A stretch of DNA of 38,026 bases. Origin: Vulcanimicrobiota bacterium (lineage in GTDB: Bacteria > Vulcanimicrobiota > Vulcanimicrobiia > Vulcanimicrobiales > Vulcanimicrobiaceae). The notes below the pieces were generated by a model. That model was not told the origin of the DNA. It saw nothing but the letters and a program-made list of their open reading frames with translations, and did no database searches. The translations under genes and the position numbers were made by a program. The first letter of the stretch is position 1. The number at the start of each line of letters is the position of its first letter. Positions 1 through 38,026 of this stretch are shown here, piece after piece. The stretch spans positions 1 to 38,026 of the forward strand of contig PLCF01000076.1 in assembly GCA_003135555.1 (NCBI GenBank), given 5' to 3'.

Positions 1-866
1 AGACCGCGGTCGCCTCGCGGCGCGCGCTGCAGCCCGACTACCGCGCGCAGCGCGCGTTCAGCGAGGCGCTCCTCCCGGCCGGTGATCCGGAGCTGCGCGA
101 GGACTCGCCGGCGTCGCTCGCCGCGATCACGCTCGACGACGTGAAGTCGTATTACACGCAGTACGTTCGCCCCGACGTGACGACGCTGGTCGTTGTCGGC
201 GACGTCGACCCGGGCGCCGTTGCGCGCGAGGTCACGGCGCGCTTCGGCGACTGGACCGCGACCGGCCCGAAGCCCGATCCGCACCTGCCCGCGATCCCGC
301 TGCCGGATCCGAAGCGTCAGAACGTGGAGACGGCCGCGCAGGATATCTCGGTCGAGCTCGGCGCGCCGGCGCTCGCGCGCAGTTCGCCCGACTACGACGC
401 GCTCACGCTGGCGAACGCGATCTACGGCGGCGGCGCGTTCGACGCGCGCCTCTTCCGCGAGGTGCGGGAGAAGCGCGGCCTGGTCTACTTCGCGTTCAGC
501 TCGCTGCAGGCCGGACGCGACCGCGGCACCTTCCGCATTTCGTTCCGTGCGGTGCCCTCAAAGGTCGATGCCGCCGACGCGCTCGTGCGCGCCGAGCTCA
601 AGCGCATGCAGACCGAGCCCGTCACTGCGGACGAGTTGGCGAAGGCGAAGACCCGCGTCGTGGCGGCGGCGATCGACGCCGAGCAGGCGACCAGCGCGAT
701 CGCCGGCGACCTGCTGCGGATCGGGCTCGACGAGCTGCCGCCGAGCTACTACGCGACGCTCGCGCAGCGCTACGCGAAGATCACGCCGGCCGACGTGCAG
801 CGCGCCGCGAAGACCTACTTTCACCCGGACAATCTGGTCGAGGTTCGCACCGGCCCGAAGTCGTGA
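1..866 (+). CDS. M16 family (pitrilysin/insulinase-like) peptidase, C-terminal part; gene starts before the window
   Basis: Frame is open from position 3. Motifs LVVVGDVD, RLFREVREKRGLVY and ITPADVQRAAKTYF are typical of M16 C-terminal domains. Clearly paralogous to 20538-23222. Confidence 0.9.
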   Translation, partial: TAVASRRALQPDYRAQRAFSEALLPAGDPELREDSPASLAAITLDDVKSYYTQYVRPDVTTLVVVGDVDPGAVAREVTARFGDWTATGPKPDPHLPAIPLPDPKRQNVETAAQDISVELGAPALARSSPDYDALTLANAIYGGGAFDARLFREVREKRGLVYFAFSSLQAGRDRGTFRISFRAVPSKVDAADALVRAELKRMQTEPVTADELAKAKTRVVAAAIDAEQATSAIAGDLLRIGLDELPPSYYATLAQRYAKITPADVQRAAKTYFHPDNLVEVRTGPKS

Positions 867-881
867 GGATGCGCTGCTGGG

Positions 882-1790
882 TCACCTAGTAGAGGGTGCT
901 AGCGACGAAGCGTTGACCGCACTCGCAGCGTTATTCAACACCGTGAGGTGCGCAGTGGTGCATGGTTTATTATCACACAGCAAGGTGGTGCCATTCGGGG
1001 CGAGCGAGAGGCTCTTGATGCTCTTGCTAGTGCTGAGAGAAGCCGCGAGTACTTTCACTTGGTCTTGGGTGCAAGACTTGCCGTCCACCGTACACTGCAG
1101 CGTGCCGGTCGGATCAACAACGATCTTGTAGATGTTGCTCCGGCTAGAGTTGAGGTTGATTGACTTACTCTGCGCATTCCCGACGGGACTTGCGGTGGGG
1201 CTGGGCGAGGGCGTCACGTAAATCTGGAGGTTGTTCTTGATGTTGCTGCGGGAACTGTTGACGGCAGTCGACTGATCCTCCCTGGTCGGCGTGGGGGTGG
1301 GCAACGGCGTCGCGTAGATTTGAAAGTTGTTTTTGATATTCGATCTGCTGCTGTTGACCGCGGTGGACTGCGCGCTGACCACGACCACGACGTGGTGTTG
1401 TCCGTCGGTCGCGAAGGGTACGCTATCCTGAACGGCCGCTCTCGCCGTTGATGATGCGGCCGGATTGAATGGTCGACCGGTCTCGAAGTTCCAGGACGCC
1501 TTGCCCGGTGCCGTCGCGCCGCTGATCTCCAGATCGTGCGTGATTCCCCTCGCAGGCGCGCCCTTCGGAAGGGCCAGGGTCAGCTCGTACTGGCCCTTCG
1601 GCAGATTGCCGACGTCGACCGACCCGTTGGGGCCGGTGGTACCGCGGACGACGATCAGGTTCCCTGGTTTCTTTTTGATGATGACGTCAATGCCTTTGAC
1701 GTTACTTGTGCCCTGCGCGGCAATAGTGGTGAACGCGAACGCTGCTGCAAAGGCAAGCGCGGCGACGCGAACGGCAAATCGATCGGACAA
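882..1790 (-). CDS. Secreted hypothetical protein (~302 aa): signal peptide, beta-sandwich-like domain, 3x NSSRSNI repeats with Pro/Thr linkers, 2 Cys-pair repeats
   Basis: GGAGG SD upstream of TTG at 1790. Ala-rich signal peptide ending TIAA-QG. GTTGPNGSVDVGNLPKGQYEL resembles Cna-B/carboxypeptidase-regulatory-like domains. Internal repeats are conserved at the protein level. Confidence 0.75.
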   Translation of the reverse strand: MSDRFAVRVAALAFAAAFAFTTIAAQGTSNVKGIDVIIKKKPGNLIVVRGTTGPNGSVDVGNLPKGQYELTLALPKGAPARGITHDLEISGATAPGKASWNFETGRPFNPAASSTARAAVQDSVPFATDGQHHVVVVVSAQSTAVNSSRSNIKNNFQIYATPLPTPTPTREDQSTAVNSSRSNIKNNLQIYVTPSPSPTASPVGNAQSKSINLNSSRSNIYKIVVDPTGTLQCTVDGKSCTQDQVKVLAASLSTSKSIKSLSLAPNGTTLLCDNKPCTTAHLTVLNNAASAVNASSLAPSTR

Positions 1791-1858
1791 GACACACCTC
1801 CCCGGATGCTCCAGACCGCGTTCTAGCAAAGCAAGCGAATGCCCCGGCGGGAAACGAC

Positions 1859-2001
1859 TTTATGGGCAGAAACGCCGTCTGCACATTTAATCGGCCTCAT
1901 CGGGCCTTTTATGGGCAAAGCCTACGCGATACGCGATAGGCTTTGCACATAAAACCCCTGATCCGGGTTCTTTTATGTGCAGTTGCGCGCTTTTATGTGC
2001 A
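1859..2001. repeat. Array of six TTTATG(G/T)GCA-type motifs in mixed orientation, including an 18-bp inverted repeat
   Basis: Forward copies at 1859, 1907, 1971, 1991 and reverse copies at 1880 (degenerate) and 1944. IR arms 1907-1924 and 1937-1954 match at 17/18. Confidence 0.85.
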
Positions 2002-2010
2002 GGCGACGAC

Positions 2011-2340
2011 TCACAGGGCGGTGCGAGGAGCGCCCCAAATCCACTCGGTGATCCATTCAGCGGCGCGCCGTACTCCGTCGAGATCGCGACGAACTCGCAG
2101 CGCATCGCCGGTTTGTGTTTCCCCCTCACGCTGTTCAACCCGCACGTCGTCTCCTTCGCGAACTGTGGCCACGGATCGAACCGCTAGCGCGAGGGCGTTC
2201 CGCACGCGATAGTCCGCGGTCGCATTTTGGGGGCGGAACACGAATTCGTCGATCGAGCGATCCTGCGGGAGCAGCCTGCGGAGTTCCTCGAAGACCTTGT
2301 GCTCGAATGCGGGTTCGAGCCCTCTGTCGTCTGCGCCACA
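2011..2340 (-). pseudogene. Possible small hypothetical gene or remnant with no usable start codon
   Basis: The frame reads protein-like (EHKVFEELRRLLPQDRSIDEFVFRPQ...AAEWITEWIWG), but there is no ATG/GTG/TTG in frame between the upstream gene's stop (2384) and this segment. Confidence 0.25.
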
Positions 2341-2383
2341 CCCGGAGTCGCCGCCCTCGTAACCTTCGCCCGTAGCGAGACGG

Positions 2384-2749
2384 TTATTCTTGCCGGCGCA
2401 ACGCGTCCGTGTTCTCGACGATTCGGAACAGCGCCATCGCAACCTCGAGATAAACCCGAGTCGCGACTGAGAGAAGCAGAAACACGATCGGAGCGCCGAC
2501 GATCTGCACGAGCGCAAGGAACATGAGCGATCCGTTCGGCGGCTGACCGAAGCTCGTGAGCTGCGCCGCCATGTTAGCCGTCCCGAAGCCCGCGAGGAGC
2601 AAACCGAGACTCCAAAGCCCCGCGACGATCAAGGCGATGATGTAAATGGCGCCGATGATCTGCGGCGTGATGAACTCGCGAAACGATAGGTCGTAGAGCG
2701 CACGGAACAGGCCCGGCGCAGGCTTCGCGCTCGGATCACTCGGTTGCAT
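2384..2749 (-). CDS. DUF4282-like small membrane protein
   Basis: GLFRALYDLSFREFITPQII start, two TM helices, C-terminal RVYLEVAMALFRIVENT. GAGGAGG SD upstream. Confidence 0.8.
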   Translation of the reverse strand: MQPSDPSAKPAPGLFRALYDLSFREFITPQIIGAIYIIALIVAGLWSLGLLLAGFGTANMAAQLTSFGQPPNGSLMFLALVQIVGAPIVFLLLSVATRVYLEVAMALFRIVENTDALRRQE

Positions 2750-2866
2750 CGCGGTCCCTCCTCGCTAGGTAAGGCTAACTTAGCGACCGTTTCGCCGTCT
2801 CCTCTGCGGCATCTGGCCGCCGGGCCAGCCGCCATCCCGTCGCCCGCTCACACCTAGCCTACCCGG

Positions 2867-2900
2867 ATACTTGAAACGGTCGTTACAAGTATGCTAGAGT
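2867..2900 (+). promoter_or_regulatory. sigma70-type promoter (TTGAAA-18-TGnTAGAGT) overlapped by a 26-bp palindromic TetR operator
   Basis: ATACTTG-A-AACG-GT-CGTT-A-CAAGTAT at 2867-2892. -35 at 2871-2876, -10 at 2895-2900. The ATG is 6 nt after the -10 with no SD. Confidence 0.7.
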
Positions 2901-2906
2901 GCGGTC

Positions 2907-3509
2907 ATGGCGCGGACCGCGGACGATCGGCGGCGCGTGGACCTGTTGGAGCGCATCGTGGACTACGTGATGGAGAACGGTCTCTCTGATCTTTCGTTGC
3001 GCCCGCTCGCCGGAGCGGTCGAGACCAGCCCGCGCGTGCTGCTCTACTACTTCAACTCAAAAGAAGAGCTGATCACCGAGGTGATGGCGGGCGCGCGCGA
3101 ACGCCAGCGTGCGATCTTCGACACCCTGCCGCGGCGCGCCGACTCCTACGCCGAGACCGTTCGCGCCGCGTGGGCGCTGATGAGCAAGCCCCAGCACGAG
3201 CGCGTCTTTCGGCTGTTCTTCGAAGTCTACGGGCTCGCGCTGCAAGATCCCAACCGCTTCCCCGGTTTCGTAACGCGCGCGGTCGACGACTGGCTGGCGT
3301 ACCTCGGTGCCGGTGCGCGCAGCGACGGGCACACCGCCGCCGACGCGCGGGCGATCGCGACGGTGATCCTGGCCGGCTACCGCGGCTTCTTGCTGGATCT
3401 GTGCGCGACGCAGGACCGTAAGCGCATCGGGCGCGCGGTCGAACTGTGGATCGCCGCGCTCGATGCCATCCCCTCGCCCAAGGAGCTCGCCGGTGCAAGG
3501 CGCGGCTGA
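2907..3509 (+). CDS. TetR/AcrR family transcriptional regulator
   Basis: N-terminal HTH LSLRPLAGAVETSPRVLLYYFNSKEEL. Confidence 0.92.
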   Translation: MARTADDRRRVDLLERIVDYVMENGLSDLSLRPLAGAVETSPRVLLYYFNSKEELITEVMAGARERQRAIFDTLPRRADSYAETVRAAWALMSKPQHERVFRLFFEVYGLALQDPNRFPGFVTRAVDDWLAYLGAGARSDGHTAADARAIATVILAGYRGFLLDLCATQDRKRIGRAVELWIAALDAIPSPKELAGARRG

Positions 3510-4734
3510 AACGACACCTCGTCGCGCGGCGGTGATCTTCGTCTTCATCACCGTCGCACTCGACATGATCGCGCTGGGCGTGATCGCACCGGTCTTCGTC
3601 CCGCTCATCGAAGGCTTCATGCACAACGACGTCGAGCGCGCCGCCGCGGTCGTGGGCGCGTTCGGCACGGTCTTCGCGCTGATGCAGTTCTTCTGGGCGC
3701 CGTTCCTGGGGGTGCTCTCCGACCGCTTCGGGCGCCGGCCGGTCATCATCGTGTCGAACCTCGGCATGGCCGTCGACTACGCGGTCATGGCGCTCGCGCC
3801 GAACCTCTTCTGGCTGTTGGCCGGCCGGATCGTCTCGGGCGTCACGTCGGCGAGCGCGACGGCGGCGGGCGCGTACATCGCCGATGTGACGCCGGCGGAG
3901 AAGCGCGCCGGTGCGTTCGGGATGATCGGTGCCGCGTTCGGGATCGGATTCGTGCTAGGCCCGGCGCTAGGCGGGCTATGCGGGCAGATCGATCCGCGGC
4001 TGCCGTTCTGGGTCGCCGGCGCGCTGTGCCTGCTCAACGGGATCTACGGCGCCTTCGTGCTGCCCGAATCGCTGTCACGCGAACATCGCGCCATGCGCTT
4101 CATGTGGGCCAAAGCAAATCCGCTCGGCGCGCTGCGGTTGCTGCGCAGCCATCCGGAATTGAGCGCGGTCGCGGCCTCGACGTTTCTGAGCACGCTGGCC
4201 GGGATCGTGATGCAATCGACCTGGGTGCTCTACGTCACCTTCCGCTTCGGCTGGGGGCCCGGCGCGACGGGAGCCTCGCTCGCGCTCATCGGGATCTGCT
4301 CGTCGGTCGCGCAGGTCGCAGTCGTCGGTGCGTACGTGAAACGCTTCGGCGAGCGCGTCGCGCTCTTTTCGGGGATCGCGTTCGGGGCGATCGCCCTGGT
4401 GATTTGCGGTTGGGCGCCCAACGGCTGGCTGTTCTGCGTCGGGATCGTCCCGCTGTGTCTATGGTCGCTGGCGCCCGCCGCCGGACAAGCGATGATGAGC
4501 CGCCGCGTGACGCCGCAGGAGCAGGGTGAGTTGCAAGGCGCCATCGGTTCGATACGCGGCCTCGCCGCGCTGTTCGGCCCGTTGATCTTTACCACCGCGT
4601 TCGCAATCGGGGTCGCCCGCGGCGTACCCGGCGCAGCCTGGTTTTTGGGCGCGGCGATCATCTGCGCGGCCGTACTCCCGGTCCTGCGCGAGCACGGAAA
4701 AGAAGAAGAACCCGCAGTCGCCGGCGCGGCGTAG
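3493..4734 (+). CDS. MFS efflux transporter, TetA/TCR (DHA1)-like
   Basis: Motif A GVLSDRFGRRPV, motif C GFVLGPALGG, about 12 TM segments. AAGGAG SD before GTG 3493, overlapping the TetR gene end. Confidence 0.9.
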   Translation: MQGAAETTPRRAAVIFVFITVALDMIALGVIAPVFVPLIEGFMHNDVERAAAVVGAFGTVFALMQFFWAPFLGVLSDRFGRRPVIIVSNLGMAVDYAVMALAPNLFWLLAGRIVSGVTSASATAAGAYIADVTPAEKRAGAFGMIGAAFGIGFVLGPALGGLCGQIDPRLPFWVAGALCLLNGIYGAFVLPESLSREHRAMRFMWAKANPLGALRLLRSHPELSAVAASTFLSTLAGIVMQSTWVLYVTFRFGWGPGATGASLALIGICSSVAQVAVVGAYVKRFGERVALFSGIAFGAIALVICGWAPNGWLFCVGIVPLCLWSLAPAAGQAMMSRRVTPQEQGELQGAIGSIRGLAALFGPLIFTTAFAIGVARGVPGAAWFLGAAIICAAVLPVLREHGKEEEPAVAGAA

Positions 4735-4740
4735 ATCTGC

Positions 4741-4772
4741 GAAAGAGGCCGCCGAATCGCTCCGGCGGCCTC
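4741..4772 (-). terminator. Intrinsic terminator-like hairpin between the converging MFS and SEC-C genes
   Basis: Perfect 10-bp stem GAGGCCGCCG (4745-4754) / CGGCGGCCTC (4763-4772) with an 8-nt loop, followed by a short TTTC tail on the minus strand. Confidence 0.65.
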
Positions 4773-4776
4773 GCAC

Positions 4777-5025
4777 TCACTCGCGGAAAGAAGTAGGCTC
4801 GCTCGACGCCGTCATAGCGGCCGCTGCGCATACAGCACTTCTTGAAACCGGCGGCCGGAGCCGCAAATGCAGGGATCGTTGCGACCGAGCTTTTCGATGA
4901 GCTCTTTGTCGCCGTGCACGAAGCGGTCGCCGCGCTTGACGTGCGTTTCGGACGGGTAGCCCTTGCGGCGCTTGCTAGAGCGCGTAAAAGCTGGGCAGTT
5001 CGTCGTAGTCGATGTCGTGTCGCAT
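4777..5025 (-). CDS. Small SEC-C motif (zinc-binding) protein split over successive frames; full 81-aa product needs three +1 shifts
   Basis: AGGAGGGT SD then ATG 5025. [14 protein letters not shown] is in one frame and KKCC in the +1 frame. Shift sites are TTT-T (4989-4986), TTT-C (4847-4844) and TTT-C (4789-4786). The final TGA at 4779-4777 lies just before the terminator. Confidence 0.7.
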
Positions 5026-5053
5026 GGTAGACCCTCCTGTGACAACGCCGCCT

Positions 5054-5082
5054 ACGCTACACGAAGCTGCCCGTAGCGTCAA
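5054..5082 (-). promoter_or_regulatory. sigma70-type promoter of the SEC-C gene (TTGACG-17-TAGCGT) with an overlapping 7-bp inverted repeat
   Basis: -35 at 5082-5077, -10 at 5059-5054. IR is ACGCTAC (5054-5060) / GTAGCGT (5073-5079). Confidence 0.6.
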
Positions 5083-5086
5083 GCCC

Positions 5087-5815
5087 TCATAGCTTCGCGG
5101 CGGCTTGGGCGTCGACGAACCAGCGTAGGTCGCCCGCGCGCGGGTGGACGAGTTGAGCGGGGTACAAGTCGGGTTGTTTTGGCCCGCCGAGCACGGCGCG
5201 CAACGCGTCTGCCTTCTCGGCGCCGCCAGCGGTGATCGCGACGTTGCGCGCGTCGTTGATCGCGTGCGGCGTCAGCGTGATCCGCCACTTGCCGAGCTGC
5301 GGAACGTAGTGCGCGATGCAGCGCCTTTCCCGGTCGATCGCCCCGACGGTGCCGGGGAACAGTGAAGCGGTGTGTCCCTCGGGCCCCATCCCCAGCAACA
5401 CGAGATCGAGCCGCGGGCGTTCGCCCAGTTGGAGGTGGAGCACCGCGTCGTAGTCAGCCGCCGCTGCCCCCGGATCGTCTTCGCCGCGCATGCGATGAAC
5501 GCAACCGCCATCGATCCCCAAGCGGTCGAGCAGCGTCTCGCGGTTCATCTTGTAGTTGGAATCCGGATCGCTCGGCGGGACGCAGCGCTCGTCACCGAAC
5601 CAAAAGACGACCCGGCCCCACTCGACGCTCGAGCGTCGCGGCTCGGCGACCAGCAGCGCATTGATCGCGCGCGGCGTCGAGCCGCCGGCTAGCGCGACGT
5701 GCGCAAGGTCGCGCTGCGCGAGCGTTGCCCGCACCAGCGCAACCACGTGGTCGGCCACTGCCGCGGCGAGCGCTGCCGAATCGGGCAGAACGGCGACGTG
5801 CTGACGCTCCGCCAT
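5087..5815 (-). CDS. pgl: 6-phosphogluconolactonase
   Basis: ALAGGSTP, FGDERCVPP and LLGMGPEGHTASLFPG motifs. Last gene of the OPP operon, start ATG 5815. Confidence 0.93.
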   Translation of the reverse strand: MAERQHVAVLPDSAALAAAVADHVVALVRATLAQRDLAHVALAGGSTPRAINALLVAEPRRSSVEWGRVVFWFGDERCVPPSDPDSNYKMNRETLLDRLGIDGGCVHRMRGEDDPGAAAADYDAVLHLQLGERPRLDLVLLGMGPEGHTASLFPGTVGAIDRERRCIAHYVPQLGKWRITLTPHAINDARNVAITAGGAEKADALRAVLGGPKQPDLYPAQLVHPRAGDLRWFVDAQAAAKL

Positions 5816-5823
5816 CGGCGCTG

Positions 5824-6828
5824 CTATCCGAGCAGCGGCGCCGCGGCGCGTAGCACCGACTCGAACAGCTCGTCGGGTTGCGTTTCCAGCACGGCGCGTT
5901 CGAGCAGCGACGCGTTGTCGATGGCGCGCAGCGGTACGAGCTGCGGTTCGCGTGCGTGTTCGCCTTCGGCCCAGAAGCGCACGACGCCGGGGTCTTCGGT
6001 GACCTCGCCGTGGTACCACGACTTCGCGCTGTCGAGGCAGATGCTTTGGACGCGGCGGATGTCGCCGACCCGCCGCCGTTCGAAGGTCACCGTGCGGCCT
6101 GCACGGTCGGTGAAGGCATCCCGGCCCGCCGCGGTCCAGCCCAAGCTGCCGGCCAGCCAAGCGCCGAGGTAAAAGGCTTCGGAATCGGATCCGCTCGCAA
6201 TGAAGAGACGGCGAATCGCGTACACCTCGGTCTGCAGCTGGGGATCGTCGAAGAAGTTTGCGATCACGTCCTGCCACGGCCGCAGCCGCATCCAAGCCAG
6301 ATCGCGCAGCTCCACCTCGGGATGCTCTTGATGGAACGCGATGATCTTCTCCATCGCCGATGCATCGCGAGCCGCGCCCGACGAGTCGAAGAGCAACGTG
6401 CTCACCGACGGCAATAAGGCGTAGAAGATCTCGCGGCTGGCTTCCTTCATCCCGCTCCACCACAGAATGGTCGGAACGCCGGTCTTGCTCAGCGCCGTCA
6501 CGTATCCGAGAATCGCCGGCGCGTCGATGCAGGACACGTCGAGCTGGACCCGTTCGCCTTGGACCGTGAACTCGACCGGTGCGGCGCGCTCGCCCGTTGT
6601 GAGGACGGCTTCGTTGCACTCGCCGGTGTGGTCGAGCACGATGGTCAACGACGGGTACTTGTCGCTGAGCATCGCGGTGCGCTCGAGGATCCAGGCGCGC
6701 CGGTCGGGGTCGTCGATCCAGACCACGAAGTTCATCGTCGAGGCCGTGAGCTTCGTGCGGTTGAGCTCGTTGCGGATCTCGTCGAGCGAGGTTGCAATCG
6801 TCGACGACTCGTTCATATCTTGCGCCAT
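5824..6828 (-). CDS. opcA: Glucose-6-phosphate dehydrogenase assembly/activator protein OpcA
   Basis: Lies between zwf and pgl. PTILWW, LLFDS and LRDLAWMRLRPWQ motifs are typical of OpcA. Confidence 0.85.
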   Translation of the reverse strand: MAQDMNESSTIATSLDEIRNELNRTKLTASTMNFVVWIDDPDRRAWILERTAMLSDKYPSLTIVLDHTGECNEAVLTTGERAAPVEFTVQGERVQLDVSCIDAPAILGYVTALSKTGVPTILWWSGMKEASREIFYALLPSVSTLLFDSSGAARDASAMEKIIAFHQEHPEVELRDLAWMRLRPWQDVIANFFDDPQLQTEVYAIRRLFIASGSDSEAFYLGAWLAGSLGWTAAGRDAFTDRAGRTVTFERRRVGDIRRVQSICLDSAKSWYHGEVTEDPGVVRFWAEGEHAREPQLVPLRAIDNASLLERAVLETQPDELFESVLRAAAPLLG

Positions 6829-8372
6829 TCGCGACCGTCCATCGCGAGCATGCGGTCTGCCGAGGGCGGTCCCTGGCTGCCGGCGTGGTAGTTGGGGAAG
6901 CTCTCGTCGGCGGTGTCCAGCCAGCGCTCGAGCAGCGGCATCACCTGCTCCCAGGCGTGCTCGACCGCATCCCAGCGCGTGAAGAGGGTCGCGTCTCCCC
7001 GCATGGCGTCGCCGATGAGCCGCTCGTACGCGGGCGCGGAAACGACCCCGAAGCCGGTGCCGTAATTGAAGTCCATCGAGACCGAGCGGATGTGCATCTT
7101 CGGCCCCGGCACCTTGGCGTTGAAGCGCAGCGAGACGCCTTCCTCGGGCTGGATCTTCATCACCAGCGTGTTGTTCTCGAGCGTGTCGCCGACGTCCCCG
7201 AAGAGCCGGTGCGGGATGGGCTTGAAGCGAATCGCGATCTCCGAGGTCTTGTGCGTCAAGCGTTTCCCCGAGCGCAGGTAGAACGGGACGTCGGCCCAGC
7301 GCCAGTTGTCGATGAGCAGCTTCACCGCAGCGTAGGTCTCGGTGTTGGAGTCGGGGCGAACATCGGGCTCCTCACGATAACCCGGCACGGGCTTACCGCC
7401 GATGGAACCGGCGTCGTACTGGCCCCGGGCGGCGTCGAGCGACAGCCGCCCGCGCTCGAACGGGCGCAGCGCGCACAGCACCTTGTACTTCTCGTCGCGG
7501 ATCGCGTCGGCAGCCGCCGAGACCGGCGGTTCCATCGCGACGAGCGCCAGCAGGTTCATGACGTGGTTCTGGATCATGTCGCGCAGCGCACCGGCATTGT
7601 CGTAGTAGCCGCCGCGTAGCTCGACGCCGACGGTCTCCGCCGCGGTGATCTGCACCGAATCGACGTAGCGGCGGTTCCAGAGCGGCTCGAAGATGACGTT
7701 GGCGAAGCGCAGCGCCATGATGTCCTGAACCGGCTCTTTGCCGAGGTAGTGGTCGATCCGGTAGACGTGCTTTTCCTCGAAAACCTTCGACACTTCGGCC
7801 TGCAGCGCGCGCGCCGAGTCGAGATCGGTCCCGAAGGGCTTCTCGATGATGATCCGCGTCCAACCCGCGGGGCTGTCTTTGGGACCTAAGCCGGCCTTGT
7901 CGAGCTGCTCGACGATCTGCGCGAAGACCGACGGCGGCGTGCTCAGGTAGAAGAGGCGGTTCCCGCCGGTGCCGAGCTCCTTGTCGTTGCGCTCGAGCCG
8001 CTGGCGCAATTTGTGGAAGCCGTTCGTGTCGTCGAACGTTCCCGAGACGTACGAGAGGTGCTTGGCGAAGTCGCTCCACAGCGGCTCCTTGGCCGGCCCG
8101 CTGCGCGAGAACTCGTCGATGCTCTTGTGCATTTCGTCGCGGAACTTGTCGTCGTCGTCGTCGGAGCGCGAGTAGCCGACGATTCCGTAGCTCGCCGGCA
8201 GGATGTCCTCGAGCCGCAGATTCCACATCGCCGGCATCAGCATGCGCGCCATGAGGTCGCCCGTCGCCCCGAAGAAGACGACGTTGCAGGGGTCGGCGAT
8301 CCGGTTGGTGGCGAGGCCTTTGCGCAGCGGGTTCGCCGTGACGCCGTCGCCGGGCCGTGCGGTGGTAGTCAT
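6813..8372 (-). CDS. zwf: Glucose-6-phosphate 1-dehydrogenase
   Basis: GATGDL, EKPFG, RIDHYLGKE and GALRDMIQNH motifs. ATG 8372 overlaps the gnd stop (ATGA). Confidence 0.96.
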   Translation of the reverse strand: MTTTARPGDGVTANPLRKGLATNRIADPCNVVFFGATGDLMARMLMPAMWNLRLEDILPASYGIVGYSRSDDDDDKFRDEMHKSIDEFSRSGPAKEPLWSDFAKHLSYVSGTFDDTNGFHKLRQRLERNDKELGTGGNRLFYLSTPPSVFAQIVEQLDKAGLGPKDSPAGWTRIIIEKPFGTDLDSARALQAEVSKVFEEKHVYRIDHYLGKEPVQDIMALRFANVIFEPLWNRRYVDSVQITAAETVGVELRGGYYDNAGALRDMIQNHVMNLLALVAMEPPVSAAADAIRDEKYKVLCALRPFERGRLSLDAARGQYDAGSIGGKPVPGYREEPDVRPDSNTETYAAVKLLIDNWRWADVPFYLRSGKRLTHKTSEIAIRFKPIPHRLFGDVGDTLENNTLVMKIQPEEGVSLRFNAKVPGPKMHIRSVSMDFNYGTGFGVVSAPAYERLIGDAMRGDATLFTRWDAVEHAWEQVMPLLERWLDTADESFPNYHAGSQGPPSADRMLAMDGREWRKI

Positions 8373-9265
8373 TCGGGTTTGATCGCGTGGCCGCCGAACT
8401 GATTGCGCAGCGCGGCGATGATCTTCGCGCTGAACGACTCTTCTTGGCGCGACACGAAGCGCGACATCAGCGACGCGGTGATGACCGGCGCGGGGACGTC
8501 CTCGTCGATCGCCGCCTGTACGGTCCAGCGCCCCTCGCCGGAGTCGGCGACCCAGCCCTTGACCTTGGCCAGGTCGGGGTCTTCCTTGAGCGCCAGCTCG
8601 AGCAGCTCGAGCAGCCACGAGCGCACGACCGAGCCGAAGCGCCAGATCGAAGCGAGCTGGTGCAGGTCGTAGTCGTACTCGGATTTCTCGAGGATCTCAA
8701 AGCCCTCGCCGTACGCCGCGAGCATCCCGTACTCGATGCCGTTGTGCACCATCTTCGAGAAGTGCCCCGCGCCGCTGGGTCCGACGTGCGCGTAGCCGTC
8801 TTTGGGCGCGAGGGTTACGAAAATGGACTCGACGCGTTTCACGGCGTCGTCGTCACCGCCGACCATGAGGCAGTAGCCGTTGGCCAGGCCCCACACGCCG
8901 CCCGACGTGCCCGCGTCGACGAACGACACACGCTTGTCCTTGCAGCGCAGGTAGCGCTGCTTGGAGTCGGTCCAGCGGGAGTTGCCGCCGTCGATGATGA
9001 CGTCGCCCGGCTGCAGGATTCCCAACAGATCGGTGATCGTGGAATCGGTGGGCTCACCGGCCGGCACCATGATCCATACCGCGCGCGGGGCGCTCAGCTT
9101 CGAGCCCAGGTCCGCCAGCGACGTCGCGCCGACGGCGCCGTCGCCGACCGAGCGTTGGACCGCGCCGGGATCGCGGTCGTACGCGATCACCTGATGCCCA
9201 CCACGGATCAACCGCGTTGTCATGTTCGCGCCCATGCGCCCCAACCCAATCATGGCGAGTTGCAT
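8369..9265 (-). CDS. gnd: 6-phosphogluconate dehydrogenase, decarboxylating (short YqeC/GntZ-like type)
   Basis: MQLAMIGLGRMG, IDGGNS, KMVHNGIEYG, DSGEGRWT and ALRNQFGGH motifs. Real start is ATG 9265. Confidence 0.95.
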   Translation of the reverse strand: MQLAMIGLGRMGANMTTRLIRGGHQVIAYDRDPGAVQRSVGDGAVGATSLADLGSKLSAPRAVWIMVPAGEPTDSTITDLLGILQPGDVIIDGGNSRWTDSKQRYLRCKDKRVSFVDAGTSGGVWGLANGYCLMVGGDDDAVKRVESIFVTLAPKDGYAHVGPSGAGHFSKMVHNGIEYGMLAAYGEGFEILEKSEYDYDLHQLASIWRFGSVVRSWLLELLELALKEDPDLAKVKGWVADSGEGRWTVQAAIDEDVPAPVITASLMSRFVSRQEESFSAKIIAALRNQFGGHAIKPE

Positions 9266-9266
9266 T

Positions 9267-9386
9267 CTAACGGCGCTCCGCTCGCGCTGCGCGCTCCCCA
9301 CGCGTCGCGTGGGCCCCCCGGGTCCGAGCTCGCAACGACCTGAGTTTACGCGGAAGATGCTGCTGCGCTCGCTCCATCACCATCAT
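9267..9386 (-). repeat. Intercistronic coding repeat, copy 1 (39-aa ORF MMVMERAQQH...AERR)
   Basis: 68-bp core 9272-9339 is 61/68 identical to 12231-12298. The ORF starts 2 nt after the tal-pgi stop and ends 1 nt before the gnd ATG. Confidence 0.8.
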
Positions 9387-9388
9387 GC

Positions 9389-12244
9389 CTAGGCCTTCGC
9401 TGTTACGGCGGCTTCGAGGGCGGCGGCGAGCGCGGCGAGGCCGGCTTTGGCGTCGCCGGTGAAGTGCACGCGGATCCCGCGCCGGTCGCGCTTGTCGAGC
9501 GATTCGAAGTCGCCCAGCGCCTGCGAGCGCTGCAGGATCCGAAAGCCGACCATCCCCGGGATCGGGAGATCGAACGGCGGATCGTAGGTGATCTGGAAGA
9601 ACACACCTTCGTTCGAACCGCCCTTGTGGAGCTGGCCGGTCGAGTGCAGGAAGCGCGGACCGAAACCGACCGTCGTGGCGACGTGCAGTGCGTCGCGCAT
9701 CGTCGTGCGGATGCGTTGCAGCTGCGCGCTGTCGTCGCCGTCCATCGGGACGTAGGCGTTGAACGCGACGTAGTCACCCGGCTTGATCTGGGCGGCGACT
9801 GCCGCAACTGCGCCCGGCAGATCGGCGCCCAACGGTGCGCCGCGCGAGCCGCTCAGCGCAAAGACGAGGGCGTCGTTGGTCTGCAGGTCCGGCTGCGCTT
9901 CGCTGAAGCTCCCTTCCGCCGCAAATTCGGCCAGCAGCCGCTTCGTGTTGTCCTTGGACTCTTGCACGTTGGGCTGATCGAACGCGTCGATGCCCAGCAC
10001 GGCGCCGGCGGCGGCGGTCGCGATCTCCCACAGATAGAACTGCTCGCCGATGTCGAGCGTGTCGCTCATCGCGAGGCGGATCACCGGATGCCCGGCCTCC
10101 TCGAGGGCGGCCAACCACGGCGCGACCGCTTCGTTCTCGTCCGGCAGTCCCGCGCCGACGTAGACGAAGACGCGGTCCCCGCCGTAGGCCGCGACGCTGC
10201 CGGGCGGCTCACCGTCGACGGGCACGATCCCGGTCCCGGATTTCCCGGTCGATTCCGCGATGAGCTGTTCGGCCCAGGCGCCGAAGGCCCGCACCGATGG
10301 ATGCGCGACGATCGTGAGCTTGTCGCGGCCGTCCTTGGCTAGCGCACCGATCGCCGCCCCGAAGCGGACCCCGGGCGCATCGTACGCAGCGACGGTCGCC
10401 GCGTTGGCGTGCATGGCGTTGATCGCGCGGTCGAGGATCGCGGTGACATCGTAGCCGGCCAGCGCCGCCGGCACCATTCCGAAGTACGAGAGCGCGGAAT
10501 AGCGGCCGCCGATGTTGGGATCGTTGACGAAGACGCGCAAGAAACCGGTTTCGCGCGCCTCTTGCTCGAGCTTCGTGCCGGGATCGGTGATCGCGATGAA
10601 ATGGCCGGCGGCATTGTTGACGCCGACCGCCTGCTGCGCGCGCTGGAAGAAGTAGCGGAAGAAGGCATCCGGCTCGGTCGTCGTCCCCGACTTGGAAGCG
10701 ACGATGAACAGCGACTGCTCGATGTCGAGGCTGTCGTCGAGCGTCTTGATCTGTTGCGGGTCGGTGGAGTCGAGCACGTGCAGCGCCGGGTAGCCCGCCG
10801 TCTGGCCGAAGGTGGCCCGCAGGATGTCGGGCGCTAGCGAGCTCCCGCCCATCCCCAGCACGACGACGTGGTCGAAGCGCTTGGCGCAGGTGCGAGCGAA
10901 GTCGCACAGCTCACCGCTCTGCGCGTGCGTCTGCTGCGCGATCTCGACCCAGCCCAGAGCGTGCTTGATGATCTCGACGTGTTCGGGAGCGGTGGACCAC
11001 GGGGACGCATCGTGCGTCCAGAGCTTGCGCAGGAAATCGCTCTGGGCGAGCGTGTCCAGCGCGGCGTCGGCAGCCGCGGCGGCCGCGCCTAGGGCGAGCC
11101 CCACGCGCGGCGGGGCGCCGCTGCGCAATTTGGCGAGCTTGCTCTGGATCGCGTCGAGCATCGCGTTGAACGAGTCTTCGAATGCCTTCACGCCGTCGGC
11201 GACGAGCGTCTCGGTGACGTCGTAGAGCGAGATCTGCGCCTTGGCGAGGCCCTCGACCACGGCGCGGGCGCCGTCGACGTCTTCCATGACGGTGTTGGCC
11301 ACGATCTTGCCGTGGTCGAGCATCGCCTCGAGCGTGTTCGGCGGAACGGTGTTGACGGTATCGCGCCCGATGAGGTTCTCGACGTACATCAGATCCGGGT
11401 AGGCGGGGTTTTTCGTGGAGGTAGAAGCCCACAGCGGGCGCTGTACGTGCGCGCCCTTGGCCCGCAGCTTGTCGAACCGTTCGGAGCCGACCAGCTTGAG
11501 GAAGCGCGCATAGGTCAGCTTCGTGCTGGCGATCCCGGCTTTGCCCAGCAGCGAGTCGAGGTGTTCGCCAGCGTCGATCTTGGCTTGCAACTTCTTGTCG
11601 ACAGCGTTGTCGATGCGGGATACGAAGACCGACGCGACCGACGCGATTCCATCGACGGGCTGCCCCTTGGCGACGCGCTCTTCGAGCCCTTCGATGTAGG
11701 CGTTCGCCGCGTCTTCGTAACGGTCGACGGAGAACAGCAGCGTCACGTTGATGTTTATCCCGGCCGCAATCGACGCCTTGATCGCCGGAACGCCGGCGGC
11801 GGTTCCGGGGATCTTGATCATGACGTTGGGCCGGTCGACCGCCTTCCATAGGCGTTGCGCGGCGGCGATCGTCCCCTGCGTGTCGTTGGCCAGCGTCGGC
11901 GGCACCTCGAGCGAGACGTAGCCGTCGAGCCCCTTGGTCGTATCCCACACGCTGCGGAAGAGATCGCAGGCGCTGCGGATGTCGCGAATCGCGAGATCCT
12001 CGAACACGGTCTGCGCGCTGCTCTCGTCGACGAGGGATTGCAGCTGCTCGTCGTAGTCCGAGCCGCTGCCGATCGCTTTCTCGAAGATCGTCGGATTCGA
12101 GGTCATCCCGCGCAGGCCGAGATCGATGAGCCGCTGCAGGTCGCCCGAGGCGAACATGCTGCGCCGGATGTTATCGAGCCAGATGCTCTGCCCGACGGCC
12201 GCCAATTCTTGAAGCTGGTTCAGGTTTGAAGGCGCTCCGCTCAC
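9389..12244 (-). CDS. tal-pgi: Bifunctional transaldolase / glucose-6-phosphate isomerase
   Basis: N-half has the transaldolase motifs GMTSNPTIF, NVMIKIPGT and QRPLWASTS. C-half has the PGI motifs GMGGSSL, ASKSGTT, GGRYSALS, QLIAESTGK and FDQPNVQESK. Confidence 0.93.
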   Translation of the reverse strand: MSGAPSNLNQLQELAAVGQSIWLDNIRRSMFASGDLQRLIDLGLRGMTSNPTIFEKAIGSGSDYDEQLQSLVDESSAQTVFEDLAIRDIRSACDLFRSVWDTTKGLDGYVSLEVPPTLANDTQGTIAAAQRLWKAVDRPNVMIKIPGTAAGVPAIKASIAAGININVTLLFSVDRYEDAANAYIEGLEERVAKGQPVDGIASVASVFVSRIDNAVDKKLQAKIDAGEHLDSLLGKAGIASTKLTYARFLKLVGSERFDKLRAKGAHVQRPLWASTSTKNPAYPDLMYVENLIGRDTVNTVPPNTLEAMLDHGKIVANTVMEDVDGARAVVEGLAKAQISLYDVTETLVADGVKAFEDSFNAMLDAIQSKLAKLRSGAPPRVGLALGAAAAAADAALDTLAQSDFLRKLWTHDASPWSTAPEHVEIIKHALGWVEIAQQTHAQSGELCDFARTCAKRFDHVVVLGMGGSSLAPDILRATFGQTAGYPALHVLDSTDPQQIKTLDDSLDIEQSLFIVASKSGTTTEPDAFFRYFFQRAQQAVGVNNAAGHFIAITDPGTKLEQEARETGFLRVFVNDPNIGGRYSALSYFGMVPAALAGYDVTAILDRAINAMHANAATVAAYDAPGVRFGAAIGALAKDGRDKLTIVAHPSVRAFGAWAEQLIAESTGKSGTGIVPVDGEPPGSVAAYGGDRVFVYVGAGLPDENEAVAPWLAALEEAGHPVIRLAMSDTLDIGEQFYLWEIATAAAGAVLGIDAFDQPNVQESKDNTKRLLAEFAAEGSFSEAQPDLQTNDALVFALSGSRGAPLGADLPGAVAAVAAQIKPGDYVAFNAYVPMDGDDSAQLQRIRTTMRDALHVATTVGFGPRFLHSTGQLHKGGSNEGVFFQITYDPPFDLPIPGMVGFRILQRSQALGDFESLDKRDRRGIRVHFTGDAKAGLAALAAALEAAVTAKA

Positions 12245-12342
12245 GCTGCGCGCCCCCCACGCATAGCGCGGGGCCCCCGGGTCCGAGTTCGCAACGACAT
12301 GCCGGTACGCTCAGAATTGTTCTGCGCTCGCTCCATGACCAT
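12241..12342 (-). repeat. Intercistronic coding repeat, copy 2 (33-aa ORF MVMERAQNN...RAA)
   Basis: Same element as 9267-9386. Its TGA overlaps the GTG start of tal-pgi (GTGA). Confidence 0.8.
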
Positions 12343-12356
12343 GTTCTGCTCTTTCT

Positions 12357-14357
12357 CTAGACGTTCGCGAGAAGGCCGGCGGCGACGTCGGCGATGTGCT
12401 GCGGCGTGAAACCGTACTCTGCGGCGATCGCGCCGCCGGGCGCGGACGTGCCGAAGTGGTCGAGGCCGTAGGCGATTCCGCGTTCGCCGACATATTTCGA
12501 CCAGCCGATCGTCGCCCCGGCTTCGATCGACATGCGCGCCCGCACGTCGGCCGGAAGGATGCCCAGCCGGTACGACTCGTCCTGGGCGTCGAACAGCCTC
12601 CACGACGGCATCGAGACGACGCGCACGTTGTGCCCCCGCCCGGCGAGCAGCTGCGCCGCATCGACTGCGAGGTGCACTTCCGAACCGGTCGCGATCAGGA
12701 TGAGATCGGGCGCCACGGGCTGCCCCGAGCTCGTCGTCGGATCGACCAGAATGTAAGCGCCGCGTGATACGTCGGCCTTGCGGTCGCCCAAGAACGGGAG
12801 CTTTTGGCGCGAGAGGACGATGACCGAGGGGCCCGTCTTGGGCTGGATCGCGTATTTCCAGGCCTCGAGTACCTCGAGCGCGTCGGCGGGGCGCAGATCG
12901 ATCACGTTGGGCGTTGCGCGCAGCATCGCAAGCTGCTCGATGGGCTGGTGCGTCGGGCCGTCCTCGCCCAAAAAGACCGAGTCGTGGGTGAACACGAAGA
13001 TTTCGCGGATCTCGTTGAGCGCCGCGAGGCGCAGCGCGGGCTTGAGATAGTCGAGAAAGTTGAAGAAGGTCGCCGAGAACGGCAGCAGCCCGCCGTGCAG
13101 CGCGATCCCGTTCGATGCGGCGGCCATCGCGTGCTCGCGCACGCCGTAGTGGATGTTGCGCCCGGCGTAGGACCCGGGCTGGAAATCGCCCTGACCCTTG
13201 AGGTAGGTCTTCGTCGACGGATCGAGATCGGCCGAACCGCCGACCAGCTCGGGGAGCGCTGCGGCGATCGCGTTCATCACCGTGCCGCCCGCGTCGCGCG
13301 TCGCGACCGCGCCGTTGTCGGCGTTGAACGCGGGCCACGGCAGCGCGGCCGGTAGCACGCCGTCGCGCGCGCGCTCGAACTGCGCGGCGAGGTCCGCGTT
13401 GGCGGCTTTCCAGACCGCGTAGGTATCGTTCCACGCTGCTTGGAGCGGCGCGCCGCGAGCGCCGACTTCCTTGAAGAACGCCGCCGCTTCGGCGGGGATC
13501 TCGAAGGGAGCGTACGGCCAGTTCAGCGCTGTGCGGGTCGCTTCCATGTTCTTGCCCAGCGGCTCGCCGTGCGTCTTGTAGGTGCCGGCCTCGGGCGATC
13601 CGTATCCGATCGTCGTGCGAACCGCGATGAGGGTCGGCCGTAGGGTATCGGCCTTGGCCTCCGCGATCGCACGGTCGAGCGCTGCGACGTCGTTGGCCTG
13701 CGCGGGTCCGACCCCGATCGTCTGCCAGCCGTAGGCTTCGAAGCGTTCGCGAACGTCTTCGGTGAAGGTCACGTCGGTCGCCGCGGCAAGCGACACCAGG
13801 TTTTCATCGTAGAGCACGATCAGCTTGCCCAGCGCGAGGTGGCCGGCCAGCGAGGCTGCCTCGGAAGCCACGCCTTCCATGAGATCGCCGTCACCGGCGA
13901 GGGCGAATGTGTGATGCTCGACGATCGTCTGCTCGCGGTTGTAGATCGCGGCGAGATGGGCTTCGGCGATGGCCAGCCCGACCGCGTTCGCGAAGCCCTG
14001 ACCCAGCGGCCCGGTGGTGACCTCGACCCCCGGGGTGTGATGGTACTCGGGGTGGCCCGGCGTGCGGCTGCCTAGTTGGCGGAACGACTGGAGGTCCTCG
14101 AGGGTGAGGTCGTAGCCGGTGAGGTGGAGCAGCGCGTACAGCAGTGCCGAGCCGTGACCGGCCGAGAGCACGAAGCGGTCGCGGTCGAACCACGTCGGGT
14201 CGGCCGGATTGAACCTGAGGTGGCGCGTCCAGAGCGCATATGCCATCGCGGCGGCCCCCAACGGCAACCCCGGGTGCCCGGAGTTTGCTTTCTGGACCGC
14301 GTCGACCGCCAGAAAACGGATTGCGTTGATGCGAAGGTCGTCCGCTGCGGTGTTCAC
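12357..14357 (-). CDS. tkt: Transketolase
   Basis: [19 protein letters not shown] (ThDP motif), YGVREHAM and GEDGPTHQP motifs. Confidence 0.97.
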
Positions 14358-14468
14358 GTCGTCTCCTGAGATGCCGGGAAAAGCGCGTTAGGCGCCGAGC
14401 GCGCCCGCCCCCGCCATGACCCCGCCGAAAAGGCTCAAGGTGACACGGGCGAGGAACGCCCCGAGGCG

Positions 14469-15347
14469 ATGGATGGAAGCTTGGAAGCACGGATCGTCGA
14501 GCTCGAGGAGCGCCTTGCCGCGAAGCCCGACGCCGTCAAGAAGAAACCCGGCCGCGTGGTGGATGAGGTGCTCGACGCTCTCGACACCGGCGCGTTGCGC
14601 GTTTGCGAGCCCGACGGTGAGGACTGGGTCGTGCACGAGTGGGTGAAGCGAGCGATCTTGCTTTCGTTTGCACGCTACGACAACGCCCGCATCGTCGAGG
14701 AGGCATTCGCCGGAACTCCCGGCTCGCTGGACGCTCTCAAGCTGCGCTACCGTCTCCCTTCGTATTATGACAAGCTACCCACCAAACGGAATTGGAAGAA
14801 GCTCGGCGCCCGCTGCGTGCCCGGCGGGATCGCTCGCTTCGGTTCGTATCTTGGCAAGGGCGCGATCCTCATGCCGGGCTTTGTCAACATCGGCGCCTAC
14901 GTCGACGACGGCACGATGGTCGACACGTGGGCGACGGTCGGGTCGTGCGCGCAGATCGGAAAGGGCGTCCACCTTTCGGGCGGCGTCGGGATCGGCGGCG
15001 TGCTCGAGCCGCCGCAAGCGACGCCGGTGATCGTCGAGGACGGCGCGTTCCTGGGTTCGCGCTGCATCGTCGTCGAGAGCGTGCGGATCGGGCGCGAGGC
15101 GGTCCTGGGAGCCGGCGTCGTGCTCACCGCCTCCACGCCCATCGTCGACGTTCGCGGGTCCGAGCTGGTCGTGAGCAAGGGCTCGATCCCGGCCCGCGCC
15201 GTGGTCATCCCCGGCTCGCTGCCCAAGCGCTTTCCGGCCGGCGAGTTCGGCACGCCGTGCGCGCTCATCATCGGCGAGCGCAGCGATTCGACCGACCGCA
15301 AGACCTCCCTCAACGCAGTGCTACGCGATTACGGGGTCGCTCTCTAG
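14469..15347 (+). CDS. dapD: 2,3,4,5-tetrahydropyridine-2,6-dicarboxylate N-succinyltransferase
   Basis: WVKRAILLSF, VNIGAYVDDGTMVDTWATVGSCAQIG and HLSGGVGIGGVLEP motifs. Confidence 0.93.
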   Translation: MDGSLEARIVELEERLAAKPDAVKKKPGRVVDEVLDALDTGALRVCEPDGEDWVVHEWVKRAILLSFARYDNARIVEEAFAGTPGSLDALKLRYRLPSYYDKLPTKRNWKKLGARCVPGGIARFGSYLGKGAILMPGFVNIGAYVDDGTMVDTWATVGSCAQIGKGVHLSGGVGIGGVLEPPQATPVIVEDGAFLGSRCIVVESVRIGREAVLGAGVVLTASTPIVDVRGSELVVSKGSIPARAVVIPGSLPKRFPAGEFGTPCALIIGERSDSTDRKTSLNAVLRDYGVAL

Positions 15348-15348
15348 C

Positions 15349-16464
15349 GTGAATCCGCGGGTGAACGCGATCGAGCCGTCGCTGATTCGGACGATCGCGG
15401 CGAAGAAGAAGCCCGGTTCGATCGACCTGGGTCTGGGCGAGCCGACGTTGCTGCCGCAGCAGCGCTTCATCGAAGCCGCGACGCGCTGGGCCGCGGAGCA
15501 CGGCGTGCGCTACACCGTCAACGCCGGCGATCCGGCGCTGCGCGAACGCATCGCGGCACACTACGCCTACCCGGGGATGTCGGACGGCCGCCACGTCTGC
15601 GTGATGACCGGCTCTCAAGAAGCGGTCTACGTCGCGATCAAGACGTTGCTCGATCCGGCCAAGGACGAGCTGCTCGTGGTCGACCCGGCGTTTCCCGCGT
15701 ACGCCAAGATGGCGCAGCTCGAGGGGATCCCGTACCGCCACGTGCACATGCGGGCCGACGCCGACTTCCGCTACGATGCCGACGCGATCCTCGACACGAT
15801 CGACCGCGCAACGCGCGTGATCGTGGTGGCTTCGCCCGCGAATCCCACCGGCCGCGTGCTGCGCGACGCGGATGCCCGCCGCCTCGCCGAGGGACTTTTG
15901 GCGCGCCCTGGCCCGCCGATCTGGGTGCTGCAGGACGAGATCTACCGCGAGCTGACGTACATCGACGACCCCGGTTACATCGCGCAATACTATCCGCACA
16001 CGATCGTCGCGAACTCGCTCTCGAAGTCCAACGCGCTGACCGGGATGCGCATCGGCTGGCTGCTCGCGCCCGACGCCGCGATCGCCTCGCTGATCAAGAC
16101 CCACGCTTGGATCACCTCGACCGCAAGCGCCTTCGGCCAGCGCGTCGCTTACGAGATCTTCGGCGAGCCCGGCGCCATCACCGAGCAGTCGGCCTGGTAC
16201 CGCGCGCAGCACGCGCGCGTCACCGAGGTGCTCGATGCGAGCGGTCTGCGCTACGTCCCGATCGACGGCGCGTTCTACGTCTGCGTGAAGCTGCCGCACG
16301 GCGACGACTCGCTCGCCGCTGCGCTCGACCTCGTCGAGAACCGCGGCGTCGTCGCGATCCCCGGCCGCATCTTCGGCGACTCGCTCGAAGGCTGGCTGCG
16401 CCTCAGCTGGGTCGCCCCAATCGAAGACGTGGAGGAAGGCTTGCGCCGAATCGCCGCAATTTAG
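15349..16464 (+). CDS. PLP-dependent aminotransferase class I/II (possibly DapC role by context)
   Basis: LGLGEP, SPANPTG, DEIY and SLSKSNALTGMRIGW (PLP lysine) motifs. Immediately downstream of dapD. Confidence 0.88.
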   Translation: MNPRVNAIEPSLIRTIAAKKKPGSIDLGLGEPTLLPQQRFIEAATRWAAEHGVRYTVNAGDPALRERIAAHYAYPGMSDGRHVCVMTGSQEAVYVAIKTLLDPAKDELLVVDPAFPAYAKMAQLEGIPYRHVHMRADADFRYDADAILDTIDRATRVIVVASPANPTGRVLRDADARRLAEGLLARPGPPIWVLQDEIYRELTYIDDPGYIAQYYPHTIVANSLSKSNALTGMRIGWLLAPDAAIASLIKTHAWITSTASAFGQRVAYEIFGEPGAITEQSAWYRAQHARVTEVLDASGLRYVPIDGAFYVCVKLPHGDDSLAAALDLVENRGVVAIPGRIFGDSLEGWLRLSWVAPIEDVEEGLRRIAAI

Positions 16465-16473
16465 CCGTGACCT

Positions 16474-16526
16474 TTGTATCATCGCTTTGACACAATCGGG
16501 CGGTTTGTGCTAGCTTGTTGATACAA
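16474..16526 (+). promoter_or_regulatory. Two 22-bp palindromic YtrA/GntR-type operators overlapping a TTGACA-18-TGnTAGCTT promoter
   Basis: TTGTATCA-N6-TGACACAA (16474-16495) and TTGTGCTA-N6-TGATACAA (16505-16526). -35 at 16487-16492, -10 at 16511-16516. Confidence 0.7.
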
Positions 16527-16541
16527 AGAAAGCAGGCTGCG

Positions 16542-17357
16542 GTGGATCAAGAGCCATGGGTGCGGTCGATGATGGCGGCAATTTGGGGCGGTTCTGCCCT
16601 GATGATACTGATTCTGAATTTGAATTGGAGACCGCGATGGCGGGACCGAATCAGCCCGTGGTTTGTTAATCCACGGCCACCGGCTACCGACCGCCTGGAA
16701 CACGCACTCCGCCTTCGCGAGCGGCTGGAGCAGCCATTTCCGTCGAACCTGAGCGGTCTTTACGGTGGCATTGGACTCTTGGCCGCCGGATTGGCACTAA
16801 CGACTCGAATCTCTTTGTCGCTACTGACCGCGCTATTGACGCTGGCATTGGCGATCGTGTTGTTGATCGGCTACCGTACGTCGCCGCGTCCCGGCGGCAA
16901 GCGCGTTGCGTCGCTTCGCGTCCGAGACCCATTGTCCGTCTTGCCGTGGTACGTCTACGCGTTGCCGGCGGTGGCGGCGTTGTCCCCGTTGTCGCTTTTG
17001 CCTTCGGCGCCTGTTATGGCAGTGGTGATGATGTGCTCCTCGCTGCTCATCGTTGCAGTCGCATGGCTCGTTGCTCGGCTGCCGGCCCTTGTGAGAGGAG
17101 ACGATGTGACAGTGGAGTCATTCGTGGATAAGCGCATTCGCCGCGCCCGGATACTAGGTATGCTTCAGCTGGCCGCGCTGCCGACGTATACGCTCTATAC
17201 GTTCAATAGTAAGCAATTGTTCGATCAGGGCGGCTTCGCAGTCTTAGCATGGCCGTTCGTGATGATTTCCTACATGGCTATGACGCTTATGCCGCTCTTT
17301 TATTTGCGTAAGCCGAGTGCCAAGGAGCTTCAGAATTGGTCGGCCGATGCGGGATGA
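16542..17357 (+). CDS. Hypothetical multi-pass membrane protein
   Basis: About 6-7 hydrophobic segments and more AT-rich codon use than neighbours. GTG 16542 is preferred because TTG 16515 falls in the -10 box. Overlaps the GntR gene. Confidence 0.7.
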   Translation: MDQEPWVRSMMAAIWGGSALMILILNLNWRPRWRDRISPWFVNPRPPATDRLEHALRLRERLEQPFPSNLSGLYGGIGLLAAGLALTTRISLSLLTALLTLALAIVLLIGYRTSPRPGGKRVASLRVRDPLSVLPWYVYALPAVAALSPLSLLPSAPVMAVVMMCSSLLIVAVAWLVARLPALVRGDDVTVESFVDKRIRRARILGMLQLAALPTYTLYTFNSKQLFDQGGFAVLAWPFVMISYMAMTLMPLFYLRKPSAKELQNWSADAG

Positions 17358-17733
17358 ACCGTATGTCGCGGTAGATCCCGACGCGGAGACGGCACCATAT
17401 CAGCAGATCTTCGAGCAACTTCGCGCCGCGATCGAACGGCGCGCGCTCGCACCCGGCGAAGTCCTTCCGACGGTCCGCCAGCTGGCGGCGGATCTCGGCG
17501 TCGCGCCGAACACGGTCGCCCGGGCGTATAGCGACTTACAAGCCGGGGGATTGATCCGCTCGGACGGTCGGCGCGGAACGCGCGTTACCGACGGGAGTCG
17601 TGCGCTAACAGCCCGCGTTCGCAATAAGACCCTGCAAGAGGCCGTGACGCGCTTCGTCGCGACGCTTTCGCAGCGGGGCTACTCGCGCGGGGAAATCGGC
17701 GCCGCTCTGGACCGTATTCTCGCGGGCTCGTGA
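17347..17733 (+). CDS. GntR family regulator, YtrA subfamily
   Basis: PYQQIFEQL...LPTVRQLAADLGVAPNTVARAY...GRRGT winged HTH with a short helical C-terminus (128 aa). Confidence 0.9.
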   Translation: MRDEPYVAVDPDAETAPYQQIFEQLRAAIERRALAPGEVLPTVRQLAADLGVAPNTVARAYSDLQAGGLIRSDGRRGTRVTDGSRALTARVRNKTLQEAVTRFVATLSQRGYSRGEIGAALDRILAGS

Positions 17734-17927
17734 CTTGGTGCGCTTTTAGGCATTTGGCCGCGTGAGCACGACTGTTCGCCCTTCGACGGGGCTCAGGGTG
17801 AACTGAGCGGTGCTCGAGCTATGACGACGCATTTGCGCACATCCAAAAAAGACGCTTGTCGAAATGGAGGGGCGGCCGCCGCTGGGGCGGAAGCGGCGGC
17901 TTCAAGGGGCCCTCGAAGGGACGCGTC

Positions 17928-20498
17928 TTGGAATCTGCACTCGTGGAATCTGCACGCGAGAGCGCGCACGCCTATCTCGTGGCGCTGCTCGCAGCCGAGT
18001 TGCGAGAGCTCGACGCGATCGTCGAGCGGGCGCGGCAACGGCTCACGGTCGACGGCGCCGCGCTCGACGCGACGATCGCGGAGATCCGGCGTCAGGTGGC
18101 CGCTGTGGAGAAGGCGCGCGACGGTACAGCGGTGCTCCAAGAGGCCTCAAATGCCGTCGCCGATCACGCCGGCGCCCTGGCGTCGATCTACTCGCGGCTG
18201 CCGTCGGTCAACGCGACGTCGATCGAGACGCTCGACGCGCTCGGCGCCCGCACGCGTTCGGTCGCCGACGCGTTCAGCGCCCAAGCCGCCATGATGGCGA
18301 AGCTAGACGCTGACTGGAAGCGCATCAACGAGGACGTGCAAGGGATCGCCTCGTCCGGTCGCCGCGCGCGCAGCCTCGCGGTCAATGCGGCGATCGAGGC
18401 GGCGTACGTTACCGGCGGGGGTTTCGGGATCGTGACCGACCGCATGCGCGCGCTCTCGGCCGCGACGCTCTCCGCCGCGAGCGGCGTCGACGCGATCGTG
18501 CGGCGCAACGCCGCGTCGATGCGCAAGGCGACCACCGACATCACGGGCGCGGGCGCCGCGATGGAGGCGTTGCTCGGCGAGTTGCGTCTCGCGCGTGCGA
18601 GTTTCGCGTCCGCGACCGCAAACGCCGTCGCGTTTGGGGATGGGGTAAACCGCGTCGCTGCAATCGCCGAGGAACAGGCGAGAACGCTCCCGCAGATCGC
18701 GGCCGCCGTGAAGAACCTGTCCGACTTGGCGCGTTCGATCGCCGCCGCGGCCGCCGAGGACGCGCACGGTGCCGTGGCCGCCGGGCTCGACGACGCCACC
18801 CGCACGCTCGGGGCCCGGCACGATTTCCGCGACGTTGCGCCGCGCGAACGCCCCGATACGCGCGGCGACGCGCTCGCCGAGTGGATCTGTGCCGCCGCGG
18901 ACGGTACGGAGATGCCGCCGCCGGATCTCGTGCCTGGCGACAGGGCGGCATTCGACGCTGCCGCGACGGTTCTGGCTCGGACGCTCGAGGACGAGCGCAT
19001 CGTCGTGCGCGGGCTGTGCGTCGCGGCTGGGGCGACCGCGAGGACCGGAGTCCTGTGGCGCACCATCCTCAAGGACGTTCGCGCGTTCGGCGCGCAAGTG
19101 TTGCAGCTCAGCACGGTGATCGGGGAGTCGGTCGCTGCGTCGCTCTCGCTGGCGGGCGCGTCGCGCGAGATCGCCGCCGACCTCGACGCGCTCGACGCCC
19201 TTTGCACCTCTGCGCTCGCAGCGTTCGACCGCGCGCTCGATGCGGTGGACGCGGGTCACGAACTGAGCGCCGAGGTCGTTGGTAGCGTGGCGGCGATGGA
19301 GCGCGCGACGACTGATGCGGAAGCACTGCTCGTGCAGATCGGTGAGGTTTCCGCCGATGCTGGGCTGCTCGCGGTCAATGCCGCAGTCGAGGCGGCGCGA
19401 GCCGGCCAGCGCGGCCTGGCGTTTACCGTCATCGCCGATGAGATCGGACGGCTCGCGAGCACGACGCAGAGCGCGAGCGACGCCGTGGTTGAAACGATCT
19501 TGAGTCTGCGCCGGCTCAGCGGCGAGCTGCAAGCGGGCAGCGAGCGGCAAGACGCCGAGATGCGCGAGGTGCACGACATCGCCGGTGCGGCGCGCGCGAC
19601 CGTCGACGACGCACGGGCGGCGATCGGAGCGAGCGTGGGACGCGGCGTGACGGTCGGTGAGACGAGCGCGCGGGTCGCCGCGTCGCTATCTGCGGTCGCG
19701 CGCGAGATCGCCGCGGTGCGCGACCTCGCAGAGTCCGCCTCGCAGCCGGAGGTCGCGGCGGCGCGCGTCGCGCTCGCGCGCCTGGGCGACGAGGCGCTGC
19801 ACGTGACCGAGCGGCGACGGCTTGGCTTACCCGAGGAGCGGCTTCGCGACGCGACGCGCGCTCTCGCGCAGAAGGTCGAAGCGGCGCTCGAGGAGCTGGT
19901 CGCGGCTGGGCGCACGACCGCAGACGCGATGACGGTCACCGACTACCGCGAGCTGCGCGGTGAGCTCGTCGAGCGGCTGGCGACGTTCTTCGACGTGAGC
20001 GACGCGCCGCGTGACGGCTTCTCGCCGCCCAAGTACTGCACGTCGTGGGATCACCTCGTCGACGGCGCGCTGCTGGGGGTATTGGACGCAACGATGCGCA
20101 CGCATCCCGGTGCGATCCACGCTTCGGTATTCGACCTGAACAGCTTCGCGATCGCGTTCCCGACGCAGCTGCAGAACGTGCGCCGGCCGGACGGCCGCGT
20201 CGACTGGTCCCGCTGGGGAGGAAAGGCATTCTACACCGACGAGCAGACGCTGCACGCCGCGCGTATGGGCCTCGGTATGGACACCGATCGGCTTCCGCAG
20301 CGCATGACGCGCGCTGACTTCGCCGCGCGCGGTATCGATCTGCGGGTGCGCAAGCCGCGTCCATGGCACGTGCGCACCACGATTCTGCGCGGCCAGCGCG
20401 ACGCTTCGCGCGGTGCCTCCGCCCCGGTCTACGTCGGAGGCATTCGCATCGCTACGGTGGTCCTCATGGAGCGCGCCGAGACGAGCGGCTCGGGCTGA
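17928..20498 (+). CDS. Soluble methyl-accepting chemotaxis-like protein with two MCP signalling domains and a C-terminal globular domain
   Basis: LAVNAAIEAA and LAVNAAVEAARAGQRGLAFTVIADEIGRLA motifs, no TM segment. GAAGGGA SD before TTG 17928 (start uncertain). Confidence 0.75.
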   Translation: MESALVESARESAHAYLVALLAAELRELDAIVERARQRLTVDGAALDATIAEIRRQVAAVEKARDGTAVLQEASNAVADHAGALASIYSRLPSVNATSIETLDALGARTRSVADAFSAQAAMMAKLDADWKRINEDVQGIASSGRRARSLAVNAAIEAAYVTGGGFGIVTDRMRALSAATLSAASGVDAIVRRNAASMRKATTDITGAGAAMEALLGELRLARASFASATANAVAFGDGVNRVAAIAEEQARTLPQIAAAVKNLSDLARSIAAAAAEDAHGAVAAGLDDATRTLGARHDFRDVAPRERPDTRGDALAEWICAAADGTEMPPPDLVPGDRAAFDAAATVLARTLEDERIVVRGLCVAAGATARTGVLWRTILKDVRAFGAQVLQLSTVIGESVAASLSLAGASREIAADLDALDALCTSALAAFDRALDAVDAGHELSAEVVGSVAAMERATTDAEALLVQIGEVSADAGLLAVNAAVEAARAGQRGLAFTVIADEIGRLASTTQSASDAVVETILSLRRLSGELQAGSERQDAEMREVHDIAGAARATVDDARAAIGASVGRGVTVGETSARVAASLSAVAREIAAVRDLAESASQPEVAAARVALARLGDEALHVTERRRLGLPEERLRDATRALAQKVEAALEELVAAGRTTADAMTVTDYRELRGELVERLATFFDVSDAPRDGFSPPKYCTSWDHLVDGALLGVLDATMRTHPGAIHASVFDLNSFAIAFPTQLQNVRRPDGRVDWSRWGGKAFYTDEQTLHAARMGLGMDTDRLPQRMTRADFAARGIDLRVRKPRPWHVRTTILRGQRDASRGASAPVYVGGIRIATVVLMERAETSGSG

Positions 20499-20537
20499 CA
20501 CCGTTTACCCTTCGACGGGCTCACGCGCGGCGTGACG

Positions 20538-23222
20538 TCAACTCGGGGGGCCGATGCGGACCTCGACGAGGTTGTCGGGGTGGAAGTAGGTCTGCGCCGC
20601 ACGCTGCACGTCGGCTGCGGTGATGGCGGCGTAGCGGTCGGCGAGCTTGGCGTAGTACGACGGGGCGAGGTCGTCGAGCCCGATGCGTAGCAGGTCGCCG
20701 GCGATCGCGGAGGTAGCCTGCTCGGCGTTGAGCTGCGTCGCGACGACGCGTGTCTTGGCGCGCGCGAGCTCGTCGGCGCTGACCGGCTCGGTCTGCATGC
20801 GGCGCAGCTCGGCGCGTACCAGCGACTCGGCCGCGGCGATCTTGGACGGAACGGCGCTGAACGAAACGGTGAACGTGCCGCGGTCGCGATCGGCTTCGAG
20901 CGAGCTGGCCGCGCCGTAGACGAGACCGCGGCGTTCGCGGACCTCGCGGAACAGCCGGGACTCCAGCGATCCGTTCCCGCCGTAGATGGCGTTGGCCAGG
21001 GTCAACGCGTCGTAGTCGGCGGAGCCGCGCGCGAGCGCGGGGGCGCCGAGCTCGACGGTGACGTCCAACGATGCCGTGGTGACTACGCGCGTCTGCGGCG
21101 CGGGGAGCGGGATGGGCGGCAGGTGCAGGTCGGGCGCTGCGCCGCTGGCGGTCCAGTCGCCGAAGCGCGCCGCCACCTCGCGCGCGACCTCCGCCGGATC
21201 GACGTCGCCGACGACGACGAGCGTGGTGAGGTCGGGGCGCACGTATTGCAGGTGATACGCCTTGACGTCGTCGAGCGTGACCGCGCCGATCGATTGTTCC
21301 GTCGGGACGCGCAATGCCGGGTCGCCGGCCGGATAGAGTGCCGCGTCGAACTGCCGCTGGGCCTCGAAGCCGGCTTGCAGCGCGCGCCGGCCGGTGAAAC
21401 CCGCCATCTGCGACTTCACCAGCGCGAACTTGTCGGGTGGCAGCAACGGGTGCCGCACGTCGTCCGCGAGGGCGTCGAGCAACGCCGTGAAATCACGCGC
21501 CCGCCCGTGCGCCGAAAACGACAGCCCGAAGGAGAGGTCGGCGGCGCGGTCGTCGGCGAGCTTGCGCTGCGCGTCGTAATCGTACTTGGCGCTGCCCCAG
21601 TCCATGAGCGCCGAGGTCAGCTCGCCCAAGCCTTCTTTGCCGCGCGGGTCGGAGGCCGGTGACGTGCGGACGAGTCCGTGGACGAAAACCGTCGGATTGG
21701 TCGCGATGCGTTGCACCAACAGCCGCAAGCCGTTGGGCAACGTCAGGATGACGGGATCGACGGCGCTGCGCAGCGCGAGCGGCTTTGCCAACGCCGTGCG
21801 CATCCAGGCCGGCTGCACGAGCGGACCGCTCGAGACGCGGTCCCCGAACTTGTCGGTGACCGACGACGTCACGTTGTCCGGCGGTTGCCCCTTCTCGGAA
21901 TCCGAGGTCGTCGGCTCGAGCACCGCGACGACGCTGGCCTTGGCGTAGACGCGGCGTGCGACCGCGGTGGCTTCGTCGCGGGTGATCACACCGTAGAGCG
22001 CTTCGAATTGCGACGGGTCGGTGTCGCCTGGAAAAACCATGTTCGAGCCGACCGCGTCGCCGAGTCCGACGATCGAGTCGCGTGCGTAGATCATCGAAGC
22101 GAGCTGGGAGCGTTTGGAGGCGTCGAACAGATCGCGGTCCAGACCTTTGGCGAGGGCCTCCGCCATGCTCTTCTCGTACGCTGCGCGCACCTCCGAGGGC
22201 GTGTGCCCGGGCGCGACCACGAGCATGACGTGAATGACCGAAGCCCGGCGATCCTCGAGCGGGTTGGGGTTGTAGGCGAGAACCAACCCGCGCTCGACCA
22301 GGGCCCGAAACGGTCCGCGCGGGTTGAACAGCGCGCCGAGCGCGATGTCGTTGCGCACCTGATCGTGCTCGTACGGTTTCGCGTTGCCCGGGGCGGCATA
22401 CGCCTCATCGACCATCGTGTACGGAAAGCTCGCGCGATCGGTGTAGGTAGCTCCCGCGGCGGGCTTGAGGGGGTACGTGCGGCGCGCCGGGAGCGGCGCG
22501 GCGGCGATGGCCCCGAACCAGCGCTCGCACTGCGCGAACACGTCGGCCGAACGCACGTCGCCGGTGACCACGAGCGTTGCGTTGTTGGGACGGTACCAGG
22601 CGTCGTAGTAGCGCCGCAGATCGGCGACGGTCGCCCGTTCGATGTCCGCCTTCACGCCCAGCGCCGTCGCGCCCAGACGCGAACCCGGATAGACGCGCTG
22701 GTTCACCGCAAAGATGAAGGCGCTCACCGGATTGCTGTGCTTTTGCGCGTACTCCTCGAGGACCGCGCCGCGCTCGAGGTTCCAGTCGGCGGGATCGAGC
22801 TTGAGCCCGCGCATCCGGTCGGCCTCGAGATGGAGGATCGTTTCGACCCGATCCGCCGGCACGACGAAGTAAAATTGCGTCAGCTCGTTCTCGGTCTCGG
22901 CATTGACCTCGGCGCCCAGGCGAGCGGTCATGTCGTCGAGGCCGGCGCTGCTGAGGTCGTGCGTGCCGCGGAACATCATGTGTTCGAGGGCGTGTGCGAG
23001 TCCGGTTTTTCCGGGCGTCTCGTCGAGCGCACCGAAGCGGTACCATAGGTGGACCTGGGCGACCGGCGCGGCGTGATCTTCGATCACCACCACCTTCAAG
23101 CCGTTCGCGAGCGTATGCGTCTGCGGCGCCGGCGGCGTGGCCGCGGCTTGGGCGGCGGGAGCGAGCGGCGAACACAGGAGCAGCGCAACGGCCAGCGCGG
23201 CGGCAAGGCGGCGGATCGGCAT
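20538..23222 (-). CDS. Secreted M16 family zinc peptidase (pitrilysin/PqqL-like)
   Basis: Signal peptide, inverted zinc motif HXXEH (GLAHALEHMMFRG), two-lobed M16 architecture. Confidence 0.92.
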   Translation of the reverse strand: MPIRRLAAALAVALLLCSPLAPAAQAAATPPAPQTHTLANGLKVVVIEDHAAPVAQVHLWYRFGALDETPGKTGLAHALEHMMFRGTHDLSSAGLDDMTARLGAEVNAETENELTQFYFVVPADRVETILHLEADRMRGLKLDPADWNLERGAVLEEYAQKHSNPVSAFIFAVNQRVYPGSRLGATALGVKADIERATVADLRRYYDAWYRPNNATLVVTGDVRSADVFAQCERWFGAIAAAPLPARRTYPLKPAAGATYTDRASFPYTMVDEAYAAPGNAKPYEHDQVRNDIALGALFNPRGPFRALVERGLVLAYNPNPLEDRRASVIHVMLVVAPGHTPSEVRAAYEKSMAEALAKGLDRDLFDASKRSQLASMIYARDSIVGLGDAVGSNMVFPGDTDPSQFEALYGVITRDEATAVARRVYAKASVVAVLEPTTSDSEKGQPPDNVTSSVTDKFGDRVSSGPLVQPAWMRTALAKPLALRSAVDPVILTLPNGLRLLVQRIATNPTVFVHGLVRTSPASDPRGKEGLGELTSALMDWGSAKYDYDAQRKLADDRAADLSFGLSFSAHGRARDFTALLDALADDVRHPLLPPDKFALVKSQMAGFTGRRALQAGFEAQRQFDAALYPAGDPALRVPTEQSIGAVTLDDVKAYHLQYVRPDLTTLVVVGDVDPAEVAREVAARFGDWTASGAAPDLHLPPIPLPAPQTRVVTTASLDVTVELGAPALARGSADYDALTLANAIYGGNGSLESRLFREVRERRGLVYGAASSLEADRDRGTFTVSFSAVPSKIAAAESLVRAELRRMQTEPVSADELARAKTRVVATQLNAEQATSAIAGDLLRIGLDDLAPSYYAKLADRYAAITAADVQRAAQTYFHPDNLVEVRIGPPS

Positions 23223-23336
23223 ATCCCCGTCTACTTAGCGGACAGGCTCACGGTTCCATGGGTGCGGTGGCGGCCCGTCGTCAGGGTTGCTTGGGACCGG
23301 CGCGAACCTCGACGAGGTAGGTCCCCCTCGTGCCGC

Positions 23337-24203
23337 TTAGCCGCCGGACGGCGTGAAGCCCGCCGCCGCGTAGGCCGCGGCGGTCCGCAGAATCGTGCGG
23401 CATGGTGCCAGGCCGATGAGCTCGCTGCGCCGGATGGCGACTCCCGCGCGCGCGGCGGCGCGGCGCACCAGCTCAGTCACTCGATACAACGGCACCGCAT
23501 CGACGTCGGTGAGGTTGCACGAGACTTGGACGCGGTCGCTATCCAGCCGCAGGCCCAAGCACTTGAGCGTTCGCAGGCCGCCGCCGGTAGCGCGCAGGCC
23601 GGCCGCGATTCGCTTGGCCAGCGCGAGATCGCCGCTCGCGAGCTCGACGTTGTAGGCAATGAGCAACCTGCGCGCGCCGATCGCGATCGCGCCGGCGCTG
23701 GCGTGGACGGCGTCGCCGTAGTCGAAGCGCCAGCGCCCGCCCGCGGCGAGCCGCTCGGCGAGCCCCTCGAACTCACCGCGGCGAACGTCGGCGAGATGCT
23801 CGCGGTGCGGCGCCGCGGCCGCGGCCCCGTACAGGTACGAGGGGATGCCCAGCTCGCGCCAGATCCGGCCCGCGGCGCGGTGCGCGAGCGTGACCGCTTC
23901 GTCGAGCGTGGCGTCGCCGAGCGGAACGAACGGTAGCACGTCGAGCGCGCCGATGCGCGGGTGCGCGCCGCGATGGCGACGCAGGTCGATCCGATCGTGC
24001 GCCGCGCGCGCCAGTGCGACCGCCGCGGCGACCACCTGCGCGGCACTGCCGACCGCGGTGATCACGCTGCGGTGGTGGACGGGATCGCTGGTGCGGTGGA
24101 CGACCCGCGCGCCCGCGGCCTGCATAGCGTCGGCGCACGCCTCGATCACCGTCGGGTCACGTCCCTCGCTGAGGTTGGGGACGATCTCGAACGCGTGTGT
24201 CAC
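23337..24203 (-). CDS. Glutamate formiminotransferase (FTCD N-terminal-type)
   Basis: VPNLSEGR, DPVHHRSV, HRGAHPRIGALDVLPFVP and VRRGEFEGL motifs. GTG 24203 overlaps the upstream stop. Confidence 0.85.
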   Translation of the reverse strand: MTHAFEIVPNLSEGRDPTVIEACADAMQAAGARVVHRTSDPVHHRSVITAVGSAAQVVAAAVALARAAHDRIDLRRHRGAHPRIGALDVLPFVPLGDATLDEAVTLAHRAAGRIWRELGIPSYLYGAAAAAPHREHLADVRRGEFEGLAERLAAGGRWRFDYGDAVHASAGAIAIGARRLLIAYNVELASGDLALAKRIAAGLRATGGGLRTLKCLGLRLDSDRVQVSCNLTDVDAVPLYRVTELVRRAAARAGVAIRRSELIGLAPCRTILRTAAAYAAAGFTPSGG

Positions 24204-24652
24204 TTGACGATGTCGGCACCCCAGCCGCTGTACTCGCCGTGATAGTGCCGAGCGACGGCATCGAAATATCGGCGGGCGCGCCGCGCATGCTCCAGCGAGG
24301 GTGCGGCTCGGTCGGTCGCGACGAGCCAATAGCGCGTTTCCTTTCGCCCGTCGGGCAGCTTGCCCAGCGGCAGTTGCACCGACGCGCCATAGCCGGCCGA
24401 TCGCAATTGGCGCGCCGCCGTTTCGGCGTCGCTGCGTGACGGGATGTAGAGGCTGTAGAGCACGCGCGCGGGCTTGTTGACGTCCGAGCCCGCGGCGACC
24501 AGTTCCCGAACGATCTCTCGGTCGAAGGCATCGGGATCGTCCGGGAGGCGTTTAATCTCCCCCGTCGTTTGGGTGCAAGCGGTGACGCTCAGCGCGATTG
24601 CGACCAGCGCGGCGCGTCGCGATACCCGCAATCCCTCACCGCAGATAGGCAT
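24200..24652 (-). CDS. Putative lipoprotein with RraB-like domain
   Basis: RRAALVAIALSVTAC lipobox-like N-terminus. The DREIVRELVAAGSDVNKP...YHGEYSGWG pattern resembles RraB. Start uncertain (ATG 24652 or TTG 24631). Confidence 0.6.
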   Translation of the reverse strand: MPICGEGLRVSRRAALVAIALSVTACTQTTGEIKRLPDDPDAFDREIVRELVAAGSDVNKPARVLYSLYIPSRSDAETAARQLRSAGYGASVQLPLGKLPDGRKETRYWLVATDRAAPSLEHARRARRYFDAVARHYHGEYSGWGADIVK

Positions 24653-26501
24653 CGATCGGCTCGTCGGGATGCGGGGGTTCGGCGCGGCCACCCAGATTGT
24701 CGCGCAAGAACGCTTCCACGGCGGCGTTGAAGCGCTTGTTGTTCTCGGGACGGACGAAGCCATGGCCCTCGTCCTCGAAAACGACGTACGTCACGGCTTG
24801 GCCGTTGCCGCGCATCGCCGCGACGATCTGATCCGACTCGGCGATCTTGACGCGCGGATCGTTGGCGCCTTGCCCGATCAGCAGCGGTGCCCGGATCGCG
24901 TCGGCCCGGTGAAGCGGCGATTGCGCTGCGAGAAACGCCGCGCTGTCGCCCATACGGCGCGTGAACGTTGCGCGTCCGGTCTCCCAGTACGGCGGGATCG
25001 AGCCGAGCAGGGTGTTGAGGTTGGACGGGCCGACGATGTCGACTCCACAGGCGAATGCGTCCGGCGCGAAGGCCAGCGCCGCCAAGGTCGCGTAGCCGCC
25101 GTACGAACCGCCCATGATCCCGACGCGCGCCGGGTCGGCGATCCCGCGTTCCACCAGCCACGCCTTCGCGTCGAGGAGATCGGTGTGCATCGCGCCGGCC
25201 CATTCGCGGTCGCCGGCGTTGAGGTGCGCTTTGCCGTAGCCGGTCGAACCGCGGAAGTTCGGCTGCAGCACCGCGTACCCGCGATTGGCGAGCCACTGCA
25301 CGTTGCCGTTGTATCCCCACACGTCCCGGTTCCACGGTCCGCCGTGGACGAGCACGATCGCGGGCAGTCCCCGCGGTTCGACCCCGAACGGCGTGGTGAG
25401 ATAGCCGTGAATCGTCAATCCGTCGCGCGCCGCGTACCGTATCGGCTCCATCGTGCCGAGCCGGTAGGCGTCGAGCGCAGGCCGCGTCGCGAACAGTTTG
25501 GTGGCCCGTCGCGTGGTGCGGTCGTAGCTCCAGAACGACACGGACCCCACGTCGATGACCGAACCGATGAGCCAGGTGCGTTCGTCGCGGTCGATCGACG
25601 TGACGCTGAGGTCGCCGGGGATTTGCTCCGCCAGCGACGTAAAGTCCGGCGCATAGGCAGGGTCGAGCACGATCCATTCGACGCGATCCCGCACCACGGA
25701 CAGGGCGAACGGCTGTTTCGTGCGCGGCGAGAAGACGACGTTGGACACGTCGAACTGGGGATCGCCCGCGACGTCACGCCGCGTTCCGGTCGCCACGTCG
25801 TAGCCGACCAGCCGCGCGGCATTCGCGCCGGCGCTGGTTATCACCAGCAGCGCGTCGCCCTCGGCGCTAAAACCGACGGGTTGGGGCGGCCCGTCGTCGG
25901 GGTGAAACGTTGCCAGCGAACGCCAGGGAGCGCCCGCGTCGTCGCGCACGAGGAGTTCAGAGCTCGCGTCGGGGTGCTGCACGACGCCGCCGCGCACGAC
26001 CATGCGCGCATCCTCGACGAAGGCGCCGATGGTCCCGGGGTTCTCCGTGTCGAGCGCCGTCTCGCCGGTACGCGGGTCGAGGCGATAGACGTCGAACAGC
26101 GTGGCGTCGCGGTGGTTCGCCGTGATCAGCATTTGGTCGGGGCGCCACGGGTCGAGCGCTTGCACGTCGACGCGCGCCCCCGGGTACGGCGTCAGGTCGG
26201 TGGGCTCGGCCCCGCCTTGCGGATCGGCCGCGAACAAATGGAAGTTCTCGTCGCCGGCCGAGTCTTGCAGAAACAACACGCGAGCACCGTCGGGCGACCA
26301 GAAGGCCTCGCGAATAGGACGCTTGGGATCGACCGCGACGACGCGGTCGTCGGCGGCGCCGATGGTACGCACCCACACCGCGAGCGTTCCGCCCGACGGC
26401 GCGAGGTACGTGATGCGCGTCCCGTCGGGCGAGAGCGACGGCCCAGCTTTTTCGGGATAACTGAACAGCACGTCGCGTGGGATGAGCTCGACCGAAGACA
26501 C
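24636..26501 (-). CDS. S9 family peptidase (prolyl oligopeptidase/acylaminoacyl peptidase-like)
   Basis: VHGGPW, GGSYGG nucleophile, GANDPRV and DEGHG motifs. Start GTG 26501. Confidence 0.92.
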   Translation of the reverse strand: MSSVELIPRDVLFSYPEKAGPSLSPDGTRITYLAPSGGTLAVWVRTIGAADDRVVAVDPKRPIREAFWSPDGARVLFLQDSAGDENFHLFAADPQGGAEPTDLTPYPGARVDVQALDPWRPDQMLITANHRDATLFDVYRLDPRTGETALDTENPGTIGAFVEDARMVVRGGVVQHPDASSELLVRDDAGAPWRSLATFHPDDGPPQPVGFSAEGDALLVITSAGANAARLVGYDVATGTRRDVAGDPQFDVSNVVFSPRTKQPFALSVVRDRVEWIVLDPAYAPDFTSLAEQIPGDLSVTSIDRDERTWLIGSVIDVGSVSFWSYDRTTRRATKLFATRPALDAYRLGTMEPIRYAARDGLTIHGYLTTPFGVEPRGLPAIVLVHGGPWNRDVWGYNGNVQWLANRGYAVLQPNFRGSTGYGKAHLNAGDREWAGAMHTDLLDAKAWLVERGIADPARVGIMGGSYGGYATLAALAFAPDAFACGVDIVGPSNLNTLLGSIPPYWETGRATFTRRMGDSAAFLAAQSPLHRADAIRAPLLIGQGANDPRVKIAESDQIVAAMRGNGQAVTYVVFEDEGHGFVRPENNKRFNAAVEAFLRDNLGGRAEPPHPDEPIDAYLR

Positions 26502-26556
26502 CTGCCGATCATGCCGCGCGGCGGCGGCCGGCTCCTCGCGCTGCGCCCAAACGCGC

Positions 26557-27879
26557 TTAGTCGAACGCCAGGCGGATCGCCGCGGCGAGGTCGCGCGCAC
26601 CTTCGGGCGTCACCAGCCGGCCGAAGCCGAGCTTCGTCGCTTCCGCCGCTCGGCGCGCCGGCTGCGAGACGTTGCGAACTTCGCCCGACAGGCCGAGCTC
26701 GCCGAAGGCGACGGTACCGGCTGCGAGCGCGACGTCGCGATGCGCCGACGCGATCGCCAGCGCGATGCCGAGGTCGGCGCCGGTTTCGGAGATCCGCAAG
26801 CCGCCCGCTACCGAGCAGTAGACGTCGTGGCCGCCGAGCTGCAGCCCGGCCCGGCGTTCAAGGATCGCGATGATCATCGCCATGCGCGCGGCGTCGACGT
26901 TGGCGGCAAGACGGCGTGGCGTCCCGTACGCGGCCTCGCCGACGAGGGCCTGAATCTCGACGAGCACGGGCCGCATGCCGACCAAGGTCGCGACGACGCA
27001 GGTTCCGCTGGGCCGCGGGCCGCGGCCGTGCAGAAACAGCGCTGAGGGATCGGCGACCTCGTGCAGGCCGCGGTCGTCCATCGAGAAGACGCAGATCTCG
27101 TCGATTCCGCCGAAGCGATTCTTGTACGCGCGCACGATGCGGTACTCGCCGGACTGGTCGCCCTCGAAGTACAGCACGGTGTCGACGAGGTGCTCGAGCA
27201 GTCGCGGCCCGGCGATCGCACCGTCCTTGGTGACGTGGCCGACCAGAAACGTCGCGCAGCCGGTGCGCTTGGCGAACTCCATGAGCACCTGCGTGCAGTC
27301 GCGCACCTGCGCGACGCTGCCGGCGAACGACTCCACCTCGGGCAACCACATCGTTTGGATCGAGTCGACGACGAGCACGTCGGGCAGCTCGCGTTCGAGC
27401 GCGTCGATGATCGCGCGCAAATTCGTCTCCGCAAAGACGAGCAGCGACTCCGACGCGCCGACGCGCTGGGCGCGCAGCTTGGTCTGGGCCGCCGACTCCT
27501 CACCGCACACGTAGACCGCGCGCGAACCGTCGCGGGCCAACTTCGTCGCGAGTTGCAGCAGCAGCGTCGACTTGCCCGCGCCGGGCGGACCTCCCAGCAG
27601 CACCAGGCTCCCAGGCACGATCCCGCCGCCGAGCAACGCGTCGAACTCGGCCATCCCGGTGCGGCGGCGCGCGACTCGCGTATCGTCGATCGTTGCCAAA
27701 GGCACCGGCCCGGTGCTGCGCAGGGGCGCGACCGCGCGGCCTTGCGCGCCCTTCGCGGGCTTGACCACCGGTGCGTCCTCGAACGTGTTCCACGCCTCGC
27801 ACGACGGACACCGCCCGAGCCAGCGCGCCGACTCGAACCCACACCCGGTGCAATAGAACGCCGATTTGGCCTTGGCCAC
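26557..27879 (-). CDS. radA: DNA repair protein RadA/Sms
   Basis: C4 zinc finger CTGCG...CPSC, Walker A GPPGAGKST, KNRFG motif. Confidence 0.95.
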   Translation of the reverse strand: MAKAKSAFYCTGCGFESARWLGRCPSCEAWNTFEDAPVVKPAKGAQGRAVAPLRSTGPVPLATIDDTRVARRRTGMAEFDALLGGGIVPGSLVLLGGPPGAGKSTLLLQLATKLARDGSRAVYVCGEESAAQTKLRAQRVGASESLLVFAETNLRAIIDALERELPDVLVVDSIQTMWLPEVESFAGSVAQVRDCTQVLMEFAKRTGCATFLVGHVTKDGAIAGPRLLEHLVDTVLYFEGDQSGEYRIVRAYKNRFGGIDEICVFSMDDRGLHEVADPSALFLHGRGPRPSGTCVVATLVGMRPVLVEIQALVGEAAYGTPRRLAANVDAARMAMIIAILERRAGLQLGGHDVYCSVAGGLRISETGADLGIALAIASAHRDVALAAGTVAFGELGLSGEVRNVSQPARRAAEATKLGFGRLVTPEGARDLAAAIRLAFD

Positions 27880-28002
27880 GAGACGATCTTCGCGCACCGG
27901 TGTGCCAACTGCCTGGCCCACGCGTTAAAGGCGCGCGCGGGCCGCCATTGCCAGACGCGCACGCGGACCCTAGTGAGTTCGCGGAGAACGTGCCGACCCG
28001 GC

Positions 28003-28683
28003 ATGGAGAACAGCAACGTCGCCATTGACGGATTTTCGGCCGCGGGTAAGACAACCGCGGCACTGCTCTTGGCTTCCGAGCTGGGCTATCTCTACCTCGA
28101 CACGGGAGCGATGTACCGGTCCGTTGCGTATCTCGCGCTGCGCAACGGCGTCGATCTCGACAATGAGACCGGGCTGGTTTCGATGCTCGCGCAGCACACG
28201 ATCTCGATCGTTCCCGACGACGCGGCGACTGCCGGGTACCGGGTGCTCATCGACGGCCGCGGCACCGGCGAGCGGCTCTTCGACCCCGACGTTGCCGCGG
28301 CGGTGTCGACGGTCGCGGCGCGTCCGGCGATCCGGCGCGAGCTCGTTGGGCGCCAGCGTGCGATCGCGGCGCAGGGTCCGGTGGTGATGGCTGGGCGGGA
28401 CATCGGTACGGTCGTCCTGTCTGACGCCCGCTACAAGTTCTTCCTCACGGCCTCGGTCGACGAACGCGCGCGGCGCCGTCAGGCCGAGTTCCGCGAGCGC
28501 GGTTTGGACGTCGCCCTCGACGACGTACAGGCGCAGATCGTCGAGCGCGACCGGCTCGACTCGACGCGTGCGATCTCTCCGTTGCGGGCCGCCGCCGACG
28601 CGATCACCATCGACTCGACCGACCTGCGTCCCGACGAGGTCGTCGCGCGGATGCGAGCCGCGATGGAACGCGCGCCGGCGTGA
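28003..28683 (+). CDS. cmk: Cytidylate kinase
   Basis: AIDG..AGKT, YLDTGAMYR and GRDIGTVV motifs. Confidence 0.93.
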   Translation: MENSNVAIDGFSAAGKTTAALLLASELGYLYLDTGAMYRSVAYLALRNGVDLDNETGLVSMLAQHTISIVPDDAATAGYRVLIDGRGTGERLFDPDVAAAVSTVAARPAIRRELVGRQRAIAAQGPVVMAGRDIGTVVLSDARYKFFLTASVDERARRRQAEFRERGLDVALDDVQAQIVERDRLDSTRAISPLRAAADAITIDSTDLRPDEVVARMRAAMERAPA

Positions 28684-29267
28684 CCTTCTACGCCTTCGCG
28701 AAGCTCGTCGTCGGGGGTATTTTGCGGATTGGTTTCCGGTTTCGCGTCGTGGGGGCCGAGAAGGTCCCTCGCACCGGCGGGCTGATCGTCGCCGCGAACC
28801 ACATCTCGAACTTTGACCCGCCGATCCTGGGCGTCGCGATGCCGCGGCCGGTCTCGTACATGGCCAAGAAAGAGCTCTTCCCGATTCCGGTCCTACGGTG
28901 GATGCTGCCGCGCCTCAACGCCTTTCCGGTCGACCGGGCGGCCGGCGGAACGGCGGCGATCCGTGCCTCGCTGCGGATGTTGAAGGAAGGGCGCTGTGTC
29001 GGGATCTTCCCCGAGGGCGGCCGCAACCTGACCGGGACCAACGAGGAGAAGGCCGGCGCCGCGTTCCTCGCCGCGGCGTCCGGGGCGCCGGTCGTGCCGG
29101 CGGCGATCGTGGGGACCCGGCGGCTTCGGCCCTTCGGACGGGTGACGGTGATTTTCGGCGAGCCGCTGCACGTGGAACGGAACCGGCAGTCGGACGGAGC
29201 CGATCTGGAGAAGGGAGCGACGGAGATCATGCAGCGGATTCGCGCGCTCGAGGAGAGCAACCGGTGA
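28680..29267 (+). CDS. plsC: 1-acyl-sn-glycerol-3-phosphate acyltransferase
   Basis: NHISNFD (HX4D) and FPEG motifs. Confidence 0.88.
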   Translation: MTFYAFAKLVVGGILRIGFRFRVVGAEKVPRTGGLIVAANHISNFDPPILGVAMPRPVSYMAKKELFPIPVLRWMLPRLNAFPVDRAAGGTAAIRASLRMLKEGRCVGIFPEGGRNLTGTNEEKAGAAFLAAASGAPVVPAAIVGTRRLRPFGRVTVIFGEPLHVERNRQSDGADLEKGATEIMQRIRALEESNR

Positions 29268-30109
29268 TTATCAAGCGGGCGAAGACCCAGGGCTTCTGCT
29301 TCGGCGTCGCCATCACGGTCAAGAAGGCTGAGGAAGCGGTCGAGCGCCTCGGTGCCGGCGTGACGACGTTGGGGCACGTCGTGCACAACCCGCAGATGGT
29401 GGCGTCCCTCGAAGCCAAGGGGCTCAAGAACGCCGCCTCGGTCGACGAGATCGACACCGAGGCGATGTTCGTGCGCGCGCACGGCCTGCCGGTCGAGGTG
29501 CTCGAGCGCGCCGAAGCACGCGGGCTGACGATCATCGACGCGACCTGCCCGATGGTGACCAAGATCCACGTGCAGGCCGAGAAGCTGCGCGCGGAAGGCT
29601 ACAAGATCGTCGTCGTCGGCGACCCGCACCACCCCGAGGTGAAAGGCACGCTCTCGCACGTCCCCGGCGCCTGGTGCATCACCACCGTCGAGGACATCGA
29701 CGCGCTGCCGCGTGCCAGCCGCGTCGGCGTGGTCGTGCAGTCGACCTGGAACGGCCCCGGCTTCACCGACATCGTGCGCAAGCTCAGCGAGAAGTACTAC
29801 GAAGTCCGTGCGATCAACACGATCTGCACCGATACCAAGAACCGCCAGAGCGAGGTCGAGACGCTCTCGCGCGAGGTCGACGTGATGGTGGTCGTAGGGG
29901 GCAAGACCTCGGCCAACACCAAGCACCTCGCCGAGCTGGCCGCGATCAACGGCGCCCGAGCCTACCACATCGAGGGGCCCGACGAGTTGCGCGCCGAGTG
30001 GTTCGCAGGTATCGGTACCGCGGGGCTGATGTCGGGCGCCTCGACGCCCGGCTGGCTGGTCGACCAGGTCTCGGACCGGATGGATGAACTCGCCGGCAAC
30101 TCTCGATAG
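29264..30109 (+). CDS. ispH: 4-hydroxy-3-methylbut-2-enyl diphosphate reductase
   Basis: GFCFGV, VHN, RAHG, DATCP, HPEV, NTIC, SANT and GASTP motifs. GTG 29264 overlaps the plsC stop. Confidence 0.95.
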   Translation: MIIKRAKTQGFCFGVAITVKKAEEAVERLGAGVTTLGHVVHNPQMVASLEAKGLKNAASVDEIDTEAMFVRAHGLPVEVLERAEARGLTIIDATCPMVTKIHVQAEKLRAEGYKIVVVGDPHHPEVKGTLSHVPGAWCITTVEDIDALPRASRVGVVVQSTWNGPGFTDIVRKLSEKYYEVRAINTICTDTKNRQSEVETLSREVDVMVVVGGKTSANTKHLAELAAINGARAYHIEGPDELRAEWFAGIGTAGLMSGASTPGWLVDQVSDRMDELAGNSR

Positions 30110-31076
30110 CCTCGAAGCGGCCCTGGAGCGCGCCGTCGCGCGATTCGACGACGGCTCGACCACGAGCGCCCAGATCCGGTACCACTTCGGCTTCGGCGAG
30201 GACGCGCGGCGCGGGAAGCGGTTGCGTTCGCGTTTGCTGCTCGAGGTTGCAGAAGAGGAAGGCGGCGCGCCGCAGGAGGCACTCGAGGCGGGCTGCGCAG
30301 TCGAGATCATCCACGAGTTCTCGCTCATCCACGACGACATCGAGGACGGCGATCGGCTGCGGCGCGGGCGCGAGACACTGTGGTCGCGCTACGGGCTCGC
30401 GCACGGGATCAACGCCGGCGACGCGCTGTGCTCGGTCGCTTACCTGACCTTGCTCGAGGGGAGCAGCGCCGCGCCGGGGCGCAAGCTGGCCATGAATCGC
30501 GTCCTGCTGGCCGCGCACCTGGCGATGTGCAGCGGGCAAGGACGGGACATTGCCTTCGAGACCGAACCGCGGGTGACGATGGAGGACTACCGGGCCATGA
30601 TCGGCGGCAAGACTGCGGCCCTGTTCGGCGCGGCGTGCGAGCTGGGCGCGCTCTCGGCCGGCGCGTCGCCGGAACGTGCCGGCGCTTACGCCCAGCTTGG
30701 CGTCGCGTACGGCGTCGCGTTCCAGATCGAAGACGACGTGCTCGGGACCTGGGGCGACTCGGCGACCACCGGCAAGCCGTGCGGCGCCGACCTGGCCAAA
30801 CGGAAGTGGACCTTCCCGGTCGTCTGGGCGCTCGCCGGGCCGCCCTCGGCGGCGCGGGCCGGGATCGCTGCCGCGTACGCGCGCGGCACGGCACTGACCG
30901 AATCCGACGTGACCGCGACGATGGCGGCACTCGAGCTGTTGGGTGCGCGCGCTGCGGCGCTGCGCGCGTCGCGCGACGAGCTGCGGCAAGCCGATGCACT
31001 TACCGACGCGCGCGGGATCGACCGCAGCGGGCGGGTGCGCGGGTTCTTCCAGCGCGCGGCACGACGGGTAGCATGA
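30084..31076 (+). CDS. Trans-polyprenyl diphosphate synthase, probably short-chain (FPP/GGPP type)
   Basis: GKRLR, FSLIHDDIED (FARM with bulky Phe at -5), GQGRD, KT and QIEDD motifs. Confidence 0.85.
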   Translation: MNSPATLDSLEAALERAVARFDDGSTTSAQIRYHFGFGEDARRGKRLRSRLLLEVAEEEGGAPQEALEAGCAVEIIHEFSLIHDDIEDGDRLRRGRETLWSRYGLAHGINAGDALCSVAYLTLLEGSSAAPGRKLAMNRVLLAAHLAMCSGQGRDIAFETEPRVTMEDYRAMIGGKTAALFGAACELGALSAGASPERAGAYAQLGVAYGVAFQIEDDVLGTWGDSATTGKPCGADLAKRKWTFPVVWALAGPPSAARAGIAAAYARGTALTESDVTATMAALELLGARAAALRASRDELRQADALTDARGIDRSGRVRGFFQRAARRVA

Positions 31077-34000
31077 GCGCATCGGCTCGGACGGGCTTTG
31101 CCCCGGCGACCTCCGCGCGCAGCGCGCTGGGCCCGCTGGGCGCGATCCTCGGGGTCGGCTTGCTGTTGCGGCTGCTGTTTTTGAGCAGCACCGGATTTCA
31201 CAACGACGTCAGCTCGTTCGAGTCGTGGACGACAACGCTGCGCGACTACCCCACCTGGCAATTCTACGCCAAGGCCGGGTTCTCGGACTATCCGCCGGGC
31301 TATTTCGTCGTCTTGTGGCTGCTCGCGAAGGTCGCCGCGCTGTTCCCTAGCGCCGGCGAGCCGTTCTTGCGCGCGCTGGTCAAGCTTCCGGCGATCGCGA
31401 TGGACCTCGTCAACGCCGGCGTGGTGTATTTGATCGTACGGCGCTACGCGGCGCAAAGCGTCGCGCTCGCGGGCGCGGCGCTGCTGGCGCTCAACCCGGC
31501 GGCGATTTACGTGTCGAGCTATTGGGGGCAGGTCGACTCGGTGTCGTGGGGCTTCGTCCTGATCGCCTTGTGGATGGTCCTGCGCTCCGGCGACGAGCCC
31601 GGCAAGACGGTCCCGCGGCTCACGCTGGCGTGGCTGGCGCTGGCGTTCTCGGTCCTCATGAAGCCGCAGGCGTCGACGATCGCGTTCTTGTTCTTGGCCT
31701 ATCCGTTCGCGACGTCCGATGTCGTGGTGCGCCGGCGGCGCCTCGTGGGCACCGGCATCGGGGTCGCTGCCGCGTTCGGTCTGGCCGGCGCGATCGGGTT
31801 GGCCTTCCACCCCGCGCCCGACGTGTACGGCTGGCTCTTCGGCCGCTACGCGTTCGGCAGCAACGTGTATCCGTACAATACGGTCAACGCGTTCAACCTC
31901 TACGCGTTGCGCCAGCCGTTCTGGGAGGCGGACAATACCGTGCTCCAGGTGTTCGGCTTCGCGGCCGGGACGCTCGCGGTCTGGGGCATCGTGCTCGTCG
32001 CCGCCTCGACGGCGCTCATCGTCGGGCGCTACTTGCAGCGCCGCGACGATCGCGCGCTGCTCGAGGGCGCGATGCTGTGCGCGTTGGCGTTCTTCGTGCT
32101 GGCGACGCGCATGCACGAGCGCTACGTCTACGGCGCGTTCTTGCTCGCGATGCCGCTGCTCGCGTTCGGCCGCGGGCTGGTGTGGCCGGCGATCGTCCTG
32201 ACCGTTACGATGTACCTCAACCTGGGCTACTCGCTGGCCTATCAGACGGCGATGGAGCTCCACCTTCAGGTCGACGCCCGGAACCTGTGGCCGTTGGTGT
32301 CGCACCCGGCCGCGTTCGCGAACGTGTTGCTGTTCTTCTGGTCCGGCTATCTCTATCTCGGCGGGGTCGAGCGCAGCGCCGTCGCCGAGGGTGCACCGGG
32401 CGCGGCGATCTCGCCGTGGAGCCGAGCCTACGCGGGGGTCGCGGCCAAGGCGCGCGGCTGGTTCGATCCGCACGAGGGGCTGGTGCGCATGACGCGCGCC
32501 GATTGGCTCCTCGCCGGCGGGATCGGCCTCTTGGCGCTCGCGATCGGGCTGATCGGGTATTCGTGGCCGCACGAAAAGATCTTCGACGAGGTGTACTACG
32601 CGCGCGACGGCGAGGAGTACCTGCGCAACATCACCCAGTACGAGTGGACCCACCCGCCGTTCACCAAACTCGTCATCGCGGCGTCGATGTGGCTTTTCGG
32701 CGGGCTGCACGGTCTGGGCAACACGTCCTACGGCTGGCGGTTTCTCAACATCGTGATCGGCGCGTTGGAGTGCACCCTGCTGTACGCCTTCGCGAAGCGT
32801 TTGACCGCAACCACGTGGCTCGCGGCGCTCGGTGGACTGCTGCTCGCGTTCGACGGCTTCCATTACGTCGAGTCGCGTATCTCCACGGGCGAGATCACGA
32901 TCGCGACCCTCGCGTTGCTGGTTCTCTACGCGCTGTACCGCTACGTCCTGGCCGCGCAGATTCGCGTGAAACCGGTCATCCCCGGTCGGTTCGGCCCGGT
33001 ATTTTGGAGCGTCGCCGCCGCCGGCACCGTCGCCGCTGCCGGGTTCTCTTGGCTGGTGAACCTGCTGCCGGCGCATCGCAACATCGAGATCGTCGCCGGC
33101 GTCAACCCCGTCAATCCGAGCGTTACCGACTACTGGTATCCGTGGGTCGTGGCGTTCGTCTACTTCGAGCTGGGCGTGTACCTGCTCGCGCGCTGGATCG
33201 ACTCGCGCCGGGCGCGCGCGGGCGCCGTCGCGTCGTTTCCCGACGGCACGGTCGTGCGCACCGACGATAACGGAGTCGTCGCCGTGACGGCACCCCAGGG
33301 CAGCGACCCACCCGACTTGCGGGTGCGCGTCGACCGAGCCGGCGTCGAGACATATCAGACCCCAGCCGGCAGTGCGACCTTCACGACCGCCGGCGTGCTC
33401 AGCGCCGCCGACGGGTTGACGGTCAACGCCGGCGAGGCGCGGATCTGGCTGGTGGTGCTGGCCGTCGCGCTGGGTCTGCTGCTGTCGAGCAAGTGGAGCG
33501 GGATGCTCGACCTCGTCGTGACCTGGGGAGTCGTCATCGCGATAAGCGCGCAGCGGTTCTTGCCCGGCCGAGCGTTGTACGGCAACCCGCGCGGGTTTCC
33601 GATCGACATCGCGCTCGGCCTCACCGCGTTCGTCGCTGCGACGATCTATCTGATCACCTACATCCCGTTCTTTCTGCTCGGGCACAGCTTCTCGGACCTC
33701 ATCGCGTTGACGCAGCAGATGTGGTGGTACCACTCCGCGACCGTCGCGAAGGCGACGCATCCGTATTCCTCGCTGTGGTGGCAGTGGCCGATCGAGCAGA
33801 TCCCGATCTCCTACTACTACAAAGACTTCCGCACCGCCGTCGACGCCGGAAACGGGGCGGCGTGCTGCGTCGCGGAGATCCTGGCGCTGCCCAACCCGGC
33901 GGTCTTCTTGCTGGGGCTGATCTCGGTTCCGTTCACCGCCTGGCTGGCGTGGCAGAAGCGGCACAAGGGCTACGCGCTGCTCGCGATCGCGTACGTTTTG

Positions 34001-34309
34001 CAGTGGCTCCCGTATTCCGGCTCGCCGCGGATCATGTGGGAGTACCACTTCTTTCCGAACCTTGCGGTCATCGTGCTGTGCGACGTCGTGCTGATCGAAC
34101 ACGTCTGGGCGCGCCTCAAGCAGCAATCGCTGGGCACCGCACGCTGGTCGCTGGGGCTGTACGGTGCGCTGGTGATCGCGCTGTTCGCGTTCTTCTATCC
34201 GGTCCTGGCCGGGACGAAGACGACCTACAATCAGTGGTACCAGCGCATGTGGCCCGACGTACTGGGCATCCCGGGGGTGAGTTGGATCATCCCGCACCGC
34301 AACCAATAG
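31073..34309 (+). CDS. Fused GT-C glycosyltransferase (GT87/ALG-like) + protein O-mannosyltransferase (PMT/GT39)-like membrane protein
   Basis: N-half has DYPPGY, KLPAI, WGQVDS and MHERY. C-half has IFDEVYY, EWTHPP, GWRF, KWSG, HPYSSLWWQWP and YHFFP. 1078 aa, ATGA overlap with the upstream gene. Confidence 0.8.
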   Translation: MSASARTGFAPATSARSALGPLGAILGVGLLLRLLFLSSTGFHNDVSSFESWTTTLRDYPTWQFYAKAGFSDYPPGYFVVLWLLAKVAALFPSAGEPFLRALVKLPAIAMDLVNAGVVYLIVRRYAAQSVALAGAALLALNPAAIYVSSYWGQVDSVSWGFVLIALWMVLRSGDEPGKTVPRLTLAWLALAFSVLMKPQASTIAFLFLAYPFATSDVVVRRRRLVGTGIGVAAAFGLAGAIGLAFHPAPDVYGWLFGRYAFGSNVYPYNTVNAFNLYALRQPFWEADNTVLQVFGFAAGTLAVWGIVLVAASTALIVGRYLQRRDDRALLEGAMLCALAFFVLATRMHERYVYGAFLLAMPLLAFGRGLVWPAIVLTVTMYLNLGYSLAYQTAMELHLQVDARNLWPLVSHPAAFANVLLFFWSGYLYLGGVERSAVAEGAPGAAISPWSRAYAGVAAKARGWFDPHEGLVRMTRADWLLAGGIGLLALAIGLIGYSWPHEKIFDEVYYARDGEEYLRNITQYEWTHPPFTKLVIAASMWLFGGLHGLGNTSYGWRFLNIVIGALECTLLYAFAKRLTATTWLAALGGLLLAFDGFHYVESRISTGEITIATLALLVLYALYRYVLAAQIRVKPVIPGRFGPVFWSVAAAGTVAAAGFSWLVNLLPAHRNIEIVAGVNPVNPSVTDYWYPWVVAFVYFELGVYLLARWIDSRRARAGAVASFPDGTVVRTDDNGVVAVTAPQGSDPPDLRVRVDRAGVETYQTPAGSATFTTAGVLSAADGLTVNAGEARIWLVVLAVALGLLLSSKWSGMLDLVVTWGVVIAISAQRFLPGRALYGNPRGFPIDIALGLTAFVAATIYLITYIPFFLLGHSFSDLIALTQQMWWYHSATVAKATHPYSSLWWQWPIEQIPISYYYKDFRTAVDAGNGAACCVAEILALPNPAVFLLGLISVPFTAWLAWQKRHKGYALLAIAYVLQWLPYSGSPRIMWEYHFFPNLAVIVLCDVVLIEHVWARLKQQSLGTARWSLGLYGALVIALFAFFYPVLAGTKTTYNQWYQRMWPDVLGIPGVSWIIPHRNQ

Positions 34310-34325
34310 ACGAGAGCCGGCGCAC

Positions 34326-35069
34326 ATGTCAGGGCATTCGAAATGGCACAACATCAAGCTCCGCAAGGGCAAGGTCGACGCGCAGCGCGGCGCGCTCTTC
34401 ACCAAGCTCAGCAAAGAGATCATCCTCGCCGCCAAGAACGGTTCGCCCGATCCTGAGGCCAACTACCGGCTCAAGATGGCAGTCGAAAAGGCGCGCGAGA
34501 ACAACATGCCTGCGGACAACATCAAGCGGGCGATCGGGCGCGCGACCGGCGGCGCGGGAGAGCGCGAGATCGAGGAGATTCGCTACGAAGGATACGGGCC
34601 GGCCGGCGTGGCCGTGATCGTCGACGCGGCGACCGACAACCGCAATCGCACGGCGTCGGAGCTGCGCTTTCTGTTCAGCCGCAACGACGCAACGCTGGGC
34701 GAGACGGGGAGCGTCGGGTGGATGTTCGCGCCGCGCGGCATCGTCGAGGTCGAGCCCGGGCGGCTGTCCGAGGACGAGCTCACCGAAAAAGCTCTCGTCG
34801 ACGGCGTGATCGACGTGCGCTTTGGTGAGGTCGCCGAGGTCGTCACGGAGATGCAGTCGCTGATGGCGGTGAAGGAAGCGCTCGAGGCGCAGGGCGTGCG
34901 CGTGCGCTCGGCGCAGCTGGCGATGGAACCGACGCAGACCGTGCGGCCCAGCGGTGCCGATGCCGAAAAAATCCTGAGCTTCCTCGACGCGCTCGACGAG
35001 CACGAAGACGTGCAGCACGTGTACAGCAACGCGGACTTCGACGACGCACAGCTGGAGGCGCTGGCCTGA
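34326..35069 (+). CDS. yebC: YebC/PmpR (TACO1) family protein
   Basis: MSGHSKWHNIK, YEGYGPAGV, TDNRNRT and DVQHVYSN motifs. Confidence 0.95.
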   Translation: MSGHSKWHNIKLRKGKVDAQRGALFTKLSKEIILAAKNGSPDPEANYRLKMAVEKARENNMPADNIKRAIGRATGGAGEREIEEIRYEGYGPAGVAVIVDAATDNRNRTASELRFLFSRNDATLGETGSVGWMFAPRGIVEVEPGRLSEDELTEKALVDGVIDVRFGEVAEVVTEMQSLMAVKEALEAQGVRVRSAQLAMEPTQTVRPSGADAEKILSFLDALDEHEDVQHVYSNADFDDAQLEALA

Positions 35070-36139
35070 TGCAGTCAGAGAGCGCGGGTCCGCCCGCGCC
35101 CCGGCGCGCTATCGCGGCCTGGCTCGACCGCGACTGGCTGCTCGCCCTCTCGCTCGCGCTCGCGGTCGGCGTGCTGGTCTGGTTCGGCCGCTCGATCAAG
35201 GAATTCTTCGCGCCCAGCGCCGCGACGGTATTCGTCCCCGCGTTTGCCGGACAGACCAATGCCGACGCGCAGGTCGAATGCGGCCGCTTGCGGCTGCGCT
35301 GCGTGGTGATCGCCAGCCGCCCCAGCGACCGGTATCCCAAGGACGTCGTGATGAACCAGCAGCCGGACTCCGGTGCGCGGGTGCGCGAAGGGCGGCAGAT
35401 CTCGTTGATCGTCAGCAGCGGCGTGACGATCTTTCCGATGCCCGACTTGCGTTTCGAGTCCTTGCGTAACGCTAGCCTCGACTTGAGCCACTTCAAGTTG
35501 CAGCTCGACAAGACGACGTACGTCCCCGACGACAACGTTCCACGCGACCACGTCGTCGGGCAGGATCCGCTACCCCTCTCGAGCGTGCGGCAGGGCTCGA
35601 AGGTCTCGCTCCAGTTGAGCAACGGGCCCCCGGGCGGTGTGAAGGTCGTCAACTTCACCGGTATGTCGATCGATGCCGCGCGCGCCGCGGCGCAGCGCCA
35701 ACGCGTACACTTGGGACAGATCGTGTGGACGCCGTTCGGGACGGGCGGACCGTCGCGCGGCATCGTGGTGCGGCAGAACCCGGGCCCGGGCTCGACGATC
35801 GAGCCGTTCGAAGAGGTATCGTTGCAAGTGAGCGCGGGTCCGGGTGAATACGGGTACCTCATCCGCCAGGTGCACGCGTCGGCGACGGTGCCGCCGCGCG
35901 ACGATGCGGCGCACGTGCGCATCGAGGTGCGCGACGAGACCGGGACGTGGAACGTCTACGACGGCTTCGCACAGGGCGGTCAGAAGCTCGACTTCAACGT
36001 CACCGCCGTCGGCAGCGCCGAGCTCGACACCTACATCAACAACGAGCTGCTCAATCAAACGCAGCTCGGCAGCGAACCGCCGCGCTGGATCCCTAGCGCG
36101 GCGCCGCACATCGATCAGCCCGTAAAAAAGCCCACATGA
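35069..36139 (+). CDS. Membrane-anchored PASTA-domain protein (3 PASTA repeats, no kinase domain)
   Basis: One N-terminal TM helix, then repeats VPAFAG...VMNQQP, MPDLR...VVGQDP and VVNFTG...VVRQNP. Confidence 0.8.
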   Translation: MQSESAGPPAPRRAIAAWLDRDWLLALSLALAVGVLVWFGRSIKEFFAPSAATVFVPAFAGQTNADAQVECGRLRLRCVVIASRPSDRYPKDVVMNQQPDSGARVREGRQISLIVSSGVTIFPMPDLRFESLRNASLDLSHFKLQLDKTTYVPDDNVPRDHVVGQDPLPLSSVRQGSKVSLQLSNGPPGGVKVVNFTGMSIDAARAAAQRQRVHLGQIVWTPFGTGGPSRGIVVRQNPGPGSTIEPFEEVSLQVSAGPGEYGYLIRQVHASATVPPRDDAAHVRIEVRDETGTWNVYDGFAQGGQKLDFNVTAVGSAELDTYINNELLNQTQLGSEPPRWIPSAAPHIDQPVKKPT

Positions 36140-36837
36140 CGTTGCGCGCACCGGTCAAGCGGCGCCGCGTGAAGCTCGCGCCGTCGCTGTTGTCGGCCGA
36201 CTTCGCCGACATCGCGGATCAGATTCGCATGGTCGAGAGCGGCGGCGCGGACGAGCTGCACCTCGATTCCATGGACGGCGTCTTCGTCCCCAACCTCACC
36301 TGGGGGATGAAGATCGTCAAAGACCTGCGCAAGCTGACGCCCTTGCCGTTCGACTGCCACCTCATGATCGTCGAGCCGGAGCGTTACGTCGACGCCTTCC
36401 GCGAGGCCGGCGCCGACGTCATCTCGTTTCACTACGAAGCGACGCCGCACGCGCATCGGCTGCTGCGCCACCTGCGCTCGATCGGCGCGAAGGCCGGGAT
36501 CGCCATCAATCCCGGCACCCCCGCGGCGATGCTCGCCGAACTGGCCGAAGAGATCGATCGCGTCGTGATCATGAGCGTCAACCCGGGCTTCGGTGGGCAG
36601 TCGTTCATCGAGCGCGCCATAGCGAAGGTGACCGAAGTGCGGGCGCTGCTCAAGAAGCGCAATCCAGCCTGCGAGATCGAGATCGACGGCGGGATCGGTT
36701 TGGAGAACATCGAGCGCGCGGTGAAGGCGGGCGCCGACGTGCTCGTCGCCGGGAACTCGGTTTTCGGCAGCGACGATCCCGCCGAGACGTTGCGCGAGAT
36801 GCGCCGCCGGATCGATGCGACGCCGCCCGCGCCGTAG
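36136..36837 (+). CDS. rpe: Ribulose-phosphate 3-epimerase
   Basis: APSLLSADF, HLDSMDG, DCHLM, MSVNPGFGGQ and EIDGG motifs. Confidence 0.95.
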   Translation: MTLRAPVKRRRVKLAPSLLSADFADIADQIRMVESGGADELHLDSMDGVFVPNLTWGMKIVKDLRKLTPLPFDCHLMIVEPERYVDAFREAGADVISFHYEATPHAHRLLRHLRSIGAKAGIAINPGTPAAMLAELAEEIDRVVIMSVNPGFGGQSFIERAIAKVTEVRALLKKRNPACEIEIDGGIGLENIERAVKAGADVLVAGNSVFGSDDPAETLREMRRRIDATPPAP

Positions 36838-36840
36838 GGC

Positions 36841-37854
36841 ATGACCGAGGACGAGCTCGTCGCGGCGATCCGCGCGCGCGTCGCATCCGTTCCCGCCGGG
36901 CGGCTGCTGGTCGGGATCGGTGACGATGCGGCGGTGTGGCAGCCCTCGCGCAGCAACCGCAGCGTGATCACGACCGATGCCCTCGTCGAGGGCGTGCACT
37001 TCACGCGTGACGCGATGAGCGCGTACGACGCCGGATGGCGCGCCCTCGCCTCGAACCTGTCGGACGTCGCGGCGATGGGGGCACGCCCGGTGTTGGCGAC
37101 GATCGCGTTAGGCTTCCCGGCCGGTACGGATCCGGCATGGCTGCTGGACTGCTACGACGGCATCGCCGCGCTGGCGACCCAGGCGGGCTGCGCGATCGCG
37201 GGCGGTGACCTGACCCGGGCCCCGGCGATCACCTTCGCCGTCACCGTCGTCGGCGAGGTGCGCGCATCGAACCTCAAGCGCCGAAACGGAGCGCGTCCGG
37301 GCGACGTCCTGGCGCTCACCGGGCCGCTGGGGGCGAGCCGGGCGGGGCTGCTCTTGGCCGTCGACCGGCCCGACCTCGCCGCCGACCCCGACTTGGCCGG
37401 GGTCTTGGCCGCGTACCGCACCCCGTGGCCGCGGCTGCGCGAGGGCGCGTGGTTGGGGGCCTCGCGACACGTGCGGGCGATGATGGACACGTCGGACGGC
37501 CTGTCCACCGACCTGGCTCGGCTGTGTGCGGCCTCCGGAACCGGCGCTTGCCTCGAGGACGTCCCGGTCGCCGAGGGCGCACGCCGCGTCGCCGCCCGCA
37601 GCGGAGACGACCCGGCGGCTTGGGCCCTGGACGGCGGCGAGGACTTCGAGCTGCTGATCAGCGTGGCCAAGCGCGGTTTCGGCCACCTCGCTCGGCGCTT
37701 CCGGGCCCGCTTCGGGGGCGAGCTGGTCCCGATCGGCCGGATGACGGCCGGGCCGGGCGTGCGGCGCGCCGACGGGACGCCGGTCCCGAGCGCCGGCTGG
37801 GATCACCTGCGCGGGGCAACGCAAAAAGAGCGCGACTCCGGTCGCGCCCCGTAA
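36841..37854 (+). CDS. thiL: Thiamine-monophosphate kinase
   Basis: GIGDDAA, EGVHF, NLSDVAAMGA, GGD, DTSDGL and GGEDFELL motifs. Confidence 0.94.
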   Translation: MTEDELVAAIRARVASVPAGRLLVGIGDDAAVWQPSRSNRSVITTDALVEGVHFTRDAMSAYDAGWRALASNLSDVAAMGARPVLATIALGFPAGTDPAWLLDCYDGIAALATQAGCAIAGGDLTRAPAITFAVTVVGEVRASNLKRRNGARPGDVLALTGPLGASRAGLLLAVDRPDLAADPDLAGVLAAYRTPWPRLREGAWLGASRHVRAMMDTSDGLSTDLARLCAASGTGACLEDVPVAEGARRVAARSGDDPAAWALDGGEDFELLISVAKRGFGHLARRFRARFGGELVPIGRMTAGPGVRRADGTPVPSAGWDHLRGATQKERDSGRAP

Positions 37855-37876
37855 GACTCCCGCCGGCTAGCGGGGC

Positions 37877-38026
37877 CTAGGCTGCCCCGACGCGCTTGAC
37901 GCGCTTGCTCCGCAGGCAGTTCGTGCAGACCCGCGCCGTCTTGTGGGTGCCGCGATCGTCGACCTTGACGGCCTGGAGGTTCGGCAGCCAGCGCCGCTTG
38001 GTTTTGTTCATCGCGTGGCTGACGTT
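37877..38026 (-). CDS. rpmB: 50S ribosomal protein L28, 3' part (gene starts beyond the window); not in the ORF track
   Basis: Translates NVSHAMNKTKRRWLPNLQAVKVDDRGTHKTARVCTNCLRSKRVKRVGAA*, the classic L28 signature. Confidence 0.93.
   Translation of the reverse strand, partial: NVSHAMNKTKRRWLPNLQAVKVDDRGTHKTARVCTNCLRSKRVKRVGAA

Follow-up and report, generated by a model that had tools for sequence, protein, structure and literature searches.

Putative serial +1 ribosomal frameshifting at TTT_Y codons in a small bacterial gene family encoding a SEC-C zinc knuckle

Very few bacterial cellular genes are known, to our knowledge, to use programmed +1 frameshifting, each of them with a single site. 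In prfB, the P-site tRNA on CUU_UGA_C re-pairs one base forward beside a slowly read 0-frame codon; there is one site, with an obligatory SD-like stimulator, and it serves the autoregulatory loop of RF2. The +1 sites of influenza PA-X and of the amalgaviruses, which are viral, eukaryotic and likewise single, are about 1% efficient. Synthesis of small factors of the ArfA and BrfA type depends on the state of ribosome rescue. The sections of a 2016 review drawn on here (PMC5009743) describe UUU_Ynn in bacteria as especially prone to +1 shifts, even where no stop codon follows, and give as bacterial UUU_Y cases an activator of a Mesorhizobium ICE (+1 at UUU) and Yersinia YopN-TyeA. In the same sections, the influenza A PA-X site is UCC_UUU_CGU and the amalgavirus site UUU_CGN, and the nuclear genes of Euplotes and some mitochondrial genes are described as having many +1 sites, each a single inserted T or C (PMC5009743).

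The gene considered here lies on the minus strand of a 38,026-nucleotide stretch of DNA from a Vulcanimicrobiota bacterium (GCA_003135555.1 PLCF01000076.1:1-38026), the whole of which is referred to as the window. A first-pass annotation had described a small SEC-C gene that would need three successive +1 shifts, and direct reading of the DNA reproduced its three breaks, Shine-Dalgarno sequence, start codon and stops at every coordinate. Upstream is a promoter-like element (5054..5082, minus), with a -35 TTGACG at 5082-5077, a 17-nt spacer and a -10 TAGCGT at 5059-5054, which would be the gene's own promoter. A consensus scanner did not call this element, and the TTGAC and TAGnAT blocks are kept in most of 13 related loci (11/13, in an alignment read by eye). 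The Shine-Dalgarno sequence AGGAGG (5033..5038, minus), read directly, stands 7 nt 5' of the ATG (5025-5023, minus) that opens the gene, and it or a near variant is kept in the upstream alignment of the relatives. The 0-frame from this ATG runs for 16 codons and then meets TAG at 4977-4975.

Four segments make up the joined reading, all on the minus strand. Segment 1 (4987..5025) is a leader of 13 amino acids in frame a, with a homologous leader in relatives, and ends at shift site 1 (4986..4989), a TTT_T in AGC TTT T, after which ACG is read; the 0-frame past this site reads TAC GCG CTC TAG, the stop being that at 4977-4975. Segment 2 (4845..4985), 47 amino acids in frame a+1, holds a basic N-terminal core and the first half of a SEC-C knuckle, up to shift site 2 (4844..4847), a TTT_C in CGG TTT C with AAG read next, which lies within the SEC-C motif as RRF before KKCC; in the 0-frame CAA follows, with a stop 10 codons on. 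Segment 3 (4787..4843), 19 amino acids in frame a+2, carries the second half of the zinc knuckle and a tail, and ends at shift site 3 (4786..4789), a TTT_C in TTC TTT C with CGC next, where a ribosome that did not shift would read 43 further codons, across a terminator hairpin, to 4658. Segment 4 (4777..4785), CGC GAG TGA, adds RE and the stop (TGA 4779-4777) and is in frame a again, since three +1 shifts sum to one codon and so return the last two codons to the frame of the ATG. The hairpin, a 12-bp GC-rich stem followed by TTTC (4745..4772, minus), sits between the SEC-C gene and a convergent MFS gene (3463-4734, plus), and its stem is present in both the MFE and the centroid folds. It is probably a bidirectional terminator; a terminator scanner did not call it, owing to its weak T tract.

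With each TTTY read as a single step, the joined product has 81 amino acids (13+47+19+2). All three TTT codons of the joined frame are its junctions and the remaining two Phe codons are TTC, just as the first-pass annotation had reported. GC3 is highest in the claimed frame of segments 1, 2 and 3 (0.77, 0.83 and 0.79), the other frames lying between 0.25 and 0.67, and in the window neither segment 2 nor segment 3 has a start codon of its own. A 77-aa ORF beginning at TTG 5045 was considered as the true gene and rejected, given the low GC3 of its first part, its lack of the final two Cys and the conservation of segment 3.

In Pfam, the joined product, and no other reading, scores above the cut-off for SEC-C (PF02810; 38.1 bits, cut-off 20.4, E 1.3e-9, residues 48-66), and the complete CxC-x8/9-C[CH] knuckle exists in the joined reading only, as break 2 separates CxC from CC. 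The protein thus shares the CxC...CC knuckle of the SecA metal-binding domain, YecA and YchJ, of which the SecA C-terminal domain binds zinc, SecB and ribosomes, according to the parts of one report used here (bioRxiv 10.1101/613315). The likeness is limited to this 19-residue motif, and neither the basic core at the N-terminus nor the DGxxRxxYFRE tail is shared outside the family. The YchJ/YecA-type models of NCBIfam gave at best 36 bits or less against cut-offs of 68-267, with the knuckle alone aligning, and that collection holds no model for the family. An AF2 prediction on 35 intact homologues was poor (mean pLDDT 56.5; knuckle 73-79); the protein is basic and is predicted to be mostly disordered outside the knuckle.

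The breaks are neither assembly error nor a lone pseudogene. The suspicion of indel errors, already raised in the first-pass annotation, was removed by contigs (Logan) from four other peat-metagenome runs (X3, X4, X6 and X7, from four studies, three of these other than the source's study, which may be that of X3), in which no letter is inserted or missing over positions 4600-5200. When 40 relatives were searched in six frames, six further genomes of the genus proved to have the middle segment in one frame and the tail in another, and tblastn together with three-frame views gave the same frame order a, a+1, a+2 in the relatives. With further related loci drawn from a phylum sample and a named collection, 14 distinct related sequences (L001-L007, L027, L029, L104-L106, L109 and L110; L039, L107 and L108 are duplicates of three of these) have all three sites at identical columns, a layout written N-C-E in the site nomenclature below. 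One of these 14 is from a one-contig genome (G171). Three unpublished genomes (G036, G251 and G292) enter the tallies of relatives only, and no claim depends on them.

Selection in the joined frame could be followed across ten of these loci, nine of them distinct. Segments 2 and 3 have dN/dS values of 0.098 and 0.116, respectively, and the variable columns are distributed 16/15/56 over codon positions 1/2/3 of the joined frame. Low dN/dS and variation at third positions mean that the frames 3' of the breaks are translated and under selection. TTT-Y breaks at the same positions in homologous DNA, with purifying selection in each successive frame, are what the first-pass annotation had expected of a recoded gene. 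Nor are the homologues all uninterrupted: unbroken alleles occur at each single position, yet 0/89 loci of the wider family are free of breaks. The leader, for its part, is weakly constrained (dN/dS 0.60).

The joined protein matches 1130 database proteins, among them intact 55-aa forms (MSKRRKG...CCLxSGRF) and 64-aa forms (...SGRYDGSxRxYYF), and many of the matches, isolate entries included, finish in wrong-frame tails after GSGRRF. At least 599 loci were found in species-representative genomes, of which 80 were kept for analysis. The carriers belong to many phyla, the nearest named records being MAGs of Eremiobacterota/Vulcanimicrobiota, probably the phylum of the window; the proteins are small (55-81 aa) and basic, with a SEC-C zinc knuckle. 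Isolates are among the carriers, including Stieleria magnilauensis TBK1r, Massilia pinisoli JCM 31316, Sphingomonas oligophenolica JCM 12082, Sphingomonas naasensis KIS18-15, Novosphingobium fluoreni DSM 27568, Microvirga sp. 2TAF3 and Acidobacteriaceae bacterium KBS 96. A purpose-written protein-to-DNA aligner that allows frame changes was run unbiased and then with a cheap TTTY/CTTT step. Already in the unbiased run, +1 breaks fell at a few recurring columns, nearly always at a T run. Over 89 loci, 214 of 222 frame changes are on TTT_Y (210) or CTT_T (4), and three of the other eight are on CTT_C. When control codon sets were given the cheap step, TTT_R absorbed 0 events, TTC_N 20 and Lys codons 18; CGN_N absorbed 133, because an Arg codon adjoins the same T run. 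Every locus has at least one event: 10 have one, 31 have two, 42 have three, which is the mode, and six have four. In 79 of the 89, at least one break is within the conserved core.

The sites fall at about six recurring Phe or Leu positions. Site N (SF before E or T, 5' of SKRRKG), which is site 1 of the window, is TTT_Y in 59/89 loci, often as TCC/TGC_TTT_CGA, and site E (YF before RE-stop), which is site 3 of the window, is used in 62/89, as TTT_TAG in 29; the cheap TTTY step may overcall these two sites, and 10/89 loci have no others. Past site E, most of the 62 loci have R-[DE]-stop in the +1 frame and the rest a closely related end (R-stop, RE-KD-stop). Site C (RRF before KK), site 2 of the window, is TTT_Y in 39/89 loci, with TTT_CAA in 36 of those, and its unshifted alleles are TTT or TTC followed by AAG. 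Site D (GRF before DG) is shifted in 46 loci, with TTT/CTT_TGA in 29 and TTT_CGA in 16, and the minor positions are site B (RGF before R; TTT_TAG in 2 loci) and column 65 (after CCL; CTT_Y in 4 loci). Unshifted columns read TTT/TTC AAG, TTT GAC, TAC GAC, TTT GAG or TTT AGG, so that only the extra pyrimidine is absent. Phe codons outside the shift sites are TTC in 170 cases, TTT_R in 29 and TTT_Y in 16. The next codon in the 0-frame is a stop in 71/214 events and CGA in 45/214. A stop in the 0-frame at site D means that the annotated 55-aa 'short form' is a termination product, and in such loci the conserved DGxxRxxYF tail is, as far as the coding frames tell, reached by a +1 slip alone, as in prfB.

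The likeness to prfB extends to the proposed event, a P-site tRNA re-pairing one base forward beside a slowly read 0-frame codon, and to the regulatory logic. The stops at site D comprise TTT_TGA in 26 loci and CTT_TGA, the core of the prfB heptamer, in 3 (Stieleria and two others), and GGGAGG or GGAGG stands 0-3 nt upstream in 5/30 loci with site C. Unlike prfB, the family has up to four sites, mostly UUU and mostly without an SD-like element, no stop follows any of the window sites, and the product matches no translation factor of known function. Site N of the family is often TCC_TTT_CGA (e.g., in L026, L045, L062, L064, L074, L082, L085 and L097), the E/P/A pattern of PA-X, whereas the window sites have no CGN in the A site. 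With the ICE activator and YopN-TyeA, as these are described in the review sections cited above, the family shares UUU and a pyrimidine in cellular bacterial genes with no strong RNA structure; in those cases, however, one shift joins two ORFs to give an additional product, while here the shifts would be serial, would be needed for the sole complete product and turn over in position. Several +1 events per coding sequence, with T or C as the extra base, are also described there for Euplotes and mitochondria, in which shifting runs through the whole genome and goes with changes in termination or in the tRNA set. Here, in contrast, it would be limited to one small gene family, and the other genes of the window's genome have many TTT_Y that are not shifted.

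Stimulators were sought around the sites. No SD-like element is present 5' of the window sites, the best anti-SD duplex being -1.7 kcal/mol at site 2, in agreement with the earlier statement that a prfB-like SD is missing there, and the predicted mRNA fold of the window is unremarkable (z -0.28). Across the family, an SD-like element is present in the 5/30 site-C loci mentioned above, and the mean anti-SD duplex is -4.46 in shifted and -3.62 in unshifted loci. Neither SD-like elements nor mRNA structure are thus a general feature of the sites. None of the 0-frame codons after the window sites is rare in the genome (TAC 19.8, CAA 7.4 and CCG 35.4 per 1000). The same genome has 1906 in-frame TTT_Y sequences within 1262 ordinary long ORFs; default slippage at this sequence must therefore be low, and with three sites in series the predicted yield is minute.

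Taken together, the conserved frames suggest a functional gene whose full-length product probably needs programmed serial +1 ribosomal frameshifting that has been selected for, with three shifts in series in the window. At each site, peptidyl-tRNA-Phe(GAA) in the P site would re-pair from UUU one base forward to UUY, and in a few relatives tRNA-Leu(GAG) would slip from CUU to UUU or UUC (CUU_U, CUU_C), the slip being favoured during an A-site wait. A -2 shift was rejected as the event, since it would give a second Phe where the unshifted homologues have just one. Ribosomes that did not slip would end 3 codons past site 1 or 10 codons past site 2, and at site 3 they would run into the terminator hairpin on what would become a non-stop message. 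In this last respect the gene resembles those of ArfA and BrfA, likewise for small basic proteins made in amounts that depend on abnormal translation of their own mRNA. There is no sequence similarity to them, and the proposed trigger is frameshifting, theirs being mRNA truncation; a rescue role for the SEC-C protein could be suggested by analogy at most.

With a conserved promoter of its own and a strong SD, the gene looks freely transcribed and freely initiated, which would place its control at elongation. The three slip probabilities would multiply to set the output, which should be close to nil in normal growth and climb steeply under slow A-site decoding or poor modification of tRNA-Phe. 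The cassette could act as a gate that reports when the machinery of tRNA and translation is damaged or in short supply. Of the two proposals in the first-pass annotation, the serial recoding cassette held up; the fidelity sensor with a multiplicative response is still conjecture, and fits rare default shifting and the tRNA and RNA-repair neighbours described below. That the cassette senses the state of tRNA or decoding is accordingly put forward here as a tentative reading, held with somewhat less than even confidence.

A role without any sensing is the strongest of the competing accounts, and we regard it as unlikely. The sites would then be leaky frameshift mutations at an intrinsically slippery codon, retained because the protein is needed in traces or is harmful when abundant, and shifting would give constitutive, unregulated attenuation. 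Low-level slipping on UUU_Y needs no stimulator according to the review sections consulted (PMC5009743), and none, SD-like or fold, was found at the window sites; the coming and going of sites among about six Phe or Leu columns is also what repeated single-base insertions after TTT would produce. Yet a weaker promoter or SD would be a simpler route to low expression, and the strong SD and the conserved promoter have both been kept. That 0/89 loci are site-free, with a mode of three per gene, argues that the slips themselves are wanted, and the link to tRNA arrays and RNA-repair operons suggests a condition-dependent role.

This link emerged from a survey of neighbours within 1.5 kb of 80 loci, with Pfam searches on 150 flanking ORFs, tblastn with the hits and ARAGORN for tRNAs. 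A tRNA gene or array, or a gene for RtcB, Hen1, Thg1 or Ro, lies within that distance in 23/80 loci. RtcB is the neighbour in 6/80 (L036, L040, L056, L071, L082 and L084), Hen1 in 3/80 (L045, L064 and L088), a P-loop kinase with a Thg1-like protein in 2/80 (L079 and L097) and a TROVE/Ro protein in 2/80 (L060 and L067). In L082 and L084, the rtcB ATG comes a few bases past the final stop of the small gene, 14 bases in L082 by hand count. ARAGORN placed tRNA genes near 13/80 loci, in seven of them as arrays of 2-14 genes (14 in L062, 11 in L040, seven in L082, six in L047, five in L089, four in L024 and two in L090); by a rough estimate from the tRNA density of the window's genome (G000), about 3% of random 3-kb windows would have a tRNA by chance. 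The window copy itself is flanked by pgl and the MFS gene and has no tRNA, RtcB, Hen1, Thg1 or Ro neighbour. Its genome does have RtcB beside an array of at least 16 tRNA genes, but on another contig (C83). Other neighbours in the family include HNH and PD-(D/E)XK nucleases, TIR and Fic.

The SEC-C protein probably acts together with tRNA back-up and RNA-repair functions. As members of the family in other phyla stand in tRNA arrays and head operons for RtcB, Hen1 or the kinase and Thg1, the cassette can be read as a gate for the tRNA or translation state. A more specific version, which we judge doubtful, is that it counts 'empty A-site time', each UUU_Y or CUU_Y site letting the ribosome through only when the next tRNA or the release factor comes late, or when Phe and Leu are decoded by non-canonical back-up tRNAs of the arrays (tRNA-Phe with G37, tRNA-Leu with A37). 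The full-length protein, and in some operons rtcB, would then be made only when tRNAs have been cut, depleted or replaced. The 2016 review, in the sections used, states that no examples of the 'hungry-codon' trans-frame class are known (PMC5009743). If such a counter does operate, the SEC-C protein would be the first natural 'hungry-codon' trans-frame protein and the cassette also a translational switch for RNA repair.

The atypical tRNAs of these arrays raise a separate and quite improbable account, in which UUU_Y and CUU_Y are read efficiently by a special frameshift-prone or quadruplet-decoding tRNA-Phe or tRNA-Leu and the gene is on when the array is expressed. Modifications at position 37 limit +1 slips, and array tRNAs with G37 or A37 might for this reason decode the sites efficiently. 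Array tRNA-Phe has G37 in place of A37 in 4/5 cases (contig C83 of G000, L040 and 2/3 in L132), and array tRNA-Leu(GAG) has A37 in place of G37 in 3/3, among them that of the window's own genome, whose array of 16 tRNA genes is the one next to RtcB on C83. Within the genus, an atypical tRNA-Phe is present in 3/7 carriers of the gene and 1/18 non-carriers, a weak association (Fisher one-sided p ~0.05, kinship ignored). All array tRNAs, however, have 7-nt anticodon loops; a four-base NAAA anticodon was not found in the window's genome, which is 84% complete, and one 'ttag' call by ARAGORN is unrelated to UUUY. The array tRNA-Phe of that genome scores below the Rfam tRNA gathering threshold, which 11/16 ARAGORN calls in the array reach, and such a tRNA is not seen at most loci or in 4/7 carriers in the genus, the MAGs being incomplete. 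The changes at position 37 may instead be a means of evading anticodon nucleases.

A correction at the RNA level, by transcriptional slippage or editing, or a set of separate short products with no full-length protein, is very improbable. In its favour, transcription could slip on the T7 runs of some Planctomycete leaders, where -1 or +2 is required, and the 55-aa short form is certainly produced by those members that combine an internal ATG (MSKRRKG...) with a TTT_TGA site. Against it, the T runs in the window are just 3-4 long, its segments 2 and 3 have no start codon, break 2 cuts through the zinc motif, and purifying selection acts on segment 3. Last, an assembly error or decaying pseudogene confined to this genome, for which all three breaks have the usual homopolymer-error form of single extra bases in or after T runs, is refuted by the indel-free contigs of four other runs, by the same breaks in 14 distinct related sequences and breaks in isolates of other phyla, and by a dN/dS of about 0.1 past the breaks.

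Under the preferred reading of programmed serial shifting, the type of event, a programmed +1 shift at a codon prone to it, is already known. What appears to be undescribed in searchable papers is the series of sites in a bacterial cellular gene, the turnover of sites among about six Phe or Leu columns with no loss of the requirement, and the association with tRNA arrays and RNA repair. The family itself did not turn up in the literature searched, which included the text of PMC5009743 and PMC3711429, in so far as these were available, the search covering the article text of the latter. Across many phyla, a whole family would need between one and four slips in each gene of 55-81 codons, the positions changing in evolution while the requirement persists. 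Were the slips regulated, tRNA supply, the modification of tRNA or the speed of decoding would be sensed by a device that is simple and steep, needs no protein and is connected to tRNA back-up sets and RNA-repair enzymes, and the existence of cultured carriers makes it testable whether frameshifting induced by starvation or damage ever serves a purpose.

The mobile and viral copies provide a few further observations. Searches of a cultured-phage collection gave no family match. Gene callers miss or shorten the genes of the family, as is seen in the wrong-frame tails of the database entries and on a plasmid of Ca. Manganitrophus, where the small gene is wholly unannotated and an integrase and a SIR2 gene are nearby. 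IMG/VR contributed three loci, each with shift sites, and the copy on a viral contig adds a further site at F23.

The region upstream of the small SEC-C gene in the window (minus strand, ATG at 5025) is itself conserved among related loci. A promoter-like block, TTGAC-N17-TAGnAT, lies at window positions 5054-5082 on the minus strand and is accompanied by a short 5' leader, CGTTGTCCGC-AAGGAGG, and both recur ahead of the gene in the majority of the 13 loci compared (11, when the alignment was judged by eye). An inverted repeat, ACGCTAC...GTAGCGT, can also be read in the window sequence, where it overlaps the promoter-like block. The gene is convergent with an MFS transporter gene (3463-4734, plus strand; Pfam assignment), the start of which overlaps by 47 nt a 200-aa ORF at 2907-3509 on the plus strand, a putative TetR-type regulator judging by the protein's N-terminus.

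The genomic background of the TTT_Y sites differs from what is known in E. coli, where highly expressed genes avoid UUU_Y. In the long ORFs of the window's own genome the opposite is seen, with C as the next base after 1500 of the 2736 TTT codons (55%), against 15% for TTC codons.

The junctions themselves vary among family members. One class-level relative holds two copies with identical scores (G032 contig C2, 1190412-1190614, and contig C6, 31012-31214, L008); in each the site has another column, reading GGC TTT TAG G (RGF|R), and the C-terminal site is missing. In six Planctomycete-type loci (L066, L070, L078, L079, L087 and L098), the junction between leader and core is a run of seven Ts followed by C, which requires a net −1 change, or two +1 changes, instead of a single +1; such a junction would equally be compatible with slippage during transcription or with −1 tandem slippage. 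Three other copies look truly damaged, namely L032, with an in-frame stop and a −1 change, L096, with a break at a non-TTT position, and L100, with an in-frame stop and one Cys codon missing.

Family copies were also found on a plasmid and a viral contig. The plasmid copy, in Ca. Manganitrophus (L139; CP114562.1, 90084-90221, and also CP114554.1), is without any annotated feature and is flanked on one side by a tyrosine recombinase gene and on the other by paired SIR2 and ATPase genes resembling a defence island. The viral copy (L132), on an IMG/VR contig of 65,971 bp, sits within a group of 12 tRNA genes, three of which, all tRNA-Phe(GAA), are immediately upstream of it.

A tRNA array is also present in the window's own genome, outside the window, on contig C83, where at least 16 tRNA genes extend to the contig end beside RtcB, in divergent arrangement at 46959-48068 (minus strand) and 48687-50222 (plus strand). 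Among the array's genes are a CUA-anticodon tRNA, which ARAGORN labels "Pyl", and a tRNA-Leu(GAG) carrying both C33 and A37; its tRNA-Phe has G37 and scores below the Rfam threshold for tRNA.

Follow-up and report, generated by a model that had tools for sequence, protein, structure and literature searches.

The release factor 2 gene prfB is the textbook case of +1 frameshifting and uses one site, and to our knowledge very few bacterial cellular genes are expressed through programmed +1 frameshifting. At the prfB site, CUU_UGA_C, +1 slippage in the ribosomal P site takes place on a U-rich overlap in front of a slow 0-frame A-site codon; the small SEC-C gene described here would share the slippage, and its family has candidate slow codons at most sites. 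The commonest internal site of the SEC-C family, UUU_UGA_C (37 events), resembles that of prfB, and two loci (L034 and L035) may carry CTT_TGA itself. However, prfB has a single site, an upstream Shine-Dalgarno (SD)-like stimulator and an RF2 feedback loop, whereas the SEC-C genes have three to four sites per gene, many sense codons in the 0-frame position (CAA, CGA, CAG, CCG and TAC), no stimulator that could be found and no known feedback loop. A minority of prfB genes, according to the accessible text of a review, have UUU_U in place of CUU_U (PMC5009743).

The tetranucleotide UUU_Y is described in the same text as intrinsically prone to +1 shifting in bacteria (PMC5009743). In Salmonella, protein sequencing on a UUU-CAA construct demonstrated that peptidyl-tRNA-Phe slips by +1 when Gln-tRNA is low (Jager, Nilsson, Bjork; PMC3617221), and the available part of that study also reports P-site slippage when A37 of tRNA-Phe lacks its ms2 or ms2io6 group (PMC3617221). 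Sites of the UUU_Ynn type, which include the Salmonella UUU-CAA construct, YopN-TyeA of Yersinia and UCC_UUU_CGU of influenza A PA-X, combine the same tetranucleotide with the same tRNA-Phe, as far as the accessible text of these sources describes them (PMC3617221, PMC5009743); unlike the SEC-C gene, in which serial sites would lead to the main conserved product, they are single sites that yield a minor product or belong to artificial reporters. Several +1 shifts within one coding sequence, as proposed for the SEC-C gene, are encountered in Euplotes nuclei and some mitochondria; the available review text lists a Euplotes gene with at least 2 shifts and mitochondrial genes with 10 and 12 (PMC5009743). 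These systems reflect a genome-wide peculiarity of termination or decoding, whereas here ordinary genes read UUU_C normally, so the behavior must be either gene-specific or of low efficiency.

The SEC-C motif (PF02810), C-x-C-x8-C-C, is found in the C-terminal domain of SecA and in YecA and YchJ. The metal-binding domain of SecA is reported, in the portion of the source that was available, to bind zinc or iron, SecB and ribosomes (10.1101/613315). In contrast to these proteins, the one encoded at the present locus is a stand-alone protein of 81 residues with its own conserved basic N-terminal core. The locus lies in a 38,026-nucleotide stretch of DNA, referred to as the window, from a metagenome-assembled Vulcanimicrobiota genome that is 84% complete and consists of 98 contigs.

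An SEC-C gene split over three frames

The gene caller reports at this locus a 77-residue ORF running from TTG to TGA on the minus strand (4812..5045), and a protein identical to it is present in a public protein collection (P0001). This ORF is a chimera of an out-of-frame N-terminus, the true core and an out-of-frame tail. It contains two Cys only and scores 27.0 bits against the Pfam SEC-C model PF02810 over profile positions 1-14 of 19, versus 38.2 bits over positions 1-19 for a reading shifted by +1 at the site designated S2; both readings exceed the gathering threshold of 20.4 bits. All four ligands, C-x-C-x8-C-C, appear at canonical spacing only in the +1-shifted reading, which bears out the original prediction that K-K-C-C stands in the +1 frame directly after TTT-C at exactly that spacing.

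The complete shifted gene extends on the minus strand from an ATG at 5025 to 4777 (5025..4777) and would encode the 81-residue product; all features below lie on the same strand. Segment A (4987..5025, frame A), consisting of the ATG plus 13 codons, encodes an acidic N-terminal peptide ending in PSF and is followed by shift site S1, TTT_T (4986..4989), where the next 0-frame codon is TAC and a TAG stop stands three codons on; the +1 frame reads ACG CGC TCT AGC AAG (T-R-S-S-K). Segment B (4845..4985, frame B) comprises the 47 codons of the conserved core and leads to shift site S2, TTT_C (4844..4847, with TTT at 4847-4845 and the skipped C at 4844), at which the next 0-frame codon is CAA and the +1 frame reads AAG AAG TGC TGT (K-K-C-C). 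The SEC-C motif, residues 48-66 of the shifted product (4826..4883), is thus broken by the skipped base 4844. Segment C (4787..4843, frame C) adds 19 codons that are homologous to the in-frame C-termini of contiguous relatives and ends at shift site S4, TTT_C (4786..4789), with CCG as the next 0-frame codon. Beyond S4 the 0 frame stays open for 43 codons, through a hairpin and into a convergent transporter gene, and the +1 frame, which is frame A again, reads CGC GAG TGA, providing the final R-E and the stop codon TGA (4779-4777) of the fully shifted product (4777..4785).

The flanks of the gene were mapped as well. A GC-rich hairpin followed by TTTC (4745..4772) begins 5 nt past the TGA, with a folding energy of -29.8 kcal/mol and a z-score of -3.5, and is likely the terminator common to the SEC-C gene and the convergent MFS-type gene. 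It was not listed by a consensus terminator scan because its T tail is short; by eye, hairpins of differing sequence occupy the equivalent position in four same-genus loci (L002, L003, L005 and L006). Upstream, an SD-like GGAGG (5033..5037) lies 7 nt ahead of the ATG at 5025, and AAGGAGG together with an ATG in frame A is retained in the same-genus loci L002-L007. The weak part of the map is a possible promoter picked by eye, with a -35 hexamer TTGACG (5077..5082) and a -10 hexamer TAGCGT (5059-5054) separated by 17 nt; a consensus promoter scan reported none upstream of the SEC-C gene, and the same-genus loci again show TTGAC(G/C) with a TAnnnT some 17 nt further on. The neighbors in the window, named from their translations, are a pentose-phosphate gene cluster and the MFS-type transporter.

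The same arrangement is found in independent material. Contigs of four further runs from four studies (X4-X7) match positions 4650-4986 and 4957-5150 without any difference or gap, and these ranges take in all three window sites S1, S2 and S4; a contig of a divergent strain likewise shows no indel at S2. The extra base that a sequencing error might have introduced at S2 is therefore present in independent assemblies. The search for sequencing runs that contain the locus turned up no RNA run. A search of the whole genomes of 40 relatives located the gene in 7 places within 6 of the 24 other same-genus genomes (G023, G014, G015, G012 twice, G003 and G004), as well as in 2 genomes from a different family of the same class (G032 and G037), and every copy found is split over three frames; nothing reported here depends on the unpublished genome G036. 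One same-genus locus (L004) carries TTT_C where S1 of the window has TTT_T.

Variation in these copies follows the shifted frames. In the 7 same-genus loci, the variable sites of segment B number 9/5/36 at codon positions 1/2/3, and those of segment C amount to 2/5/10 in the +1 frame versus 10/2/5 in the unshifted register. Across 19 loci, positional entropy is 0.29/0.16/1.28 in the 0 frame upstream of S2 and 0.83/0.59/1.25 in the +1-frame codon positions downstream of it. The acidic N-terminal peptide is in frame A in all 7 same-genus loci, with a whole-codon indel, and all 7 read RE* in the +1 frame after S4; the core frame is without any start codon in 5 of the 7.

Recurrent shift sites in a multi-phylum family

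A protein search with the shifted reading retrieved 1126 relatives of 44-140 residues. Among the best 120 of them, 111 have the core, and just 18 of these 111 are uninterrupted through both internal sites: 58 called proteins stop or change frame directly after CC..G-x-F, and 35 carry an out-of-frame tail past R-R-F, including proteins from Rubrobacter, Acidobacteriota and a complete Sphingomonas genome. Five of the 35 proteins with 0-frame tails return to the C-terminal frame six residues after S2, which fits poorly with a simple obligatory +1 shift at that site. In a scan of one representative genome per species, 597 of 600 candidate stretches were confirmed as relatives. The best 80 of the 597, drawn from many phyla, were taken as the loci for analysis, and a frameshift-aware alignment covers 73 of them, the other 7 being without the exact core word used as key.

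Frame breaks are the rule among these 73 loci, all from other phyla: 62 require a single internal +1 shift and 3 require two, so that 65 of 73 depend on at least one and 8 on none, and L062 additionally needs a -1 event. The phyla represented include Planctomycetota, Verrucomicrobiota, Acidobacteriota, Pseudomonadota, Gemmatimonadota, Chloroflexota, relatives of Cyanobacteria and Deinococcales, among others. Breaks are also present in the cultured isolates Chthoniobacter flavus Ellin428 (L081), Massilia pinisoli (L044) and Hansschlegelia plantiphila (L087), and in the complete chromosome of Stieleria magnilauensis (L035).

The family to which the encoded protein belongs is widespread and consists of small basic proteins that carry a putative Cys4 metal motif of the SecA SEC-C type. 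There is no dedicated model for this SEC-C family: the NCBIfam YecA (UPF0149) and YchJ-like models match below their cut-offs (at best 36.4 versus 158 bits and 22 versus 120 bits) and cover the SEC-C end only. A protein atlas search returned other small SEC-C clusters only, and a plasmid search yielded two unannotated copies in Candidatus Manganitrophus records, the remainder being YecA and SecA ends. An AlphaFold model of a contiguous homolog (P0012, with 55 relatives) has low confidence, with a mean pLDDT of 61.8 and a pTM of 0.37, although the motif itself reaches 76-81.

A total of 79 +1 events were identified in the 73 loci, the window and its relatives, with placement by homology; ORF-boundary windows, with a median of 46 candidate codons, are too wide for this purpose. 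Directly after an in-frame TTT, 72 of the 79 events can be placed within 2 BLOSUM units of the optimum, and the fourth base is then always C or T. The next 0-frame codon at these 72 events is TGA in 37, CAA in 24, CGA in 7, TAG in 2 and TAA in 2. The remaining 7 lie off TTT, with CTT_TGA possible in L034 and L035, CTG_C in L033 and L085, and ambiguous placement in L037, L059 and L097. Each Phe is followed in the protein by E, K, D or R, which makes the 0-frame codon a YGA, YAA or YAG, either a stop codon or the C variant of one.

The shifts recur at four positions. Support for S1 consists of an ATG located 7-20 codons upstream and open to the first Phe, in frame A in 64 of the 80 loci and in the other two frames in 6 and 10; family-wide, the evidence for this site is start-codon placement only. 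S2, between R-R-F and K-x-C-C, splits the gene at the same Phe in 26 loci, 17 loci of other phyla among them, with K-x-C-C retained in the +1 frame by all but one (25 of 26), far more than coincidence would produce. The same junction is bridged in 52 of the 73 other-phyla loci by an uninterrupted frame in which Lys follows F, written TTC-AAR in 43 and TTT-AAR in 9. S3, between G-x-F and D-G, is commoner than S2, with 44 events, and lies past the complete motif; in 22 loci it is bridged in frame, with GAY or GAA preceded by a codon for Tyr, Phe (TTC), His or Leu. S4 occupies the last Phe, where TTT is followed by TAG in 33 loci, CAG in 12 and CCG in 7, and almost all loci have RE*, RD*, REKD* or R* in the +1 frame. 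Loci that write this Phe as TTC or TTT_A have RE*, RD* or R* already in the 0 frame, and the true C-terminus of the family is therefore Y-F-R-[E/D]. Two relatives possess an extra lineage-specific site before the motif, between K-R-G-F and R-L-V-H, at TTT_TAG.

These comparisons bear on what had been proposed for S2 from the window alone. The proposal that the +1 frame is the selected one has held up, given the third-position peak in variation and entropy and the retention of K-x-C-C in that frame in 25 of the 26 shifted loci. A 0-frame tail conserved at the protein level, which would have argued for the unshifted product, was not found: the tail is anywhere between 0 and 69 codons long, and after S2 its pairwise identity is 0.43, versus 0.59 for the +1 frame. 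The suggested role of the shift as an on/off switch for zinc binding stands in part. A ribosome that does not shift at S2 of the window would yield a product with two of the four ligands, which would presumably fail to bind zinc and, with half a metal site, is probably a by-product. However, the cut through the motif is not general among relatives, as 44 of the 79 +1 events are internal shifts after the complete motif (CC..G-x-F then DG). Because most relatives shift elsewhere, the zinc switch is a local consequence rather than the general logic; judged from the sequences, the conserved feature is dependence on several putative UUU_Y shifts, not interruption of the zinc site.

Probable decoding by tRNA-Phe slippage and its alternatives

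A decoding rule with no fitted parameter, in which translation begins at an upstream start codon and moves by +1 at every in-frame TTT before C or T, leads to a full-length product ending at the stop in 56 of the 73 other-phyla loci and in all 9 of the window and its relatives. Standard reading achieves this in 2 of 73 and 0 of 9, respectively, and a UUC_Y rule in 4 of 73. A UUU_N rule succeeds in 45 of the 73, fewer than the UUU_Y rule, and an in-frame TTT before a purine is therefore read normally. Among the loci decoded by the UUU_Y rule, 47 require three shifts, 9 two, 8 four and 1 one. The 17 loci left undecoded comprise 5 with TTT_C at G-F-P-S-E that must stay unshifted, others with non-TTT sites, the -1 case L062, one cut by a contig end and four others. 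Within the G-[F/Y]-P-S-E element, where the frame is held, Phe is written TTC in 42 cases versus TTT in 5, and Tyr TAC in 13 versus TAT in 12 (Fisher p 0.0009); positions that have to keep the frame avoid UUU_C. At the 192 sites used by the rule, the 0-frame codons include TGA (42), TAG (33), TAA (2), CGA (27) and CAA (23). The three 0-frame A-site codons of the window occur at 17.6 (TAC), 7.9 (CAA) and 35.3 (CCG) per 1000 codons, TAC and CCG, at S1 and S4, being common and CAA alone fairly rare.

These data are best explained by selected +1 slippage of peptidyl-tRNA-Phe at three in-frame UUU_Y sites, without which the full protein would not be made, a reading to which we assign a probability of about 0.8. 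The peptidyl-tRNA-Phe (anticodon GAA) on UUU would re-pair with the UUC or UUU one base downstream, and the use of in-frame UUU followed by a pyrimidine, with no shift at UUC or UUU-purine, fits this prediction. S1 would link the 13-residue acidic N-terminus to the core, S2 would link C-x-C to the last two ligands in K-K-C-C, and S4 would supply R-E-stop just ahead of the hairpin. The shift would be made by the ribosome rather than at the RNA level, and full-length protein would be produced, its output probably gated by slow reading of the 0-frame A-site codon, which is a stop, CGA, CAA or CAG at most family sites. The SEC-C gene would then report translational stress. S2 of the window, UUU_CAA, is the same as the site of the Salmonella construct.

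The decoding apparatus of the genome appears ordinary. Genome-wide quadruplet reading of TTT was rejected, as TTT_C is read in frame in the neighboring MFS-type ORF and in 1986 long ORFs of this genome, and so was a special quadruplet tRNA, since ARAGORN identified two ordinary tRNA-Phe(GAA), tRNA-Gln(UUG) and tRNA-Gln(CUG) and none for UUUY. One odd ARAGORN call with a 4-base anticodon (ttag) is unrelated to UUUY. The 1986 long ORFs contain 2085 in-frame TTT_C and show no avoidance of TTT_CAA (53 observed versus 31.5 expected); the tetranucleotide alone thus cannot be an efficient site in this organism, and hardly any full-length protein would result from three low-efficiency shifts in a row. 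RNAalifold predicted 0 pairs around S2 (19 loci) and 3 invariant-type pairs without covariation around S3 (43 loci), and no SD-like element was visible by eye upstream of the shift sites. Many +1 sites work without a cis stimulator, and the failure to find one lowers the claim of high efficiency rather than the claim that shifting occurs. Either a stimulator that escapes these searches is at work, for which the nascent peptide and the protein itself are candidates, or the full-length product is scarce except when A-site decoding is slowed.

An alternative that we regard as improbable holds that the 0-frame products are the functional ones and that the full-length protein is dispensable. The acidic leader peptide, which has 16 residues in the window, and the truncated forms would then be regulatory leader ORFs, for instance for RNA-repair genes located downstream in other genomes, with the downstream frames conserved for some other reason. 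Most loci do have a 0-frame stop at S3 (TGA, 37) and S4 (TAG, 33), which defines short products, 13 of the 80 lie in a leader-like position directly upstream of RNA-repair genes on the same strand, and low-efficiency serial shifting disfavors much full-length product. However, variation at third positions in each successive frame indicates translation under purifying selection, and K-x-C-C, [DE]-G and R-[ED]-stop are retained in the shifted frames across phyla. In addition, the core is without a start codon of its own in five of the seven loci of the genus, and the window copy stands alone between the hairpin and unrelated genes.

Correction at the RNA level, by RNA polymerase slippage or U deletion at T runs that restores an uninterrupted mRNA frame for normal reading, is about as improbable. 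In its favor, every site is a run of three or more T, and at S1 the run is longer in some relatives, where two TTT_Y steps follow directly on each other (four shifts are used in 8 loci). Known transcriptional slippage, however, needs much longer homopolymers, and the runs in the window are only T4, T3 and T3. Furthermore, a polymerase slipping on T3 would ignore the next base, whereas the fourth base is strictly C or T and TTT_A and TTT_G remain unshifted (TTT-AAR in 9 loci), as expected of tRNA-Phe on UUY. Finally, sequencing or assembly errors or a decaying pseudogene, which two to three frame breaks within 250 bases of a metagenome-assembled genome would bring to mind, are already refuted, as far as sequence data allow, by the contigs of four runs and four studies that are identical at all three sites, by the same breaks in other species, families and phyla, cultured isolates included, and by coding-type selection on both sides of each break.

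RNA-repair neighborhood and biological meaning

Pfam annotation of 145 flanking ORFs of the 80 loci revealed RNA-repair genes as neighbors. Directly downstream on the same strand stand Hen1 in 6 loci, RNA ligase PF09414 in 4, RtcB in 1 and a P-loop kinase (AAA_33) in 2, together 13 of 80, and an ADP-ribosylglycohydrolase takes this position in 1 of the 80. The upstream neighbors include an RNase-J-like gene, NIF-type phosphatases and a YgjP-like peptidase. The window copy has no adjacent same-strand RNA-repair gene; its genome encodes RtcB on another contig (C83), and Hen1_L was not found in the 84% complete assembly. Together with the reported ribosome binding of the SecA domain, the neighborhoods suggest that the protein may have a ribosome- or RNA-associated role tied to RNA repair.

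Slippage of tRNA-Phe on UUU_Y also allows a tentative proposal, doubtful at present, that the family is a natural frameshift-gated sensor whose full-length product appears only when the ribosome pauses with tRNA-Phe on UUU_Y. If this is true, such pauses might arise from ribotoxin cleavage of tRNA, amino-acid starvation, a shortage of release factors or under-modification of tRNA-Phe under iron scarcity, and several serial sites would give a steep response. The zinc-knuckle protein would then act with the downstream RNA-repair enzymes, namely Hen1/Pnkp, RtcB and RNA ligase, and it would be the first trans-frame protein made specifically by "hungry codon" frameshifting, of which no example was known according to the accessible text of a review of 2016 (PMC5009743).

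Whatever gates its output, the gene differs in scale from single-site frameshifting, with a multi-phylum family in which three or four shifts within about 80 codons would all use one tetranucleotide. A literature search, in which coverage of RNA-repair surveys was incomplete, returned nothing on this family or on SEC-C proteins in connection with frameshifting or RNA repair. The slippery tetranucleotide itself has been described before, and no publication turned up on a conserved bacterial cellular gene that depends on it at three to four sites. In public databases and in the output of gene callers, hundreds of proteins of this family are wrong, being chimeric or truncated. The family offers a compact natural test bed for the determinants of UUU_Y slippage, and its link with RNA-repair operons suggests a route by which damage to the translation apparatus may be sensed.

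Neighboring genes and unusual tRNA calls

Upstream of the gene for the small SEC-C protein (minus strand, 5025..4777), the ORFs on the minus strand between 5087 and 9301 of the window presumably form a pentose-phosphate cluster, with names judged from their translations: 6-phosphogluconolactonase, an OpcA-like protein, glucose-6-phosphate dehydrogenase, and 6-phosphogluconate dehydrogenase. A further ORF of 315 residues (882-1829, minus strand) features, in translation, a hydrophobic N-terminus and an internally repeated motif, ..STAVNSSRSNIKNN.., which occurs twice together with a related ..NLNSSRSNIY.. sequence.

Elsewhere in the same genome, on contigs other than the window, ARAGORN reported a 96-nt tRNA-like call with the four-base anticodon ttag (16430-16525), a Pyl-labelled tRNA whose anticodon is CTA, and a tRNA-SeC with anticodon TCA. 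None of these three unusual calls reads UUUY, the RNA form of the shift tetranucleotide.

Metagenomic coverage and copies in plasmid-collection records

Conservation along the gene is highest at 4956-4998. When metagenome contigs were aligned to the window, their summed depth increased 3-4 fold over this interval, where many of the aligned contigs also end or start (for example, at 4986). Near-identical words in this stretch are apparently common to several organisms of the same peat samples.

Family copies were also observed in two records of Candidatus Manganitrophus in the plasmid collection (CP114562.1 and CP114554.1), in both of which similarity ends at the Phe of S2, the shift site preceding K-K-C-C (TTT_C, 4847-4844), and the stretch under the family match carries no annotation. 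These unannotated copies are consistent with a broken gene overlooked by gene callers.

Variation in the number and direction of the proposed shifts

At S1, the shift site following the acidic N-terminus (TTT_T, 4989-4986), eight family loci (L040, L051, L063, L066, L072, L080, L100, and L038) contain two successive TTT_Y steps (F-F-E), and four shifts are therefore needed. In these loci S1 consists of a run of approximately seven T followed by C, a run length that might also allow polymerase slippage.

Beyond the S2 Phe, five called proteins of the family (P0017, P0028, P0080, P0092, and P0099) carry at least six out-of-frame residues (Q-x-x-L-x-x) and then enter the family C-terminal frame within the same ORF. 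Locus L062 requires a +1 event followed by a -1 event. Such a return of frame could stem from a compensatory deletion or from an alternative decoding route.
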